Positions 1 through 64,000 of a stretch of DNA of 64,000 nucleotides are shown piece after piece (position 1 is the stretch's first letter; each line of letters starts with the position of its first letter). The stretch is from Bacilli bacterium (GTDB lineage: Bacteria; Bacillota_I; Bacilli_A; RF39; UBA660), in contig JAFUTV010000002.1 of assembly GCA_017484125.1 (NCBI GenBank), positions 737-64,736 of the forward strand. The letters run 5' to 3'. Position numbers and translations under genes: made by a program. The notes under the pieces were generated by a model. That model made no database searches. It saw only the letters and a list, made by a program, of their open reading frames with translations, and was not told where the DNA came from.

Positions 1-641
1 GGAAGTATTCCTAATGTTTTACCAACAGTAGTTAATATTCTACTTTTAGTTAAATCTCCACCATTAGCATTTAATGTTATTACATGATTATTTTTATTTA
101 ATGTAGCAATTACTACTACTTTACTTTTATACATTTTTTGTGCAGCATTTTCTACTGAAGAATCTTCATCTATCCATAATCTTATTTGATGAGTTACTTC
201 TTCATTTGCAATTAATGTACCTGAAGCAATAGTTCTTGAATCAAATGAATTTGCAATAGTTTTTGTATCATTAGTATTGATACTTCCTAGTAAGAAAGAA
301 TCATAATTATCAACTTTAGTTCTTAAATAAGAAGCATCCAGTGTAGTATCCTCTAAAGATTCAAGATTAACTTGATAATCTGCAGTATAAGAGCAAATAT
401 TCTTAATAGTAAATTGATATGGAATAGTTAAAGAGCCTTCTGTTTCAGACATTGGATAAGTATCAATTAATTCAATTGCATCTTGATCAGTAAATGATAA
501 ATCAAAACAATCAGTTCTAACTACATTTTCTCCTTCTTGATTTAATGTTAATATCCAAAGTGCGTATGATGTTCCAATAGTAAATACTAAAGCAATAGCA
601 ATTACTGTTAACAATATTTTATAACCCTTTCTTATCTTCAT
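1..641 (-). CDS. Surface protein, 3' end outside window; SipW/TasA-like signal followed by the start of an InlB B-repeat
   Basis: Not in ORF track. Hand translation from ATG 641: MKIRKGYKILLTVIAIALVFTIGTSYALW...HQIRLWIDE...HVITLNANGG...GKTLGILP, open to the window edge. Confidence 0.7.
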   Translation of the reverse strand, partial: MKIRKGYKILLTVIAIALVFTIGTSYALWILTLNQEGENVVRTDCFDLSFTDQDAIELIDTYPMSETEGSLTIPYQFTIKNICSYTADYQVNLESLEDTTLDASYLRTKVDNYDSFLLGSINTNDTKTIANSFDSRTIASGTLIANEEVTHQIRLWIDEDSSVENAAQKMYKSKVVVIATLNKNNHVITLNANGGDLTKSRILTTVGKTLGIL

Positions 642-642
642 A

Positions 643-1032
643 TTACTTACCTACTTTCTTATTTATTTTACCATACTTTTTCTTTAAAAATCTACCATAT
701 ATTTCATATATTGAGTATATTAATGCAAATAATAATACAAAACTTATTAATAAACTAATTCCAATATTCAAATTAGTAATACATACCGTTGTAGATACAA
801 AAGATATTATAAATGCATTTATAATTGATATATGGAAATTTAAAATCTTTAAATTAATATTTTTATCATCTAAATTAAATCTACTTATTAAATAATTTCC
901 AATACTTGTAATCTTATCAATTTTGTTCTTACCTTTTTTATCTTTACTTATAATAAAGAAATCAACTAAAAAGACTACTAAAAATAAAACCAAAAAGAAT
1001 ATAACATTAAATAATATATCTTCAAAACTCAT
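643..1032 (-). CDS. Small membrane protein, about 3 TM, unknown function
   Basis: 129-aa ORF with hydrophobic segments; AGGAG RBS upstream. Confidence 0.7.
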   Translation of the reverse strand: MSFEDILFNVIFFLVLFLVVFLVDFFIISKDKKGKNKIDKITSIGNYLISRFNLDDKNINLKILNFHISIINAFIISFVSTTVCITNLNIGISLLISFVLLFALIYSIYEIYGRFLKKKYGKINKKVGK

Positions 1033-1078
1033 AACTATTCTCCTTATATGTATTATCTAATAATTAAATAAAAAAGTA

Positions 1079-1100
1079 AAGAGTGTTTTTATACACTCTT
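1079..1100 (-). terminator. Intrinsic terminator-like hairpin after GH31 gene
   Basis: AAGAGTGT...ACACTCTT inverted repeat at the stop codon, U-rich tail on minus strand. Confidence 0.55.
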
Positions 1101-3576
1101 ATATTTCTTTTATATAATCTAATAACTTTAAGAACATCTTTATAAATACTGAATCTAAACCCTTATTTTTTAATTTCTTCAAATAAATTCTTTTTCTAGC
1201 TATATCTATTTTGCCAAACATAATATCTGCGATTTCGTTTTTTATTGATGTAGGTATTTGAAGATCACTGATAATAGAATCAATATCATCATTAACAATT
1301 CTTTTGGCATCAATTTCAATATTTTGACCACGACATATAATAGTTATTTGCTTTGTTGTATCAACATCCTTAATATCTATTACAAAGTCATTTTCTTCAA
1401 CATTCTTTTCAAATCTAATATCAGTATTTTCTTGAAGTACCTGTACATCTCTTGGCTCTCTTGTATTTCTAAATCTTATACGATAATTTCTTTTATCAGG
1501 AATTATTTTAGATTTACCCTCAAATGGCCTAATAATTAAGTTATAATCATTTTCTAAATAATTATAATCAAATCTAGTAACTATATAATAACCATCTTTA
1601 TAAAGATTAGAATATCCATCATCTTCATATAAATTATAAATATTACTTTTACCAGGAAATACATGTACTTCCATAGTTTTAGGCGCGTTAGTTACATTAA
1701 TATTTTCTTCTAAATCACCTAAACAAATAATGGAACCACTTTTAGCAAATACTGGATAATCTTCTTGTTTAAAAAATAAATAATATCTTTTATCTCCAAT
1801 AAACTTTTTACCTGTTTTAAAATCATACCATGTTCCAGGTGGTAAATATATTTTTTCTACTGATCTTTGCATAATTTTATCAGCTGGTTTAGTAATTGGA
1901 GCAACTAGTAATTCTGTCCCAAAAAAGTATTCGTTTTGAAATTCTTTTTCATCATATATTTCAGGTATTGCATAATAAAGAGGTTGAATAAGAGGAAGAC
2001 CACTTTTATGATACTTATATGCCTCTCCATAAAGATATGGTATTAAGCGATGTCTTAACTTGCAATAATCACTTACTATAGTATAGGTATTAACATCCCA
2101 TTTCCATGGTTTTCTTTTATAATAATGTCCTGTTTCTGATGAAAATCTAAATATTGGAGAAAAAGTACCCAACTCTACATATCTAATATAAAGTTCTTTA
2201 TCCTCTATTCCATTTTTATAACCACCAATATCATGACTCCACCATGAAAGTCCTAAATTACTTCCTAAAGAATTATATACTGGTATTTTATTTAGACTAT
2301 CCCATCCAACAGTAGATTCACCAGAATAATGTACTAAAATATTATGTGGTGCAACATCATTAATTCTTGAAAGAAGAAGTGGTCTTGCTGTATCCATCTT
2401 TTTAAAATCATTATAATGGTAATAATTTAAAACATTTAATAATTTTCTATCTCTTGGATAATAATCTATCCAAAAGAAATCTACACCATTATTATATAAA
2501 GGAGTAATCAATTTAACTAAATATTCAGAAATAAACTTTTTATCATATGCATTAAATGGAATAATTTGTTTTTCTCTAATACCTAGTGATGATGCTAATT
2601 CATCATAGTTTCTTTCATGAGTATGTATTCCTTCAGCTGGATCAATATTTACACCAAGTCTTATTCCACGATCATGTAAATAAGTTGTTAATTCTTCTGG
2701 TTTAGTAAAAAACTCAGGATTAAATGTAAAACCAGATTTATATAATTTGATATTATTTTTATCTTTAATATGCCAGTTTTCACCTAAAAGTAGTATACTT
2801 AATGGTATTTCATGTTTATTAAAATCTTGAATTAAATCTCTAACATCTTGCATACTATATGGTTTTGTTTTATTCCACCATATACCAAGAGCATATCTTG
2901 GGATAAGTGGAGGATAACCAGATAAAGTAAAATAATCTTTTAAACATCTTCCAAAATCTCTTTTATACATAAATAGATAAATATCTATTCTTGGTCTTTC
3001 ATCTTTTTGTAAATACCCTTGTTCATCTATTATTAATGATTTAGAATCATCAAGAGAAACAAAACCATCAGTTGAATAAAGTCCTTTTAAAGAATATGTA
3101 GTCTTTATTAACTTTTTCTTATTCTTTTTATTTTTTTCCTCTAATATTTTATCTGTTTGAGATACATATTCTTCTCTTGTTTCTAAATTATTAATAAAGC
3201 CTTTAAAATTTCTAGCTTCATCATGTTTATAATACCATGATTTATCACTATCATTTAAAGATACTTTAAGGTATGAATCTTGAGCAAACATTGGTCCTTG
3301 AAAAACTTGTTCTTTTTGATATTGTAATCTAAAGTACTCAGTTGAAATAACAAGTAATGTATCATTTTCTTGTACTTCAAATTTTGGTACAGGAAAATTT
3401 CTAAACTTAGCAAGTTCAGTTGGACGATCTTCAAATTTTCCAGAACTATCATATTCAAGTCTTATTAAGCTTTCAGACAATACTGTAAAACGATAATTCT
3501 TACCCTTATAAATAGCTTTTTCATTTGCTAAAGCATCTTGATAATTAGGTTTAAATTTTTCACTTAATTCTGCCAA
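1099..3576 (-). CDS. Glycoside hydrolase family 31 protein with C-terminal beta domains (DUF5110-like)
   Basis: PRYALGIWW, GVDFFWID, WWSHDIGG, RHRLIPYLY, YFFGTELLVAPI, YEDDG motifs; TTG start. Confidence 0.9.
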   Translation of the reverse strand: MAELSEKFKPNYQDALANEKAIYKGKNYRFTVLSESLIRLEYDSSGKFEDRPTELAKFRNFPVPKFEVQENDTLLVISTEYFRLQYQKEQVFQGPMFAQDSYLKVSLNDSDKSWYYKHDEARNFKGFINNLETREEYVSQTDKILEEKNKKNKKKLIKTTYSLKGLYSTDGFVSLDDSKSLIIDEQGYLQKDERPRIDIYLFMYKRDFGRCLKDYFTLSGYPPLIPRYALGIWWNKTKPYSMQDVRDLIQDFNKHEIPLSILLLGENWHIKDKNNIKLYKSGFTFNPEFFTKPEELTTYLHDRGIRLGVNIDPAEGIHTHERNYDELASSLGIREKQIIPFNAYDKKFISEYLVKLITPLYNNGVDFFWIDYYPRDRKLLNVLNYYHYNDFKKMDTARPLLLSRINDVAPHNILVHYSGESTVGWDSLNKIPVYNSLGSNLGLSWWSHDIGGYKNGIEDKELYIRYVELGTFSPIFRFSSETGHYYKRKPWKWDVNTYTIVSDYCKLRHRLIPYLYGEAYKYHKSGLPLIQPLYYAIPEIYDEKEFQNEYFFGTELLVAPITKPADKIMQRSVEKIYLPPGTWYDFKTGKKFIGDKRYYLFFKQEDYPVFAKSGSIICLGDLEENINVTNAPKTMEVHVFPGKSNIYNLYEDDGYSNLYKDGYYIVTRFDYNYLENDYNLIIRPFEGKSKIIPDKRNYRIRFRNTREPRDVQVLQENTDIRFEKNVEENDFVIDIKDVDTTKQITIICRGQNIEIDAKRIVNDDIDSIISDLQIPTSIKNEIADIMFGKIDIARKRIYLKKLKNKGLDSVFIKMFLKLLDYIKEI

Positions 3577-3669
3577 ATCTTTTCACCCACTCTTTATTAT
3601 TTATACATATTTTATCATATATAATCAAAAAATTCTATAAATACTAAAAAAAAGTATAAAGAATTATCT

Positions 3670-3933
3670 TTATACTTTTGCCATCAGAACTAATTCAGTT
3701 CCATTTCTTATATTAGTGTCAATTACTATTTCATTACTTTGATAAATATAACCATTATCTTTATTAATTAAGACAAACTCTTCTTTAGGATTAAATGGAA
3801 GATGTTCTAAATCAGATACACATTTAACTATCATTGCCTTTACTTTCCATAATACTTCATTAACAGGAATAAAAACATCATAAGTAGTATTTAATTCAAA
3901 GACATCAAGTTTAATTAAAACTTTATTATTCAT
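3670..3933 (-). CDS. esaB: EsaB/YukD-like ubiquitin-fold type VII secretion accessory protein
   Basis: 87 aa, YDVFIP...IRNGTELVL pattern; overlaps the end of essC. Confidence 0.75.
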   Translation of the reverse strand: MNNKVLIKLDVFELNTTYDVFIPVNEVLWKVKAMIVKCVSDLEHLPFNPKEEFVLINKDNGYIYQSNEIVIDTNIRNGTELVLMAKV

Positions 3934-6900
3934 CTTCTATTTCACTTCCTTCTTCTGAAATAAAATCAATTAAACGACATAGCGTTGCACTACCCTCAGA
4001 TACAACATATCCCATATCATTTTTAATATCTTGAAGCATTTCTCTTTTAATAGTTGATACACGAAGTAGTGATTGATCACTAAGTCCCTTTCCAATCCAA
4101 ATACCATCATTAGTATTAAATAAACTACTATACCATGGCTCATAATTATATGATTTAATTTTATTAACATCATCAACAATTATAATTGAAATTTTTTCAT
4201 ATGATTTTAAGGTATTTACTAAATTAGTAAACTTATCTTTTGTTGATAAACTATTCATAAACTTTTGAAAACCATATATTAATATTAATCCAGAAATATC
4301 ACTATTTTCACTCTTTAATTTATTAATATAGTTTGTAATAGTATCTAAACTTGCTTCTAAATTACTATTATAATAATTTGGATAATCTTTCTTATCTAAA
4401 TTTAATTCATTTAAACTATCAAATGTTATTTGAACAAATCTAGGTATATATCTTAAAACATGTAATAAACTTAAAGTAAACTTTCTTGTATTAGATATTC
4501 TATTAGATGTAATTATATTTCCAAGACTTTGAGTATAATCTACATAAGTTATATTTAAGCCATTTTTTGAAATACCAACAGGTATATTCTTTAAAGATAT
4601 AGCCTTTTCATTAACATCTTCATATCTAACAATATCTGGTAAAATTGGTATTCTTTTAGCTCTTGTTGGATTAATTTCCTTTTGCTTCTTAATATATTCA
4701 ATAATATAATCATTTAATGTATTAGAATCTTCAACAATTGAAGCAACTTGAAATTCATGTAATCCATCTTTAACTTTACATATACCACGTCCTAAAACAT
4801 CTCTTGGTGCATTCTTTAATTTAATATTAAATAAAGAATTATAATCAGATATTTCTTTCAAATGGAAAGCATATATATTAGGACAATTTTGTGATACCTT
4901 AGTTGATATAGATGATTGAGTATTAGCAGCAATCATAAAGATAATACCATAGCGATCAGAATCTCTTACTAATTCTGGTAATTCATCAAACAGAAATTGG
5001 TTACTTTCATATATTGAATCATAATTATTAAGAATAATTGTCATGATTGGTAATTTTTCTTTAGAATTTAGGTTATAATTTTTGTATTCCCCACCATAAT
5101 TTACAAATAATTTTTTTCTATTTTGAAGTTCTTCTTTAACCATTTTTAATAAATTATGGAATTTTTCATCTTCACCTTGGAATACCATACCTCCAACATG
5201 TGGAAGGCTTTCATATCTTCTTAATGATTCTGAACCATAATCAACAATATAGAAATTAACATCACTTGCACTATAGTTTAAAGATGTTGAATAAATAATA
5301 GTATTTAATAGCATTTCTCTTTCAAGTCCATCTAAACCATATATTACAGTATTATCGCCGCTTATATAATTATATTCTAAAACTCCTTGAGTTTGTAATT
5401 CTGGAGCATCATATTCACCAATTACTGCTGATACGGCATTTTTATCAAATTTAACACCATATTTATTAATTAATGCACTAATTAATACTATTTGAGCAAT
5501 ATTATCTAACCATAATCTTCTAGATTTTACATTAGCTTCTCTTGCTACACTTATTATAAATTTTAATATAGCGGTAATTTGTTCTCCATCTGCTTGTTTT
5601 TTAGGACCAGAAGATTCTTGAATTGTTTTAATTTTCATACCAGCATTATCAATAAAATCAATTGATTTGTCTATTTGCTTAACTATTCTATCTGATGGAA
5701 AATATTTAGCACCACACCATGCACTTTGACCTAAAGCATAATATTCATCATAACCTACTTGTAAATAAAATCTTCCTGTTTGTTTTAATTCAGCTGCATC
5801 AGGTTTCTTTAACATTTCTTTAGAGTCACTAGCATCTTGAACTTTAAGACATACTCTAAATTTAGTATTAGACCAAATTTGATCATTAACTACACCACTA
5901 GGCTTTTGTGTAGCTAAAATTAAATGTACTCCAAGGGAACGTCCAATTCTAGCTGTTGATATTAAACTATCCATAAATTCTGGTTGTTGTGCTTTTAATT
6001 CTGCAAACTCATCGCATATAATAAATAAATGAGGAATTGGTTCACTAAGACGACCATCACGATAAAATCCTTGATATTTATATATATCTATTGTTGATTC
6101 ACCTAAATTGTCTCTAGCTTCATTAAATAAACGTTGTCTTCTTTGAAGTTCACTATCTATTGATACTAATGTTCTATCCATTTCTGCCTTATCTAAGTTA
6201 GTAATTGTACCTGCTAAATGAGGTAATACAATACCTGTAACTTTATTTTCAAAGGCACCTGCAAGTCCACCACCCTTATAATCTATTAAAATAAATGATA
6301 CTTCTTCAGGAGAATAATTCATTGCCATAGATAGTATATAAGTAATTATAAATTCTGATTTACCAGAACCAGTCATACCTGCAATTAAGCCATGAGGTCC
6401 ATGATATTTTTCATGTAAATCCAAATACATTAAACCGCCAGATGAATCCACACCTATTTCAGCTCTTAAACTTCTTGTTGGATCATTGCTTCGCCATCTA
6501 TTTAAAATATTTAATTGTTCAACTTTTCCAATTCGTTCCATTTCTAAAAATGTTATACTTTCAGGAAGTTCTGACATTTGATCATCTAATTCTACAGGAA
6601 TGTTAGCTAACTTTTTAGATAGATTCATCATATCTATATTATAGTGAATTTCATTATTAAATGTTCCTTGTTCATGACTATCAAATGCATTATATAATAT
6701 ATCACTTTTTTTATCTCCCAAAGTAATGAAATTATCGCATTTAGATGGTAAATTCGAAAGTTTATTTTCTAAAAATACAACACTAAATCCAAGATTATCT
6801 TCACTTTCAGATATTGTTTTAATTAAATCATGATGTTTGATTCTTTCATAATCATCAACAATAACAAAATAGTAAGGTTTATTTGCACCAGTTTGTTTTC

Positions 6901-8470
6901 TCATATTTGCTTCAGCATTTAATGTATCACAAACTTGTTTAATCTCATCTATACTACTAGCAAAATATCTAAATGTTTTACTATTATTAAAATTATGGTT
7001 AAGATATTTAATATAATCAAAGGTAGACTCTCTTTCTTCATTAGTAATAACTACTAATTTTAAATCATCATAACTATAGAATGAAATAAGTTGTAAAATA
7101 ATATTATTTAAAAAATTATCCCTTACATACTGATTACCCATTATAGCTGTTAAACGATGAGTTGCAAATGAATATCCAACTGGAACTGATTCAATATATT
7201 TAAAAAATGCTACAAGTTCATCTGCTCTTTTTTTCATTTCGCTTTCATCTATAGTAAAACCTTCTTCAGGATATGCTATATTTGCTTGAAGTCTTTCTCT
7301 TCCAAGTCCTAAACGTGCAACTAAAAAATCATATTGGTCAGTTCTTTTATCCCAAAATCCAATCGTTTTACTATCGATATTTTTAAGGCAATCATCTACA
7401 GTAATTAAATTTTCAAATAAAATAATTGATTGTTGTTTAGATATTTCACCTAATTCTTCTTTCTTTTCATCAAAATATTTAGCATATTTCAAATTAACTT
7501 CATACTCATTTATTTCTTTTTGATTTTTATTATAACGTCTAATTAATACAGGCCACAAAAACATTGACGCAATCATTGCAATACTAGTTATAAGTTGAGG
7601 CCATGAACTAGAAAGAGATGCTCTACCTGTTGATAATTGAATAACTAAATTAAGAAGAGTTAATCCTGATGTTGCACCCATAGTAATCATTGGTCCAATT
7701 GTTAATAATATAGGTAATTCTTGTGTTTGATTATGATTTGGTGGTTTATCAAGTTTTATAATTTTTTCTTCTATTCTTCTTCTTATACGAGGTGATTTGC
7801 TATAATAATCATCTTTTTTATATAATGGAGTATCTTTTATTTCTATCTTAGTAGGTTTATCAAGTTCTGGAAATTGATATAGTCTAATTCCCTGATTAAA
7901 TGAAATCCTATTTTCTATATTATTAATATAAATATTATTTTCAATAAATAGTAATCTTGCACCACATAATTCAATTTCATCGCCATTTTTAATTAATGTT
8001 TCTTCTTCTAAAATAATTTTATTATTTTTATATATTACATTGGCATCTTTTTTTAAATATAAAGCTTCATTTCTTTTAGATATCATAATATTTAAAACAT
8101 TTAAATAAGGACATCTATAAGTAATTATTGAACCTTCTTTATTAGTAATAGTTAACGGATTAACATAATCATATGCAACCATTATAGTATTTTTAAATAC
8201 TTTCTTTTCTGTATATATTAAATATTTTATTTTATCTCTTTCTAAAATATAAAAATTATTAGGTACTAATTCTACGCTATCAATATATGAATTATTAGAA
8301 TCAACTATTTTAACATCATCTGTTTGATACAATACCCAAGAGCCATTAATAGCATCAACATTAATTAATTTGTTATCATTATCTTGCCAATCAAAAGAAA
8401 AACTACCTGATACCTCTGTAGGTAATTTGAACATAACGATTCTATCTTGTAAATATAATGATATATTCAT
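3926..8470 (-). CDS. essC: Type VIIb secretion ATPase EssC (FHA-like N-terminus, 2 TM, FtsK/SpoIIIE domains)
   Basis: HGPHGLIAGMTGSGKSE Walker A, DEFAELK, RIGRSLGVHLILATQKP; ATG 8470 has AGGAG RBS. Confidence 0.95.
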   Translation of the reverse strand: MNISLYLQDRIVMFKLPTEVSGSFSFDWQDNDNKLINVDAINGSWVLYQTDDVKIVDSNNSYIDSVELVPNNFYILERDKIKYLIYTEKKVFKNTIMVAYDYVNPLTITNKEGSIITYRCPYLNVLNIMISKRNEALYLKKDANVIYKNNKIILEEETLIKNGDEIELCGARLLFIENNIYINNIENRISFNQGIRLYQFPELDKPTKIEIKDTPLYKKDDYYSKSPRIRRRIEEKIIKLDKPPNHNQTQELPILLTIGPMITMGATSGLTLLNLVIQLSTGRASLSSSWPQLITSIAMIASMFLWPVLIRRYNKNQKEINEYEVNLKYAKYFDEKKEELGEISKQQSIILFENLITVDDCLKNIDSKTIGFWDKRTDQYDFLVARLGLGRERLQANIAYPEEGFTIDESEMKKRADELVAFFKYIESVPVGYSFATHRLTAIMGNQYVRDNFLNNIILQLISFYSYDDLKLVVITNEERESTFDYIKYLNHNFNNSKTFRYFASSIDEIKQVCDTLNAEANMRKQTGANKPYYFVIVDDYERIKHHDLIKTISESEDNLGFSVVFLENKLSNLPSKCDNFITLGDKKSDILYNAFDSHEQGTFNNEIHYNIDMMNLSKKLANIPVELDDQMSELPESITFLEMERIGKVEQLNILNRWRSNDPTRSLRAEIGVDSSGGLMYLDLHEKYHGPHGLIAGMTGSGKSEFIITYILSMAMNYSPEEVSFILIDYKGGGLAGAFENKVTGIVLPHLAGTITNLDKAEMDRTLVSIDSELQRRQRLFNEARDNLGESTIDIYKYQGFYRDGRLSEPIPHLFIICDEFAELKAQQPEFMDSLISTARIGRSLGVHLILATQKPSGVVNDQIWSNTKFRVCLKVQDASDSKEMLKKPDAAELKQTGRFYLQVGYDEYYALGQSAWCGAKYFPSDRIVKQIDKSIDFIDNAGMKIKTIQESSGPKKQADGEQITAILKFIISVAREANVKSRRLWLDNIAQIVLISALINKYGVKFDKNAVSAVIGEYDAPELQTQGVLEYNYISGDNTVIYGLDGLEREMLLNTIIYSTSLNYSASDVNFYIVDYGSESLRRYESLPHVGGMVFQGEDEKFHNLLKMVKEELQNRKKLFVNYGGEYKNYNLNSKEKLPIMTIILNNYDSIYESNQFLFDELPELVRDSDRYGIIFMIAANTQSSISTKVSQNCPNIYAFHLKEISDYNSLFNIKLKNAPRDVLGRGICKVKDGLHEFQVASIVEDSNTLNDYIIEYIKKQKEINPTRAKRIPILPDIVRYEDVNEKAISLKNIPVGISKNGLNITYVDYTQSLGNIITSNRISNTRKFTLSLLHVLRYIPRFVQITFDSLNELNLDKKDYPNYYNSNLEASLDTITNYINKLKSENSDISGLILIYGFQKFMNSLSTKDKFTNLVNTLKSYEKISIIIVDDVNKIKSYNYEPWYSSLFNTNDGIWIGKGLSDQSLLRVSTIKREMLQDIKNDMGYVVSEGSATLCRLIDFISEEGSEIEDE

Positions 8471-8537
8471 AGCCAACTCCTATTATGTATCATTATATCA
8501 TATTTTTTTATATAAATGTAAAAAAGATGATAAAATA

Positions 8538-9551
8538 TCATCCTTTTAATATAGTTCCAGTATTATCTATAGATTTTACTTTAGAATTTGAATCCCATGG
8601 TAATTTATATTCATTAGTAGATGTTGGATTTCCATAATTATTTGTATAATGAACATCAGCTGCCCATTCTAACACATTTACTTGATTACCATATGTATGA
8701 CCATATTTTGAATAATTTGAATCATGTGAACTCTTTGTATCACATATTACGCATGGTATAGTTGTTCCATCTTCTAAATGAACATCAATAACATCTCCTG
8801 AAACGCCAAATACTTCAGTAGTGGCAACAAGGTATCTTTTTTGTCCATCAACATTAATAGTTGCTAAACCATTTTCAAATGTTTGTCCTTGATCAACCCA
8901 CATTTCAGATACTTGTTTCTGTCTTGAACCGTCATGCCATTTTCCAACACGAGTATTATAGTTTTCACAAGTATAGCACTGTCCATTATTAACATCAATT
9001 GTTACAGTTTTTATACCATCTGCAGATGTTGAAGAAACACTACTAGTATTAGTTGTATTATCACTTTCAGTTGTTTGTGTATTAGTATCTAAATTATCAT
9101 CTAATACTTCATTTTCATCAAATGTTATTTCAACTTCATTACTATATTCTGGTTCATTTGTTTGTGTTGTTGATGTTGTAGATGAGTTATCTACTTCTAT
9201 TTTTGCTATACTTTCTGTATTTTCACTTGTAGTTGTACTAGTATCTTCTTGATCAGGTAATGTCCTTGTTTTATCTTCTTCTATTGCTTCATCAACTTGT
9301 CCAGCATGTCCACCTGTATCTTCATTTGGTGCAGTTAAATCATTTTGATTAACAAATCCTAATCCAACCCCATTTCTAGAAACCATCGCAGTATTTGTTG
9401 CTTCATCAAATTCAATAGTAAGATCATCTTGTGCTTCCCAAACACCTTTATTAGCTTTTACAGAATTTTGTTGATTAGAAGCATCTGCCCTTGTTCTATA
9501 AATCTTATCAAGATCAATTTCTGATACATCAATTCGTCTTATTTCACCCAT
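8538..9551 (-). CDS. Signal-less acidic Thr/Ser-rich protein with C-terminal 3D/double-psi-barrel-like domain
   Basis: ORF; RYLVA...GDVIDVHLEDGTTIPCVICDTK C-terminal domain; GAGGTG RBS before ATG 9551. Confidence 0.55.
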   Translation of the reverse strand: MGEIRRIDVSEIDLDKIYRTRADASNQQNSVKANKGVWEAQDDLTIEFDEATNTAMVSRNGVGLGFVNQNDLTAPNEDTGGHAGQVDEAIEEDKTRTLPDQEDTSTTTSENTESIAKIEVDNSSTTSTTQTNEPEYSNEVEITFDENEVLDDNLDTNTQTTESDNTTNTSSVSSTSADGIKTVTIDVNNGQCYTCENYNTRVGKWHDGSRQKQVSEMWVDQGQTFENGLATINVDGQKRYLVATTEVFGVSGDVIDVHLEDGTTIPCVICDTKSSHDSNYSKYGHTYGNQVNVLEWAADVHYTNNYGNPTSTNEYKLPWDSNSKVKSIDNTGTILKG

Positions 9552-9637
9552 TATGATCACCTCTTATTATAATTTTATCTAAAACATACTATTAGTGTCA
9601 ACTTTATTTGTTAATAAGGTGTAAACAAAAAGAAGAA

Positions 9638-10948
9638 TTATTCTTCTTTTTTCTTTTTAGATTTCTTTGTTACTTTTTGCTTTTGTTCTATTTGATTTTT
9701 TTCATATTTTATTTCATTTATTTTGCTTCTTAATTTTTTTAACTTAGCTGATAAAAATACCATTATGATTATAGATAACAAAATGACAAATAATGAACCA
9801 ATAAGCATGTATAAATAAATCTGATTATCCTCAACTAAAGAATTGTATAATTCTTCATCAAATATTTGAAATGTTTTATCATTAACATCATATAAATAAT
9901 AATTTTTATTTCCATTAGTTAAATCCATGGCATAAATAACAAAATAATTTGATAAATTTTTATATTGAAATGCTTTAATATTATTACCATCAATATTTTT
10001 ATCTACCTTATTAAATTTTTTATAAGGTATTTCTTCAATTTCTAAAGGATATATTGATAAGTTTTTAGAGTTTAGTTCAATATATTTAATATATGTATTG
10101 TTTTCATATCTATAAAAGTTTGTATTTCCATTAGCATCTTTAAGTGCTACTAAAATTATATTTAAGTTTTCATTAATAAAAGCAGGTACTTCTATATCAT
10201 TAATTGTTATCTTATCTTCCTTAAAATTATCTGGAATAATTATATTTTTAGAGTTTTTAACCACTGTTAAATTATCTAATACTATAATTGGATTATTATC
10301 TTTAACATTAACTAATAAATTATAAACTCTAGCATCACCATTTTCTGCAGTAACTTTAATTTCAAATTTATTAGTACCTTCGATAACTTCTTTTTCTCCT
10401 ATGCCTTCAATACTAGCATGAGATTCTTGTTTTGTTGCATTAATTACAATTGTATTTACTTCATTAGGAACTTCAACACTATATTCCAATACTTCACTAT
10501 CAAAAGTAGGTGATAATTCATAATTATCGACACTTAATGCTTTTAATGCATTATTAGTTGCTGCTTTTCTTGGTTCTACAACTGATACTCTCTTAGAACC
10601 TGATAGGTATATTTTTTGTTCATCACTAGATGTTATATTACCAGATAATACAAAAGCAATTGTTCCAATAGAATTAGATTTGCATGTTGTTGTATATGTT
10701 TTAGTGGTATCATTACCATTACTTGTAACATCAGACCACGCTTCATCACATCCATAAGTATTACCACTAGATGTAATTTTAATATCCCATGCAGCTGCAT
10801 TTCTTATAGTAACTGATGCACTAACAGATCTACCATTTTCAATTGAAGAAGACGAAACATTAAAAGAATAACTAGGAGCTGCTTTTACAGATATTGTTAA
10901 TAAAGTAAAAGTTATTAACACCACTAATGTATAATATATTTTTTTCAT
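9638..10948 (-). CDS. Membrane-anchored surface protein: cohesin-like beta domain, cadherin-like beta-sandwich, C-terminal TM
   Basis: Signal peptide (VKA|A); NNALKALSV..LSPTFD..LEYSVEVP..ATK..VTAENG cadherin-like pattern; TM plus basic tail. Confidence 0.7.
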   Translation of the reverse strand: MKKIYYTLVVLITFTLLTISVKAAPSYSFNVSSSSIENGRSVSASVTIRNAAAWDIKITSSGNTYGCDEAWSDVTSNGNDTTKTYTTTCKSNSIGTIAFVLSGNITSSDEQKIYLSGSKRVSVVEPRKAATNNALKALSVDNYELSPTFDSEVLEYSVEVPNEVNTIVINATKQESHASIEGIGEKEVIEGTNKFEIKVTAENGDARVYNLLVNVKDNNPIIVLDNLTVVKNSKNIIIPDNFKEDKITINDIEVPAFINENLNIILVALKDANGNTNFYRYENNTYIKYIELNSKNLSIYPLEIEEIPYKKFNKVDKNIDGNNIKAFQYKNLSNYFVIYAMDLTNGNKNYYLYDVNDKTFQIFDEELYNSLVEDNQIYLYMLIGSLFVILLSIIIMVFLSAKLKKLRSKINEIKYEKNQIEQKQKVTKKSKKKKEE

Positions 10949-10960
10949 TTTTTACCACCT

Positions 10961-12754
10961 CTATCCTTGTTTAATTAATTTTGTTCCAAGTAAATGTTTT
11001 CTTATTCTAAGTAAGCTTAGCGAATCAACACTGTTGCTTCCCTCAATCTTAGCTGCCTCTAAATAAGCACCACTAAGTTTAGACGTTCCAAGTAAATGTT
11101 TTCTTAGCTTTAATAAATCTAAAGAATCTATTAGTCCATCACCTGATAAATCACCATACATAACAACAGTGTATGAAGTACCATCTTTTAAAGATATTTT
11201 AGTACCTGTTTTAATTGTATCATTACTATCATATGATATATTTTTATCTTTATTTTTAATACTTTCTACTGTAGTTCCTAAATCAATTCCTTTTACATAT
11301 TTACCCGAAATAATTCCACCTATATTTTTTATATCGCCAATATCTTCTTTTGTTTTACTATTATCAGTAGTATCTTCTTTGGTTGATTCTTCTTTTTGAT
11401 CTTGTTTATTTTCCACTGGTGTAGAGTTTTCTGTTAAAGAAAACGATGAACATGAAGTACATAATCCACCACTTGCATAAACTAAACCAGCGCGTAATGG
11501 ATTTGATGCAGAAGAAAAAGCACCAATATTAAAGAAATTATATAACCCATCATATTCTATTCCATTATAAGTGAATTTTTTACCACTAACTAAAAGACTT
11601 TGACTTCCTATTTCTTGTATTGCTAAAGATGCTAAATAAACAGAATTAACATTGGCGGTTTTTCCAGCTTCTAAAAATATTGAAGCGTAGGTTTGATTAT
11701 CTATAGCATCAAATCCACTTATTAATTCATTTTTGTTTAAAACACTTTGAATAAGTTTTTCACTAACTTCAATATATGATAAGTTTTCAAACATAAATAC
11801 AAATGTTTCATTTAACCAATTTCTTGGATCTAAATAATACTTTGTAGTAGCAAGATTAGGATAATACCATCCTTTTTCATTAGTGGCCATTAGCCTACCT
11901 TTAGAATCTAATTCCACTAATTTTTTATTAGTTGAATTAATTGATCCAGATAGCATAAAGTTTGTAGCTGCAGTTTCAAAATCCAATCCAGTTTTCATTG
12001 CAGTAAATGTCCATGATGGATGAATGCTATGTAATTGTCTTAAATATGGTTTGTAACTATCAGGAAAGTCTTTAATAGTTTCTTCAAATTCTTTATCTTT
12101 AACTTTATTTAATTTAGATAAATTAGCATCTTGTTTACCATCAGGTTTAGAATATGTTGCTTTCATATTTTCATAGATTGGAATATTAAAGTTAAAAGCT
12201 AAATCTATTGAATTATTATTATTATAAGATTTCCAACTAGTTATTGCTTCAGAAGATGGTGCTTGAATATTAGTTTGATATAAATGTTTATATATGTCAT
12301 AACTACCATTTGGATTAACATTAAATTTCTTTAGATATGAAGTAAATTGTCCTTTAGAAATATAGGCATTACCAATAAACTTAGCACCACCTACTATTGC
12401 TTTTTTAGGAGTATTCCAAGGTCTTAAATAAACATCAGATATATCTGTAGAATAATAAGAAGAACATAAATAACCTTCTTTATTATTAAAGCTTACCTTT
12501 ACCCAACCATCACTACAATCATTATTATCTTTATCATATATTTTATTATCATCTATAATACTTATTGTATCTCCACTATTTAAGGTATCAATTCTAGTAG
12601 AATTTTTAGTTGTTGGCTTATCTCTTAAAGCTACAGCATTACCTGTAATTTTGGCAGCGTAACTTTTAGCATACGAAAAAGATATTCTACCAATAAGAGA
12701 ATATGTTATTAGAGTTAATCCCAAAATTAATATTACTACCTTTTTTAACTTCAT
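10961..12754 (-). CDS. Secreted peptidoglycan hydrolase: SH3b, glucosaminidase (GH73-like), C-terminal dockerin
   Basis: Signal peptide; SH3 (ALRDKP..GWVKV..GYL); YYLDPRN, IQE, YNFFNIGA; dockerin YGDLSGDGLIDSLDLLKLRKHLLG with a second repeat. Confidence 0.85.
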   Translation of the reverse strand: MKLKKVVILILGLTLITYSLIGRISFSYAKSYAAKITGNAVALRDKPTTKNSTRIDTLNSGDTISIIDDNKIYDKDNNDCSDGWVKVSFNNKEGYLCSSYYSTDISDVYLRPWNTPKKAIVGGAKFIGNAYISKGQFTSYLKKFNVNPNGSYDIYKHLYQTNIQAPSSEAITSWKSYNNNNSIDLAFNFNIPIYENMKATYSKPDGKQDANLSKLNKVKDKEFEETIKDFPDSYKPYLRQLHSIHPSWTFTAMKTGLDFETAATNFMLSGSINSTNKKLVELDSKGRLMATNEKGWYYPNLATTKYYLDPRNWLNETFVFMFENLSYIEVSEKLIQSVLNKNELISGFDAIDNQTYASIFLEAGKTANVNSVYLASLAIQEIGSQSLLVSGKKFTYNGIEYDGLYNFFNIGAFSSASNPLRAGLVYASGGLCTSCSSFSLTENSTPVENKQDQKEESTKEDTTDNSKTKEDIGDIKNIGGIISGKYVKGIDLGTTVESIKNKDKNISYDSNDTIKTGTKISLKDGTSYTVVMYGDLSGDGLIDSLDLLKLRKHLLGTSKLSGAYLEAAKIEGSNSVDSLSLLRIRKHLLGTKLIKQG

Positions 12755-12905
12755 TTACCTTATCTCCCATTATTATTAATTATATCATGTCAATAATACT
12801 ATGTAAAATTATTAAAAAATCACTTTACACTTATTATTATTTGACTTTTTTGTTATATTCATTTATAATAGCCAATGTTGTTTAAAAGAAAGGGGTTGTT
12901 TTTTT

Positions 12906-13898
12906 ATGGATTATTCTAAGTTAGAAACGATGTTAGAAATTCAAAAAGAAGGCAAAAGAATAATATTCGAAATATATTATGACAACAAAAAAGATTTTTT
13001 AAACGATGCTAAAGAATACCTTAAATTACATAATAATTTAGCAAAAGAAATAAAAATATTGGTTGATACTATTACTTATGGAAACCCTAGTAATACTTTT
13101 TATGTTAATGATACTAATGATGATTATTCTCCAAATTATATTTGGCATTTTCAAGAAATTCTTAAATTATATAGTAGAGATAAAATAAGAGGTTTAAGAA
13201 GAGCCATGGATTTCAAAAAGAAGGCTAAAGTTTTTGAAAATCAAATAGAGATGTTTAGAAATAGATATATAAATGCCGATTTATATTTGGATACTTTGGA
13301 AGAAATCAAAGATGCTATCGAAAAAGAAAACAACATCAAAAAAAAGACTAAATATGTAGAAATTGAGAATATATCAAATGCTTCACTTGATAAGGAAATA
13401 ATACATGATATTTATTTAAGTGGCTATAGTTTTATAGATTATGCTTTTTATAATCCTATTGATATAAGTGCTTGCTATACATATTTTGGTAATATTAATG
13501 AAAATAGTAAAAATAAAGAAGCAATAGAAATTAAACATCGTGAAAGTAAAACTATTCCTCTTATATTAGAAATAATAGAAAGAATAAATAATGATGATCT
13601 TGATATAATTGAATATTTTGAAATTACTAAATTAAATCCTACTAAATTAATATTTTTTGCTAAACAATATGGGCTTCGTAGTTATAAGTTAAATAATTTT
13701 ATAAGTAGTTATAAAGACTCATCAATAATAAATGTAGAAAAAGTATTTAATGGAAAATTAATCATATCTAATCAAGAAGTACCTCTAAGCACTAAAAAGG
13801 AGGCAGTTAACTATTTAAATGCAATCAATGCTCCAATAAATAGTATGAGTTATAATGCAATGATTAAAAGATTAGTTAATAAAAAAACTTCAAATTAA
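12906..13898 (+). CDS. Hypothetical protein
   Basis: 330-aa ORF, AAGGGG RBS, TTGACT/TATAAT-like promoter upstream; no motif recognised. Confidence 0.7.
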   Translation: MDYSKLETMLEIQKEGKRIIFEIYYDNKKDFLNDAKEYLKLHNNLAKEIKILVDTITYGNPSNTFYVNDTNDDYSPNYIWHFQEILKLYSRDKIRGLRRAMDFKKKAKVFENQIEMFRNRYINADLYLDTLEEIKDAIEKENNIKKKTKYVEIENISNASLDKEIIHDIYLSGYSFIDYAFYNPIDISACYTYFGNINENSKNKEAIEIKHRESKTIPLILEIIERINNDDLDIIEYFEITKLNPTKLIFFAKQYGLRSYKLNNFISSYKDSSIINVEKVFNGKLIISNQEVPLSTKKEAVNYLNAINAPINSMSYNAMIKRLVNKKTSN

Positions 13899-13909
13899 TG
13901 AAGTTTTTT
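13881..13909. terminator. Bidirectional terminator
   Basis: AAAAAAACTTCA-AATTAA-TGAAGTTTTTT between convergent genes. Confidence 0.7.
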
Positions 13910-15389
13910 ATCTGCTTAAAGTATTAGAAATTTCATCTTGAGGCATTAATTTAGCATCTTGTTTATCTTTTAATACTTGTGGGAATAAACTTACCACTAC
14001 TTTTTTTGTTTTTAGACTATATATTTGTTCTAATATTTTATCTTTAAAAGCATTAACTGCTGTTCTTGCCGCGCTTACTGCTGTTGCTGTATATGGTACA
14101 CCATCTTCAATTGTTTGAGTTGGTGTAGTATCAGAATTTGTTGGCATTACAGTTTGATTTGCTTCGTTTATAACACTATTAGTTTGATCTGTATTTAATA
14201 CTTGCGATTGTTCAACTGCTTCTAATAATTCAGCAGGTGGAGCCATTGTTTCAGAATTATTATCATCTGCTACAGTTTGAACAGCTGGTGTTTCAGGTAC
14301 AACTGGGGCTTCATTTTGTACTTCAAATGTGCTTTCAGTTGCTTGAACCTCAGGAATTATACTTGCAGGTGCTTCTTGTTGTTGAACTTGTGCTTGATCA
14401 GCATTAAGTGCTTGATCCAAAGCATTTACATATTCTTGCTTTTCTTCTTCCTTTATTGGAGTTGAATCAACAACTTGTTGCATTTCACCTTCAATTTGTT
14501 CTTGTGAAATATTTTGTTCTTCTTGTGAATTAATTGCATTTGGTGCAACAACATTTATTGCTTGAGTAAGTTCTGGACTTAAACTATCAGATGCAACTTC
14601 TTGAACTTGTTCATTAACAACTCCAGGAACTACTTCATTTTCAATATTATTATTTTCTACAGGTAATTGATTATCCATTTGAGGAACTGCTGTATCAGGC
14701 ACAGCATTTTCTTGTACTACTTCAGTATTTATTTCAGGACTTTCAATTGAATTTTGAACTTCACTTTGAGTTACTTCTTTGTCTAAATCGTTTGCAACTT
14801 CTTGATCATAATCAGTACTTATAGTTGGTACATTATTTATTAATGGAGCATCACTTTGTACATATTCACTAGCAACATTATTATTAGCTAATGTTTGACT
14901 TCCTAATTCATTAATTCTAGATATAATTTCTGATTTGTTATCCATTGCAGAACTATGCATTTGCTTAATTAATTCTTCTTGTCTTGAAATTAGTTCACTA
15001 ATATTATTATTATAATTTACTAATTTTGATAATTCACTATTAATTAATTGAAGTTCTTCACTTACCTTAGAATCAAATCCAGTGAACAATTTTTTAATAT
15101 CATTAACTTCTGCTTTATCAATATGTCCTGAATCAACATTAGTTAATGCACTTTTAATATTATCTAATACAGGTAGTATATCCGATACTTGAGAAACTAA
15201 ACGGTTATTGTTATCTCTTGTAACATCTAATCTTGCATTAGCTAAGTCTCTTTCTAATTCTAATATTTTAGAATACATTTCTTGAATTAATGAATTTCTA
15301 TTTTCTTTAAATTGTTCAAAGTATTCAGTCATTGTTTCTGAAGACTCTTTACTTCTAAACTTTAAAATATCGTCAATATTTCCTTTCAT
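13908..15389 (-). CDS. Hypothetical protein: N-terminal coiled coil, long acidic Q/E/P/V-rich disordered region
   Basis: 493-aa ORF; composition. Confidence 0.7.
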   Translation of the reverse strand: MKGNIDDILKFRSKESSETMTEYFEQFKENRNSLIQEMYSKILELERDLANARLDVTRDNNNRLVSQVSDILPVLDNIKSALTNVDSGHIDKAEVNDIKKLFTGFDSKVSEELQLINSELSKLVNYNNNISELISRQEELIKQMHSSAMDNKSEIISRINELGSQTLANNNVASEYVQSDAPLINNVPTISTDYDQEVANDLDKEVTQSEVQNSIESPEINTEVVQENAVPDTAVPQMDNQLPVENNNIENEVVPGVVNEQVQEVASDSLSPELTQAINVVAPNAINSQEEQNISQEQIEGEMQQVVDSTPIKEEEKQEYVNALDQALNADQAQVQQQEAPASIIPEVQATESTFEVQNEAPVVPETPAVQTVADDNNSETMAPPAELLEAVEQSQVLNTDQTNSVINEANQTVMPTNSDTTPTQTIEDGVPYTATAVSAARTAVNAFKDKILEQIYSLKTKKVVVSLFPQVLKDKQDAKLMPQDEISNTLSR

Positions 15390-15404
15390 AATTTCACTTA
15401 TCCT

Positions 15405-15662
15405 TTACTTTAGATTTTGAATTTTTTCCATAATTGTTCTAATTAAATCCCATTCTTTTTCATCGGTAACTTCACCAAGTTCACTAGTTCCAACGCTTGG
15501 ATCATATGTACTTACAAAAAGATTTTCTTTACCATCTTCTGCTAAAGAATGATCTGTATAAGCAATGTATCCTTTATGAGTTTCATTACAAACAAATGAA
15601 AAATAAATATCACAAGTAATTGTTTGTCCATTTTCCATAATTTCTAATTTATCTTGACCCAT
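15405..15662 (-). CDS. DUF1292 family small acidic protein
   Basis: CDIYFSF..KGYIAYTD..YDP..VTDEKEWDLI pattern. Confidence 0.75.
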   Translation of the reverse strand: MGQDKLEIMENGQTITCDIYFSFVCNETHKGYIAYTDHSLAEDGKENLFVSTYDPSVGTSELGEVTDEKEWDLIRTIMEKIQNLK

Positions 15663-15738
15663 ATTACTTACCCTCTATTCTATTATTAATTTTATCATAT
15701 GATATTTTAATAATCAACAAATTTTTAGCATAAAATTG

Positions 15739-15768
15739 TTGACATTAATCATAATAATAGTATATAAT
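15739..15768 (+). promoter_or_regulatory. Sigma-A promoter of tRNA-Asn
   Basis: TTGACA (15739) - 18 nt - TATAAT (15763). Confidence 0.8.
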
Positions 15769-15779
15769 GTAATAGCAAT

Positions 15780-15855
15780 GCCCGATTAGCTCAGTTGGTA
15801 GAGCGCACGGCTGTTAACCGTTAGGTCGCAGGTCCGAGTCCTGCATCGGGCGCCA
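15780..15855 (+). tRNA. tRNA-Asn (GTT)
   Basis: Cloverleaf: acceptor GCCCGAT/ATCGGGC, D arm GCTC/GAGC, anticodon loop CTGTTAA, T arm GCAGG/CCTGC, encoded CCA. Confidence 0.97.
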
Positions 15856-15895
15856 TTTTGTTTATAGTTGCTTAAGATTGTTAAGCATTAATATT

Positions 15896-15928
15896 AAAAG
15901 AGTACTTTGTTTAAAAAGTACTCTTTTT
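15896..15928. terminator. Terminator between tRNA-Asn and convergent gene
   Basis: AAAAGAGTACTTT...AAAGTACTCTTTT 13-bp inverted repeat. Confidence 0.8.
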
Positions 15929-15963
15929 ATCTTAAAAAAATATTTAATAAATAATACTTATTA

Positions 15964-16758
15964 TTAATACTTAATGATATATAATACAGATGTATTTGTT
16001 GGACGTGATGTATAGTTAGTACTTTTTACATTTCCTGTGTTGCTTCCTGAAGAAGATATGTTTATATTTGCATGTCCTGGACTTGTATTAATATATGTAT
16101 CTACATTTGTTACTTCGTTTATTGTTCTTGGGAATTGCACAACATTCCAGCCAGTTGCTAAACTAATAAAATTTGGATTATATGTTGCATCTTGATGAGT
16201 TCCAACACTTGCTCCACTTCCTTGGTTTGTGTGCGAGTTAACTCCTGTGCCTCTTAAGAATTCTCCTCTAAGATCTGGAACAGCAAATGTGGTTTCTCCA
16301 TCTCCTCCAAAGAAGTTATAAGATCCAAATTGTACATTTATATGATTTGCAAGGCGCTCGTAATCACTAATTTTATAGACACTCCCATCACAGGCTAAAT
16401 ATCCATGGGGAGATGTTGTTCCCATATATGAATATACTGAACCTACTAAAGCAGAACCCACACTATCAAATAAATCATCTATTGCTTCTTGAGTATTTGC
16501 AACTTTCCAATTACTATCTGTTGGAGTATAAGCTACACTACTTGCTCCAAAAGAGTATGAAAATACACTTGCAATACTACTTAAGAATAAACAGAAAAAC
16601 ATCGCAAAATATACTATTCTTTTAATCTTTTTATTTTGCTTTTCAATATTCTTTTTTTGTTCTTCTCTTAATTTGTTTTCTAAATCAACTTTGAATTTAT
16701 TTTGTTCTTCTTTAAATTGATTAAGCAAAACTTCTACTTTATCCTTTCTTTTACTCAT
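15964..16758 (-). CDS. Membrane-anchored protein with phage tail-collar domain
   Basis: N-terminal coiled coil and TM; VGSVYSY..P.GYLACDGS..Y..L..GGDGETTFAVPDLRGEFLRG..RPTNTSVLYIIKY. Confidence 0.85.
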   Translation of the reverse strand: MSKRKDKVEVLLNQFKEEQNKFKVDLENKLREEQKKNIEKQNKKIKRIVYFAMFFCLFLSSIASVFSYSFGASSVAYTPTDSNWKVANTQEAIDDLFDSVGSALVGSVYSYMGTTSPHGYLACDGSVYKISDYERLANHINVQFGSYNFFGGDGETTFAVPDLRGEFLRGTGVNSHTNQGSGASVGTHQDATYNPNFISLATGWNVVQFPRTINEVTNVDTYINTSPGHANINISSSGSNTGNVKSTNYTSRPTNTSVLYIIKY

Positions 16759-16877
16759 ACTATACTACTCCATTATAAATAATTATATCATATCTTTTAA
16801 GAGTTTAATAGTGTATAAAAATATATTTTTAAATCTTTTTTTATTTATAAATAAAAAAGAAAAAGAATATCTTTTTC

Positions 16878-17927
16878 TTATTCGTCTTTAACTATTCCGA
16901 AAAGTTTAACACTCTTTTTTTCTAATCCTCCCGGAACCATTTTATCAAATCCCATTTTATATAATAATTTATTAATTTCTTGAATATTTTCTTGTTTATC
17001 ATCTAAATAAGGTAAATTTTCAAATGTTTTACAACGAGATTCATATTCAAATTCTTCAATATCTTTAGGACTTAATAAACTTTTATTTAAAATAACTTGA
17101 TAACTTTTCATTTTTTCTAATACTAATCTATCTAATCTTATCATTTTATTAAGTTTAATAGTAGTAGGTTCAATTAAATGAAGAGCTTCTTTAATTGAAG
17201 ATAATTTAGGAGAATCATTAATATCAACAAGTATTACTTCATAATCACTATTAGGATTATTTGTTATTGATTCTAATTCTCCAGAAGTTACACTTCTTAA
17301 ATCACTATCATTAAAATACATAAAGTCATGTTTATCAACTTCAACTGCTAAAACTCTATAGTTTTGTTCAAGTGCTTTTTTCATCATATATGTTAATGTA
17401 GTTGCACCTGCTCCTTCAGTTAAATCTTTAATTGCAATAACTCTAGTACCCATAAACACTTTATTAACAGATTCATTAATAAAGTTTGAATCAACTTTTC
17501 CAGGATCTAGAGAGATATTTTGATTTTCTGATACTGGACCAGATGATCCTAATATATGATATTGAGCTACATCTTTATAACTATTTGGATTATTAACTAA
17601 GTATGCAACTGCATCAATATTTCTTGTAAAATTATATATTCCCATAGATATTAACTCAGAAATATATGATGGAGAATTAACTTCTTGAGAATCATCAAGT
17701 AATAATATTACTTTTGACATATCTAGTCCAAATGATAATTTTTGAATAGTTGCTATATTTTTATAATCTTTTACAGCAGTTATATCTAATATCATTTTAT
17801 TAAAGAAAAAATTTTGAAAATTAGATACTATATCATCTACTTCATACTCTCCTTGAACATTTTTTATAATATCTATTTTTAAATTAGATAACATTTGAGC
17901 ATATTTATTTGCAATAATTACATTCAT
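16878..17927 (-). CDS. TadZ/CpaE- or MinD-like protein with degenerate P-loop
   Basis: N-terminal receiver-like region; RVIAIKDLTEGAGATTLT, VLAVEVD, YEVILVD; C-terminal KKSVKLFGI amphipathic tail. Confidence 0.55.
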   Translation of the reverse strand: MNVIIANKYAQMLSNLKIDIIKNVQGEYEVDDIVSNFQNFFFNKMILDITAVKDYKNIATIQKLSFGLDMSKVILLLDDSQEVNSPSYISELISMGIYNFTRNIDAVAYLVNNPNSYKDVAQYHILGSSGPVSENQNISLDPGKVDSNFINESVNKVFMGTRVIAIKDLTEGAGATTLTYMMKKALEQNYRVLAVEVDKHDFMYFNDSDLRSVTSGELESITNNPNSDYEVILVDINDSPKLSSIKEALHLIEPTTIKLNKMIRLDRLVLEKMKSYQVILNKSLLSPKDIEEFEYESRCKTFENLPYLDDKQENIQEINKLLYKMGFDKMVPGGLEKKSVKLFGIVKDE

Positions 17928-17939
17928 ATTTTTTACCTC

Positions 17940-18434
17940 CTAGCTCCATCTACTTAATGTATAAGAATCATAAGTAGAATCTATTTCTGATGTTTGACCA
18001 TCTACATCAAATGTCATTAAATCACCAATAACTGGCAAATCAAAGTGGAAAAACAATGTTAATCTATAATATGCTCTAGTTTTATAATAAGAATGATATC
18101 CAGTATATTTACTAAAGCAATAATAGTATTTTGAATGATTTCCGTTTCTAATATTTTCTATAGTACCATTTAAATCTACTGCACCATAAACAATGGTATT
18201 ATCTGCTACTTTACATGTACCTGTAGTCTTATATCCTGCTTGTGAAAGATAGTTATTAATTAGTTTAACACCATTATCAGTAAATCCTTGACTCTTTTCA
18301 ATAATATTTAATACTTCATTTTTTACTCTAAAGGATCTAGAATAATTAATTGTTAATGCTAAATACGATGCAAAAATAAGAGTAAATAACACAACAATCA
18401 TAAATACCCATGATCCACCTATAGATTGTCTCAT
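17940..18434 (-). CDS. Pilin/pseudopilin-like protein (N-terminal TM), paralog of next gene
   Basis: MRQSIG plus hydrophobic helix; shared F.VKNE..NI, GY.TTG.C, YY..FF..DLPV motifs. Confidence 0.55.
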   Translation of the reverse strand: MRQSIGGSWVFMIVVLFTLIFASYLALTINYSRSFRVKNEVLNIIEKSQGFTDNGVKLINNYLSQAGYKTTGTCKVADNTIVYGAVDLNGTIENIRNGNHSKYYYCFSKYTGYHSYYKTRAYYRLTLFFHFDLPVIGDLMTFDVDGQTSEIDSTYDSYTLSRWS

Positions 18435-18444
18435 GTACTACCTC

Positions 18445-18894
18445 CTATATAATGCTATCGGGATAAAATAATCTTTTAGTAGATCCCTTTAGTCCAAAAG
18501 TAAATAATTGTCTAACAACTGGCAAATCAACAGAAAAAAATACTCTTATTTGATAATATTCTGAAGCTGGGAATTGTTCATCTGAAGGAATTGTTACTGG
18601 AGCAATACAAAATACAGACCTATTAGATGATGGGCCAGTTCCAGAAACTCCAAATCCAACTTCATTATTAGAACAATTACCGGTTGTTCTATATCCAACT
18701 TTTGTCATATAATCTTGAATTGATGCAAGTGCAGTCGAATTTAAACCATTATTTTTTTGAACTATATTTATTATTTCATTTTTTACTTTAAAAGCTTTAT
18801 TCATATTTATTGAAAGGCACATATAACTTGTAAAAAGAATAACAAATGTAATAAAAATACCAGTTAACCAGTATGATCCAATAGCTTGCTTCAA
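18445..18894 (-). CDS. Pilin/pseudopilin-like protein (N-terminal TM)
   Basis: MKQAIG plus hydrophobic helix; TTG start; paralogy with 17940-18434. Confidence 0.55.
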   Translation of the reverse strand: MKQAIGSYWLTGIFITFVILFTSYMCLSINMNKAFKVKNEIINIVQKNNGLNSTALASIQDYMTKVGYRTTGNCSNNEVGFGVSGTGPSSNRSVFCIAPVTIPSDEQFPASEYYQIRVFFSVDLPVVRQLFTFGLKGSTKRLFYPDSII

Positions 18895-18900
18895 ATTATA

Positions 18901-19161
18901 TCATCCTTTCCATGGGCAATATATTATTGTAGAACTATCTTTAATATGACATTTGGCTAAAGTATTGGTCATTTCATCACAGGAATTTCTTCCAGACCCA
19001 TCTCCACATGGATTTTCACAAATAGCTCTACTACAATTACTGTTTGCCTCAAAATTAGCATTTAATGATGGCCATATAGTAAAATAGAAAAAAGCCACAA
19101 GAATACCAACGGCCATAACAACTATTAAAGTCACGTTTAATTCTCCTGTAGCTTCTTTCAT
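18901..19161 (-). CDS. Small Flp-pilin-like protein with Cys-rich C-terminus
   Basis: MKEATGELN, TM, IWPS, 6 Cys. Confidence 0.6.
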   Translation of the reverse strand: MKEATGELNVTLIVVMAVGILVAFFYFTIWPSLNANFEANSNCSRAICENPCGDGSGRNSCDEMTNTLAKCHIKDSSTIIYCPWKG

Positions 19162-19192
19162 ATTATATTACCTCTCTTATTATTCTTATATT

Positions 19193-19450
19193 TTATCTAC
19201 CATGGCTTGAGTCTGCGTCACAAACTATAGTATCTTGAGACATTTGCATGTTATCATCATAATAATGACAAGTACATGTTTTTCCATCTCCTGAAGAGCA
19301 ATCGCAGTTTACAGCACTTGAGCAATATGTTTGAGCTCTTAAGTTAGCTTGGATTGATGGCCAAATAAATGCATAGAAGAATGCACCAACTGCAGCAATT
19401 GCTACAACAGTAACAACTGTCATATTTAATTCTCCTGTAGCTTCTTTCAT
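19193..19450 (-). CDS. Small Flp-pilin-like protein with Cys-rich C-terminus (paralog)
   Basis: MKEATGELN, TM, IWPS, 6 Cys; AGGAG RBS supports ATG 19450 over the track start. Confidence 0.6.
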   Translation of the reverse strand: MKEATGELNMTVVTVVAIAAVGAFFYAFIWPSIQANLRAQTYCSSAVNCDCSSGDGKTCTCHYYDDNMQMSQDTIVCDADSSHGR

Positions 19451-19564
19451 ATATATAATTCTCCTCTCTCCTATTTTTCTTATTTTTATTATATCTATTT
19501 TTCTTGTAAATATCAATATTTTTTATATGATTAACATGTATGTACTTTACACTATTACTGATAA

Positions 19565-21484
19565 TCATTTTAATTTCCATACTTTTTTTAAAAAATCAAT
19601 TCTATTTTGAATGTTCTTTTTTTGGATATTATTAAATTTAATTATTTCATCTATCTCTTTATAAATAGTTTCTATTTCTTTTAAATGTAAATCTTTCTTA
19701 GTGGTTGAACTTACATTATTACCATGTACTCTATAATAATTCAAAGGTTTATTTATATATGAAATATCACCATCTTTAATGACATTAACATAAAATAGCC
19801 AATCACCTGCTTGTTTATATTTTGAAGATTTTTTAAAATAAGCACTATAATCATTATTTTTTATAAGACAACTTGAAACATTGGCAATTGTATTATTTAA
19901 ATAACTATAGTTATTTATTTCCTCTATTCCTTTATTAACATAACTATTATCCCAGTGTTTAGTATTAAGAATATCTATTTCTTTTTTTATACTTTTTAAA
20001 GTAATATTACCAAATATATCAATAAATGCTGTATCAGAGTATGATATAACAATACTATTATCTTTTTTTATTGGTTTTATTAAATTTGATAAAAGATTAC
20101 TCTGACAATAATCATCTGCTTCAGCAATCCAAACATAATCTGAACATGCATTTTCAAATCCTTTTTGCCATTGAATGAATGCTGACCCACTATTCTCTTT
20201 ATTATATATTGATTTTATATTAATATAGTTTTTCGTCTTATTTACTATTTCTTCAATGATATTTTTAGAATCATCTGATGATTTATCATCCAAAATAATT
20301 AATTCTGATATTTTATAGTTTTGAGATAAAATAGAATAAATTCTTTGATACATAAATCTTGCATAATTATAGTTTGGAACTATAACGCTAACTTTTATAT
20401 CTTCTTCTTTTAAATTAGATTGATAGATGGCTTTATTTACTACATCATCAATAGATATATTATCTTTTATAGTTTTCTTTTTTAAAATTTTATATAAAAA
20501 ATCATAAGTACTTATTAAGTTATTAGCTAAAAAATAATGTCCTTCACATACTAATTTAAATAAGGCTTTATAATATATACGATGTTTTTTTCCACAATCT
20601 CTTAAAAAGGATCCAAAATATTTGTTTTGTCTAATATTATATTCTTTAGATAATATAGAATATTTTTTTAAAATATTTTTACGATGTTCTTTATTTTTTT
20701 CTTTTGGAATTGCATATAAAAGTAACACTATTATTTGATTAAATATTAAAGCTTCTTTAATATCATTATAATATTTTGAATTAATAATTCTTTTTAATGT
20801 TAAATTCACTCCATAAAAAATATCAAATCGTTTATCACTAAAGCCAGAATTTTGAATAGATCCTTTTCTTTGAATATAATTATAATATGTATTTGCGTAA
20901 GCAATTTTTTTTGAATTAACAAGAAGTGGTATTACAACTGCAATATCTTCATTTACTTTACCTACTTCAAACTCATAAATATTTCCATCATTTTTAAATA
21001 ATTTATTACACGCACTTGCAGCAAGTCCATTATTAACAACACTAAGCAAATTAAATTCATCATCACTATAACACTTTGAAATTAATTCTTGATTGTTATC
21101 TTCATAAATAATTTTCATGTCACATATTGCAATATCTGCGTTTTCTTTTTTTATTGCTTTATATAACAATTCATAAAAGTTTAAATCAATGTAATCATCA
21201 CTATCAATAAAGCTTAAGTACTTTCCATTAGCTACTTTCATTCCAGCATTTCTTGAAAAAGAAAGCCCACTGTTTTTCTTATTTTGTATTAGTTTTATTC
21301 TATTATCTTTCTTTAAATATTTTTTAATTGCTTTTAAAGTATCATCTTTTGAACAATCTTCAACTAATATTATTTCTAAATTAGAATACGTTTGATTAAT
21401 AATACTATCTAAACATTTTGATATATATTTTTCTACATTATAACAAGGAACTATAACGGATATTAAATCTTTCAAACCAATCAC
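19565..21484 (-). CDS. Glycosyltransferase with two GT2 domains
   Basis: ISVIVPCYN..DCSKD..FIDSDD; second VSVIVPNYN..AEADD. Confidence 0.92.
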   Translation of the reverse strand: MIGLKDLISVIVPCYNVEKYISKCLDSIINQTYSNLEIILVEDCSKDDTLKAIKKYLKKDNRIKLIQNKKNSGLSFSRNAGMKVANGKYLSFIDSDDYIDLNFYELLYKAIKKENADIAICDMKIIYEDNNQELISKCYSDDEFNLLSVVNNGLAASACNKLFKNDGNIYEFEVGKVNEDIAVVIPLLVNSKKIAYANTYYNYIQRKGSIQNSGFSDKRFDIFYGVNLTLKRIINSKYYNDIKEALIFNQIIVLLLYAIPKEKNKEHRKNILKKYSILSKEYNIRQNKYFGSFLRDCGKKHRIYYKALFKLVCEGHYFLANNLISTYDFLYKILKKKTIKDNISIDDVVNKAIYQSNLKEEDIKVSVIVPNYNYARFMYQRIYSILSQNYKISELIILDDKSSDDSKNIIEEIVNKTKNYINIKSIYNKENSGSAFIQWQKGFENACSDYVWIAEADDYCQSNLLSNLIKPIKKDNSIVISYSDTAFIDIFGNITLKSIKKEIDILNTKHWDNSYVNKGIEEINNYSYLNNTIANVSSCLIKNNDYSAYFKKSSKYKQAGDWLFYVNVIKDGDISYINKPLNYYRVHGNNVSSTTKKDLHLKEIETIYKEIDEIIKFNNIQKKNIQNRIDFLKKVWKLK

Positions 21485-21494
21485 CTACTAACTA

Positions 21495-23177
21495 CTATTC
21501 TTTAAAATCATTAACTGATAAGTTTGGATGATAAGTAGAAAATTTATCATCTAAATAACTTAAAGTACTAGCTAAAAATTTTGATCTATCTTCTTGAATG
21601 GATTTATCAAATGGTGTTCTAAATATTGATGTCGTCGTATTAATCATATGAAAATCATGATTTAGTGAAAGTCTAACCCAAAAATCCCAATCTTCTAAAG
21701 CATCAATATTTTCATCTATTCCACCGCATTCTTTAAATAAACTTCTTTTAAACATAACACTTTGAATTGGAAACAAATTAATATTATATAGTTTTTTTCT
21801 ACTAAATTTTCTTGCTTCATATAATCCGTATGCTTTTACTTCATACTTATATGGGTCTTTACTTATAACATTAATTTGAGTTTCAAAGCAACCATCATAA
21901 ACTATATCATAATTATTATTTTCTAATTCACTTACTAATACTTCTACATGATTATTATAAAACAAATCATCATCATCTAAAAAATTTAAATACTTTCCTT
22001 TAGCAAGTCCCATAGCAATATTTGCAACACGAGATCTTCCTGCATGTTCATTTGTTGCTTTATAAACTATATTTAAATCACTAAATTCTTTTTTTATCAT
22101 TTCTTTTGCTGTTGCTTTTCCATCCTCAACTACCACTATTTCAATATTCTTATACGTTTGATTTTTTAAAGATATTAAGCACTCTCTTAATGCATCTTTT
22201 CTATTACATGTTCTAACAATTATACTAACTAATGGATTAGTTTTAATTTTTTTATATTCATAAAAAGGCCCATCTTTTACTACTTCATAATCTAAATTAT
22301 TAACAAAAGTTGGTACAAAACTACTACTAGACTTAGTAATATTTATCCATGTATATTTTATAAAATTTTTACACAAACTATTTCTTACTGTTCTTTTTAT
22401 TTTCTTTTTGGTTGCTATATCCAAATTATCAGGAATATATTTTCCTTTAAATCCAAGGTTAAACATATATTGTAAACCTCTTAAATAATTTTTAAATTTA
22501 CCGTATTTTGCCCTTATATAATAATTACTTACAAATGCATAGACAAATTGAGTATATTTAAATTCATTTGGTTGCTCGTAAGAATAATGAATAATAGGAT
22601 TATCAAATAAATATTTTATCTTATAATTGTGCTTTCTAAAATTCCATGATAATTCTACATCTTCACAGTACATAAAAATATTAGTATCAAATCCATTTAC
22701 TTGTTCAAATACTTTTCTTTTAACAACCATACAAGCTCCACTTGCCCAAGTTGTATCTCCATCAACAGGATTATAATATTTTGGATGCTCATATGGTCTT
22801 TGTGCAAGTTCAAACATTGCAACATCATCACTAGCATCATTTATTTCTTTTTCTAATTTTGATAATGTGTCAGGAAATATTTCTGTATCTACGTTTAAGA
22901 AAAAAATATAAGGTGATTTGCCATATTTAGCTCCTTGATTATTACCATATCCAAAACCTTTATTAGAACTTCCCTCAACAACAATAAAATCATTAAACTT
23001 TTTCTTATAATTTTCTTGCATAGTTTTTAAAACAATTACTGTATCATCACTTGAATTATTATCATAAAAAATCAAAGTAACTCTACTTAAGTCATATTTA
23101 CTTTTCACAATACTTTTTATACAATTATCTAACCATTTTTTTGAATTATACGTTACAAATACTATATCAAAATTCAT
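21495..23177 (-). CDS. Glycosyltransferase with two GT2 domains (first rhamnosyltransferase-like)
   Basis: VTYNS, NKGFGYGNN, FLNVD, FMYCEDVE; second VSIIVRT..FLDDDD..EDWD. Confidence 0.92.
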   Translation of the reverse strand: MNFDIVFVTYNSKKWLDNCIKSIVKSKYDLSRVTLIFYDNNSSDDTVIVLKTMQENYKKKFNDFIVVEGSSNKGFGYGNNQGAKYGKSPYIFFLNVDTEIFPDTLSKLEKEINDASDDVAMFELAQRPYEHPKYYNPVDGDTTWASGACMVVKRKVFEQVNGFDTNIFMYCEDVELSWNFRKHNYKIKYLFDNPIIHYSYEQPNEFKYTQFVYAFVSNYYIRAKYGKFKNYLRGLQYMFNLGFKGKYIPDNLDIATKKKIKRTVRNSLCKNFIKYTWINITKSSSSFVPTFVNNLDYEVVKDGPFYEYKKIKTNPLVSIIVRTCNRKDALRECLISLKNQTYKNIEIVVVEDGKATAKEMIKKEFSDLNIVYKATNEHAGRSRVANIAMGLAKGKYLNFLDDDDLFYNNHVEVLVSELENNNYDIVYDGCFETQINVISKDPYKYEVKAYGLYEARKFSRKKLYNINLFPIQSVMFKRSLFKECGGIDENIDALEDWDFWVRLSLNHDFHMINTTTSIFRTPFDKSIQEDRSKFLASTLSYLDDKFSTYHPNLSVNDFKE

Positions 23178-23189
23178 AATAACACCCCA

Positions 23190-24179
23190 CTACTTGTTTA
23201 CTATTTTTAACATTTTATTAAGCATTTTCCATCTTTTACTATTAACAATTTTAGATAGTTCTTCTTTTAATTCTTGATTATCATTTTTTAATATTTGATT
23301 ATCATTTTTTAACTTCTTTAATTCTTCATTCATATTATTATATTGATTTAACATTTTTTCAAAGTAATCATCGTGTTTAACAACATCTAATTTTTTCTTT
23401 TTCTTTACATTAGTTAAAGATATTTTATAGACGTTTTGCAATGTCAAATAATCTTCTAAATTACCATCTAAATTAAATAATTCTAGATTCAAATCATCAA
23501 AATAAGGTGGTTTAAATAATATTCTTTCACAATGTTTAACATCAAAAAATATATTATATTCACTTTCAATATTTTCTATCATATCTAAAAAAGAATTATT
23601 TGTAAAAAATCTAAGATGAGTACTATCTAATATGCCATGTCTATTATAATTAAAATTTCCTTCAATTATGGATTTTATAATATCAATGTGGCTAATGTTT
23701 GGTATACAAACAATAATAGCACCATCTTTTTTTAAATACTTACTAACATTAGCTAATACTTCATAAGGATTAGCTAAATGTTCTAAAACATCAGCAAATA
23801 TTATATAATCATATTTTAAATTTAATTTATCAAATTTTATATATTCTGTTGCTTTATCATTTGATATTGAAAAATTATATAGATTTCTATAAATATTTTT
23901 TTTCTTACATACTTCATATGCTTTTTTATCATATTCAATACCATCAACTATACAATTCTTATATTTTGTTAAGATAGTGCCTAAAATACCACTAGCACAT
24001 CCAATATCAAGAACTACACTATTATTATTTATTTGACGTACTACTGCACTATGACCATCATTTTTTCTGTTTTCATCATAAACGTACTTATTATCATCAT
24101 AATCATAATTATTTTCTAATACTTTTTTCCCTAATATATTATTTTTAGCACTACCTAATTCAAAATATTTTTTTTGCAT
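23190..24179 (-). CDS. Class I SAM methyltransferase with C-terminal coiled coil (polysaccharide-associated)
   Basis: VLDIGCASG, FADVLEHL, GILDSTHLRFFT; coiled coil ending SKRWK. Confidence 0.88.
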   Translation of the reverse strand: MQKKYFELGSAKNNILGKKVLENNYDYDDNKYVYDENRKNDGHSAVVRQINNNSVVLDIGCASGILGTILTKYKNCIVDGIEYDKKAYEVCKKKNIYRNLYNFSISNDKATEYIKFDKLNLKYDYIIFADVLEHLANPYEVLANVSKYLKKDGAIIVCIPNISHIDIIKSIIEGNFNYNRHGILDSTHLRFFTNNSFLDMIENIESEYNIFFDVKHCERILFKPPYFDDLNLELFNLDGNLEDYLTLQNVYKISLTNVKKKKKLDVVKHDDYFEKMLNQYNNMNEELKKLKNDNQILKNDNQELKEELSKIVNSKRWKMLNKMLKIVNK

Positions 24180-24188
24180 ATTTTATCC

Positions 24189-25022
24189 TCACATTTCTTT
24201 TAATAATAAATATAATGATTTTAGTCTTTCTTTTTCTCTAAATAATTTAGATTTTCTAATACCATTATTACTTTTCTTAATGCTTGATCCTTCTTTATGA
24301 AATACTTTTAAATTTGGATCATAAATACTAGTTAAGTCATCTTTTACTATTCTAACATATAAGAATTCTTCTTCATGAAAAAGAAAAGTATCATTATAAA
24401 AAGGATATTTATATTTTCTTATATATTTATCACTAAATATAATTGCACAACCATGAAGTGCAACGCCCTTTTCTATAGTTTTACCATTAATTGGTTTATT
24501 ATTCTTAATAAACATATGTTTTATTTTTAAATAGCAATTTAATAATATATACAATAAAGAATTACTATATATTTTTATTAATTTATTACATTTTTTTATT
24601 TCATTTTCTACATCTTTTTTTTCTTTGATAACAGGAAATGGATTTATTGATTCACCACTTGGTGAGGAAATACTTGGACCCAACATATCAAAAGAATATG
24701 ACTGATAATCTTTATTTATGATATCTAAAAAATTATTTTGACTAATAAATACATCATTATTTATTACTATATAAAATTTAGAATTATACTTTTTCTTAGC
24801 ATAAGCTAATCCCTTATTATTTGCTTTAGCAAAACCATAATTACTATCTAACTTAACAATATCATTAGTAAATTTTTTAATTAATTTTATTTCACTATCG
24901 CTTAAAGTATTATTATCTACTACAATAAAGTTGGTATCTTTATTTGCAAGATTTTTTAAATTGCTTAGGCAATTAATAGTATCATCTATATTTTTGTAAT
25001 GTAATATTATAAAGCTATACAT
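24189..25022 (-). CDS. GT2 glycosyltransferase
   Basis: FIILHY, VVDN, NYGFAKANN, INND, FLFHEE. Confidence 0.88.
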   Translation of the reverse strand: MYSFIILHYKNIDDTINCLSNLKNLANKDTNFIVVDNNTLSDSEIKLIKKFTNDIVKLDSNYGFAKANNKGLAYAKKKYNSKFYIVINNDVFISQNNFLDIINKDYQSYSFDMLGPSISSPSGESINPFPVIKEKKDVENEIKKCNKLIKIYSNSLLYILLNCYLKIKHMFIKNNKPINGKTIEKGVALHGCAIIFSDKYIRKYKYPFYNDTFLFHEEEFLYVRIVKDDLTSIYDPNLKVFHKEGSSIKKSNNGIRKSKLFREKERLKSLYLLLKEM

Positions 25023-25024
25023 AT

Positions 25025-25801
25025 CTATACTTCCTCAGCAAATCTTTTTTCTAACTTTTTAAATATTTCATAACATATAATTAATATTAATAATCCAACC
25101 AAAAGTAATATTAATAAATTAAATATTTGAGGTACTTGATGAACATAAAAAATATCACGATATGCACTTATTAAATGTGCTAAAGGATTTAATTTAAATA
25201 TCCATACTAACCAAGATCCATGAAATATTTCTGTGGAATACAAAATTGGTGTTGCATAAAATAACATATTAATTAAAAAGGCTATAATATATTCAACATC
25301 TTTTATATAAACATTTATTGCTGATAATAATAAAGTAAATGCTAAAGTAATAATATATTGAATTAATGCTATAAATGGCAAGAATACTAAATGCCATGAT
25401 AATCCAACTCCACCAAGTAATACAAATATTAAAATAATGAAACATGATATAAGAAAGTTAACAAGTCCTGATGTAACAACAGAAATTGGAAGTATTACTC
25501 TTGGAAAATACACTTTTTTTATTAAATTAGCATTATTAGTAATTGAAGTTGTGCCATTAGAAATAGAATAAGTAAACCAAGTCCAAGGTATAATTCCACA
25601 TATCAAGAAAATCAAATAATTATCTGTTTGCACTTTCATAATATATGGAAATACTATTGCATATACTAATACTTGTAAAAGTGGATTAACAAAAGACCAC
25701 AATACTCCAAGAAAAGAAGCTTTATATTTTCCTCGTATGTCTTTTCTTACGTTTGTTTTTAAAAGTTCTCTATATTGATATAATTCTTTAAATGCATTCA
25801 T
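25025..25801 (-). CDS. wzm: Polysaccharide ABC exporter permease (Wzm/RgpC type)
   Basis: KYKASFLGVLWSFVNPL, LIKKVYFPR, FYATPILY, LNPL. Confidence 0.92.
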   Translation of the reverse strand: MNAFKELYQYRELLKTNVRKDIRGKYKASFLGVLWSFVNPLLQVLVYAIVFPYIMKVQTDNYLIFLICGIIPWTWFTYSISNGTTSITNNANLIKKVYFPRVILPISVVTSGLVNFLISCFIILIFVLLGGVGLSWHLVFLPFIALIQYIITLAFTLLLSAINVYIKDVEYIIAFLINMLFYATPILYSTEIFHGSWLVWIFKLNPLAHLISAYRDIFYVHQVPQIFNLLILLLVGLLILIICYEIFKKLEKRFAEEV

Positions 25802-25815
25802 AACAAAATCCTTTC

Positions 25816-26550
25816 TTATGCACATTCTTTTAGATAAGCTTCAATTACTTTATTACTATTTCCATCCATAGCAATCTCACCATCTTTTATCCAAATAGCT
25901 CTTTTACATAGTTTTTCTATTGCTCCCAAACTATGAGATACAATAACAATTGTTTTATTGCTATTAGAAAGTTCTTCTAATTTTTGAAAGCACTTATCTT
26001 GAAAGTGTTGATCTCCTACTGCTAATATTTCGTCAATAAGCAAAATGTCTGCATCAACGTTTATTGCAACTGAAAAAGCAAGTCGCATATACATTCCAGA
26101 AGAATAAGTTCTTACTGGACTATCTATAAAATCACCTAGTTCACTAAATTCAATTATTTCATTTAATCTTTGATCTATTTCTTCTTTAGTTAATCCAAAT
26201 ATTGCAGCATTAAAATATATATTTTCTCTACCTGTAAAATCAGGATGAAAACCTGCACCAAGTTCTAAAAGTGAAGTTAATTTACCATTAGTTTTAACTG
26301 TTCCTTTATTAGGATAAATAATTTTTGTCATTAGTTTTAAAAGTGTTGATTTACCAGAACCGTTAACTCCTATTAAAGCAACTGTTTCACCCTTACTAAT
26401 AGTCAAATCAATACTTTTTAATACAGTCCTAATTTCAGGTTTATTTTTCCATCCTCTAACTAACCTTTCTTTTAAAGTATTAGCTTTATCAGAATATAAT
26501 TTAAATGATTTTGTCATGTTTACTACTTTTATTGCTACATCATTATTCAT
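25816..26550 (-). CDS. wzt: Polysaccharide ABC exporter ATPase (Wzt/RgpD type, no C-terminal CBM)
   Basis: GVNGSGKST, YSSGM, IDEILAVGD. Confidence 0.93.
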   Translation of the reverse strand: MNNDVAIKVVNMTKSFKLYSDKANTLKERLVRGWKNKPEIRTVLKSIDLTISKGETVALIGVNGSGKSTLLKLMTKIIYPNKGTVKTNGKLTSLLELGAGFHPDFTGRENIYFNAAIFGLTKEEIDQRLNEIIEFSELGDFIDSPVRTYSSGMYMRLAFSVAINVDADILLIDEILAVGDQHFQDKCFQKLEELSNSNKTIVIVSHSLGAIEKLCKRAIWIKDGEIAMDGNSNKVIEAYLKECA

Positions 26551-26667
26551 ATTATATATATCTCCTATTCCTAAATAGTATACCAAAAAAAAGGCAATAA
26601 TACTATAGAAATATTGACATAAATAAATTATTTAATATATAATTATCATATAAAATAAGGTGGTTGT

Positions 26668-27315
26668 ATGAATAGTGTATATAAAAAAATAAGAAAGAAC
26701 TATTTATGGATAATTGCTTTTATCGCTTTATTAGTTTTCTTTTTTATTTTAAAAAAGTATTTTTCTAATGACTTAGAAAACTTTGATAATATGATATATA
26801 ATTTTTTAATAAAATATCAAAGTCCTGCCCTAACAAATATATTTAAATTTATTTCTCATTTATGTGGTCCCATTACTGTAGTGTCTATGTTATTACTTCT
26901 TGTAATATTTGGAAAAAACAAGGAATATGATCGTTATACAGTGATTATTACAGCTGGAGCATTTGTACTTAATTATATTGTTAAAATAATTTGTAGAAGG
27001 CCAAGACCTCTTGATATTAATTTAATAAATGAGACAGGCTTTTCACTTCCATCATCTCATGCAATGGTTAGTGTAGCATTCTATGGTTTTTTAATGTATT
27101 ATGTCTATAAATTAGATATGAATAAAAAGAAAAAAATAATTATTGAAACACTTCTTGGTATATTAATTATTTTAATTGGTATTAGTAGAGTATATCTTGG
27201 TGTTCACTATGCATCTGATGTATTAGCTGGTATGTGTCTTTCTATTTGTTATTATATACTTTTTATCAAACTTATATATAATAAAAGAAAAATAAAAAAC
27301 AATTCTAGTTTGTAA
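26668..27315 (+). CDS. PAP2 family membrane phosphatase
   Basis: K..RRPRP, PSSH, SRVYLGVHYASDV. Confidence 0.92.
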   Translation: MNSVYKKIRKNYLWIIAFIALLVFFFILKKYFSNDLENFDNMIYNFLIKYQSPALTNIFKFISHLCGPITVVSMLLLLVIFGKNKEYDRYTVIITAGAFVLNYIVKIICRRPRPLDINLINETGFSLPSSHAMVSVAFYGFLMYYVYKLDMNKKKKIIIETLLGILIILIGISRVYLGVHYASDVLAGMCLSICYYILFIKLIYNKRKIKNNSSL

Positions 27316-27414
27316 GAATTGTTTTAAAAATCAATTATAAATTAAAAGAGGGATTTCTTACTTTTATAATTGAATTTGATGTTTTATGAAATATAATCAA
27401 AAATTGAATTAGAT

Positions 27415-27762
27415 TTATTTTGAAGTGTTTTCAATCACTTCTTTTTTTGATGAAATAAAAGTTATTCTTTCTGCAACTACTTCTGTTACATAATGAAGTT
27501 TTCCATCACTATCTTCATATTTATCAGTTTGAATTCTTCCTTTTATTCCTATCATGTCACCTGTCTTGCAATATTCAGTAGTGTTTTCTGCAGCAGCATT
27601 CCATAAAGAACATCTAACAAAATCTGTTTCATACATGCCTTCAGAATTTTTAAATGGTCTTTGAACAGCAACAACTACAGATGATAATTTTTTACCATCA
27701 TCTTTTATTTCAAGTTCAGGATCCTTTGTTAGTCTTCCAACCAATACAACTTGATTCAACAT
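27415..27762 (-). CDS. ssb: Single-stranded DNA-binding protein, short SsbB-like form
   Basis: MLNQVVLVGRLTKDPEL; lacks the DDLPF tail; AAGGAGG RBS. Confidence 0.92.
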   Translation of the reverse strand: MLNQVVLVGRLTKDPELEIKDDGKKLSSVVVAVQRPFKNSEGMYETDFVRCSLWNAAAENTTEYCKTGDMIGIKGRIQTDKYEDSDGKLHYVTEVVAERITFISSKKEVIENTSK

Positions 27763-27989
27763 AATGCCTCCTTTCTTAAAAGCATACTCTAACAAAGCTA
27801 TTAAACTAAAGTCAAAACACGATATTTTAATTATTGTAAGTAAAACTATGTCTAAAAAGAAAATACTGTCTAAGCAAAAATTGATGCTTTTTTAAAAAAA
27901 ATGCTCCAATAATTAAATAATTGCATATTTTTAAAAAATAATAATTTTACACTAATTATTTACATAAAAAAAACTTATTAAATCAAAAT

Positions 27990-29282
27990 TTACGATTTAA
28001 TAAGTCTATTTAATTCTACAGCATATTCCATTGGAAGTTCCTTTTTAAAATCATTAATAAATCCCATAATTAATAATTCTTTAGCTAAATCTTCACTCAT
28101 TCCTTTACTTGTTAAATAGAATAATTTTTCTTCATTAATCTTTGATACTGTAGCTTCATGCTCAAGAGTAGATGTTTTATTTTCTAAAACGTTTTTAGGA
28201 TATGTGTCGCTAATTGATTTGCCATCTAATAAAATAGTGTCACATTTAATTGAAGCTTTTGAATTATATGCATCCTTAGAAATCTTAGTAGTTCCTCGAT
28301 AATTTGCAACTCCACCATTTTGGGCTATTGACTTACTAACTATATTGCTTTGAGTGTGATGCCCTAAATGAATCATTTTTGCTCCTGCATCTAATTTTTG
28401 ATTTTCTTTTGCATAAGCAATTGATATAGAATTTCCTTTAGAATAATTTCCTTTTAAAATACAAGATGGATATTTCATTGTTACCTTAGATCCAATATTA
28501 CCATCAACCCATTCCATTTGTCCGTAATCATCTACTATTGATCGTTTTGTAACTAAATTAAAAACATCAGTTGACCAATTTTGGATTGTGGAATAACGAC
28601 AATGAGCATGTTTTCCAACATATATTTCTACTACACCTGCATGAAGTGAATTGCTAGAATATGTTGGTGCAGTACATCCTTCAATGTATGACAAATCAGC
28701 ATTATCATCAACTATTATTATTGTTCTTTCAAACTGTCCTAAACTTTTAGAATTAATTCTAAAGTATGATTGTAATGGTCTATCCAATTTGGTATTTTTG
28801 GGTATATATATAAATGAACCACCAGACCATACTGCTGTATTTAATGCCGTATACTTATTTTCATCATACTTAACTAAATTATTAAAATACTTTTTAAAAA
28901 GATCAGGATATTTTTTTAAGGCATCATCTGTTGAAGTAAATATAATGTCATCATTTACTGAAGTATTGTGATAAAACACTTCAGATTCAATTTGATTAGT
29001 TACACCGCCAAGATACTCTTTTTCAGCTTTTATAACTCCTAATTCATCAAATGTATCTCTTATGTTACATGCTACTTGATTCCAATTGTTAGTCATATCC
29101 TTATTTACTTTTTTATAATAACATATATCGTCAAAATCTAAATCTAAAATAGGACCAAACTTAGGATTATCTAGACTTAAAAATTTATCATATGCTTTAA
29201 GTCTAATTTCAAGCATCCATTCTGGTTCATTTTTTTCTTTAGATAAATTTATGATAAAATCTCTTGATAGTTTTTCTTTCAT
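27990..29282 (-). CDS. sufB: Fe-S cluster assembly protein SufB
   Basis: NTAVWSGGSFIY, GQFERT, YIEGCTAP, LEHEATVSK, ELPMEYAVELNRL. Confidence 0.95.
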   Translation of the reverse strand: MKEKLSRDFIINLSKEKNEPEWMLEIRLKAYDKFLSLDNPKFGPILDLDFDDICYYKKVNKDMTNNWNQVACNIRDTFDELGVIKAEKEYLGGVTNQIESEVFYHNTSVNDDIIFTSTDDALKKYPDLFKKYFNNLVKYDENKYTALNTAVWSGGSFIYIPKNTKLDRPLQSYFRINSKSLGQFERTIIIVDDNADLSYIEGCTAPTYSSNSLHAGVVEIYVGKHAHCRYSTIQNWSTDVFNLVTKRSIVDDYGQMEWVDGNIGSKVTMKYPSCILKGNYSKGNSISIAYAKENQKLDAGAKMIHLGHHTQSNIVSKSIAQNGGVANYRGTTKISKDAYNSKASIKCDTILLDGKSISDTYPKNVLENKTSTLEHEATVSKINEEKLFYLTSKGMSEDLAKELLIMGFINDFKKELPMEYAVELNRLIKS

Positions 29283-29364
29283 ATAAATCACATTTGTTAT
29301 TATACTCTTGTTATTGCAAAAATTCAAATAATCTGATATATTTTATATAATAGGAGTGATTATT

Positions 29365-30063
29365 ATGGATAATAATTCTATTATGGAAGTATTACATAAA
29401 TATGATAATTTAAAAGATCTTTCATATGAAAATAATATATTATCATATAATGGTCAATCTATAAATATTAGTAATATTAAATTACTTGATTTTTTTAGTA
29501 ATAGTTACTCACAAATGTACATAGATCAACATACGATAAGTGCTCAAGATTTTTTCTTAATATTAAGTATTCATTCAAAAAAAATTGAAGATGATGATGT
29601 TAAGAATGAAGAAGAAAAAAAGTTTGATGTAATTAACGTTAATCATTATTTTAATATATTAAAAAATGAAATAATAAGTAAAAATGATAAATTATATGTG
29701 GCTGGATTTGAGTCATATATATCATCTTTAATAGAATATCAAGATTATCTTTTAAAAGATTGTAAATCATTTTTAGATGATTATACTAAAAGAATAATAA
29801 TATTAAATAGTTTAGAAGAACAATCTTATATAGAAGGTGAAAATTTTGAATACCAATTAAGTGAAAACGAAAAAAATGCTATTTCAAAATTTTATGAAAT
29901 ATCAGAATATGTAAGAAATAAAACAAATGACATAACTAGAAAACTTATAAGAAAAAATGAAGATGTTTCATCAGGTTATATAAATGCATTTATAGTAATT
30001 CTTACATTAATTGTATCTGGTATTTCTATTGCTATATCTATATTTTTCATGATAAAAAAATAA
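29365..30063 (+). CDS. Hypothetical tail-anchored membrane protein
   Basis: ORF with single C-terminal TM; AGGAG RBS. Confidence 0.7.
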   Translation: MDNNSIMEVLHKYDNLKDLSYENNILSYNGQSINISNIKLLDFFSNSYSQMYIDQHTISAQDFFLILSIHSKKIEDDDVKNEEEKKFDVINVNHYFNILKNEIISKNDKLYVAGFESYISSLIEYQDYLLKDCKSFLDDYTKRIIILNSLEEQSYIEGENFEYQLSENEKNAISKFYEISEYVRNKTNDITRKLIRKNEDVSSGYINAFIVILTLIVSGISIAISIFFMIKK

Positions 30064-30088
30064 AAATTTCACGAGTGTGAAATTTTTT
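30062..30088. terminator. Bidirectional terminator
   Basis: AAAAATTTCAC-GAGT-GTGAAATTTTT. Confidence 0.75.
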
Positions 30089-30347
30089 ATTTTGCTTCAA
30101 CAATTAATCTAATAGCAGTTTTTTGTTCATTATTTATTAATACATCATTAAATGCTGGAATAACATATAAATCATATCCAGAAGGGGATAAAAATCCTCT
30201 TGCAATTGCTATTGATTTTATACTTTGATTTAAAGCACCTGCTCCAATTGCTTGAAGTTCAACATTTCCATTTTCTCTAAAAATGTTAGCAATAGCTCCA
30301 GCAACTTTACTAGGATTAGACTTTGATGATACTTTAAGTATTTCCAT
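30087..30347 (-). CDS. spoVS: Stage V sporulation protein S
   Basis: MEILKVSSKSNPSKVAGAIA..QAIGAGALNQ..AIARGF; AAGGAGG RBS. Confidence 0.95.
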   Translation of the reverse strand: MEILKVSSKSNPSKVAGAIANIFRENGNVELQAIGAGALNQSIKSIAIARGFLSPSGYDLYVIPAFNDVLINNEQKTAIRLIVEAK

Positions 30348-30397
30348 GATTTCCTCCTTCACTACAATAAATATATGTCAAAAAAAAAGAAATATAA

Positions 30398-31258
30398 CTA
30401 TTTCTTTTCCCATCTTGCAAAGTTGCCACAAGGTAAAATAATATTAGAATTTTCTTCTTTGATTCCTAAATCATCAGCAAATACTTTACCACCTAAATCA
30501 TTAACCAAAGTAATATTTAAAATGTTTTCTAAAACTTGTTTAGGTAGTGCCGTTGTATATGAATTTATTAAAAATAGTAAAGGTTTATCTGATAATAATT
30601 CTTGGCATAGTTTAACAAGTTCAAATAAATTTTTTTCTATATCCCATACCTCTCCAGAGGATCCTCTACCAAAAGTTGGTGGATCCATTAAAATTATATC
30701 GTATTTGTTTTCCCTTCTTATTTCTCTTTTAACAAATTTTATTACATCATCTTGTAAAAATCTAATTGGTTTATCTTCTAAGCTTGATGATTTAACATTT
30801 TCTTTGGCCCAATCAATCATGCCACGCGATGAATCAACATGAACAACACTTGCACCAGCTTTTAAGCAGGCAATACTTGCTGCACCAGTATAGGCAAATA
30901 AATTTAATACTTTAATATCATTTCTTTTACTTTCTCTAATTATTTTATCTAAATAATTCCAATTATATGCTTGTTCAGGAAATAATCCAGTATGTTTGAA
31001 ACTCATTAATTTTAAATTAAAAGTATAATCATGATATTTTATTTGCCATGAAGATGGAATCATAGTTACTACATTCCATTTACCACCACCAGTATTACTT
31101 CTTATATATTTAGCATCGCACTTAAAATTGGCATTATCTTTATGCCATATTATCTGTGGATCTGGTCTTAAAAGAGTATATTTACCCCATGTTTCTAATT
31201 TTTGACCATCACTTGTATTTATTAATTTATAATCATTAAAATCATTAACTACTTGCAT
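30398..31258 (-). CDS. Class I SAM methyltransferase (RlmI/RlmK-like)
   Basis: HTGLFPEQ, VLNLFAYTG, DPPTFGRG. Confidence 0.88.
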   Translation of the reverse strand: MQVVNDFNDYKLINTSDGQKLETWGKYTLLRPDPQIIWHKDNANFKCDAKYIRSNTGGGKWNVVTMIPSSWQIKYHDYTFNLKLMSFKHTGLFPEQAYNWNYLDKIIRESKRNDIKVLNLFAYTGAASIACLKAGASVVHVDSSRGMIDWAKENVKSSSLEDKPIRFLQDDVIKFVKREIRRENKYDIILMDPPTFGRGSSGEVWDIEKNLFELVKLCQELLSDKPLLFLINSYTTALPKQVLENILNITLVNDLGGKVFADDLGIKEENSNIILPCGNFARWEKK

Positions 31259-31260
31259 AA

Positions 31261-31782
31261 TTACTTTCCTATTAAATACTTAGTTATTGGATCTATTAAT
31301 TCTAAGATACCATGAATTAAGAAGAAATATCCAATAATCATTACTTGAATATTACTATTGTAATTGAGTGATAAGGAAGCTAAAATACCAACAACGATAA
31401 ATAGTATTAAAGATATTACTCTAAATTTCCACATTCTATCTTTTCTATCATTATAATAATCTGTTTTAATAAATTTAATAACTGCCATCATAGTAACCCA
31501 TGACATAATAGAAACAGAAATAACATCAGTATTATCAAAATTAAAGAAGAAATCAATTATTCCTACTGTAAGAGATGCTAAAAATGTATATAAACCTTCA
31601 TAATCCTTTGAATCTCTAGTTAAGATAAATTGAACTAAATTAAGTATAGCATAACATATCATTACACTTATAAATATCAATTTAACATCGCTATATTTAA
31701 ATATTGAAAGAAAAACAATAATTATTCCTATAATAACTAAGAATGAATCAATAACTGTATCTATTTTTTGTTTAGTTTTCAT
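31261..31782 (-). CDS. HdeD/DUF308-like multi-pass membrane protein
   Basis: About 6 TM helices; IIGYFFLIHGILEL C-terminal pattern. Confidence 0.6.
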   Translation of the reverse strand: MKTKQKIDTVIDSFLVIIGIIIVFLSIFKYSDVKLIFISVMICYAILNLVQFILTRDSKDYEGLYTFLASLTVGIIDFFFNFDNTDVISVSIMSWVTMMAVIKFIKTDYYNDRKDRMWKFRVISLILFIVVGILASLSLNYNSNIQVMIIGYFFLIHGILELIDPITKYLIGK

Positions 31783-32332
31783 ATAATTCATATCCTTTCC
31801 AATTCAATCTATCTTTATAATACCACTCATTACTTACTTTGATATAAATATTTTCTAAGTCGACATAACTATTTTTAACATTTAAATATTCAAAAATTTC
31901 ATCTATTGCATTTATTAGTGATGCTCTTTTACTAGTTATATATATATCTTTTTCTCTTACTGTAACTAATACATTAGGTATTTTATCTTTAAACATATAT
32001 GGTATTATTAATCTTCGATGATAATTATCACACAATAATTTCATTTCATAAATATTATTATTTTTTTCTTTTAATAAAGTATTAACATTATGAGAGTTTG
32101 CATAATTAATAATTTTTTTATTGCTTTTTTCATCTATTGGAATATCTATTATAACATTATTTTTTTCTAAATCAACTACATATGAGCCATTATATAAAGC
32201 AACTATTGGTTTAATATCTAAGTTTTCAAATTTCTTTAATTTATTAACATCATCGGTTATTAAAACATACTTAACATCTTTTTCAATGATAGTATCTAAT
32301 TTCTTATCAATATTTAAAAAAACTACTCTCAT
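31772..32332 (-). CDS. Degenerate Cof/HAD-like protein
   Basis: VVFLNID, VALYNGSYV, ITSKRASLINAI resemble Cof motifs; catalytic DxD and GD motifs lost. Confidence 0.45.
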   Translation of the reverse strand: MRVVFLNIDKKLDTIIEKDVKYVLITDDVNKLKKFENLDIKPIVALYNGSYVVDLEKNNVIIDIPIDEKSNKKIINYANSHNVNTLLKEKNNNIYEMKLLCDNYHRRLIIPYMFKDKIPNVLVTVREKDIYITSKRASLINAIDEIFEYLNVKNSYVDLENIYIKVSNEWYYKDRLNWKGYELYEN

Positions 32333-32421
32333 ATTACATCACAATACTATTATACACTATATTAACAATAAATTTACACAAAATTTACTTCAACTGATGT
32401 AAATAAATGTAAAAAGCAAAT

Positions 32422-33066
32422 CTATTTAGATTTGCTTACAAAATATATTAATGCAATACCACCAATTAGTACAACAACAAGCAAAATAATAGTTGCAGAA
32501 CTAGATGTATTTTTATTTTCACCAATAATTGTTCCATCTTCTAGATTTATATCTTTTTTTATGTCGTATCTATCAGAGGTTTCATATAATTTTTTCACTT
32601 GTTCTAACATAGATTGGCCAATTGAATCTTGAAATCCCGAATAATATTGATCACCAATTACAGTAAAAGGAACTCCACTTGTATTTGTTTTTAATTTTTT
32701 AGCAACTGTTGACATTAACTTAGAGTTTGATTTATTTTCCCATACTTCATAAGTATAAATATTTGCATACTTTCCAATTTCATCAATATTGTTTGCTAGC
32801 CAAACTATTTCATCAAGGCAATGAGGACAAGAATTTCCTCTAAAAACATATATATTTACCTTATTATCCTCCATTTTATAATTAGATAAATCTGCATTTT
32901 TTAAAGCTTCAACTTCTGCCACATAGTTATCATTAGAGCCAAAAATTGAAATTTCTTCTGCTACTGCTTCATTAATAGTTGAATAAGTAATTGATTCAGC
33001 ACTTACCCCTCCTATTAAAACAAAGCTTGCTATTAAAGCAATAATTGTATAAAAAACTTTTTTCAT
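32422..33066 (-). CDS. Extracytoplasmic thioredoxin/glutaredoxin-fold protein with C-terminal TM
   Basis: Signal peptide, CPHC, GVPFTVIG..GF, TM. Confidence 0.8.
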   Translation of the reverse strand: MKKVFYTIIALIASFVLIGGVSAESITYSTINEAVAEEISIFGSNDNYVAEVEALKNADLSNYKMEDNKVNIYVFRGNSCPHCLDEIVWLANNIDEIGKYANIYTYEVWENKSNSKLMSTVAKKLKTNTSGVPFTVIGDQYYSGFQDSIGQSMLEQVKKLYETSDRYDIKKDINLEDGTIIGENKNTSSSATIILLVVVLIGGIALIYFVSKSK

Positions 33067-33087
33067 AAAATCCTCCTTAATTACATA

Positions 33088-33327
33088 TTACCATAAATCA
33101 TTTGTATTTTCCATATCTTTAATACTGCTTTCTATCTTAATAGCTAAATATCCTGTATAAAAAATACCTATACAAGATAATACACCACTTATACAAGATA
33201 TGATAGTTGAATAAATTACTTCATAAATCAATGATATTGTAAACATAACAGCTGAAAACAATATTGCAAGCAACCATATTGCAATTAGCAAATACATTGT
33301 TTTTAAAGTTCCTTTTACATCTTTCAT
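33088..33327 (-). CDS. Small 2-TM hypothetical protein
   Basis: 79-aa ORF; GGTGA RBS. Confidence 0.6.
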   Translation of the reverse strand: MKDVKGTLKTMYLLIAIWLLAILFSAVMFTISLIYEVIYSTIISCISGVLSCIGIFYTGYLAIKIESSIKDMENTNDLW

Positions 33328-33393
33328 CTAGTATCACCATAAACATAATAGCACATTATTTTACAATTTCATAGTATATAGTAAGGTGATTTT

Positions 33394-34185
33394 ATGGATT
33401 ATTTTTTAAATTTAAATCCCATTATTCAAACATTGTATGCAACAATTTTCACTTTTTTAGTTACTGCTTTAGGTGCGTCTTTAGTGTTCTTTTTCAAAAA
33501 AGTAAATAAAAATATTTTGGATGCAATGCTTGGAATATCTGCTGGGGTTATGATTGCAGCTTCTTTCTTTTCTCTTTTAAATCCAGCCGTATCTATGTCT
33601 GAAAACTTAAATATGAATGTTTGGCTAGTTTTATTTATAGGATTTACTTTAGGTGGAATTCTTTTATATGTTACAGGAATTATTTTTGATAGATTATTAA
33701 TAAAAAATAAACAAAGTACTAGTTTAAAAAGAAGTATTATGTTAGTACTATCTATTACTATTCATAATATTCCTGAGGGAATGGCTGTTGGTGTTGCATT
33801 TGCTTCTACCATGTATAATATTGAAGGTGCAACAACATATGCCGCAATAATGCTTGCTCTTGGAATTGGAATTCAAAATTTTCCAGAGGGAAGTGCTATT
33901 TCTCTTCCACTTCGAAGAGAAGGGACATCTAGATTTAAATCATTTTTTTATGGTAGTTTATCTGGAATTGTAGAAATTATATCAGGAATAATAGGTGCCC
34001 TACTAGTATTAAAGATTCGCATTTTACTTCCTTATTTATTATCCTTTGCAGCTGGTGCTATGATTTATGTTGTAATTGAAGAATTGATACCAGAATCACA
34101 ATCAAATGAAAAAAAAGATTTAATGGCTTTATTTACTTTAATAGGTTTTTCTATCATGATGATACTTGATGTAGCTTTATCATAA
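33394..34185 (+). CDS. ZIP family metal transporter (GufA/ZupT type)
   Basis: AGVMIAASF, TIHNIPEGMAVG, IQNFPEG, AAGAMIYVV.EELIPE. Confidence 0.95.
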   Translation: MDYFLNLNPIIQTLYATIFTFLVTALGASLVFFFKKVNKNILDAMLGISAGVMIAASFFSLLNPAVSMSENLNMNVWLVLFIGFTLGGILLYVTGIIFDRLLIKNKQSTSLKRSIMLVLSITIHNIPEGMAVGVAFASTMYNIEGATTYAAIMLALGIGIQNFPEGSAISLPLRREGTSRFKSFFYGSLSGIVEIISGIIGALLVLKIRILLPYLLSFAAGAMIYVVIEELIPESQSNEKKDLMALFTLIGFSIMMILDVALS

Positions 34186-34191
34186 TTTATG

Positions 34192-35031
34192 TTAATTATT
34201 TTCTACATAATAAGCATAATATTCATCAAATGTAATATCTTCTTCTCTTATTGTTTTAGCAGCTTTTTCTCCAACATAACGATAATGCCATGGTTCATAA
34301 GTGTATCCTGTTAATTTTTCACTGTCTTTAGGGTATCTTAAAATAAAACCATATTTATATGCATTTTCAGTTAGCCAATCATATTCTAAAGTATTTGCAA
34401 AACTATCATTGATAATATTAACATCAACTGTTAATCCACTTTGGTGTTCAGAATTTCCTGGACGTGCTGAATAAGTATCTGCTAAAAAACTTCCATCTAC
34501 ACTAACATAACTATTATATATTTTTTCTTGTGAAGAATATGAACGATATGCAGAAGAATTATAAATAATATATCCATCTTCACTTGCTTTTTCACACATA
34601 CTCTCGAATTTAATTCTTGCCTCATGCCTTAATTTATTATTTCTACCCATGTTATATTTTGAAGAAATAGTTTCTAAATCATTAGGCTCATAATCACTTG
34701 TTAAATAATAATACTTATTAATTAACATTAAATAATCTTTAGATACATCTGTTTTTATCATCTTTTCATAATAATTTCTATATGTTCCTGAATTAACAAG
34801 TCTAATGACATCAAAAGTAGATGTATCATTTAATAACATCATATTCAAATATTTATCTAAGTTATTACAAATAAAATACTTTTCTTTACTAAGTTTTTCA
34901 ATATTATCTTTATTTTCTTTACTAATTAAAACATTACAATAATAGTTTTTATTTAACTCATTCATAGTCGTTTTTGTATTACTGCAACCACATAATAAAG
35001 TAAAAAAAATTATTAAAAGTATTTTTTTCAT
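34192..35031 (-). CDS. M15B (VanY-like) D,D-carboxypeptidase lipoprotein
   Basis: Lipobox LCGC; SAYRS, SARPGNSEHQSGL..D, YEPWHYRYVG. Confidence 0.93.
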   Translation of the reverse strand: MKKILLIIFFTLLCGCSNTKTTMNELNKNYYCNVLISKENKDNIEKLSKEKYFICNNLDKYLNMMLLNDTSTFDVIRLVNSGTYRNYYEKMIKTDVSKDYLMLINKYYYLTSDYEPNDLETISSKYNMGRNNKLRHEARIKFESMCEKASEDGYIIYNSSAYRSYSSQEKIYNSYVSVDGSFLADTYSARPGNSEHQSGLTVDVNIINDSFANTLEYDWLTENAYKYGFILRYPKDSEKLTGYTYEPWHYRYVGEKAAKTIREEDITFDEYYAYYVENN

Positions 35032-35042
35032 AGAGTCTCCTT

Positions 35043-35618
35043 CTATATATTTAACATACTCTTAATAATATTATGCACATATGGTTTATATTCATTAATA
35101 GATAAATCAATTTTTTTAGTTATAACACTAAAACATGTAGCAGAAACAACTTCAAAAATCATAAATAAAGTAATTTCAGGGTTTTTAATTTTTAAATTAT
35201 TTTCTTTAACACCCTTTAAAAATAAATCATATAGTTTTGTTTCTTTACTACCAATTATATTTGTAAGTTTTTCTTCATAAATTCCTAGTGATAAATCTTT
35301 AGATATAAAATTAAGTATTGCCGGCTCATTATTAATATAATCTATAACATAATCTACAACAAAAATAATTTGATCATCAAATTTTTTTATTTGTTTTTTA
35401 TTTAATGCATCAATTGCATTATTAAATATTTCTTCAGATTTTTCAATTATTAATTCTTCTTGCAACTTATATTTATCTTCAAAATATAAATAAAAAGTCC
35501 CCTTTGCAACTCGTGCAGCATCAACAATATCTTGAATAGTAGTTTTGTTAATTCCTTTTTTAGTAAATAATTTATACGCACTTGAAAGAAGTATTGTTCT
35601 TTTTGATTTATCTTCCAT
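35043..35618 (-). CDS. TetR/AcrR family regulator
   Basis: TTIQDIVDAARVAKGTFYLYFEDK HTH; divergent from MMPL gene. Confidence 0.93.
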   Translation of the reverse strand: MEDKSKRTILLSSAYKLFTKKGINKTTIQDIVDAARVAKGTFYLYFEDKYKLQEELIIEKSEEIFNNAIDALNKKQIKKFDDQIIFVVDYVIDYINNEPAILNFISKDLSLGIYEEKLTNIIGSKETKLYDLFLKGVKENNLKIKNPEITLFMIFEVVSATCFSVITKKIDLSINEYKPYVHNIIKSMLNI

Positions 35619-35715
35619 CTTTATCCCTTCCTGCATAAAAAATATCACTTTTTTTATTAATAGTCAAACAAATTTAGAATTATTTAAAATAATTAAACAT
35701 ATAATGTAAATAATA

Positions 35716-35763
35716 TTGACTATTAGTCATTATTGTGTTATTATACTACTGACTTTTAGTCAG
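35716..35763 (+). promoter_or_regulatory. MMPL gene promoter with two TGACT-N3-AGTCA palindromes (probable TetR operators)
   Basis: TGACTATTAGTCA 35717-35729 and TGACTTTTAGTCA 35750-35762; TTGACT - 17 nt - TATTAT with extended TG. Confidence 0.75.
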
Positions 35764-35777
35764 AAAGGGTGATATGA

Positions 35778-38700
35778 TTGAATAAAATAAGTGAAGGAAT
35801 AGTAAAGAATAAAACAATCATTTTAATAATCGGACTTATACTTTTAGTTCCTGCAATAATTGGAATGATTAAAACTAAAATAAACTATAACATATTAGTT
35901 TACTTACCTGAAGATATTGAAACAATGAAAGGACAAGAAATATTAACTAATGATTTTAATATGGGCGCTTTTTCAATTTCTATACTTGATAACATGACTC
36001 CAAAAGAAATAATTGATTATGAAAATAAAGTAAGTATGGTTGATGGTGTTGAAAAAGTATTAACTATAAATGATATCATTGGAACAACAATTCCTATAGA
36101 AATATTACCAACAGAATTAAGAAATAAAGTATATAAAGATAATTCTACTTTACTTGCTATTACTTTTAAGAATTCTACATCAAATGAACAAACGCTAAAT
36201 GCTGTTGAAGAAATTAGAAAAATATCTGATAAGGCAAAAATTGGTGGTATGTCTGCTATGGTACTAGATACTATGAACTTATCAGATAAGGAAGTATCTA
36301 TTTATGTTATAATAGCTGTTATTTTATGTATAATTGTTTTAATGCTATGCTTAGATTCATATGTGGTGCCATTTATTCTATTAATTAATATTGGAATTGC
36401 TATTTTATATAATATGGGAACTAATATTTTCCTTGGTGATATATCTTATATTACAAAAGCAATTAGTGCCGTATTACAACTTGGAGTAACAACCGATTTT
36501 TCAATATTTTTATATCATAGATATGAACAAGAAAAAAAGAAAACGTCAAAAGATAAAGCTATGGCAATTGCAATAAAAGATACATTTGTATCCGTTGCGG
36601 GAAGTTCTTTAACGACTATTGCTGGATTCTTAGCACTATGTACTATGACCCTACTTTTAGGAAAAGATATTGGAATAGTAATGGCAAAAGGTGTTTTACT
36701 TGGTGTAATATGCGTTCTTACAATATTCCCTGCTTTATTATTATTATTTGATAAAATAATTGATAAAACTTCTCACAAAGAAATACTGCCAGAGTTTAAT
36801 CACATTAAAAATTTTACAATAAAACACTATAAACTAATATTAATTATATTCTTGATATTATGCATACCAGCTTATATTGGTAATAAAAATGTTGCATCTT
36901 ATTATAATTTATCTAAATCACTTCCAGAAGACTTACCATTTAATGTTGCTAATAATGCTGTTGAGAAAAAATTTGATATAGCATCCCAATCAGTAATACT
37001 ACTTGATAAAAGTATTAAAAATAATACTATAAATGAAATGATTGATAAAATAAATGAAATAGATGGTGTTGTTTTAACCTTATCATATTCAAAAATATCT
37101 GATCTTGGTATACCCGAAAGTATGTTACCAAGTGATTTAATCAAAATGTTAAAGAGTGATAAATATCAAATGATAATGATTAATTCTAAATATGAAACTG
37201 CAACTGATGAATTAAATAATCAAATAGATCAAATAAATACTATAGTTGATAAATATGATAAAGATGCTATAGTTGCTGGCGAAGGGCCCTTAATGAAAGA
37301 TTTAATAAAAATAAGTGATACTGATTTTCATAATGTTAACTATACATCTATTGCTGTTATCTTTATTATTATGTTATTTGTACTTAAATCATTATCTTTA
37401 CCAATTATTCTAGTTATAGCAATTGAATTTGCAATATTTGTTAATATGTCAACTTTCTATTACACTGGAGTAACACTTCCATTTATTGCTTCAATTGTAA
37501 TTGGAACAATTCAACTTGGTGCAACTATTGATTACGCAATATTAATGACTACTAAATATTTAGAAAAAAGAAAAACATCAGATAAATTTGAAGCAATGAA
37601 ATACTCACTTGATAATTCTGTCAAATCAATATTCACTTCTGGTTTATGTTTCTTTGCTGCAACATTTGGTGTGGGAATTTATTCTAAAATAGATATGATT
37701 GGTGCTATATGTAATTTAATTGCTCGAGGTGCAATAATAAGTATGATTGTTGTTATATTTATTCTACCTGCTCTGCTTTTAGTACTAGATAATTTAATAA
37801 TTAAAACAACAAAAGGATTTAAGAAAGGAAATGAGAAAAATATGAAAATAAAAAAGATTAATTTAGCAATGCTTAGTGTTGCATTATTACTTCCATTAAC
37901 TGTAAGTGCTGCAACTAAAAATGAAACTGTATATTCAATTATTAATAATGAAGGAAATGTTTCTACTACAGTTACTGATATTTTAGAAGGAATAAATGGT
38001 GATGTTCTTGATGAAAGTGATTTAGAAAATATATTGAATATAAATAGTGAAGAAAAATACTTCAAAAACGATAACTTATTAACATGGAAATCAAATGGAA
38101 ATAACATTTTCTATCAAGGAACTACAACAAAGAAATTACCAATAGATATTAGAATTACTTATTATTTAAATGATGAAGAAATTAATATAAGAAATTTAAA
38201 TAATAAATCAGGACATATAAAAATTCAAATAGATTATAAAAATAATGATAAACATGGTGATTTATATACTCCTTTTTTAGTAACAACAGGTATGATATTA
38301 AAAGATGATGTTACTAATGCTAAAATAAATAATGGTAAAATCATTCAAACTGGTTCACAAAACATAATTATTGGTTTTGCTGCACCAAATATTTCTGACA
38401 GTCTACAAATTAAGGATTTAGAAAAATTTAATAGTATTACTATTGAATATGATACAACATCATTTAAGAGTTTTGATATATATAATGTGTATTCGCCTAA
38501 TTTATTTTCAAGTGATAGTTTATCTTCATTAGATAAATTAGATGAATTATATTCTAAAATGAATACATTATCAGATTCATCTACTAAATTAGTAGATGGT
38601 TCTAGAGAATTAGCTGATAAAATAAAAGTATTAAATGAAGGCACTAATAAATTATCTAATGAACTTAATAATAAAATTAATGAATATGAAAATTTAAAAA

Positions 38701-40070
38701 TAAAATTTTCAGATAAAGAAAAAGTGGAAAATCAGATAACTGATGCAATTAATAAGGAATTAAAAAACTTAATGCCAGAATTAAAACAATTAGCTCAAGA
38801 TGAGGCAAAAACTGTAATTAAAAACAATTTAAAAGGAGAAAATGGTTTAGAAAGTAAAACAGTTGAAACTATTATAAACTATAGTAATGAGGCAATTAAT
38901 GAAAAGATTAAAAATTTGCAAAATAAAGATATAAAATTATCCGATGATATAATCAATGCTGTTTCAAAAAATCTTCAAATAGTTCTTAAAAATATTACTG
39001 AAAAAGAAGATGTTAAACAATTAGAAAATAATATAAAGCAATTAATAATTAGAGATCTTAAAAAGAGTGTAAAAGAAACAACAACAGGTGCAATTAATGC
39101 AAAGATTAATTCTATGAAAAATCAAATTAAAGATCCTTCTAAATTAATTAGTGGATCAGATGCCCAAAATTTAAGTGCTGCAAAAACTCAAATGGCTCAG
39201 GCAATGATTCCTGGTATCAAAGCACAATTTGCACAAAAAGGTATAGAAATATCAAATGAAGTTGCCTACTCTAAAGCATTAGAATCTGTAAATAATCTTG
39301 TATCAACAATATCTAAAAAGACAATGGATACGACATTAGATCAAGTAGGTGCATTATCTAATGATATATCAGATGAAACTATTGATTCAATTATTTTAAA
39401 TTTTAATACTTCAGAATCATTAAAAACTGCACTCACAAATTATACATCTTCAATTATTAATGAAATAAAATTAACATTAGGTGAAGAAACAATAAAAGCA
39501 TTAGAAAAAAATATAGCAAAAGAAATAACAGATGAATTAATTAACACATTTAAAAACGACGAATTATTGCAAAAGGAAGTATATTCAAAAATTCAAAATG
39601 AAATAAATATCACAATTGAAAATGTTGCTTTAAAAAGTGCTAAAAAACTTGCCAATGACTTTACTGAAGATTTAGCAAATCAAATAGCATCTAATTTAAT
39701 TAATAAACAATTTAATGGAGAATTAAGTGAAACCAAACTTAATATGGTATTATCAAAATATGAAAATAAAATTAATACAAAGCTAAGTGAAGTTGATAAT
39801 GAACTAAAAGTTTTAAAAAATGCATTAAGTCAATTGACTGATGGTACAAATAAGCTTCAAGATGGTTCGTCATTATTAGCTGGTGGTGTAAAAAAATTTG
39901 ACGATGAGGGAATTAAAAAACTAGTTGAGTACGTTAATGGTGATGTTAAAACATTAGAAAGTAGAATTAAAAATTTAGCAAAATTAGGAGAAAACTATCA
40001 AACATTTACTATGAAAAATTCAAAAATGAACGGTGAAACTAAGTTTATTGTTAAAATTGAAGCAAATTAA
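35778..40070 (+). CDS. MMPL/RND family transporter fused in frame to a YhgE/Pip-like coiled-coil protein
   Basis: LQLGVTTDFSIFL and IQLGATIDYAIL MMPL repeats; after M689 a signal-like segment, KNETVY, and L.DGx.xL repeats. Confidence 0.88.
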   Translation: MNKISEGIVKNKTIILIIGLILLVPAIIGMIKTKINYNILVYLPEDIETMKGQEILTNDFNMGAFSISILDNMTPKEIIDYENKVSMVDGVEKVLTINDIIGTTIPIEILPTELRNKVYKDNSTLLAITFKNSTSNEQTLNAVEEIRKISDKAKIGGMSAMVLDTMNLSDKEVSIYVIIAVILCIIVLMLCLDSYVVPFILLINIGIAILYNMGTNIFLGDISYITKAISAVLQLGVTTDFSIFLYHRYEQEKKKTSKDKAMAIAIKDTFVSVAGSSLTTIAGFLALCTMTLLLGKDIGIVMAKGVLLGVICVLTIFPALLLLFDKIIDKTSHKEILPEFNHIKNFTIKHYKLILIIFLILCIPAYIGNKNVASYYNLSKSLPEDLPFNVANNAVEKKFDIASQSVILLDKSIKNNTINEMIDKINEIDGVVLTLSYSKISDLGIPESMLPSDLIKMLKSDKYQMIMINSKYETATDELNNQIDQINTIVDKYDKDAIVAGEGPLMKDLIKISDTDFHNVNYTSIAVIFIIMLFVLKSLSLPIILVIAIEFAIFVNMSTFYYTGVTLPFIASIVIGTIQLGATIDYAILMTTKYLEKRKTSDKFEAMKYSLDNSVKSIFTSGLCFFAATFGVGIYSKIDMIGAICNLIARGAIISMIVVIFILPALLLVLDNLIIKTTKGFKKGNEKNMKIKKINLAMLSVALLLPLTVSAATKNETVYSIINNEGNVSTTVTDILEGINGDVLDESDLENILNINSEEKYFKNDNLLTWKSNGNNIFYQGTTTKKLPIDIRITYYLNDEEINIRNLNNKSGHIKIQIDYKNNDKHGDLYTPFLVTTGMILKDDVTNAKINNGKIIQTGSQNIIIGFAAPNISDSLQIKDLEKFNSITIEYDTTSFKSFDIYNVYSPNLFSSDSLSSLDKLDELYSKMNTLSDSSTKLVDGSRELADKIKVLNEGTNKLSNELNNKINEYENLKIKFSDKEKVENQITDAINKELKNLMPELKQLAQDEAKTVIKNNLKGENGLESKTVETIINYSNEAINEKIKNLQNKDIKLSDDIINAVSKNLQIVLKNITEKEDVKQLENNIKQLIIRDLKKSVKETTTGAINAKINSMKNQIKDPSKLISGSDAQNLSAAKTQMAQAMIPGIKAQFAQKGIEISNEVAYSKALESVNNLVSTISKKTMDTTLDQVGALSNDISDETIDSIILNFNTSESLKTALTNYTSSIINEIKLTLGEETIKALEKNIAKEITDELINTFKNDELLQKEVYSKIQNEINITIENVALKSAKKLANDFTEDLANQIASNLINKQFNGELSETKLNMVLSKYENKINTKLSEVDNELKVLKNALSQLTDGTNKLQDGSSLLAGGVKKFDDEGIKKLVEYVNGDVKTLESRIKNLAKLGENYQTFTMKNSKMNGETKFIVKIEAN

Positions 40071-40093
40071 AACGAAATATTATTTCGTTTTTT
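40069..40093 (+). terminator. Intrinsic terminator
   Basis: AAAACGAAATA-T-TATTTCGTTTT plus T run. Confidence 0.7.
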
Positions 40094-40171
40094 TATTTAT
40101 AATAAATGTATATATATTCTAGTTTTTTTATTATTTTAATGGTATAATTGTCTTGGTAAGGAAGATAAATC

Positions 40172-40723
40172 ATGATAATAAATTTTTTCAAACATTTACA
40201 TAAAATAAATACACATCGTTTTAAGGTTTTTGTTCTCTGCTGTAAGTGTGGAATTCCTTTTCGTGGGCTTATGCATGATTTATCAAAGTATTCTCCCATC
40301 GAATTTTTTGAAGGTGTAAAATACTATACCAATGGGAAACATTCTCCAATAATTGATTGTAAAAAACAAAATGGTTATTCAAAAGCATGGTTACATCATA
40401 AAGGAAGAAATAAACATCACTCTGAATATTGGCTAGATCTTGCTGCACCAACAAAAGCACCAATTATTCCATTTAAATATAGTGTTGAAATGATATGTGA
40501 TAAAATTGCTGCTTCAAAAACTTATAATGGAAAAAAATATACAAATATGTCCGCATATTATTATTGGAATAAAAATCGTGATAATGAAATAATGAATAGA
40601 AAAATACAAGGATTTATAACAGAAGTTTTAGAATTACTTGGAGCATATGGAGAAAAGAAAGTATTGAATAAAAAATATTTATTAGATATATATAATAAAC
40701 ATGTCAAAAGGAAAGGAAATTAA
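40172..40723 (+). CDS. DUF5662-like HD-fold protein
   Basis: HDLSKYSP.EF, AWLHHKGRNKHH.EYW, EMICD. Confidence 0.8.
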   Translation: MIINFFKHLHKINTHRFKVFVLCCKCGIPFRGLMHDLSKYSPIEFFEGVKYYTNGKHSPIIDCKKQNGYSKAWLHHKGRNKHHSEYWLDLAAPTKAPIIPFKYSVEMICDKIAASKTYNGKKYTNMSAYYYWNKNRDNEIMNRKIQGFITEVLELLGAYGEKKVLNKKYLLDIYNKHVKRKGN

Positions 40724-40725
40724 AT

Positions 40726-41646
40726 ATGGGAAAGAAGATTGCAAATAAAATTAAAGGAAATTTTAAATATTATTATGGTACATACTTTGGAAAATATAAT
40801 GGATATGACATTTCCATAAGATATGATTATGCATCAATGTTATATAATATTTATTTTAATGTTAAAGGTTCAACAAATATAGATAAATTAAATAAACTTT
40901 TATCTAAAATTGATGAATATGCTGTAGCTAAATATAATAATAATAATTTAACTATAACAGAAGCTTGTGATTCCTCAAAAGATATACCAAACCTTGCAAA
41001 TAATATCTTAGATGAAGTTACTACTTATTTAGGAAAAAACAAATATAAAAATTTATGTAAAATGTGCGGTGAGGAAAGCGAAACTTTCCTAGTAGATATT
41101 GATGGAAATGTTATGTATGCTTGCGATAAATGCATCAGAAAAACATCTGAAAAATATGAAAAAGAATTAGAAGAAAAAAATAGTATTAAAGAAGACATCT
41201 TTTTAGGAATTATAGGTGCTATTGTAGGATGTATACCTGGATTAATAATATGGTTTATACTAAGTTATTTAAGAATAGATCCAACTGTTATAGGTTTAAT
41301 AATAATGTTAGGTAGTGCATATTTTTATAGATGGTTTGCTAATTCTATGAAATTACCTGGTCTTATCATTTCTCTACTAATAGGATTTGTAGCTATAATA
41401 TTTGCAAATGAAATAACCAATGCATATGCTTTATATACTGATTATGTTAATCAATATAATATAAATATATTTGATGCTTATAAAGCGATGCCTTATTATT
41501 TAGGTAATAATGAACTATTTAGAAGTAGTTATAATCAAAGTTTAACATTATCTATTATGTTTGGAATATTTGGTGGTTTAACTAACCTTGGTGTATACAG
41601 AAGGTATATTGCAAATAATAAAATAAAAAAATTGGAGGTTAAATAA
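40726..41646 (+). CDS. Membrane protein with CxxC..CxxC zinc finger and 4 TM
   Basis: CKMCG..CDKC followed by GIIGAIVG TM region. Confidence 0.7.
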   Translation: MGKKIANKIKGNFKYYYGTYFGKYNGYDISIRYDYASMLYNIYFNVKGSTNIDKLNKLLSKIDEYAVAKYNNNNLTITEACDSSKDIPNLANNILDEVTTYLGKNKYKNLCKMCGEESETFLVDIDGNVMYACDKCIRKTSEKYEKELEEKNSIKEDIFLGIIGAIVGCIPGLIIWFILSYLRIDPTVIGLIIMLGSAYFYRWFANSMKLPGLIISLLIGFVAIIFANEITNAYALYTDYVNQYNINIFDAYKAMPYYLGNNELFRSSYNQSLTLSIMFGIFGGLTNLGVYRRYIANNKIKKLEVK

Positions 41647-42209
41647 TGAAAAATATTAAGAAAAGTATTATTTTAACATCTAGTTTATTTCTTCTTTCAG
41701 GTTGTGCCCTACCATTTCAATCTAATAAATATCCAGCATGGACAACTAAAGGATTACTTGAGTCATATACATTAGTTGATGGAAGAACTGTTGATGGTTG
41801 GATGGGTCTTGAAGTTGGTACTAAAGTATCAGCTAAATGGTATGATTTCACAGTAAACAATATTGAAGAACTTAGTGAATATAGTAATTATAAAGCAAGT
41901 AATGATAAAAAACTTATTCATGCAACAATTACTATTACTAATACAAGTGACAAAGATGTATACATTTTTGATGGTGATTTTGCACTTGTTTGGAATTTAG
42001 ATAGCGAAGAAAGAAAATATGTTACATCAATGGATGCATTTACTGATACTATGTTAAAAAATGAAACTGTAATAAAAGTTGGTGAAACAAAAACAATTGA
42101 TACTGTCTACGAAATAGATAAAAATATTGAGAAGCCAATGGCAATATACTACTATGAACAATATAGTGATGGTCAAAAAGGAAATAAATATTATATTTAT
42201 ATAAAATAA
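41646..42209 (+). CDS. DUF4352-like lipoprotein
   Basis: Lipobox LSGC; ITITNTSD..F.L..GETKT..VYEI. Confidence 0.7.
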   Translation: MKNIKKSIILTSSLFLLSGCALPFQSNKYPAWTTKGLLESYTLVDGRTVDGWMGLEVGTKVSAKWYDFTVNNIEELSEYSNYKASNDKKLIHATITITNTSDKDVYIFDGDFALVWNLDSEERKYVTSMDAFTDTMLKNETVIKVGETKTIDTVYEIDKNIEKPMAIYYYEQYSDGQKGNKYYIYIK

Positions 42210-42235
42210 AAATACAGAACTAATCTGTATTTTTT
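42208..42235. terminator. Bidirectional terminator
   Basis: AAAAATACAGA-ACTAA-TCTGTATTTTT. Confidence 0.7.
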
Positions 42236-43460
42236 ATTTATCTAATAAATTTTTTATTGCACTAATTAATCCTAACTTTCCATAAGTATAAGTTAATGCT
42301 CCTTGTTGATATGCTATATATGGTTCCCTTATTGGCCCATCGCATGATAGTTCAATAGAAGATCCTTGTGTAAATGTTCCAGCAGCCATTATGACTTGAT
42401 CTTTATATCCTGGCATATCCCAAGGAAGAGGTGTAACATTACTATCTATTGGTGAACCAAATTGAATACCTTGGGTATATTTAATCAATTTATCTGGATC
42501 TCTAAAAATTATATTTTGAACAATATCAACTCGTTCATCATTATATTTAGGACTAACTTCATATCCTAGTTTTTCTAACACATATGATGTAAGTATTGCT
42601 GTTTTAAGAGCTGATGCAACAACACTAGGTGCTAAAAATAAACCTTGATATAAATTTCTATTAATTCCCAAAGTTGGTCCAACTTCCCTACCTTCACCTG
42701 GTAAGGTTAATCTTTCACCAACTAATTCAATTAATTCATGTTTGCCAACAACATATGCACCATTTGGAGCAATTCCTCCACCTAAATTTTTTATTAGAGA
42801 ACCTACTACAATATCAGCTCCTACTTCGATTGGATTAATTCTTTCTGTAAATTCACAGTAACAATTATCAATCATTATAATAGTATCTTTGCTTACTTCT
42901 TTTACTAACTTAACTACTTTTTCTATTTTTTTAATATTTATTGATTCTCTAGTTGAGTAACCCTTGCTCCTTTGAATTTCAATTAGTTTTACTTTATTGT
43001 TACTTAAAAATTCTTTAATTTTATCATAATCAAAATCATTATCAATTAAATCTATTTGCTCATAATTAATATTAAATGATTTCAAAGAAGATGGATTGTC
43101 AACTATTCCAATAACTTCATGCAAAGTATCATAAGGAAGGCCAGAAACACTAAGTAAAGTATCTCCTGGTCTTAAAAGAGCAAATAATGTAGTTGATAAA
43201 GCATGCGATCCTGATACAAATTGATTGCGAACTAGTGCGTCCTCACTTTTAAATATTTCAGTAAAAATCTTTTCTAGTGTTTCTCTACCTAAGTCATTAT
43301 AACCATAACCAGTAGTTGAGTTAAAACAACTTTCAGATACATTATTATTTTTAAAAGCATCTATTACTTTTTTACTATAGAAAAACTCGAGTTCATCTAT
43401 ATTTTTGAATTGTTTTGATAAATTTAATTCAGCTTCTTCAATTAATTTTTCAATATTCAT
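42234..43460 (-). CDS. PLP-dependent methionine gamma-lyase family protein (YnbB/aluminium-resistance type)
   Basis: GYGYNDLGR, VSGSHA, DNCY.EF, GSLIKNLGGG, MAAGTFTQGSSIELSCDGP. Confidence 0.92.
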   Translation of the reverse strand: MNIEKLIEEAELNLSKQFKNIDELEFFYSKKVIDAFKNNNVSESCFNSTTGYGYNDLGRETLEKIFTEIFKSEDALVRNQFVSGSHALSTTLFALLRPGDTLLSVSGLPYDTLHEVIGIVDNPSSLKSFNINYEQIDLIDNDFDYDKIKEFLSNNKVKLIEIQRSKGYSTRESINIKKIEKVVKLVKEVSKDTIIMIDNCYCEFTERINPIEVGADIVVGSLIKNLGGGIAPNGAYVVGKHELIELVGERLTLPGEGREVGPTLGINRNLYQGLFLAPSVVASALKTAILTSYVLEKLGYEVSPKYNDERVDIVQNIIFRDPDKLIKYTQGIQFGSPIDSNVTPLPWDMPGYKDQVIMAAGTFTQGSSIELSCDGPIREPYIAYQQGALTYTYGKLGLISAIKNLLDK

Positions 43461-44179
43461 GGTCTTTCTCCACCATCTACTCTAATAATTGAATCATTGA
43501 TATATGGATGTTGCGCAACATAAAATATCGCAGTTGCAATTTCTTCAGGTTCAGCAAATCTACCAAGTAGTATTTTATCAGTTTCTCTTTTTCTAAATTC
43601 ATCAGTTAAATTTTCATTCATTTTTGTATTTACCCAACCAGGACATACAGCATTAACTCTAACATATGGTGCATACGCTTTAGCAAAATTTCTAGTTAAT
43701 GATAAAATTCCTGCCTTAGATGCATCATAGTCAATACTTTCAGGATATTGAGTATCAATTCCATTAGTCGATGAAATATTTACAATAGATCCACTCTTGT
43801 TATTTAACATTATATTACCAACATATTTAGAAACTAAGTAAGTTCCAATCAAATTTGTATTTAATGTTTTTCTAAAGTTTTCAACTGTTTGTTCATTAAA
43901 ATCAGAATCAATAGCTATACCTGCATTATTAATTAATATATCAATTGTTCCAAATGCTTGCATAATTGTATTTACCATTGACTTTACTTGTTCTTCATCT
44001 GAAATATCACATTTTATAACTAGTGATCTACCACTATATTGATTAATAGATTCCTGCAAAGCATATGCTTCATCTGCAGAAACACTATAATTAATTACAA
44101 CATCATGTCCACGAGCTGCAAATTCTTTTATAGTTGCCGCTCCAATACCCCTTGATGAACCAGTTACTAATACTACCAT
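43457..44179 (-). CDS. Short-chain dehydrogenase/reductase (FabG-like)
   Basis: TGSSRGIG, NNAG, YDASK, VNAVCPG. Confidence 0.93.
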   Translation of the reverse strand: MVVLVTGSSRGIGAATIKEFAARGHDVVINYSVSADEAYALQESINQYSGRSLVIKCDISDEEQVKSMVNTIMQAFGTIDILINNAGIAIDSDFNEQTVENFRKTLNTNLIGTYLVSKYVGNIMLNNKSGSIVNISSTNGIDTQYPESIDYDASKAGILSLTRNFAKAYAPYVRVNAVCPGWVNTKMNENLTDEFRKRETDKILLGRFAEPEEIATAIFYVAQHPYINDSIIRVDGGERP

Positions 44180-44246
44180 ATATTTACCTCACTTCTTATC
44201 TATATATTACCATTATTTTATCATAAAAAATATAATAAATAAAATG

Positions 44247-44516
44247 AAAAAATATGTTGCCTGTCAAAACAACATATTTTTAAGTGGAAGAATGAATTAT
44301 CTAATAAATTGACAGATTCATTAAATAATCTCCTACCTTTGGGGCACTTAATCCCATGTAATTACATCCTTAATAGTAGATAAGAACTTAGCATTCACGA
44401 GCCAATTATTATTTTTATTAATCAAAATCATTAATAGAAAATAATAAAAATTATTTACTCGCCCTTGTAGGATGAATCCTACAACAGCCAATATAATAAT
44501 TACTCTCTATTAAGTA
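44247..44516 (-). ncRNA. Candidate structured non-coding RNA, about 270 nt, family unknown
   Basis: Own TTGACA-17-TATTAT promoter, several stems, closing terminator hairpin, no substantial ORF. Confidence 0.55.
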
Positions 44517-44521
44517 ATTAT

Positions 44522-44550
44522 ATAATACTATAATTATATGTAATTGTCAA
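44522..44550 (-). promoter_or_regulatory. Sigma-A promoter of candidate ncRNA
   Basis: Minus-strand TTGACA (44550-44545), 17 nt, TATTAT (44527-44522). Confidence 0.65.
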
Positions 44551-44586
44551 TAATCATGAAATAATATGTATGTAAATTAGACATTT

Positions 44587-45090
44587 TTATCTAATATAAC
44601 CATTAGTTACATATTTAGTTTCACTAACAGTAATAAAGGCATCATTATCATATTTTTTTAATAGACTAATAAGGTTATCAACTCTTTTTTTGTTAACTTC
44701 AATTATTAACATTTTTTTATCATTTCCATCTAATGTTAATGATGATACTCCAAATCCTGCTTTTTTTATGTTATTTATTTCATTATTATTAACTTTTGAA
44801 GAAATTACTTGAACACCTACGCTGCCTTTAATAAATTTTTTGCTTAAATAAGATCCTACCAATGTTCCTATAGCATATCCTAAAGAATAAAATATAGCAA
44901 CTATTATGCTTAAATTAGCACTAGTAAGAGCCTCCCTAGCCACTAAAAACCATATTAGTATTTCAAAAAAAGCCAAAATAACGGCTTTTAATGTTTTATC
45001 TTTTACTAATTCAATTGTTCTAATAACACCTATTGAAACATCTAATATTCTGGCAAAAAATATTTCAATACAAAGTAGTGCTACATTCAT
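44587..45090 (-). CDS. DUF5698/DUF2179 (YebE-like) membrane protein
   Basis: IFFARILDVS..R, FFEILIW, GYAIG..G, D.DAFI. Confidence 0.85.
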   Translation of the reverse strand: MNVALLCIEIFFARILDVSIGVIRTIELVKDKTLKAVILAFFEILIWFLVAREALTSANLSIIVAIFYSLGYAIGTLVGSYLSKKFIKGSVGVQVISSKVNNNEINNIKKAGFGVSSLTLDGNDKKMLIIEVNKKRVDNLISLLKKYDNDAFITVSETKYVTNGYIR

Positions 45091-45095
45091 TTTTA

Positions 45096-45365
45096 TCACC
45101 CATTTAATAATATGGCTATTAAAATAACTATTAGTACTATAGCTATAATTACTATAATAGCCCCTATATTAATATGTTCTTCATTTTCTTCAATTTTATA
45201 CTTTAATTTTTCTTCATTTAGTTTATTTAATCTTTGCATATATGGATTATTATAACCGTTTAGTTCTTTTCTTCTTTTTAATTGTTCTTCACTCATTAGC
45301 ATACCACAATGAGGACAAATTGGTGAATTATTAGAAAGGGCATGACCACAGTGTTTACATTTCAA
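45096..45365 (-). CDS. Zinc-ribbon protein with C-terminal TM
   Basis: CKHCG..CPHCG; probable TTG start at 45365 after GGTGA RBS. Confidence 0.7.
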   Translation of the reverse strand: MKCKHCGHALSNNSPICPHCGMLMSEEQLKRRKELNGYNNPYMQRLNKLNEEKLKYKIEENEEHINIGAIIVIIAIVLIVILIAILLNG

Positions 45366-45366
45366 T

Positions 45367-45882
45367 TTAATCACCACTTTCTTCAATAAAGTTACTAGAT
45401 TTATGAGGTTCATCTCTTAAAAGATCTAAATAATCTTGTTGTCTTAATGCTTCATATATCATTATAGCAACAGCATTAGATACATTTAATGCTCTAACTT
45501 TATCTGTCATAGGAATTCTCATGCACTTATCTATGTATGGTTTTAAAATATTTGTAGGAATTCCTGTTGATTCCTTTCCAAAGAAAAAATAAATATTTTC
45601 TTCTTTATTAGAATAATCAAATGATGTATGTGGTTTATGACCATATCTAGTTAAAAAATAATAAGTACCTTTATTTTTTGAAAAAAACTCATCTATATTT
45701 TCATATACTTCATATTCACAATATTTAATATAATTAACTCCACTTCTTTTTATATATTTTTCATCTAATGAAAAACCTAATGGCTTTATTAAATGGAGTT
45801 TACTATGAGTAGCAACACATGTTCTCATTATATTACCTGTATTTTGTGGTATTTCTGGTTCAAATAAAACTATGTTTAACAT
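45367..45882 (-). CDS. trmL: tRNA (cytidine/uridine-34-2'-O)-methyltransferase
   Basis: VLFEPEIPQNTGNI.R, FGKESTG, RIPM..RALNVSN. Confidence 0.93.
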   Translation of the reverse strand: MLNIVLFEPEIPQNTGNIMRTCVATHSKLHLIKPLGFSLDEKYIKRSGVNYIKYCEYEVYENIDEFFSKNKGTYYFLTRYGHKPHTSFDYSNKEENIYFFFGKESTGIPTNILKPYIDKCMRIPMTDKVRALNVSNAVAIMIYEALRQQDYLDLLRDEPHKSSNFIEESGD

Positions 45883-45915
45883 AAAACCTCCTAGTAAAAT
45901 AAAGAAATAGTTAAA

Positions 45916-46806
45916 CTATTTCTTTGTTTTAAAATTATTTATATCAAGAAGATTTTGAAAATCACCTATGGTAATTAAATTATTATCTTCTCTTGTAATT
46001 ATATTTTCTCTTCTAACGATATTATCATTATTTACATAAATAATTGTAGGTAACTTAGTTACTAGCACATCAGTATATCCTAAATATTTATTAGTTAATT
46101 CTAAACGATTATCATAATCTTTAATAGCATCTAAACTTACATAATAAAATTTATCTTTTAATCCATATTTATCTATTACATTTTCTAATTCTTTTTCAAA
46201 CGTATTAATTAACGAATTATTAGAGTAAGATAAATATATAAAATAATTCCCATTAAAATTACTAAACTTTGTTCTAGCATCTCTAATATCTATAATATTA
46301 CTTTCTTTTAATACTTGTTTTGATACTATATAAGAATCAGTATCTACTTTATTAGGTTTAGCATTAATTAATGAATCAATAAATCCAATAACTAATAACA
46401 CAATTATTATTGTATAAGTCATTATAATAATACTTCTTAATACTAAATCTTTATTTGTGTTAGATTCTTCAACTTTAACTTCTGGAGCTATTTCTTTAGC
46501 AACACTACTTTCAATTATTCTTGAAGTAGTTACTTCTTTTGGTTCAGCTATAGTTTCCTTTTTTTTGACAACCTTTTTTGATGTTGTTTTCTTTGCTGGT
46601 GCTTTTACACTTGCAGTCTTTTTCGCTGAAGACTTAGCAACAGTTTTAGTTGTTGGTTTAGTTGTCACTTTTTTAGTAGTTGTTTTTTTTGCAGCTGTAG
46701 CAGTTTTTGTAACAACTCTTTTTGCAGCACTAGTTTTTGTAGTGCTTGCTTTCTTTGCAGTTTCTTTCTTCACACTTGTTTTTTTTGCTTTACTTTCTTC
46801 CTTCAT
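45916..46806 (-). CDS. Membrane protein with Lys/Thr/Ala-rich N-terminus and thioredoxin-like outer domain lacking CxxC
   Basis: KKTT/AKK low-complexity region, one TM, YFIYLSY..LPTIIYV. Confidence 0.6.
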   Translation of the reverse strand: MKEESKAKKTSVKKETAKKASTTKTSAAKRVVTKTATAAKKTTTKKVTTKPTTKTVAKSSAKKTASVKAPAKKTTSKKVVKKKETIAEPKEVTTSRIIESSVAKEIAPEVKVEESNTNKDLVLRSIIIMTYTIIIVLLVIGFIDSLINAKPNKVDTDSYIVSKQVLKESNIIDIRDARTKFSNFNGNYFIYLSYSNNSLINTFEKELENVIDKYGLKDKFYYVSLDAIKDYDNRLELTNKYLGYTDVLVTKLPTIIYVNNDNIVRRENIITREDNNLITIGDFQNLLDINNFKTKK

Positions 46807-46931
46807 TTTCAACCCTTACTTTCTTATGTTTATTTTATCATAACAAATAAAAAAAGTACAATAAAAAATAGGTAAAAGAACTAGGTACATTTATCTAATA
46901 AACATATTTTAATAAAGAAAGGATGATATGT

Positions 46932-47387
46932 ATGTTATTTGATAATGGATTTGATGTAGATTTATATATGAAAAATATTAGTAATCTTAAAAATAATGAT
47001 TATTTATATAATAATGATAATTCAAATAAAATAGTTAGTGATAAAATAGGTCTTCAAAAAGGAAATATGTTTAAGGATGAGTATCTATCATATAAGGGAA
47101 TATCACCAGATATAATTGAAGCAAAAACAGAAAAAGATGCATTAATGTTAAAAATATATGAAACATGTTTTGCAATTACTGACTTAGGATTATATTTAGA
47201 TTTACATCCAAATGATTCTTATATGTATGAAGTATATCAAAATTATGTAAGTAATTTTGAAAAATGCAAAGATATGTTTGAAAAAAACTATGGCCCTATT
47301 AATAATACATTTGTTGATAGTAGTAATTATGAATGGATTAAAAATCCATGGCCATGGGATAAAGATGGAGGTACTAAATATGTTTAA
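46932..47387 (+). CDS. cotJB: Spore coat protein CotJB-like, N-terminally extended
   Basis: FAITDLGLYLDLHP..YGP..W...PWPW; N-terminal GLQKGNMF resembles CotJA. Confidence 0.85.
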   Translation: MLFDNGFDVDLYMKNISNLKNNDYLYNNDNSNKIVSDKIGLQKGNMFKDEYLSYKGISPDIIEAKTEKDALMLKIYETCFAITDLGLYLDLHPNDSYMYEVYQNYVSNFEKCKDMFEKNYGPINNTFVDSSNYEWIKNPWPWDKDGGTKYV

Positions 47388-47940
47388 ATATGAAAAAAAG
47401 TTAGAGTATCCAGTAAACATCACTAAAAAAAATTTAGAAATGGCTAAGTATATATTAACTGGTCTTGGAGGTTCGGCAGGTGAACTTGCTGCAGCAACAA
47501 GATATTATATTCAAAGTTTTTCAATGCCAGATGAAAGAGGCAAAGCTCTACTTATTGATATAGCAACTGAAGAGCTTGCTCATGTTGAAATTATTTCTAC
47601 AATGTTTAGACAATTAGTTAAGGATGCTACACCAGAAGAATTAAAATCATATAATTTAGGAGACTATTATACCGAACATGGTAAAGGTGTTTATCCAGTA
47701 AATGCAAGTGGCATGCCATTTACTGCAACATATATTCAATCAACAGGAAATCCTGTAGTTGATCTTGCTGAAGATATGGCTGCTGAAGAAAAAGCAAGAG
47801 CATCTTATGAAAGTCTGATTGATTTAACAGATAATCCTGAAATACTAAATCCACTGCTATTTTTAAGACAAAGAGAAGTTGTTCATTATAATAGATTTAA
47901 AGAATTATATGAAGATTATAAAAATAAATATAAATTATAA
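47380..47940 (+). CDS. cotJC: Manganese catalase family protein CotJC
   Basis: MFKYEKKLEYPV, GELAA..RY, DIATEELAH, EDMAAEEKAR, RQREVVH; GGAGG RBS before ATG 47380. Confidence 0.92.
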   Translation: MFKYEKKLEYPVNITKKNLEMAKYILTGLGGSAGELAAATRYYIQSFSMPDERGKALLIDIATEELAHVEIISTMFRQLVKDATPEELKSYNLGDYYTEHGKGVYPVNASGMPFTATYIQSTGNPVVDLAEDMAAEEKARASYESLIDLTDNPEILNPLLFLRQREVVHYNRFKELYEDYKNKYKL

Positions 47941-47962
47941 AAAATCGATTATATCGATTTTT
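47939..47962. terminator. Bidirectional terminator
   Basis: AAAAAATCGAT-TAT-ATCGATTTTT. Confidence 0.65.
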
Positions 47963-48599
47963 TAATTTTTTTTATTGCATCAATTGGCTTTTTATATGTT
48001 AATCTTTTTGATAGTTCATTACTTAAAGACAAATTATTTCTTAAATCTATATTAAATATTTTTAATATTGCTAAGTAATAATCTTCATCATATTTTTTAC
48101 AACAGTTAACATATAAATTTTTTATATAGCTTAATAATCTAATTTTATTACCTAATACAAAATCTTCATAAGATCTTTTATTATCTATTTGATATGAATC
48201 TGGATCAATTATAACAATATTATCTTTTTGAGTAATCATGTTAAAAGCATGTGTATCACACATTAATATTTTTGATTGATTAAAAATATCTACTAGTTTT
48301 TCTAAATCTCTTAAATTATCTAAAGTATAAGAAGTATCCTTTTCTGTAATTTTAATATCATCAGATTTAACATATTTATATGTATATCCTACAACATAAT
48401 CATTAATAATACGAATTTTTAATAAACTAAGAAAATTTTTATGGTTTATTTCTTTTAAAATATCAAATAATTCTTTATCCACTTTCATACTAATTGGTGT
48501 ATCAACAAAATATTTTTTATATACTATATTATTTTTCTTTTTAATTGAAGCAGTAGTTCCTCTAGAAAATTCTTTATAAAATAATTCCACTGTTATCAC
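47949..48599 (-). CDS. Minimal protein-kinase-like fold protein
   Basis: SRGTTASI (Gly-loop-like), VYKK, CDTHAFN (catalytic-loop-like), IIDPD. Confidence 0.6.
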   Translation of the reverse strand: MITVELFYKEFSRGTTASIKKKNNIVYKKYFVDTPISMKVDKELFDILKEINHKNFLSLLKIRIINDYVVGYTYKYVKSDDIKITEKDTSYTLDNLRDLEKLVDIFNQSKILMCDTHAFNMITQKDNIVIIDPDSYQIDNKRSYEDFVLGNKIRLLSYIKNLYVNCCKKYDEDYYLAILKIFNIDLRNNLSLSNELSKRLTYKKPIDAIKKIKKSI

Positions 48600-48644
48600 T
48601 CACTTAAAATATGAAAGGTATTATATCATTCTATACAAATTGTG

Positions 48645-51149
48645 TCAAATTGACTCTAGTCTTTTTTTACTCTTTAACTTTATAAAAAAATTAATTGGAA
48701 TAACACTAATAGATACTAAAATTACAAATACAAGTTCATTAAATGTTAATCCATATGTTCTAAATAAATCTTTACCATAATATATTAAATATATTTGAAT
48801 TATTAATATAATAGAAAATATCACAATAAATACTTTATTTTTTAAAATATTTGCAAAAATATTAAGTCTTGGTGTTCTAGCATTAAAAGCATTAAATATA
48901 CCCATAAAAATAAATAAAGCAAAGTAAGCAGTCAATATATATTTTTCTTCATTTCTAATTAAAAATCTAAATAATGGTAGTTTTAAAAATAATATACCTA
49001 CTACAGCACTATACATACCCATGAATAATATTTGTTTATACATATATTTGTTAATTATTTTAGTTTTATTAGTCTTTGGTTTTTCTTGCATATATTCTAA
49101 AAGTGGTGCTTCATAAGAGAATGCTACACCTGCTAAAGTATCCATAATCATATTTATCCATAGCATCTGAATTATTGTAACTGGTGTAGCTATGTTAATT
49201 ATTGGTCCAACTATTGCCATAATCATTGCACTTAAATTTACAGTTAATTGAAAAATAATAAACTTTCTTATACTTTTAAATATAGTTCTTCCATAAAGAA
49301 CTGCATTAGTAATAGATTTTATATTATCATCTAATATAACAATATCACTAGCTTCTTTTGCAACTTCAGAACCAGATCCAATAGCAAATCCTACATTAGC
49401 TTTTTTTAATGCAACTGCATCATTTACACCATCTCCACACATACCTACTATTAAATTTTCCTGTTCTAAAATATTAACTAATCTACTTTTATCTTGTGGT
49501 AAAGCTCGAGCTAATACTTTAAGATGTGGATAAATATTTACTATTTCTTCATCACTTAACTTTGAAAACTCACTACTATCTATTGCAATATCTTTGCTAT
49601 CACTAATGATATTTGTTTCCTTTGCTATAGATACTGCAGTATTTAAAGCATCTCCTGTAACCATTATAGTTTGAATTTTAGCTTGATTCATTAAATTTAT
49701 AGCATCCTTAGAACTCTCTCTAATCTTATCTTTTATTAAAATCAAACCAATAAACGTTAAATTATTTATGCTTTTAGTATTAATATAATCTAAAGAAGAA
49801 CATAACATTAATACTCTTACTCCTAATTTGGAATAACTATCTATTTTATCTTCAATTTTATTTTTACTATATAATACTTTTTTATCTCCATTAGCATCTA
49901 AATAATAATTACATTTATCAAGTAACACTTCACTAGCTCCCTTAATATAAGTGATATCATTATCTAATGTAGCTAAAGAATACTTTTTGTTACTATCAAA
50001 TATTTCTTTGTATATAACTTTTCTTGAATTATCAAAATTAGCAAATGATAATAATGCTCTATCAGTAGAATTTCCCCCAATTGCATTTCCATTACTATTT
50101 ATCATTGAAGAATTGTTATATAAAATATTATTATTTACTTCATTTTTTAAATTATTATTTAATTGTTCTAAATTATTATATTCTTTTTCATAAGTAACTA
50201 TTTTATAGACATTAAGTTTTCCTTCAGTTAAAGTACCAGTTTTATCAGTAAGTAATATATTTAGATTACCAGATGTTTCTATTCCTACTAGTTTTCTAAC
50301 TAATACATTATTTTTCATCATTTTTTTCATATTAGAAGAAAGAACTAGTGTTATCATCATAGGAAGTCCTTCTGGAACACTTACTACGACTACAGTTACT
50401 GATAAAGTCAAAGCATACAATATATTACTAAAACTATAATCTTTAGATGTAAACAAATAAACAATAAATACAAATAAAGCACCAATATATCCAAGTATCG
50501 ATATAATCCTAGCTAATTGGGTTAATCGAATTTTTAGAGGGCTTATTGGACTATCTTCTTGAATATCTTTAGCCATCTTTCCAATTATTGTATTATCTCC
50601 GACAGCACTAACCTTCATCTTAGCTTCACCATCAAATACAATTGTTGAAGAATAAATAAAATCATCTTTTATTTTCTTTTTTTCTTTTGCCTCACCGTTT
50701 ATAGTGGATTCATTAACTAATACTTCACCTTGAATTATTATTCCATCAGCAACTATTTTATCACCTGAAGATAAAATAATAATATCATCTTTTACTACAT
50801 CAACACTATCAATTTCTCTTATTTGATTTTCTCTAATAACCTTTACTTTTATATTAGAAGTTGTATTTTCTAAATTTTCAAATGCACTATCACTTCCATA
50901 TTCAGATATAGCTGATATTATTGAAGAACTTAAAATGGCAACTAATATACCTATAGTTTCAAACCAATCAAAATCTCTAAATAAAAATATTATCTTAATT
51001 ATTAAAACAATTAATAATATCTTTATTATAGGATCTGATAATGTTTCTAGAACTAGTTTAAAAAAAGATTTTCTTTTTAATTTAGTATATGTATTACTTC
51101 CATATTTTTTTCTATTACTTTGTACTTCTATATCTGTTAGTCCAATCAT
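48645..51149 (-). CDS. Calcium-translocating P-type ATPase
   Basis: VPEGLP, DKTGTLT, KGASE, TGD, GDGVND. Confidence 0.95.
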   Translation of the reverse strand: MIGLTDIEVQSNRKKYGSNTYTKLKRKSFFKLVLETLSDPIIKILLIVLIIKIIFLFRDFDWFETIGILVAILSSSIISAISEYGSDSAFENLENTTSNIKVKVIRENQIREIDSVDVVKDDIIILSSGDKIVADGIIIQGEVLVNESTINGEAKEKKKIKDDFIYSSTIVFDGEAKMKVSAVGDNTIIGKMAKDIQEDSPISPLKIRLTQLARIISILGYIGALFVFIVYLFTSKDYSFSNILYALTLSVTVVVVSVPEGLPMMITLVLSSNMKKMMKNNVLVRKLVGIETSGNLNILLTDKTGTLTEGKLNVYKIVTYEKEYNNLEQLNNNLKNEVNNNILYNNSSMINSNGNAIGGNSTDRALLSFANFDNSRKVIYKEIFDSNKKYSLATLDNDITYIKGASEVLLDKCNYYLDANGDKKVLYSKNKIEDKIDSYSKLGVRVLMLCSSLDYINTKSINNLTFIGLILIKDKIRESSKDAINLMNQAKIQTIMVTGDALNTAVSIAKETNIISDSKDIAIDSSEFSKLSDEEIVNIYPHLKVLARALPQDKSRLVNILEQENLIVGMCGDGVNDAVALKKANVGFAIGSGSEVAKEASDIVILDDNIKSITNAVLYGRTIFKSIRKFIIFQLTVNLSAMIMAIVGPIINIATPVTIIQMLWINMIMDTLAGVAFSYEAPLLEYMQEKPKTNKTKIINKYMYKQILFMGMYSAVVGILFLKLPLFRFLIRNEEKYILTAYFALFIFMGIFNAFNARTPRLNIFANILKNKVFIVIFSIILIIQIYLIYYGKDLFRTYGLTFNELVFVILVSISVIPINFFIKLKSKKRLESI

Positions 51150-51204
51150 AAAAACACCCATTCAATTATATGAATGAGTGTTTCAAAAATTGCATTATAT
51201 TTTA

Positions 51205-53538
51205 TTATTCACTTCTAAGTGATGCAACTGGATCTTGTTTTGAAGCAACATGAGCAGGAATAGACCCACCAATTAGTGTTAATACAACACTTATTATTAT
51301 TAATATAGTAGCATGAATAGGATTTAGGGTTGCAACATTATCTAATGTAGTAATATTTTTTATTAATAAATTAATTGGTATTGTTAGTAAGTTAGCTATT
51401 AATATACCTAATACCCCAGATGTTACACCAATAATAGTTGTTTCTGCATTAAATACACGTTTAATATCTTTCTTTCTTGCACCAAGACTTCTTAATATAC
51501 CTATTTCTTTAGTTCTTTCTAATACACTAATATAAGTAATTATACCAAGCATTATTGAAGATACTATTAATGATATTGAAGAAAAAGCAATTAACACAGA
51601 AGTAATACCACCCATTATAGATCCTGTCATATTATTAACTAGTTCTGCTTGATTAATAAAATCTATTTTATCCTTTTCATCTTTGTTTTCATTATATTTA
51701 TTTAAATAATCTACAATATTATCAGTTGAATCAAAATCCTTAGGATAGATATACATGAATCCAGGTGTTTCAAGAGCACCAATATTCATTAAATTGATAT
51801 GTTTATAATACTTTCCTAAATCAGATTCCATATCATATTCCATTCCTGTAAATACATCAAAATCTACTTCTCTTTGTGTTTTAGCCACTAATGAATTATA
51901 ATTAATATCCTTTATTTTACTATCTAATTCTTCTAAATAATAAAATGATCTATTACTATCTGAAATACCAATAGTTGAATATTTATCTTCTTTTATACGA
52001 ACAATTCCAACTACTTTTAGTGTTATATTATCATCTAAATTATACATACTATCGTTTATTTCTTTTGGAATAAAATAATTTCCAATATTTAGATAGTAAT
52101 TATCATTACTTACTACTTTCATTGTACAAGATAATATGTCATCAAAACTATATTCATTACCTTTAAGTCCTAATGATTTTACAAAATCTTTTGATAAGGA
52201 ATTGTCTTTGCCTACTTCTACTACAATTTCATCATACTTTTCTGGTCTTCTTCCAGCAAGTAAATCATAATATTTATCTATTATGCTTGATTTGTTATCG
52301 CCATATACATTAGGAATAGACATAGAGTTAACATTAAGGTTATTAATAGCAACATATTTATCTTCAGTTTTTTGAATAATATTATATTTCATTGCAGATG
52401 CTTTAATAATTCCTGAAACATATTCTTTAGGAATATTATCAACATAATCAACGAAATCTTTAGTTATTGGATTAATAGATGTACCGAATGTTTGTTCTTC
52501 TTTTTCTTCTTTTTTAACAGTTTTACTATCTGTAAAATCGTCTTCAGTTTTTTCTGAAGACATACCAGTTTCAGAAGAAATAATACTTGACATATTTTCT
52601 GCAGATAAATTCATTTTAGTTGCTGAAATAACTACAGGCATTGCATCACTTACTTGATGTTCAAATTCATTTATTTTATTTTGAAATCCATTAGATAAAG
52701 CAAGAATTAAAGCAATTCCAATTATACCAATTGATGATGCAAAAGCAGTTAATATTGTTCTTCCTTTTTTAGTTCTAATATTATTAAGTGATAAATGAAG
52801 TGCAGTAAAAAATGACATTTTTGTTTTATTTAGCTTGTAATCATCTTTACCTACATTTTCCTCAACTGGATTTGAATCATTTATAATTTTTCCATCTTTC
52901 ATCTCTATTATTCTATCTGCATAATCATTGGCTAGTTCAGGATTATGAGTTACCATAATTACTAATTTATCTTTTGCAATTGATTCTATTAAATTCATTA
53001 TTTGTTTTGATGTTTTAGTATCAAGTGCTCCTGTTGGTTCATCAGCTAAAATTATTTCAGGATCATTAGCTAAAGCTCTTGCTATTGCAACTCTTTGCAT
53101 TTGCCCACCAGATAACTGATTTGGTTTTTTATGAGCATGTTCTTCTAAGCCAACCTTTTTAAGTAGTTCTTTTGCTTTTTTTCTTCTTACTTTTGAGCTT
53201 TTACCAGACAAAGTCATACCCATTTCAATATTATCTATTAATGAAATATGACTAATCAAATTATAGCTTTGAAAAATAAAACCTACTGATTTATTTCTAT
53301 AAGCATCCCAATCTTTATCTTTAAATTTCTTAGTTGATTTACCTTTGATTATTAAATCTCCTTCATCGTATCTATCAAGCCCACCAATAATATTAAGTAA
53401 TGTGGTTTTACCTGATCCTGATGGTCCTAAAATAGCTACAAATTCATTTTTTCTAAACCTTAAATCAATATCGTTTAATGCATGTTGAATAAATGTTCCT
53501 GTTTTATAACTTTTTTTAATATTTTTTAATTCTAACAT
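51205..53538 (-). CDS. Fused ABC ATPase/FtsX-type permease (MacB-like)
   Basis: GPSGSGKT, LSGGQ, ADEPTG; ERTKEIGILRSLGA. Confidence 0.93.
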   Translation of the reverse strand: MLELKNIKKSYKTGTFIQHALNDIDLRFRKNEFVAILGPSGSGKTTLLNIIGGLDRYDEGDLIIKGKSTKKFKDKDWDAYRNKSVGFIFQSYNLISHISLIDNIEMGMTLSGKSSKVRRKKAKELLKKVGLEEHAHKKPNQLSGGQMQRVAIARALANDPEIILADEPTGALDTKTSKQIMNLIESIAKDKLVIMVTHNPELANDYADRIIEMKDGKIINDSNPVEENVGKDDYKLNKTKMSFFTALHLSLNNIRTKKGRTILTAFASSIGIIGIALILALSNGFQNKINEFEHQVSDAMPVVISATKMNLSAENMSSIISSETGMSSEKTEDDFTDSKTVKKEEKEEQTFGTSINPITKDFVDYVDNIPKEYVSGIIKASAMKYNIIQKTEDKYVAINNLNVNSMSIPNVYGDNKSSIIDKYYDLLAGRRPEKYDEIVVEVGKDNSLSKDFVKSLGLKGNEYSFDDILSCTMKVVSNDNYYLNIGNYFIPKEINDSMYNLDDNITLKVVGIVRIKEDKYSTIGISDSNRSFYYLEELDSKIKDINYNSLVAKTQREVDFDVFTGMEYDMESDLGKYYKHINLMNIGALETPGFMYIYPKDFDSTDNIVDYLNKYNENKDEKDKIDFINQAELVNNMTGSIMGGITSVLIAFSSISLIVSSIMLGIITYISVLERTKEIGILRSLGARKKDIKRVFNAETTIIGVTSGVLGILIANLLTIPINLLIKNITTLDNVATLNPIHATILIIISVVLTLIGGSIPAHVASKQDPVASLRSE

Positions 53539-53817
53539 ATTATCACCTCTTACAATTATATTTTCTTTTCTTAAAAAGTTCAATTAATATTAATAAATTA
53601 ATATCAAATAAAACATATCAACAACACTTATAACATAGAAAAATTCAAAAGTAAACAATTACTTTTTTTATGATATTATTTAAAATTAAATTATTTTTAA
53701 AAAAAGATGCTATTTTTTAATAATTGATTATATAACATAAAAATTTGTAAATAATATTTTTAAAATTTTAATTATTGATTATATAAAAAAGTGCTATTTT
53801 TTACATGCACTTTACTA

Positions 53818-54441
53818 TCAAAGATTATTAATTTTTTCTAAAGATTTTAGTGTAGTACCGTCAAAATATAATTCATATACATCACCTGGATTAATATTTG
53901 TATCACATACAACTTTATCTTTATAAGTTAATATAATATCATTATCACAGTTATATCCAAGTTCACACCAATTTAATAATAATGATATTAATACTACTTC
54001 ATGACTTACTATTACTACTTTAGTATAATCTTGTTTTAAAATATTCTTTAATTCTAGGCTTGCTCTTTTTTTTATATCATTAATAGATTCTCCTAGTCTT
54101 AATTTATAATCAAAATTATGATAAGTCTTATAATCAAATAAGTCCATATCTACATCGTCAGTTGCACCAAGTCTTCGATCATTAAAATTAAACGAAACAT
54201 TAATCTTTATATTATTTTCTTTAGCAATATATTTAGCAGTTGATAATGTTGAAATATAATTAGATGAATAAATACTATCAACATTTTTAAATAGCGAATA
54301 TTTTGATAGTTCTCTAGCATGGTTTTCACCTGTGACTGATAGTATTTCTTTTTCTCTTAATAATTCATCACTATCTTTTTTATTTAAAAAATTATAAGCA
54401 TTTGATAATGTTTCTAAATTTCTTACTAAATAAATTTTCAT
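53818..54441 (-). CDS. Histidine phosphatase (phosphoglycerate mutase-like) family, catalytic His replaced
   Basis: IYLVRNLE instead of RHGE; IYSS, GES, VSH retained. Confidence 0.75.
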   Translation of the reverse strand: MKIYLVRNLETLSNAYNFLNKKDSDELLREKEILSVTGENHARELSKYSLFKNVDSIYSSNYISTLSTAKYIAKENNIKINVSFNFNDRRLGATDDVDMDLFDYKTYHNFDYKLRLGESINDIKKRASLELKNILKQDYTKVVIVSHEVVLISLLLNWCELGYNCDNDIILTYKDKVVCDTNINPGDVYELYFDGTTLKSLEKINNL

Positions 54442-54908
54442 CCTAATATACCCTTAAATAATCCTAAAGAAAGTAGTCCCATAATTACACCAGCCAAAAG
54501 TACTCCTCCAAAAATGGAAACTACACTCTTTTTAAAATCCATATCTAATATTGAAGCTGCAAGTGAACCAGTTATAGCACCAGTTCCAGGTAGTGGTATT
54601 CCAACAAATAACATTAGTGCTATATAAAGGCCATGTCCTGCTTTTTTTTCTAGTTTTCTTCCACCTTTTTCTCCTTTTACTAAACAAAACCTACAAAATT
54701 TACCAATTAACTTTTTATCCTTTCCCCACTCAAATATTTTTCTAGCAAATAAATAAATAAAAGGAACAGGTACCATATTACCAATAATTGCAATAATAAA
54801 TGATTGTACTAATGGTAAATTAAAACCTACTGCATAAGGAATAGCTCCCCTTAACTCTATCAAAGGTACCATTGATACAAAAAAAACTATTAAATATTTC
54901 TTAAACAT
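54438..54908 (-). CDS. Small multidrug export family membrane protein (COG2426-like)
   Basis: SMVPLIELRGAIP, FVGIPLPGTGA.TG. Confidence 0.88.
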   Translation of the reverse strand: MFKKYLIVFFVSMVPLIELRGAIPYAVGFNLPLVQSFIIAIIGNMVPVPFIYLFARKIFEWGKDKKLIGKFCRFCLVKGEKGGRKLEKKAGHGLYIALMLFVGIPLPGTGAITGSLAASILDMDFKKSVVSIFGGVLLAGVIMGLLSLGLFKGILG

Positions 54909-54962
54909 CTATAATCACCTTAAATAATTATATAAAAAAAAATTAAGAAAGTAAAATTTTTC

Positions 54963-56411
54963 TTAATTATTTTTCTTTAAAACTAGTTCGTGTTTTAATT
55001 CTTTACGTCCCCCAATTGGGAATCTAATTTTTTCTTTATTTGGCATAATTATGTGTGCATGTAATCTTTTTAAAGATGCACCAGATAGTGCTGGATCTCC
55101 ATATCTAAAGCAAAAAGCACCACCAGGTAAATTATATTCATCTCTAATATTTATCCAAATGCTCTTTAATTCCTCCCACATTTCTTTGCTCATATCATCT
55201 ATAGAGTAGATAGGATATTTAGAAACAATTAAATACTGTTCTCCAGCATCTTGATGTGGAAATCTGTTTTTAGAAATGAACCAATAATTTGTTGTATATA
55301 AAATTTCTTGATCTATTACTTGTGGATCCAAAGGATCTTGATCACTATATTCTTTTTCCATCATTATATCAAGTTGTTCTTGTTTTCTAGCATTAGGTGG
55401 ATAAATATACTTATAATCATAATAATTAATATCATCATTTATTTCTTCTTTTTCTATTATTTTATCATCTAATAATTTAATAGTTTCTATATTATTTTTT
55501 TCAGCTAATTCATGAGATCTTTTAGACCAATTACGATCAGGATGATCTTCCAAATAATATATTTTTTTAACACCTTTTTGAATTAATACTTTCATACACT
55601 TATCGCAAGGAAATAATGTAGAATAAACAGGTGTATCTAAAACTTCAACATTCCCTAGCTTTTTTAGCAAATTAATCTCGGCATGTTCAACAGTTGCATA
55701 ATAAAGTTCACTTCTATTGACTACATCAATTTTAGGTATATTAAAATTAGAATGATTTGTCCCATAGTGCCATTCATTATTATAGTAACATGTCGCAGCA
55801 ACTGGTGTAATCCAATCAGTGGATTCTTTCATATGTTCAATAAGATTAGGTATAGGTTCCTTTAAAGAATCATCATAACCTATTCTTTCTTTAAATTCTT
55901 CGATAGCACTATTAACTTTTTCATCTAAATTTTCAATTCTATTTCTTTGTTCTGCTATTGTTATTTTTCTTATTTTATCAGACGTTGAACTTTCTGATTG
56001 TCTAGGAAGAATGGCTACATTACCACAATACTCTTCTAATTTTTTTATTTGTTCTTCATTATAATTTTCTTTTATAGCAACCAAAACATCAGGTCTTACT
56101 TCTTTAATTAGTCCCCATTTAACTTCATTAGCATCTTTAATAACAACATCATCAGCAATACCTAATAATTTTATAAAATCATATCTTTCTTCTTCAGGAA
56201 TTATAGGTCTTCCATTACCCTTTCTTTTTCTAATCTTCTCATCACTATCCATTGCAACAATTAAATAATCGCATAATTCTCTTGCCTTTTTTATATATCT
56301 TAAATGTCCTAAATGAAATAAGTCCCATGATCCTTGAACTAAACCTATTTTTTTAAAACTTTGTCTTGCTTTTTCTAATTCTATTATATCTAATTTTCCA
56401 TCATCTAACAT
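54963..56411 (-). CDS. Three-domain fusion: HIGH-type cytidylyl/adenylyltransferase, Zn-dependent dCMP/cytidine deaminase, HIT-like hydrolase
   Basis: QGSWDLFHLGH..DSD..RKG..RP..ER..STS; HAE and PCDKC; W..SKNRFP..RYG.P..SG.S..RLHAHI. Confidence 0.85.
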   Translation of the reverse strand: MLDDGKLDIIELEKARQSFKKIGLVQGSWDLFHLGHLRYIKKARELCDYLIVAMDSDEKIRKRKGNGRPIIPEEERYDFIKLLGIADDVVIKDANEVKWGLIKEVRPDVLVAIKENYNEEQIKKLEEYCGNVAILPRQSESSTSDKIRKITIAEQRNRIENLDEKVNSAIEEFKERIGYDDSLKEPIPNLIEHMKESTDWITPVAATCYYNNEWHYGTNHSNFNIPKIDVVNRSELYYATVEHAEINLLKKLGNVEVLDTPVYSTLFPCDKCMKVLIQKGVKKIYYLEDHPDRNWSKRSHELAEKNNIETIKLLDDKIIEKEEINDDINYYDYKYIYPPNARKQEQLDIMMEKEYSDQDPLDPQVIDQEILYTTNYWFISKNRFPHQDAGEQYLIVSKYPIYSIDDMSKEMWEELKSIWINIRDEYNLPGGAFCFRYGDPALSGASLKRLHAHIIMPNKEKIRFPIGGRKELKHELVLKKNN

Positions 56412-56413
56412 AC

Positions 56414-57325
56414 TTAAACACCTACTGGAATCTTTAATATTTTTTCTTTTGGATGATAATCAGATAGTTCAAAATCATCTTTCCTATAATCAAAAATACT
56501 ATCGTGTTCATTTATTATATTTAATGTAGGTAGTGGTTCTGGATCCCTATTTAACATTTCTTCAGCATATTCAAAAGTATTATTATATATATGAGCATTA
56601 CTTATTTGATGGCAAAAAACACCTGGTTCTAGATTATGTGTTTTAGCCATCGCTAATAATAGTGCCGTATATTGGGTTAAATTACTTGGAAGCCCTAAAA
56701 TAACATCACAACTTCTTTGCCACATAGTCATATCAAGTCTTCCATTAATAATATTAAAATGTATCCATCCATGGCAAGGACAAACAACAACTTTTTGTTT
56801 GTTATTTGAATTTCTAATTGTATAATATGGTATCCAAGGTGATATTAAATGAGTTTTAAGTTCTGGTCTTTCTCTCATTTGTAAATCTATCTCTTTAAAT
56901 TGATTAAACATTTGTCCATCTGCAGTAGGAAAATCATGAAAAGCTGAACCATATGAACCTGGCCCTAAATCACCAGTTTCTAGTCCTCTTTTTTGACACT
57001 TTTCTTCAGTTACCCATGGTGACCAAAACTTGCATCCGAATTCTCTTAACCCCTCATTTGTATGAACACCATTAATGAAAGCAAATAATTCACCAATAGC
57101 ACTTTTATAAAACCCCGAAATATCTCTTTCGGTAATAACTGGAGCACCATCTTTTAATATATTATACTTTCTTTGTATTCCATGTATTTCCCTAGTATAG
57201 AGTGGTTCTCCAGTATTTCCATCTAACATAGGGCTAGGATTATCTTCTCCATATTTCATTATTTCCTCAAGCAAAGATTTATATTGATATAATTTTTGCC
57301 TTTCATCATATTTACTATAATTCAT
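56414..57325 (-). CDS. thyA: Thymidylate synthase, divergent type
   Basis: PCH catalytic Cys, QRSCD..GLPSN..Y, AHIY, P.PLP.L, DF.L.DY.P..IPV; GGAGG RBS before ATG 57325. Confidence 0.92.
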   Translation of the reverse strand: MNYSKYDERQKLYQYKSLLEEIMKYGEDNPSPMLDGNTGEPLYTREIHGIQRKYNILKDGAPVITERDISGFYKSAIGELFAFINGVHTNEGLREFGCKFWSPWVTEEKCQKRGLETGDLGPGSYGSAFHDFPTADGQMFNQFKEIDLQMRERPELKTHLISPWIPYYTIRNSNNKQKVVVCPCHGWIHFNIINGRLDMTMWQRSCDVILGLPSNLTQYTALLLAMAKTHNLEPGVFCHQISNAHIYNNTFEYAEEMLNRDPEPLPTLNIINEHDSIFDYRKDDFELSDYHPKEKILKIPVGV

Positions 57326-57409
57326 AATCAAAACCTCCCTATAGTTCTTTAAATTATATTTTAACATATATATACTTTAGATAACAATGCACTTTACAAA
57401 TATTTAACA

Positions 57410-58882
57410 TCACTTTATGACTTCATTTAATTTTTGCCAAATTTTAACCATTGCATATGTGTCTAGCTCACAATATTTTAATAAAGACTCCCTAACTCTT
57501 TTCTTATCTTCTTCATTTAAGCTATCAATACTTGAAAAAAACGATGATGCTTCATCTCCCTTATGAACCATATCTAAATTATGATAATCTAATGTAGGAT
57601 CATTTGGAAATAAAGCAGGTAAAACATATTTTATAGAATAAGAGCCATCCATTTTCATAGTATAATAATCCCTATTTTTAAATGGAATTATTAAATCTTT
57701 TATATTATCTTTTATATTTAATAAATGATCTCTTAAATCAGGATAAATCATAGCAAGTTTTTCAATAACATTTTTTTCAAAACTCATATTATAAGCTAAT
57801 ACGCATACATCCCTTGGAATATCTAAAACTAATCTTTCCGCTAAAGCTCTTCTTGGATCTTCATTAGATGATTTTGCTAAAAACTCTTTATGATTAATAA
57901 TATCATTTTCTTTCTTTATATAATGGAGTGAATATTGAAATGGAATTTGCATATAAGGATTTACTCCATCAAATTTAGGTATACTTTGTTGATATGTTTC
58001 AAAATCTAAAAAGTATAATGGATAAGATAAAGTATCTAAAAATTTTTTAATATTCTTTTTATTAATATAGTCATCTTTTTTATATAAATTATATTCTATT
58101 TGTTGTTTATATTTTTCATTAATATTTTCATTTATTAAAGATTCATATGTGTATTTACCTTGACTATAATACTTTAACTTACTTTTTAAGGGCATACTTG
58201 CTATATCAAAAACATTTGGACTCTTTAGTTTTCTTGAACAATATTTATAGAAAGGACAAGGATAAGGACTAAAACAATTTTCTGAAATATCCTTATCTTT
58301 TTCTATAGTATTATTCATATAATTCTCTATACTTTTTATTTTATTTTCTACACTTAATAATTTTGATTTAGCAATATCTGTCACATCTTTTATATTAAAT
58401 AATTTATGTATATCTAATGCACCATTTCTTATATATTTATTATTTATATAAACTATTGAACACTTAGTGACATTTAAATTAAGCTTTGTAAGAACATAAT
58501 ATTGATATGATACATCCTCTAGATAAATATCACTAACATGAGTTGAACTTTTTACTTCATATATTTCATATTCATCATTATTTTTAATTAAAATATCTAC
58601 ACTACAAAAATTATTATTATAAGATAAAGAAGCCTCACATAATACTATTTTATCGCTTTTTAAATAATTATTAGTATCTTCAATCATTTGAGATAAATCT
58701 TCATTAAATTCAACTACTTTATGAGGTCCAAACAAATCTTGTGCTAGTATTCCAACTTCCGTTCCATTGTCAAATACATTATCATTATTTATATCTTCAC
58801 TTTTTTCAGGCATATTTTTTTCAAGCCATAACATCTTTTCACATTGAAATCCTTTACAGTATTTAGATTTAGATAAATACAT
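57410..58882 (-). CDS. DUF2779 protein: PD-(D/E)xK nuclease-like domain plus DEDD/RNase H-like domain
   Basis: LSKSKY..QC.K.LWL, VDIL..EVKSST, C..P.PCPF..YC, LDFET, YNMSFE, YSIK.VLP, YCELDT. Confidence 0.85.
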   Translation of the reverse strand: MYLSKSKYCKGFQCEKMLWLEKNMPEKSEDINNDNVFDNGTEVGILAQDLFGPHKVVEFNEDLSQMIEDTNNYLKSDKIVLCEASLSYNNNFCSVDILIKNNDEYEIYEVKSSTHVSDIYLEDVSYQYYVLTKLNLNVTKCSIVYINNKYIRNGALDIHKLFNIKDVTDIAKSKLLSVENKIKSIENYMNNTIEKDKDISENCFSPYPCPFYKYCSRKLKSPNVFDIASMPLKSKLKYYSQGKYTYESLINENINEKYKQQIEYNLYKKDDYINKKNIKKFLDTLSYPLYFLDFETYQQSIPKFDGVNPYMQIPFQYSLHYIKKENDIINHKEFLAKSSNEDPRRALAERLVLDIPRDVCVLAYNMSFEKNVIEKLAMIYPDLRDHLLNIKDNIKDLIIPFKNRDYYTMKMDGSYSIKYVLPALFPNDPTLDYHNLDMVHKGDEASSFFSSIDSLNEEDKKRVRESLLKYCELDTYAMVKIWQKLNEVIK

Positions 58883-58968
58883 ACTAATCACCTTGTTATA
58901 ATTTTATCACAAACTTGACTATTTTTATTAAATATATTAAAATAATTGTCTATTAAAGAGGGGATTTT

Positions 58969-59424
58969 ATGGATAATTTAATGGATGTTCACTATAGATT
59001 AAATATAGCATTAATTGAACATAGTTATTTCAAACTAAATGCAGATGAAAAGAAAAAAGCAGTTTGTTTTGAACTAAAAAAATATGTTATTAATAAAATT
59101 AAGGAAATAAATAATAATGTTACTGTAAATAATGAAGCAGAATTAATATCATTAGTAGAAGTTCTTTCAACTATGGTTGATATAAACAATTATCAAACAA
59201 TAACGCAATTAACTCATTTTATAATTGGATTAATGGAAACTATTCAAAATCATTCAATTATATGGTATATAAATGAGGATGAAGAACTACCTACTCTTGA
59301 AATATCTAATGGAACAATAGATAAACTTAGCACTAATAAAGATGATAATCCAGTAGGAGTCTTTAAATTCATTTATAATTACTACATAAATGAATTTGAT
59401 AATAAAAAGTTAATAAAAAGATGA
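58969..59424 (+). CDS. Hypothetical protein
   Basis: 151-aa ORF; GAGGG RBS. Confidence 0.65.
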   Translation: MDNLMDVHYRLNIALIEHSYFKLNADEKKKAVCFELKKYVINKIKEINNNVTVNNEAELISLVEVLSTMVDINNYQTITQLTHFIIGLMETIQNHSIIWYINEDEELPTLEISNGTIDKLSTNKDDNPVGVFKFIYNYYINEFDNKKLIKR

Positions 59425-59444
59425 AATGCTTCATCTTTTTATTA

Positions 59445-60152
59445 TTAAATAATTTTTGCTACAGAAACTAACAAAATATTATTATTAGTAAAATATATAC
59501 ATCCATATGAAATTAAAATGGTTAAAATTATTGAAGATAATATAAATATGATTATTTTATCTGCATTAGTAAACACATTATTTTTTCCACCTATACTAAA
59601 TATTAAATATAGGGAACAACCACTAATCAATAACGATCCACATACTATTGCAATAATATACCATATAGTTAATTTTGGAACTGATGTTTTATCAACTAAT
59701 TGATTTTGAATATTACCACCATTATCATTTGGTGCTTTATTATCATCAGGTCTTTGAGTGTTATTTTCTTCTGATTTATTTTTCATATCATTTACTTGAT
59801 AATTGTCATCATTTAAATTATTAGTATTATCTTTTTTAGTGTTATCATCAGGCATTTGTGGAGGTTCAGTGGAATTATCCGGTATTTGCATGTTACCATC
59901 AACATTATTATTTCCTCTTTGATTTTCTTCTATGTTTCCTTTAGGAACTCTTCCCCTATTTTCACTGTTATTATTTGAATTATCATTATTATATTTATCG
60001 TTTGGAGGCATATTCATATTCGCTTTTAAAGCATTATCATTTGACATTTTTACAGATAGATTTGTCTTTGCTATATAAATAGTTCCAAAAACAATAATTA
60101 AACCTAATATAATTCCAAAAATGCATATTATATTTTTACAACTTCTTTTCAT
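59445..60152 (-). CDS. Membrane protein with Asn/Asp/Pro-rich disordered loop
   Basis: TM, low-complexity linker, 2 TM; GAAAGG RBS. Confidence 0.7.
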   Translation of the reverse strand: MKRSCKNIICIFGIILGLIIVFGTIYIAKTNLSVKMSNDNALKANMNMPPNDKYNNDNSNNNSENRGRVPKGNIEENQRGNNNVDGNMQIPDNSTEPPQMPDDNTKKDNTNNLNDDNYQVNDMKNKSEENNTQRPDDNKAPNDNGGNIQNQLVDKTSVPKLTIWYIIAIVCGSLLISGCSLYLIFSIGGKNNVFTNADKIIIFILSSIILTILISYGCIYFTNNNILLVSVAKII

Positions 60153-60241
60153 AATAAATTTCCTTTCTTTAAATTATTAAAAAAATTATAATTAATAAAT
60201 ATGATAATTATGTGAAAATATAATATAAATTTGGTGTAAAT

Positions 60242-60263
60242 AAAAAAAGACTTATGTCTTTTT
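60242..60263 (-). terminator. Terminator hairpin
   Basis: AAAAAAGAC-TTAT-GTCTTTTT. Confidence 0.6.
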
Positions 60264-60660
60264 AATTAACTGCTTTATTTAGTGAATAATTATTGTTTAA
60301 TAATTTATTAGAAATTCTTCTTTTTAATAAATAAACCATCTTTTTAAAATTATACTTAATACTACTTATATCTTTTAATTCTAAAAAATACCATTTAGTA
60401 TAGTTTTTATTAGCTAATACTTTAATATTATCAGAATTAAAATATTTCTTAGTAGCTTCTTGAACTTGTTTTTTAAAATCTTTATTTACCTTTATCTTAT
60501 CAATTAATTCTTCATAAGAATCAATTTTTAAATCATCTAATATTAATTTATAGTATATTTTCATATTAAAACTGTAAGCATTAATTATTGATTTATTCTT
60601 TTCAAATAAATATACTTGATTAATACCTTTCTTAATATTTTTTCTTTGATTATTTTTCAT
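60262..60660 (-). CDS. Basic hypothetical protein
   Basis: 132-aa ORF; GAGGTG RBS. Confidence 0.6.
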   Translation of the reverse strand: MKNNQRKNIKKGINQVYLFEKNKSIINAYSFNMKIYYKLILDDLKIDSYEELIDKIKVNKDFKKQVQEATKKYFNSDNIKVLANKNYTKWYFLELKDISSIKYNFKKMVYLLKRRISNKLLNNNYSLNKAVN

Positions 60661-60740
60661 AATAATACACCTCTTTCTTTCTTAAAAAAAGTATAAAATA
60701 TTAAAAAAACATCTGCAACCACGCTGGTCACATAATGTTC

Positions 60741-61724
60741 TTACTTTGTCTTTTTTATTAATATTTCCTTTATTTCTTGTTTTAAACTAAATGGTTCTAC
60801 TACATCTACTTTTTCAATATTTCTAAGTACCCAATATTTAAATCCTTCTTTATTAACATTTAAAGTTACCTTAAATATATCCTTATCAATTGTTTTAAAA
60901 TCTAGTTTTTTTCCAAATAAATCAACTACATTATCTAGTAATGATACATGACATCTAACAGTTATATTAATAGGATTACCTGCAAACATAGAAACACTTG
61001 AATCCATAAATTCTTTTACATCGTTTGCTTTAATTCTGTTTGAAATATCTTTTTTTAATACTTTTAAAGAACTAATTCTATCTATACGATAAGAATACAA
61101 CTTATCATTTCCTTCTTTTAATGCAATTAAATAGAATTCTTGATTAGTATAAAATATTGCATATGGTGAAACAACAACTGTATCAACAACAATATTAGAC
61201 AATTTATTACTATCTAAATAATATTTATTATAATTAAAAGTTATTTTCTTCTTATTGTATATGGCTTCGTTAATATCTTCCATGTTTTTTATAACGGCAA
61301 TATTACTAGTTTTAACATTATCAGAATAAACTTTATAATTATTAAATTTTTCTTCTTCATAAATATTTAACATATTTAAACATTTATTTATTATATTTCT
61401 TGATATTTTAGGCGTTATATATGTTGCAAAAGAAATGGTATCCATAATTGTTCTTATTTCACCAACTTCAAAATCAGTATCCGGATCTCTTAATAAATAA
61501 TATCCTTTATTATTATCTTTTCTAGTAGAAATATCATAATCAAACTTTTCTATTAATAGATTAATATTTCTTCTTATAGTTCTTTCATCAACTTCAACAT
61601 TATAATTTTCATTTATTATATTCTTTATTTCTTTTGCACTTAACATATGATCTTCATCAGAGTATTTTCTTAACACATTTAGTATATATAATATATTGCC
61701 ATTTTTTTCATATAGTTTTTCCAT
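60741..61724 (-). CDS. WYL-domain transcriptional regulator (wHTH-WYL-WCX)
   Basis: YSDEDH.LS..ERTIRRNI..GYY HTH; VSPY..FYL..YRIDRI WYL; V.VVEP.SL WCX. Confidence 0.92.
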   Translation of the reverse strand: MEKLYEKNGNILYILNVLRKYSDEDHMLSAKEIKNIINENYNVEVDERTIRRNINLLIEKFDYDISTRKDNNKGYYLLRDPDTDFEVGEIRTIMDTISFATYITPKISRNIINKCLNMLNIYEEEKFNNYKVYSDNVKTSNIAVIKNMEDINEAIYNKKKITFNYNKYYLDSNKLSNIVVDTVVVSPYAIFYTNQEFYLIALKEGNDKLYSYRIDRISSLKVLKKDISNRIKANDVKEFMDSSVSMFAGNPINITVRCHVSLLDNVVDLFGKKLDFKTIDKDIFKVTLNVNKEGFKYWVLRNIEKVDVVEPFSLKQEIKEILIKKTK

Positions 61725-61788
61725 TTATACACCTACTTTATAGAAGAATTCTTATAACTATATTATACCACGTAAGTATAAAAAAAAT

Positions 61789-61899
61789 AAAAAAACGGAG
61801 CCGTAAAGGCTCCAAGGGGGTTTTGGTTGATTACATAAGTTACAAAAAGGTCGTAAAATATGTAACCGATAATTTTATTAGCATAGCATCGCTATGCTA
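61789..61899 (-). ncRNA. Candidate sRNA, about 110 nt, with C-rich single-stranded segment
   Basis: TTGACA (61933-61928) - 17 nt - TAATAT promoter; hairpins; GGAGCC-UUUAC-GGCUCC plus U-tract terminator. Confidence 0.5.
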
Positions 61900-61933
61900 A
61901 TATAATATTAATAAATTTTTTTTAATTTGTCAA

Positions 61934-64000
61934 TTACTTTTTAGTTGTTACTTTTTTAATATTTGACCAAACAGAGTAATACTTTTTACCATTAATTGTC
62001 TTATATGTTCTTATTCTAACGTAGTATTTTTTATTTGCCTTTAACTTTTTAATAGTTTCTTTTGTTGTAGTATTTGGTTTAACAAATACTTTAGTATAAG
62101 ATTTAAAATTCTTATTTAAAGAATATTCAATTTGATATCCAGTAGTTAATGTTGTTTGTTCAGTCCATTTCGCAGTAAATCCTTTTTTTTCTGATTTTAG
62201 TTTTTTCAAAGTAGTAGTATTTGGAATAATATAAAATGTTTTAGTAACACTTCCTTTATAATTTCCAATACCCTTTATTTCTATACTTGCTGTTCCTACT
62301 TTTTTATTATCTTTATATGTAATTGTATAATCAACTTTTGCTTTTAATTTTGTCTTATTATCTTTTATAGTAGCTTTTGGCTTTATCTTTTTACCAGTGT
62401 ATTCTTTATTATCTAAATTAATAGATATATCTGTTTTTGATATTTTTTTAGCTTTTATTTTAAAAGTTTTAGTAACACTTCCTTTATAATTTCCCTTACC
62501 CTTAATTATTATTTTAGAAGTACCAACATTTTTATTATTTTCATAAGTAATTGTATAATCTTTATTTTCAGTTAATTGAACACCATCAATTTCAACAGTA
62601 ACGGATTGTTTAATACCTTTACCTTTATATGTTTTATCTTCAATACCCTTTATAGTAGCATTTGATATTTTATATGAATCACTAATATCTTTAAATGTTA
62701 TATTATTTGCTTTAGCATATTTTTCAGCTGTAGATCCTTTATAACCATAAATAACATTTACACTTGTTAATTTAGCATTTTCATCAATCTTTGTTTTATC
62801 ATTTAAGAAAGTAACTGAACTAAATTTATTATAAGGACTGTAAAATGAATATTTACCTACACTTTCAACAGATTTAGGAATAACTAATTTATCTATTTTT
62901 GTTGAAGCAAAAGCCCAATCATCTATTTTTTTAACACTTTCTGGAATATTAACACTTACTAAATTTCTACTACCTTCAAAAGCTGCAAAACCAATAGTAA
63001 CTAATCCATTTGGTAGTACTACATTAGTTAAATTATTATTTGAAGAAAATGCATATGCACCAAGTTCGCTAATGTTAGATGCAACACTATATTTCTTAGC
63101 AGTTTTTCCCGCTGGATATGTTACTAATGTTTTACCATTTTTTGTATAAAGAATTCCATCTATGCTTTTAAAACTAGGATTATTACTATCAACATTTATA
63201 TTTTTTAATGTACTTACCTTTGCGAATGCTCCATCACCTAAGCTTGTAATATTTTTAGTAACATTAACAGTTTGAATATTACTATCATCATGAAGTCCAT
63301 AATATAAAGCTAATGTTGCAACACTTTCATAATTAGTAGGTGTCGAAGTAATTCCATTATATTTTACAGGTGTGGATACTACTTTATCATAACCATCATA
63401 TTGATATACTTCATATTTACCATAACTATCTACACTCCAAGCATTTTCTGTACCAAAAATATAATATGGTCTTGGCGTGGTTGTTTGATAATAACCTGCT
63501 TCAATAATATATAATTTACCATCAAGCATAGCAGCAACGTTATGATGGTTATTTCCTGCACCTGCATCTTTTACTGCATAACGAATATGAGCTTTTATTC
63601 CAACTTGATTTGCCATCCAAACAATTGTATTAGATGATCCTATACAATCTGCACCATTTCCTAAAATAAATCCAACATAAGATGTAGAATAACCATATGG
63701 ATAAGATGCAACAAATTCAGCAATTTTTTGCATTTTTTGATATTCAGTCATATCAGATGTAATATTTTTCTTTATATAATCTTTCATTACATTTTGAGAA
63801 TATGTAACAGCATAATTAACTACATTAACTTTAATTGTATATGTTTTTCCATCAACTCTAACATAGACATTAAATGTTCCAAAAGAATACTCACTTCTTG
63901 TACTTGTGTAGTCTTGCATTTTTGAAGTACTACAATAACTAGAATTACAATACCATGTTTTCTTTGAAGGTGTAATTAATCCTGTATCAGATACTTCTAC
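61934..64000 (-). CDS. Surface protein, 5' end outside window: transglutaminase-like domain, BspA-type LRRs, two Ig-like repeats, Fn3-like C-terminus
   Basis: Frame is open to 64000; GADC..HHN..IIEA; LPNGLVTIGFAAF/IPESVKKIDDWAF LRRs; GYQIEYS..YYVRIRTY..YSVWS. Confidence 0.88.
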   Translation of the reverse strand, partial: VEVSDTGLITPSKKTWYCNSSYCSTSKMQDYTSTRSEYSFGTFNVYVRVDGKTYTIKVNVVNYAVTYSQNVMKDYIKKNITSDMTEYQKMQKIAEFVASYPYGYSTSYVGFILGNGADCIGSSNTIVWMANQVGIKAHIRYAVKDAGAGNNHHNVAAMLDGKLYIIEAGYYQTTTPRPYYIFGTENAWSVDSYGKYEVYQYDGYDKVVSTPVKYNGITSTPTNYESVATLALYYGLHDDSNIQTVNVTKNITSLGDGAFAKVSTLKNINVDSNNPSFKSIDGILYTKNGKTLVTYPAGKTAKKYSVASNISELGAYAFSSNNNLTNVVLPNGLVTIGFAAFEGSRNLVSVNIPESVKKIDDWAFASTKIDKLVIPKSVESVGKYSFYSPYNKFSSVTFLNDKTKIDENAKLTSVNVIYGYKGSTAEKYAKANNITFKDISDSYKISNATIKGIEDKTYKGKGIKQSVTVEIDGVQLTENKDYTITYENNKNVGTSKIIIKGKGNYKGSVTKTFKIKAKKISKTDISINLDNKEYTGKKIKPKATIKDNKTKLKAKVDYTITYKDNKKVGTASIEIKGIGNYKGSVTKTFYIIPNTTTLKKLKSEKKGFTAKWTEQTTLTTGYQIEYSLNKNFKSYTKVFVKPNTTTKETIKKLKANKKYYVRIRTYKTINGKKYYSVWSNIKKVTTKK
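62238..62494. repeat. Intragenic direct repeat, 228-nt (76-aa) period
   Basis: GTTTTAGTAACACTTCCTTTATAATTTCC at 62238 and 62466, encoding GNYKGSVTKT. Confidence 0.85.

Follow-up and report, generated by a model that had tools for sequence, protein, structure and literature searches.

The window, a stretch of 64,000 nucleotides from the genome of a small gut bacterium of the Bacilli, carries a two-gene locus that we read, with moderate confidence, as a horizontally acquired operon for thymidylate supply, in which a fused trio of enzymes of Patescibacteria (CPR) type serves a divergent thymidylate synthase (ThyA). The fusion joins a nucleotidyltransferase, a zinc deaminase and a HIT protein. 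All three domains are identifiable and keep intact motifs, their linkage to thyA is conserved, fused and split variants occur, and the distribution is patchy. An initial annotation had placed a 482-aa ORF 2 nt from thyA and listed its catalytic signatures. We recovered the coordinates and every cited signature (Table 1), including the ThyA strings GPGSYGSAFHDFPT, VVVCPCHGW and GLPSN.

Table 1. Features of the thyA/fusion locus, with positions in the window.
Feature	Positions	Strand	Remarks
thyA, divergent thymidylate synthase	56414..57325	-	303 aa; stop TAA at 56416..56414
Longest thyA ORF	56414..57367	-	317 aa
Putative ribosome-binding site AGGGAGG	57340..57334	-	8 nt upstream of thyA ATG 57325; sequence inspection
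Spacer GT, thyA stop to fusion ATG (56411)	56412..56413	-	2 nt; sequence inspection
Three-domain fusion ORF (transferase, deaminase, HIT)	54963..56411	-	482 aa; stop codon included
Domain 1, HIGH-motif cytidylyltransferase-like nucleotidyltransferase, residues 1-155	55947..56411	-	PF01467, rfaE_dom_II, Foldseek
Helical linker, residues 156-196	55824..55946	-	model helices 162-177 and 187-196
Domain 2, dCMP-deaminase-like zinc deaminase, residues 197-315	55467..55823	-	PF00383, Foldseek
Variable low-confidence linker, residues 316-335	55407..55466	-	pLDDT <50 at 319-323; alignment gapped
Domain 3, Fhit/Hint-like HIT, residues 336-482	54966..55406	-	Foldseek, PDB profile search
H33-L-G-H36 (transferase)	56315..56304	-	computed from translation
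R137QSESSTSDKIR148 (transferase)	55968..56003	-	within domain 1
H243-A-E245 (deaminase)	55685..55677	-	computed from translation
P268-C-D-K-C272 (deaminase)	55610..55596	-	computed from translation
R449-L-H-A-H453 (HIT)	55067..55053	-	computed from translation

For thyA, ATG 57325 is the likely start, since AGGGAGG lies 8 nt upstream of it and alignments with homologues start only at about residue 13-17 of the longer ORF. An AGGTG precedes the fusion ATG within the 3' end of thyA, and the 2-nt spacing alone suggests that the two genes may be translationally coupled. A promoter and terminator scan gave 22 promoter-like sites (22.5 expected) and two terminator-like hairpins inside thyA. Near the locus lie a RecB-like DUF2779 gene and a WYL regulator. 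Complex prediction for the fusion with ThyA returned a score of 0.00, which counts neither for nor against binding.

The fusion is neither a singleton nor an assembly artefact, two possibilities that the initial annotation had raised against itself. Searching with the fusion returned 280 homologues at E <= 1e-3. A divergent thyA lay directly upstream on the same strand in all 55 loci matching beyond the transferase domain, and in none of the 22 loci matching the transferase domain alone was thyA present. The number of homologues and the linkage in 55 of 55 loci place the locus beyond chance. Contigs of another sample and of another study span the locus at three points: the thyA/fusion junction (X4 record 11, X5 record 18), the linker joining transferase and deaminase (X4 record 10) and the one joining deaminase and HIT (X5 record 16). 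Split versions beside thyA, for which a search had been proposed, were found as well. Twenty Bacillota-labelled loci besides the window have the fused gene, and 35 Saccharibacteria-labelled loci have it split into 318-aa and 153-aa ORFs, the HIT gene standing alone; in two of these 35 it lies elsewhere, on the opposite strand. The split point falls in the linker at residues 316-335, with stand-alone HIT ORFs starting just before YKYIYPPNAR. Fully unfused clusters occur in Patescibacteria, and that of G153 comprises tmk, thyA-HIT, and deaminase, transferase and DHFR. Across the Bacillota loci, no neighbour besides thyA is conserved. Among the best 150 matches of a HIT profile, 44 were longer than 245 aa, of which 32 were DHFR-HIT fusions, one a triple fusion and one a deaminase-HIT fusion. 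Full-text literature searches found no characterised protein joining all three domains, in agreement with the initial annotation.

We observed the HIT subfamily in 14 of the 301 sampled Patescibacteria genomes. All 14 carry a ThyA-family gene, versus 125 of the 287 others. In the CPR loci (n = 13) the parts of the trio are separate genes, clustered with thyA and usually with folA. Deaminase and HIT occur together in all 13. The transferase was seen in 12, the exception being a contig of 2 kb; 11 loci show a full ThyA and 10 show DHFR. Typically one strand carries thyA-folA-HIT and the opposite strand the transferase and then the deaminase, in some cases with tmk or dut close by; in 10 of the 13 loci HIT comes after thyA/folA and is encoded opposite to transferase-deaminase. 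The transferase precedes the deaminase in 12 of the 12 loci showing both (directly abutting in 10), and the HIT gene separates the two in L097 and L098. That is, the CPR gene order from transferase to deaminase matches the domain order of the fusion. CPR deaminases also begin with a domain that has the cytidylyltransferase fold and a motif degenerated to HxGY, which fits a physical pairing of transferase and deaminase. A fold search with this domain matched 3glv_B (Z 9.6, rmsd 3.8, 109 aligned), HldC (Z 8.6) and TagD (Z 8.3). Profile-profile comparison of the N-extension with the transferase alignment was colinear, including HxG[YH], at a probability of 1.3%, and the ESM Atlas returned unnamed clusters only (all scores <0.9). 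Homology of the extension to the transferase is not established by sequence alone; the fold search matched cytidylyltransferase folds (Z 8-9.6). dUTPase-family genes are about equally common in trio genomes (eight of 14) and in the others (201 of 287). Replacement of dUTPase or dCTP deaminase by the trio or by HIT was rejected as it stands, the window's genome having a dUTPase of its own, and the comparison of trio with other genomes identified no displaced enzyme that would reveal a missing function.

The assembly that holds the window is 1.18 Mb in size and 88.85% complete. Neither the fusion nor a ThyA >43% identical to this one was found in any of 120 genomes of its own order, so the module was probably acquired horizontally. 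In a ThyA tree (a quick tree, with midpoint root only) the 21 fused rows formed one group (SH-aLRT 93), which falls within the starred 55-row clade shared with Saccharibacteria rows, so that the fused forms sit inside the Saccharibacteria group; unfused CPR rows are the sister of that 55-row clade. A resemblance to Patescibacteria proteins, and with it horizontal transfer, had been suggested in the initial annotation and gains support from both results. ThyA is the sole ThyA-family match in the assembly. DHFR (PF00186) was found neither next to thyA nor elsewhere in the 88.85% complete assembly, and ThyX and SHMT were not found in it either; the folate cycle for ThyA is thus unaccounted for in this genome. 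DHFR and SHMT may be part of the missing 11%. Other module-bearing genomes have DHFR in five of five cases and SHMT in four of five, as a true thymidylate synthase needs, and on these counts we rejected a replacement of DHFR or SHMT by the trio.

Gene 1 appears to encode a divergent, catalytically complete-looking thymidylate synthase. It matches PF00303 (3.1e-57; 194.2 bits, cut-off 24.3) and TIGR03284 (149.7 bits, above the cut-off of 108.35), PRK01827 sub-models stay below their cut-offs, and the top PDB matches are thymidylate synthases throughout (~1e-42). Residue numbers follow the 317-aa ORF, aligned pairwise to E. coli ThyA. C198, H199, Q217, R218, S219, D221, N229, H259, E93, Y139, W115 and W118 were found in 56 of 56 ThyA sequences and Y261 in 54. 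In E. coli, the catalytic Cys-His pair and the residues that contact base and sugar of dUMP are C146, H147, Q165, R166, S167, D169, N177, H207 and Y209; N229 corresponds to N177, the uracil-specifying Asn. All of these positions align and are kept in 54-56 of the 56 clade members, whose C-terminus is of canonical type and ends in a hydrophobic residue (I or V). The phosphate clamp of E. coli ThyA consists of four arginines (R21, R166, R126' and R127'). Just the R166 equivalent (R218) is retained: the R21 position is non-Arg, that of R126 is K in 56 of 56 clade ThyAs, and that of R127 is T in 47 and A in nine. Since three of the four phosphate-binding arginines are changed, ordinary dUMP binding is not to be assumed. 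The canonical RR pair is retained in three of the 12 cluster-linked CPR ThyAs; an altered substrate site is therefore not obligatory for the trio, and a strict need of the trio for a ThyA with altered phosphate site was rejected.

The three-domain architecture of the fusion, first read from its motifs, is supported by Pfam, an AlphaFold model, and fold and profile searches. The model of the 482-aa protein has a mean pLDDT of 90.6 and a pTM of 0.47, which leaves the inter-domain geometry uncertain. Across 119 homologues, the catalytic residues of all three domains are invariant or nearly so. These proteins are currently annotated as 'adenylyltransferase/cytidyltransferase family protein'. The transferase domain matches CTP_transf_like (PF01467, residues 25-138, 4.3e-17; 63 bits, cut-off 21) and, below its cut-off, rfaE_dom_II (1.2e-28). 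Foldseek returned HldC (5xf2, 5.4e-8) and TagD (1coz, 2.3e-7), and all 119 sequences share H33, G35, H36, S142, T143 and R148. The domain falls short of the equivalog cut-offs for HldE domain II (TIGR02199; 99.7 bits versus 181.5) and TagD (37.9 versus 165.4), and its loci show thyA in 55 of 55 cases rather than a heptose/LPS gene context.

The deaminase domain matches dCMP_cyt_deam_1 (PF00383, residues 194-287, 2.3e-9). In Foldseek it resembles human dCMP deaminase (2w4l, 3.1e-8) and the PBCV-1 dCMP/dCTP deaminase (7fh4, 3.3e-8), its best fold matches being the human, PBCV-1, S. mutans, T4 and S-TIM5 dCMP deaminases. No variation was seen at H243, A244, E245, P268, C269 and C272 among 119 sequences. 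The score against the ComEB equivalog TIGR02571 is 35.5 bits (cut-off 219.45). Among the features listed for dCMP deaminases are a second zinc site, structural in role, in an insert before HxE and an 'NA' pair after it (PMC3239186). Homologue alignments contain no invariant or near-invariant Cys at residues 197-243, the second-zinc region, and HAE is followed by I-N-L, so that the Asn of the pair is retained and the Ala is absent. Two anti-phage dCTP deaminase models match short stretches instead of the full length with its N-terminal kinase-like domain: NF041025 scores 35.3 bits (cut-off 400) over residues 240-292 alone, and the PADLOC dCTPase model 29.9 bits over residues 241-291 alone (51 residues); PADLOC found no whole-system match. 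The fusion deaminase is the sole dCMP-type one found in the genome, whose other three CDA-family genes appear, judged from motifs, to be guanine/cytosine-deaminase-like, TadA-like and Cdd-like.

The Pfam HIT model found no match in the window's protein, even with the C-terminal 155 residues alone at E 10. PF01230 was matched in homologue P0094 (2e-6), and PF01230 or DcpS_C in relatives. Foldseek returned Hint1 (5km6, E 5.2e-6, TM 0.70 by target) and a PDB profile search Fhit (3.4e-5). The central His, H451 (H126 of alignment A3), is invariant in 16 sequences. Compared with H-phi-H-phi-H-phi-phi, the window's protein reads R-L-H-A-H-I-I, its first His being Arg, whereas the CPR relatives have the full H-x-H-x-[HQ] motif. 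The domain also has a conserved N-terminal segment, YKYIYPPNARxQEQLD.

For the preferred reading, in which the trio serves ThyA, we infer all substrates, the step order and physical channelling. The middle deaminase would most probably make the deoxyuridine nucleotide that is methylated by ThyA, and the outer domains appear to keep the residues to make (HxGH) and to break (HIT His nucleophile) a nucleoside-monophosphate-to-phosphate bond. The transferase would couple a deoxycytidine nucleotide to a phosphate-bearing partner with release of PPi, either with dCTP as donor or with dCMP as acceptor. The attached deaminase would act on the transferase product, and the HIT enzyme, encoded alongside thyA and folA, would free the monophosphate before or after the ThyA step. 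Of the thymidylate-feeding module first proposed, the conserved thyA-linked pair stands, whereas the activate-deaminate-release chemistry is a proposal drawn from intact catalytic motifs, domain and gene order, and analogy. One argument against this reading is that transferase and HIT would form a roundabout way from dCTP to dCMP, for which a single pyrophosphatase would suffice.

Alternatively, the nucleotide might stay tagged until the end of the route, which we consider unlikely. A deoxycytidine nucleotide would then be joined via pyrophosphate to a nucleotide or phospho-alcohol handle, to give, for instance, a dinucleoside 5',5'-diphosphate with the architecture of NAD or FAD. With the tag in place, the tethered deaminase would turn C to U, and the divergent ThyA, whose phosphate pocket is remodelled, would then methylate the tagged molecule. 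Release of dTMP would fall to the HIT enzyme, which is encoded together with thyA/folA or fused to them. If so, free dUMP and dUTP would never enter the pool, and CPR and borrowing gut Bacillota would share a previously unrecorded logic of dTMP synthesis. Classical dCMP deaminases are under allosteric control by dCTP and dTTP, and the outer domains could instead be nucleotide-sensing regulators that replace this allosteric site and tune dUMP supply, with only the deaminase working in the pathway. The fold matches include the structure of the S. mutans enzyme with dTTP (5c2o), the HxGY fold on CPR deaminases is presumably non-catalytic, and the window's protein has lost the first His of the HIT motif. 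Yet the six transferase residues listed above and H451 are invariant or nearly so across 119 homologues, the full H-x-H-x-[HQ] is retained in CPR homologues, and CPR genomes keep an active-looking transferase besides the degenerate copy; we give a sensing role a small chance.

We judge it very improbable that the product of the pair is a modified pyrimidine nucleotide, whether for DNA or as a metabolite, or that the pair depletes or reshapes dNTP pools against phage, instead of providing housekeeping dTMP. The ThyA family does include phage hydroxymethylases and methylases, the deaminase core gives weak local matches to NF041025 and the PADLOC dCTPase, the distribution is patchy and horizontal, and the DUF2779 and WYL genes lie nearby. 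On the other hand, the assembly yielded no second ThyA/ThyX homologue, N229 and the ThyA C-terminus are conserved, the cluster is chromosomal and conserved across a phylum, and PADLOC gave no whole-system match. In relatives tmk and dut are linked, and DHFR is clustered or fused to HIT, which indicates that dihydrofolate is made, that is, that methylation is reductive. Both alternatives had been offered in the initial annotation and are weakened by the folA, tmk and dut links, the uracil-specifying Asn with the C-terminus, and the 51-residue extent of the dCTPase match. A chance fusion would place a normal thyA beside a normal dCMP deaminase that happens to be joined to housekeeping enzymes unrelated to it, a CDP-alcohol or ADP-heptose transferase of the cell envelope and a generic Hint, with no common pathway. 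Hint-type proteins are ubiquitous, and the best named relatives of the transferase are heptose-1-phosphate adenylyltransferase and glycerol-3-phosphate cytidylyltransferase. However, both corresponding equivalog scores (HldE domain II and TagD) lie under their cut-offs, all 13 sampled CPR loci have the three partners again, unfused and next to thyA/folA, DHFR-HIT fusions make up 32 of the 44 longer HIT relatives and thyA accompanies the gene in 55 of 55 loci; we regard coincidence as highly unlikely.

Few pathways have been studied as closely, or targeted by drugs as often, as thymidylate synthesis, and here a trio of apparently active enzymes travels with thyA/folA across a phylum. In many lineages its HIT part is joined to DHFR, and gut Bacillota have probably received the trio condensed into a single polypeptide. 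Should the outer domains be catalytic, dUMP/dTMP supply would include an unrecognised step or intermediate, with bearing on dNTP-pool balance in ultra-small, host-dependent bacteria, on annotation and, for gut communities, on antifolate or thymidylate-targeted inhibition. To probe the chemistry of the trio, the handiest single protein would be the fused one of Bacillota.

Compared with known systems, our ThyA shares with the canonical enzyme (E. coli, L. casei, human; EC 2.1.1.45) the fold family, Cys-His, Q-R-S-x-D, the uracil-specifying Asn, the H/Y pair, the folate tryptophans, a canonical-type C-terminus and a TIGR03284 score above cut-off. It differs by an insertion after the folate tryptophans and by the clade-wide non-Arg, K and T/A at the R21, R126 and R127 positions, and is about 30% identical or less to the ThyAs of its own order. 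With the dCMP deaminase-ThyA route (ComEB/DCTD plus ThyA in Gram-positives, eukaryotes and phage T4) the locus shares a HAE/PCxxC zinc deaminase beside a complete ThyA, and DHFR, tmk and dut are linked in the module's relatives. In contrast to classical dCMP deaminases, the enzyme has no conserved cysteines at the second zinc site, scores far under the ComEB cut-off and is predicted to be flanked by two further domains with catalytic motifs. The transferase has the fold and the HxGH and SSTxxR motifs of HldE domain II/HldC and TagD-type HIGH-motif enzymes, but stays below every equivalog cut-off and belongs to a context of thymidylate synthesis rather than of envelope sugars or teichoic acid. 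The fold, the Fhit profile match and the central His place the third domain with the Fhit/Hint branch of the HIT superfamily and with aprataxin-type removal of AMP from a 5'-phosphate, from which the RLHAH motif, the YKYIYPPNARxQEQLD segment and the recurrent fusion to DHFR set it apart. As in protist bifunctional DHFR-TS and in the thyA-folA operon of bacteria, enzymes of the thymidylate cycle are fused or clustered, and relatives have adjacent thyA-folA. Unlike in protist DHFR-TS, the partners here are a transferase, a deaminase and HIT, and DHFR is joined to HIT (32 of 44 longer relatives), not to ThyA.

The 482-aa fusion downstream of thyA, in which a nucleotidyltransferase (domain 1), a dCMP-type deaminase (domain 2) and a HIT domain (domain 3) follow one another, is not a singleton. 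Searching 5.8 billion proteins (7999 scored candidates), we obtained 280 homologues at E <= 1e-3. Precomputed Pfam annotation assigned both PF01467 and PF00383 to 117 of the 120 homologues listed among these 280, and all but two of the 120 were 470–518 aa long, the exceptions being a 289-aa fragment of the protein encoded in the window and a protein of 652 aa. The latter, P0017, carries about 170 extra residues between its transferase (27–139) and deaminase (390–459), an insert in which no Pfam family scored above its cut-off. Relatives are encoded on 318 stretches of species-representative genomes, from which 77 distinct loci were kept. Divergent thyA lay immediately upstream on the same strand in all 55 loci whose match extended beyond the transferase domain (55–71% identical to that of the window), versus none of the 22 loci matching in the transferase domain only. 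When all neighbouring ORFs were clustered, thyA proved the only neighbour conserved among the Bacillota-labelled loci. Contigs from a second sample and from a second study span the junction of thyA with the fusion as well as the two linkers between domains, which excludes an assembly artefact. That is, homologues, thyA linkage and bridging contigs together remove the objection, raised in the initial annotation, that the fusion might be a singleton or an artefact.

Only two bases separate the thyA stop codon from the ATG of the fusion. The listed thyA ORF starts at 57367; because AGGGAGG stands 8 nt before an alternative ATG at 57325 and the alignment of homologues begins only at about residue 13–17 of the longer ORF, a start at 57325, giving 303 aa, is likelier. 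This was also the start chosen in the initial annotation, whose motif coordinates all proved correct when recomputed from the fusion and ThyA translations.

Coordinates of the thyA stop, the fusion and neighbouring genes in the window
Feature	Position	Strand	Source
thyA stop (TAA)	56416..56414	minus	read from sequence
Fusion ORF, 482 aa	ATG at 56411, runs to 54963	minus	ORF list and sequence
DUF2779 protein, 493 aa	57410..58891	minus	
WYL-domain protein, 327 aa	60741..61724	minus	

The window, which belongs to assembly G000 (1.18 Mb, 33 contigs, 88.85% complete), has a G+C content of about 25%. G+C reached 26.7–28.0% in the bins covering the module (54001..58000), versus 20.5–24.5% in the 2-kb bins on either side; this small increase agrees with a foreign origin but is weak taken alone. 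Directly upstream of thyA lies a DUF2779 protein (1.2e-45) with weak RecB-like and UU173-family matches, whose ORF cluster precedes thyA also in loci L015 and L020 but not in other fused loci. About 3.4 kb from thyA, a WYL-domain protein with HTH matches (PADLOC WYL, 1.2e-26) follows beyond small unannotated ORFs and an Asn-rich membrane protein.

Pfam placed CTP_transf_like at residues 25–138 (4.3e-17) and dCMP_cyt_deam_1 at residues 194–287 (2.3e-9) of the fusion, while no HIT domain was detected by Pfam in its C-terminus, even at E 10. In P0094, which is 57% identical to the window's protein, Pfam did see a HIT domain (2e-6), and a profile of the C-terminal domain had Fhit as its best PDB match (3.4e-5). 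The best NCBIfam models for the fusion, namely HldE domain II (1.2e-28), TagD, anti-phage dCTP deaminase and ComEB, all scored far below their cut-offs. An AlphaFold model built from 119 homologues reached a mean pLDDT of 90.6 but a pTM of 0.47; the individual domains are thus confidently predicted, their mutual arrangement is not. Foldseek comparison with the PDB recovered three sets of structures: dCMP deaminases (human 2w4l, 3.1e-8; PBCV-1 7fh4; S. mutans, T4 and S-TIM5), HldC/TagD/CCT/ECT transferases (5xf2, 5.4e-8; 1coz, 2.3e-7) and Hint-type HIT proteins (5km6, 5.2e-6, TM 0.70 by target). The three-domain reading of the initial annotation was therefore borne out, by Pfam for transferase and deaminase and by fold and profile searches for HIT. 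Within the 119-sequence alignment, H33, G35, H36, S142, T143 and R148 of the transferase, H243, A244, E245, P268, C269 and C272 of the deaminase and R449, H451 and H453 of the HIT domain are invariant or nearly so. In a wider HIT-domain alignment the central histidine alone is invariant and is followed by H, Q or N at the next motif position; relatives from Patescibacteria (CPR) show the full H-x-H-x-[HQ] motif. Part of PMC3239186 deals with the defining features of dCMP deaminases.

The window ThyA is the sole ThyA-family match in its assembly, and every best PDB match was a thymidylate synthase. Catalytic and base-binding residues, folate tryptophans and a canonical-type C-terminus are conserved in 56 members of its clade. 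The phosphate clamp is remodelled: in place of the E. coli R126-R127 pair, all 56 have K and then T (47 members) or A (9), with an invariant H after these, and the R21 position is not arginine.

In the window and 20 further loci the gene is a single fused ORF; the record titles of these 20 name Bacilli, Bacillales, Firmicutes, Tenericutes, Erysipelotrichaceae or Ruminococcus. Another 35 loci, labelled Candidatus Saccharibacteria by their titles, divide the gene: one ORF of about 318 aa covers transferase and deaminase, and a second of about 153 aa encodes HIT. The HIT ORF is adjacent in 33 of these loci; in two it sits a few kb off on the opposite strand. In G153, a higher-G+C genome of the Saccharibacteria order, all parts are separate genes: tmk, thyA-HIT, then the 288-aa deaminase, the 200-aa transferase and DHFR. 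Over 173 residues the G153 transferase shares 38% identity with domain 1, and over 128 residues its HIT protein shares 29% with the HIT domain of the fusion. Split versions beside thyA, for which the initial annotation had proposed a search, thus exist. ESM Atlas clusters, mostly from CPR phyla, independently include transferase-deaminase, transferase-HIT, DHFR-HIT and stand-alone HIT forms.

Of 301 Patescibacteria genomes, sampled evenly, 14 encode this HIT subfamily (E <= 1e-8), and all of their loci except that of G123 were inspected. Deaminase and HIT occur together in 13/13, the transferase in 12/13 (the one exception is a contig of 2 kb), full-length ThyA in 11/13 and DHFR in 10/13. As a rule (10/13), thyA-folA-HIT share one strand, opposite to the transferase gene and the deaminase gene that follows it. 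Wherever both of the latter are seen, the transferase gene comes first (12/12) and mostly abuts the deaminase gene (10/12); in L097 and L098 the HIT gene stands between them. The two loci without full ThyA have a 477–515-aa ORF with a partial ThyA domain nearby on the same contig. These partial domains (G344:C30:2429-2833 near L098, G503:C2:132338-132781 near L097), beside the transferase-HIT-deaminase genes, match only profile positions ~82–227; comparable ORFs with partial ThyA matches, mostly ~470–600 aa long, occur in about 20 more of the sampled CPR genomes. dUTPase-family genes were seen a few hundred bases to a few kb from the thyA/trio cluster in two genomes (G247:C1:586215-586607, G306:C2:68496-68885). 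A ThyA-family gene is present in 14/14 HIT-positive genomes versus 125/287 others (tallies for ThyA and dUTPase families include the unpublished genome G375, on which no specific claim depends), so most CPR ThyAs occur without the trio; those of trio-bearing genomes score lower against the Pfam model. thyA-bearing partners lacking folA next to CPR folA are a subject of part of PMC11974145.

An exhaustive profile search gave 868 representatives of the HIT subfamily (E <= 1e-3). Among the best 150 of these, 44 exceed 245 aa: 32 are DHFR-HIT fusions, one is the triple fusion, one a deaminase-HIT fusion, and ten have no other family, most of them showing two matched stretches and probably being tandem HIT-HIT proteins. 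Two-stretch relatives of 250–300 aa are P0133, P0155, P0191, P0203, P0208, P0224, P0228, P0238, P0251 and P0259.

The N-terminal extension of CPR deaminases spans ~140 aa and contains the motif [IV]P[VA]xHxGY. Profile alignment of this extension with the transferase was colinear but without statistical support (probability 1.3%). We modelled a CPR deaminase with AlphaFold (10 sequences, pLDDT 76.5) and searched the model against 48,161 chains. Residues 2–120 matched cytidylyltransferase folds (3glv_B, Z 9.6, rmsd 3.8, 109 aligned; 3do8, Z 9.1; Fom1 CyTase, Z 8.7; HldC, Z 8.6; TagD, Z 8.3), and the C-terminal half matched dCMP deaminases (S-TIM5, Z 17.7). The deaminase is thus predicted to carry a degenerate copy of the transferase fold in those cases in which the transferase is a protein by itself. 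In fused forms the transferase with active motifs occupies the position of this degenerate domain, which suggests that transferase and deaminase work in physical contact.

We compared 120 other genomes from the same order as the window, 119 of them from its family, and none encodes the fusion; single-domain matches were the most found (best 61 bits over residues 21–153). ThyA homologues occur in 50 of the 120, all at <= 43% identity. Of 101 genomes sampled from the Saccharibacteria order, two have this ThyA type, nine another and 90 none (E <= 1e-10). In a quick maximum-likelihood ThyA tree (66 rows, fragment L026 left out, midpoint root only), the 21 fused rows group together (SH-aLRT 93) inside a starred 55-row clade that also includes Saccharibacteria rows and is sister to unfused CPR rows. 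This nesting fits stepwise fusion in gut Saccharibacteria-like lineages, then transfer into Bacillota. The resemblance to Patescibacteria and the horizontal transfer proposed in the initial annotation accordingly gain support from the tree and from the 120 genomes, while the direction of transfer is unproven. thyA transfer into Patescibacteria is treated in part of PMC12455944.

G000 encodes thymidylate kinase and a dUTPase-family gene; ThyX (PF02511), DHFR (PF00186) and SHMT (PF00464) were not found in this 88.85% complete assembly. Since other module-bearing genomes have DHFR (5/5) and SHMT (4/5), the absence of these two is specific to the incomplete assembly. Because its other three CDA-family genes read by motif as guanine/cytosine-deaminase-like, TadA-like and Cdd-like, the fusion holds the only predicted dCMP-deaminase-type domain. 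Linkage to DHFR by fusion or adjacency implies that dihydrofolate is made and therefore that this ThyA is probably a true reductive methylase. Given this linkage and tmk, sometimes also dut, near the cluster in relatives, we consider it most likely a thymidylate-supply locus rather than a DNA-hypermodification or defence island; PADLOC matched no more than 51 residues of the fusion.

Judging by their motifs, the transferase and HIT domains should be catalytic. The transferase would activate a nucleotide, the deaminase would act on the activated nucleotide and the HIT enzyme would release the product, before or after the ThyA step. We favour this order because gene order pairs transferase with deaminase and HIT with thyA/folA. 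A ThyA that needs a tagged substrate is made less likely by the canonical arginine pair, which 3/12 cluster ThyAs keep. No displaced enzyme was found: dUTPase-family genes are present in 8/14 trio genomes versus 201/287 others. In full-text literature searches we came across no account of the trio, of the triple fusion or of the DHFR-HIT fusion. Both half-reactions are known on cytidine nucleotides, TagD-type enzymes forming CDP-alcohols and a HIT-like enzyme hydrolysing CDP-diacylglycerol, and 5',5'-pyrophosphate-linked dinucleotides have precedents in NMN/FMN adenylyltransferases, Fhit and aprataxin.
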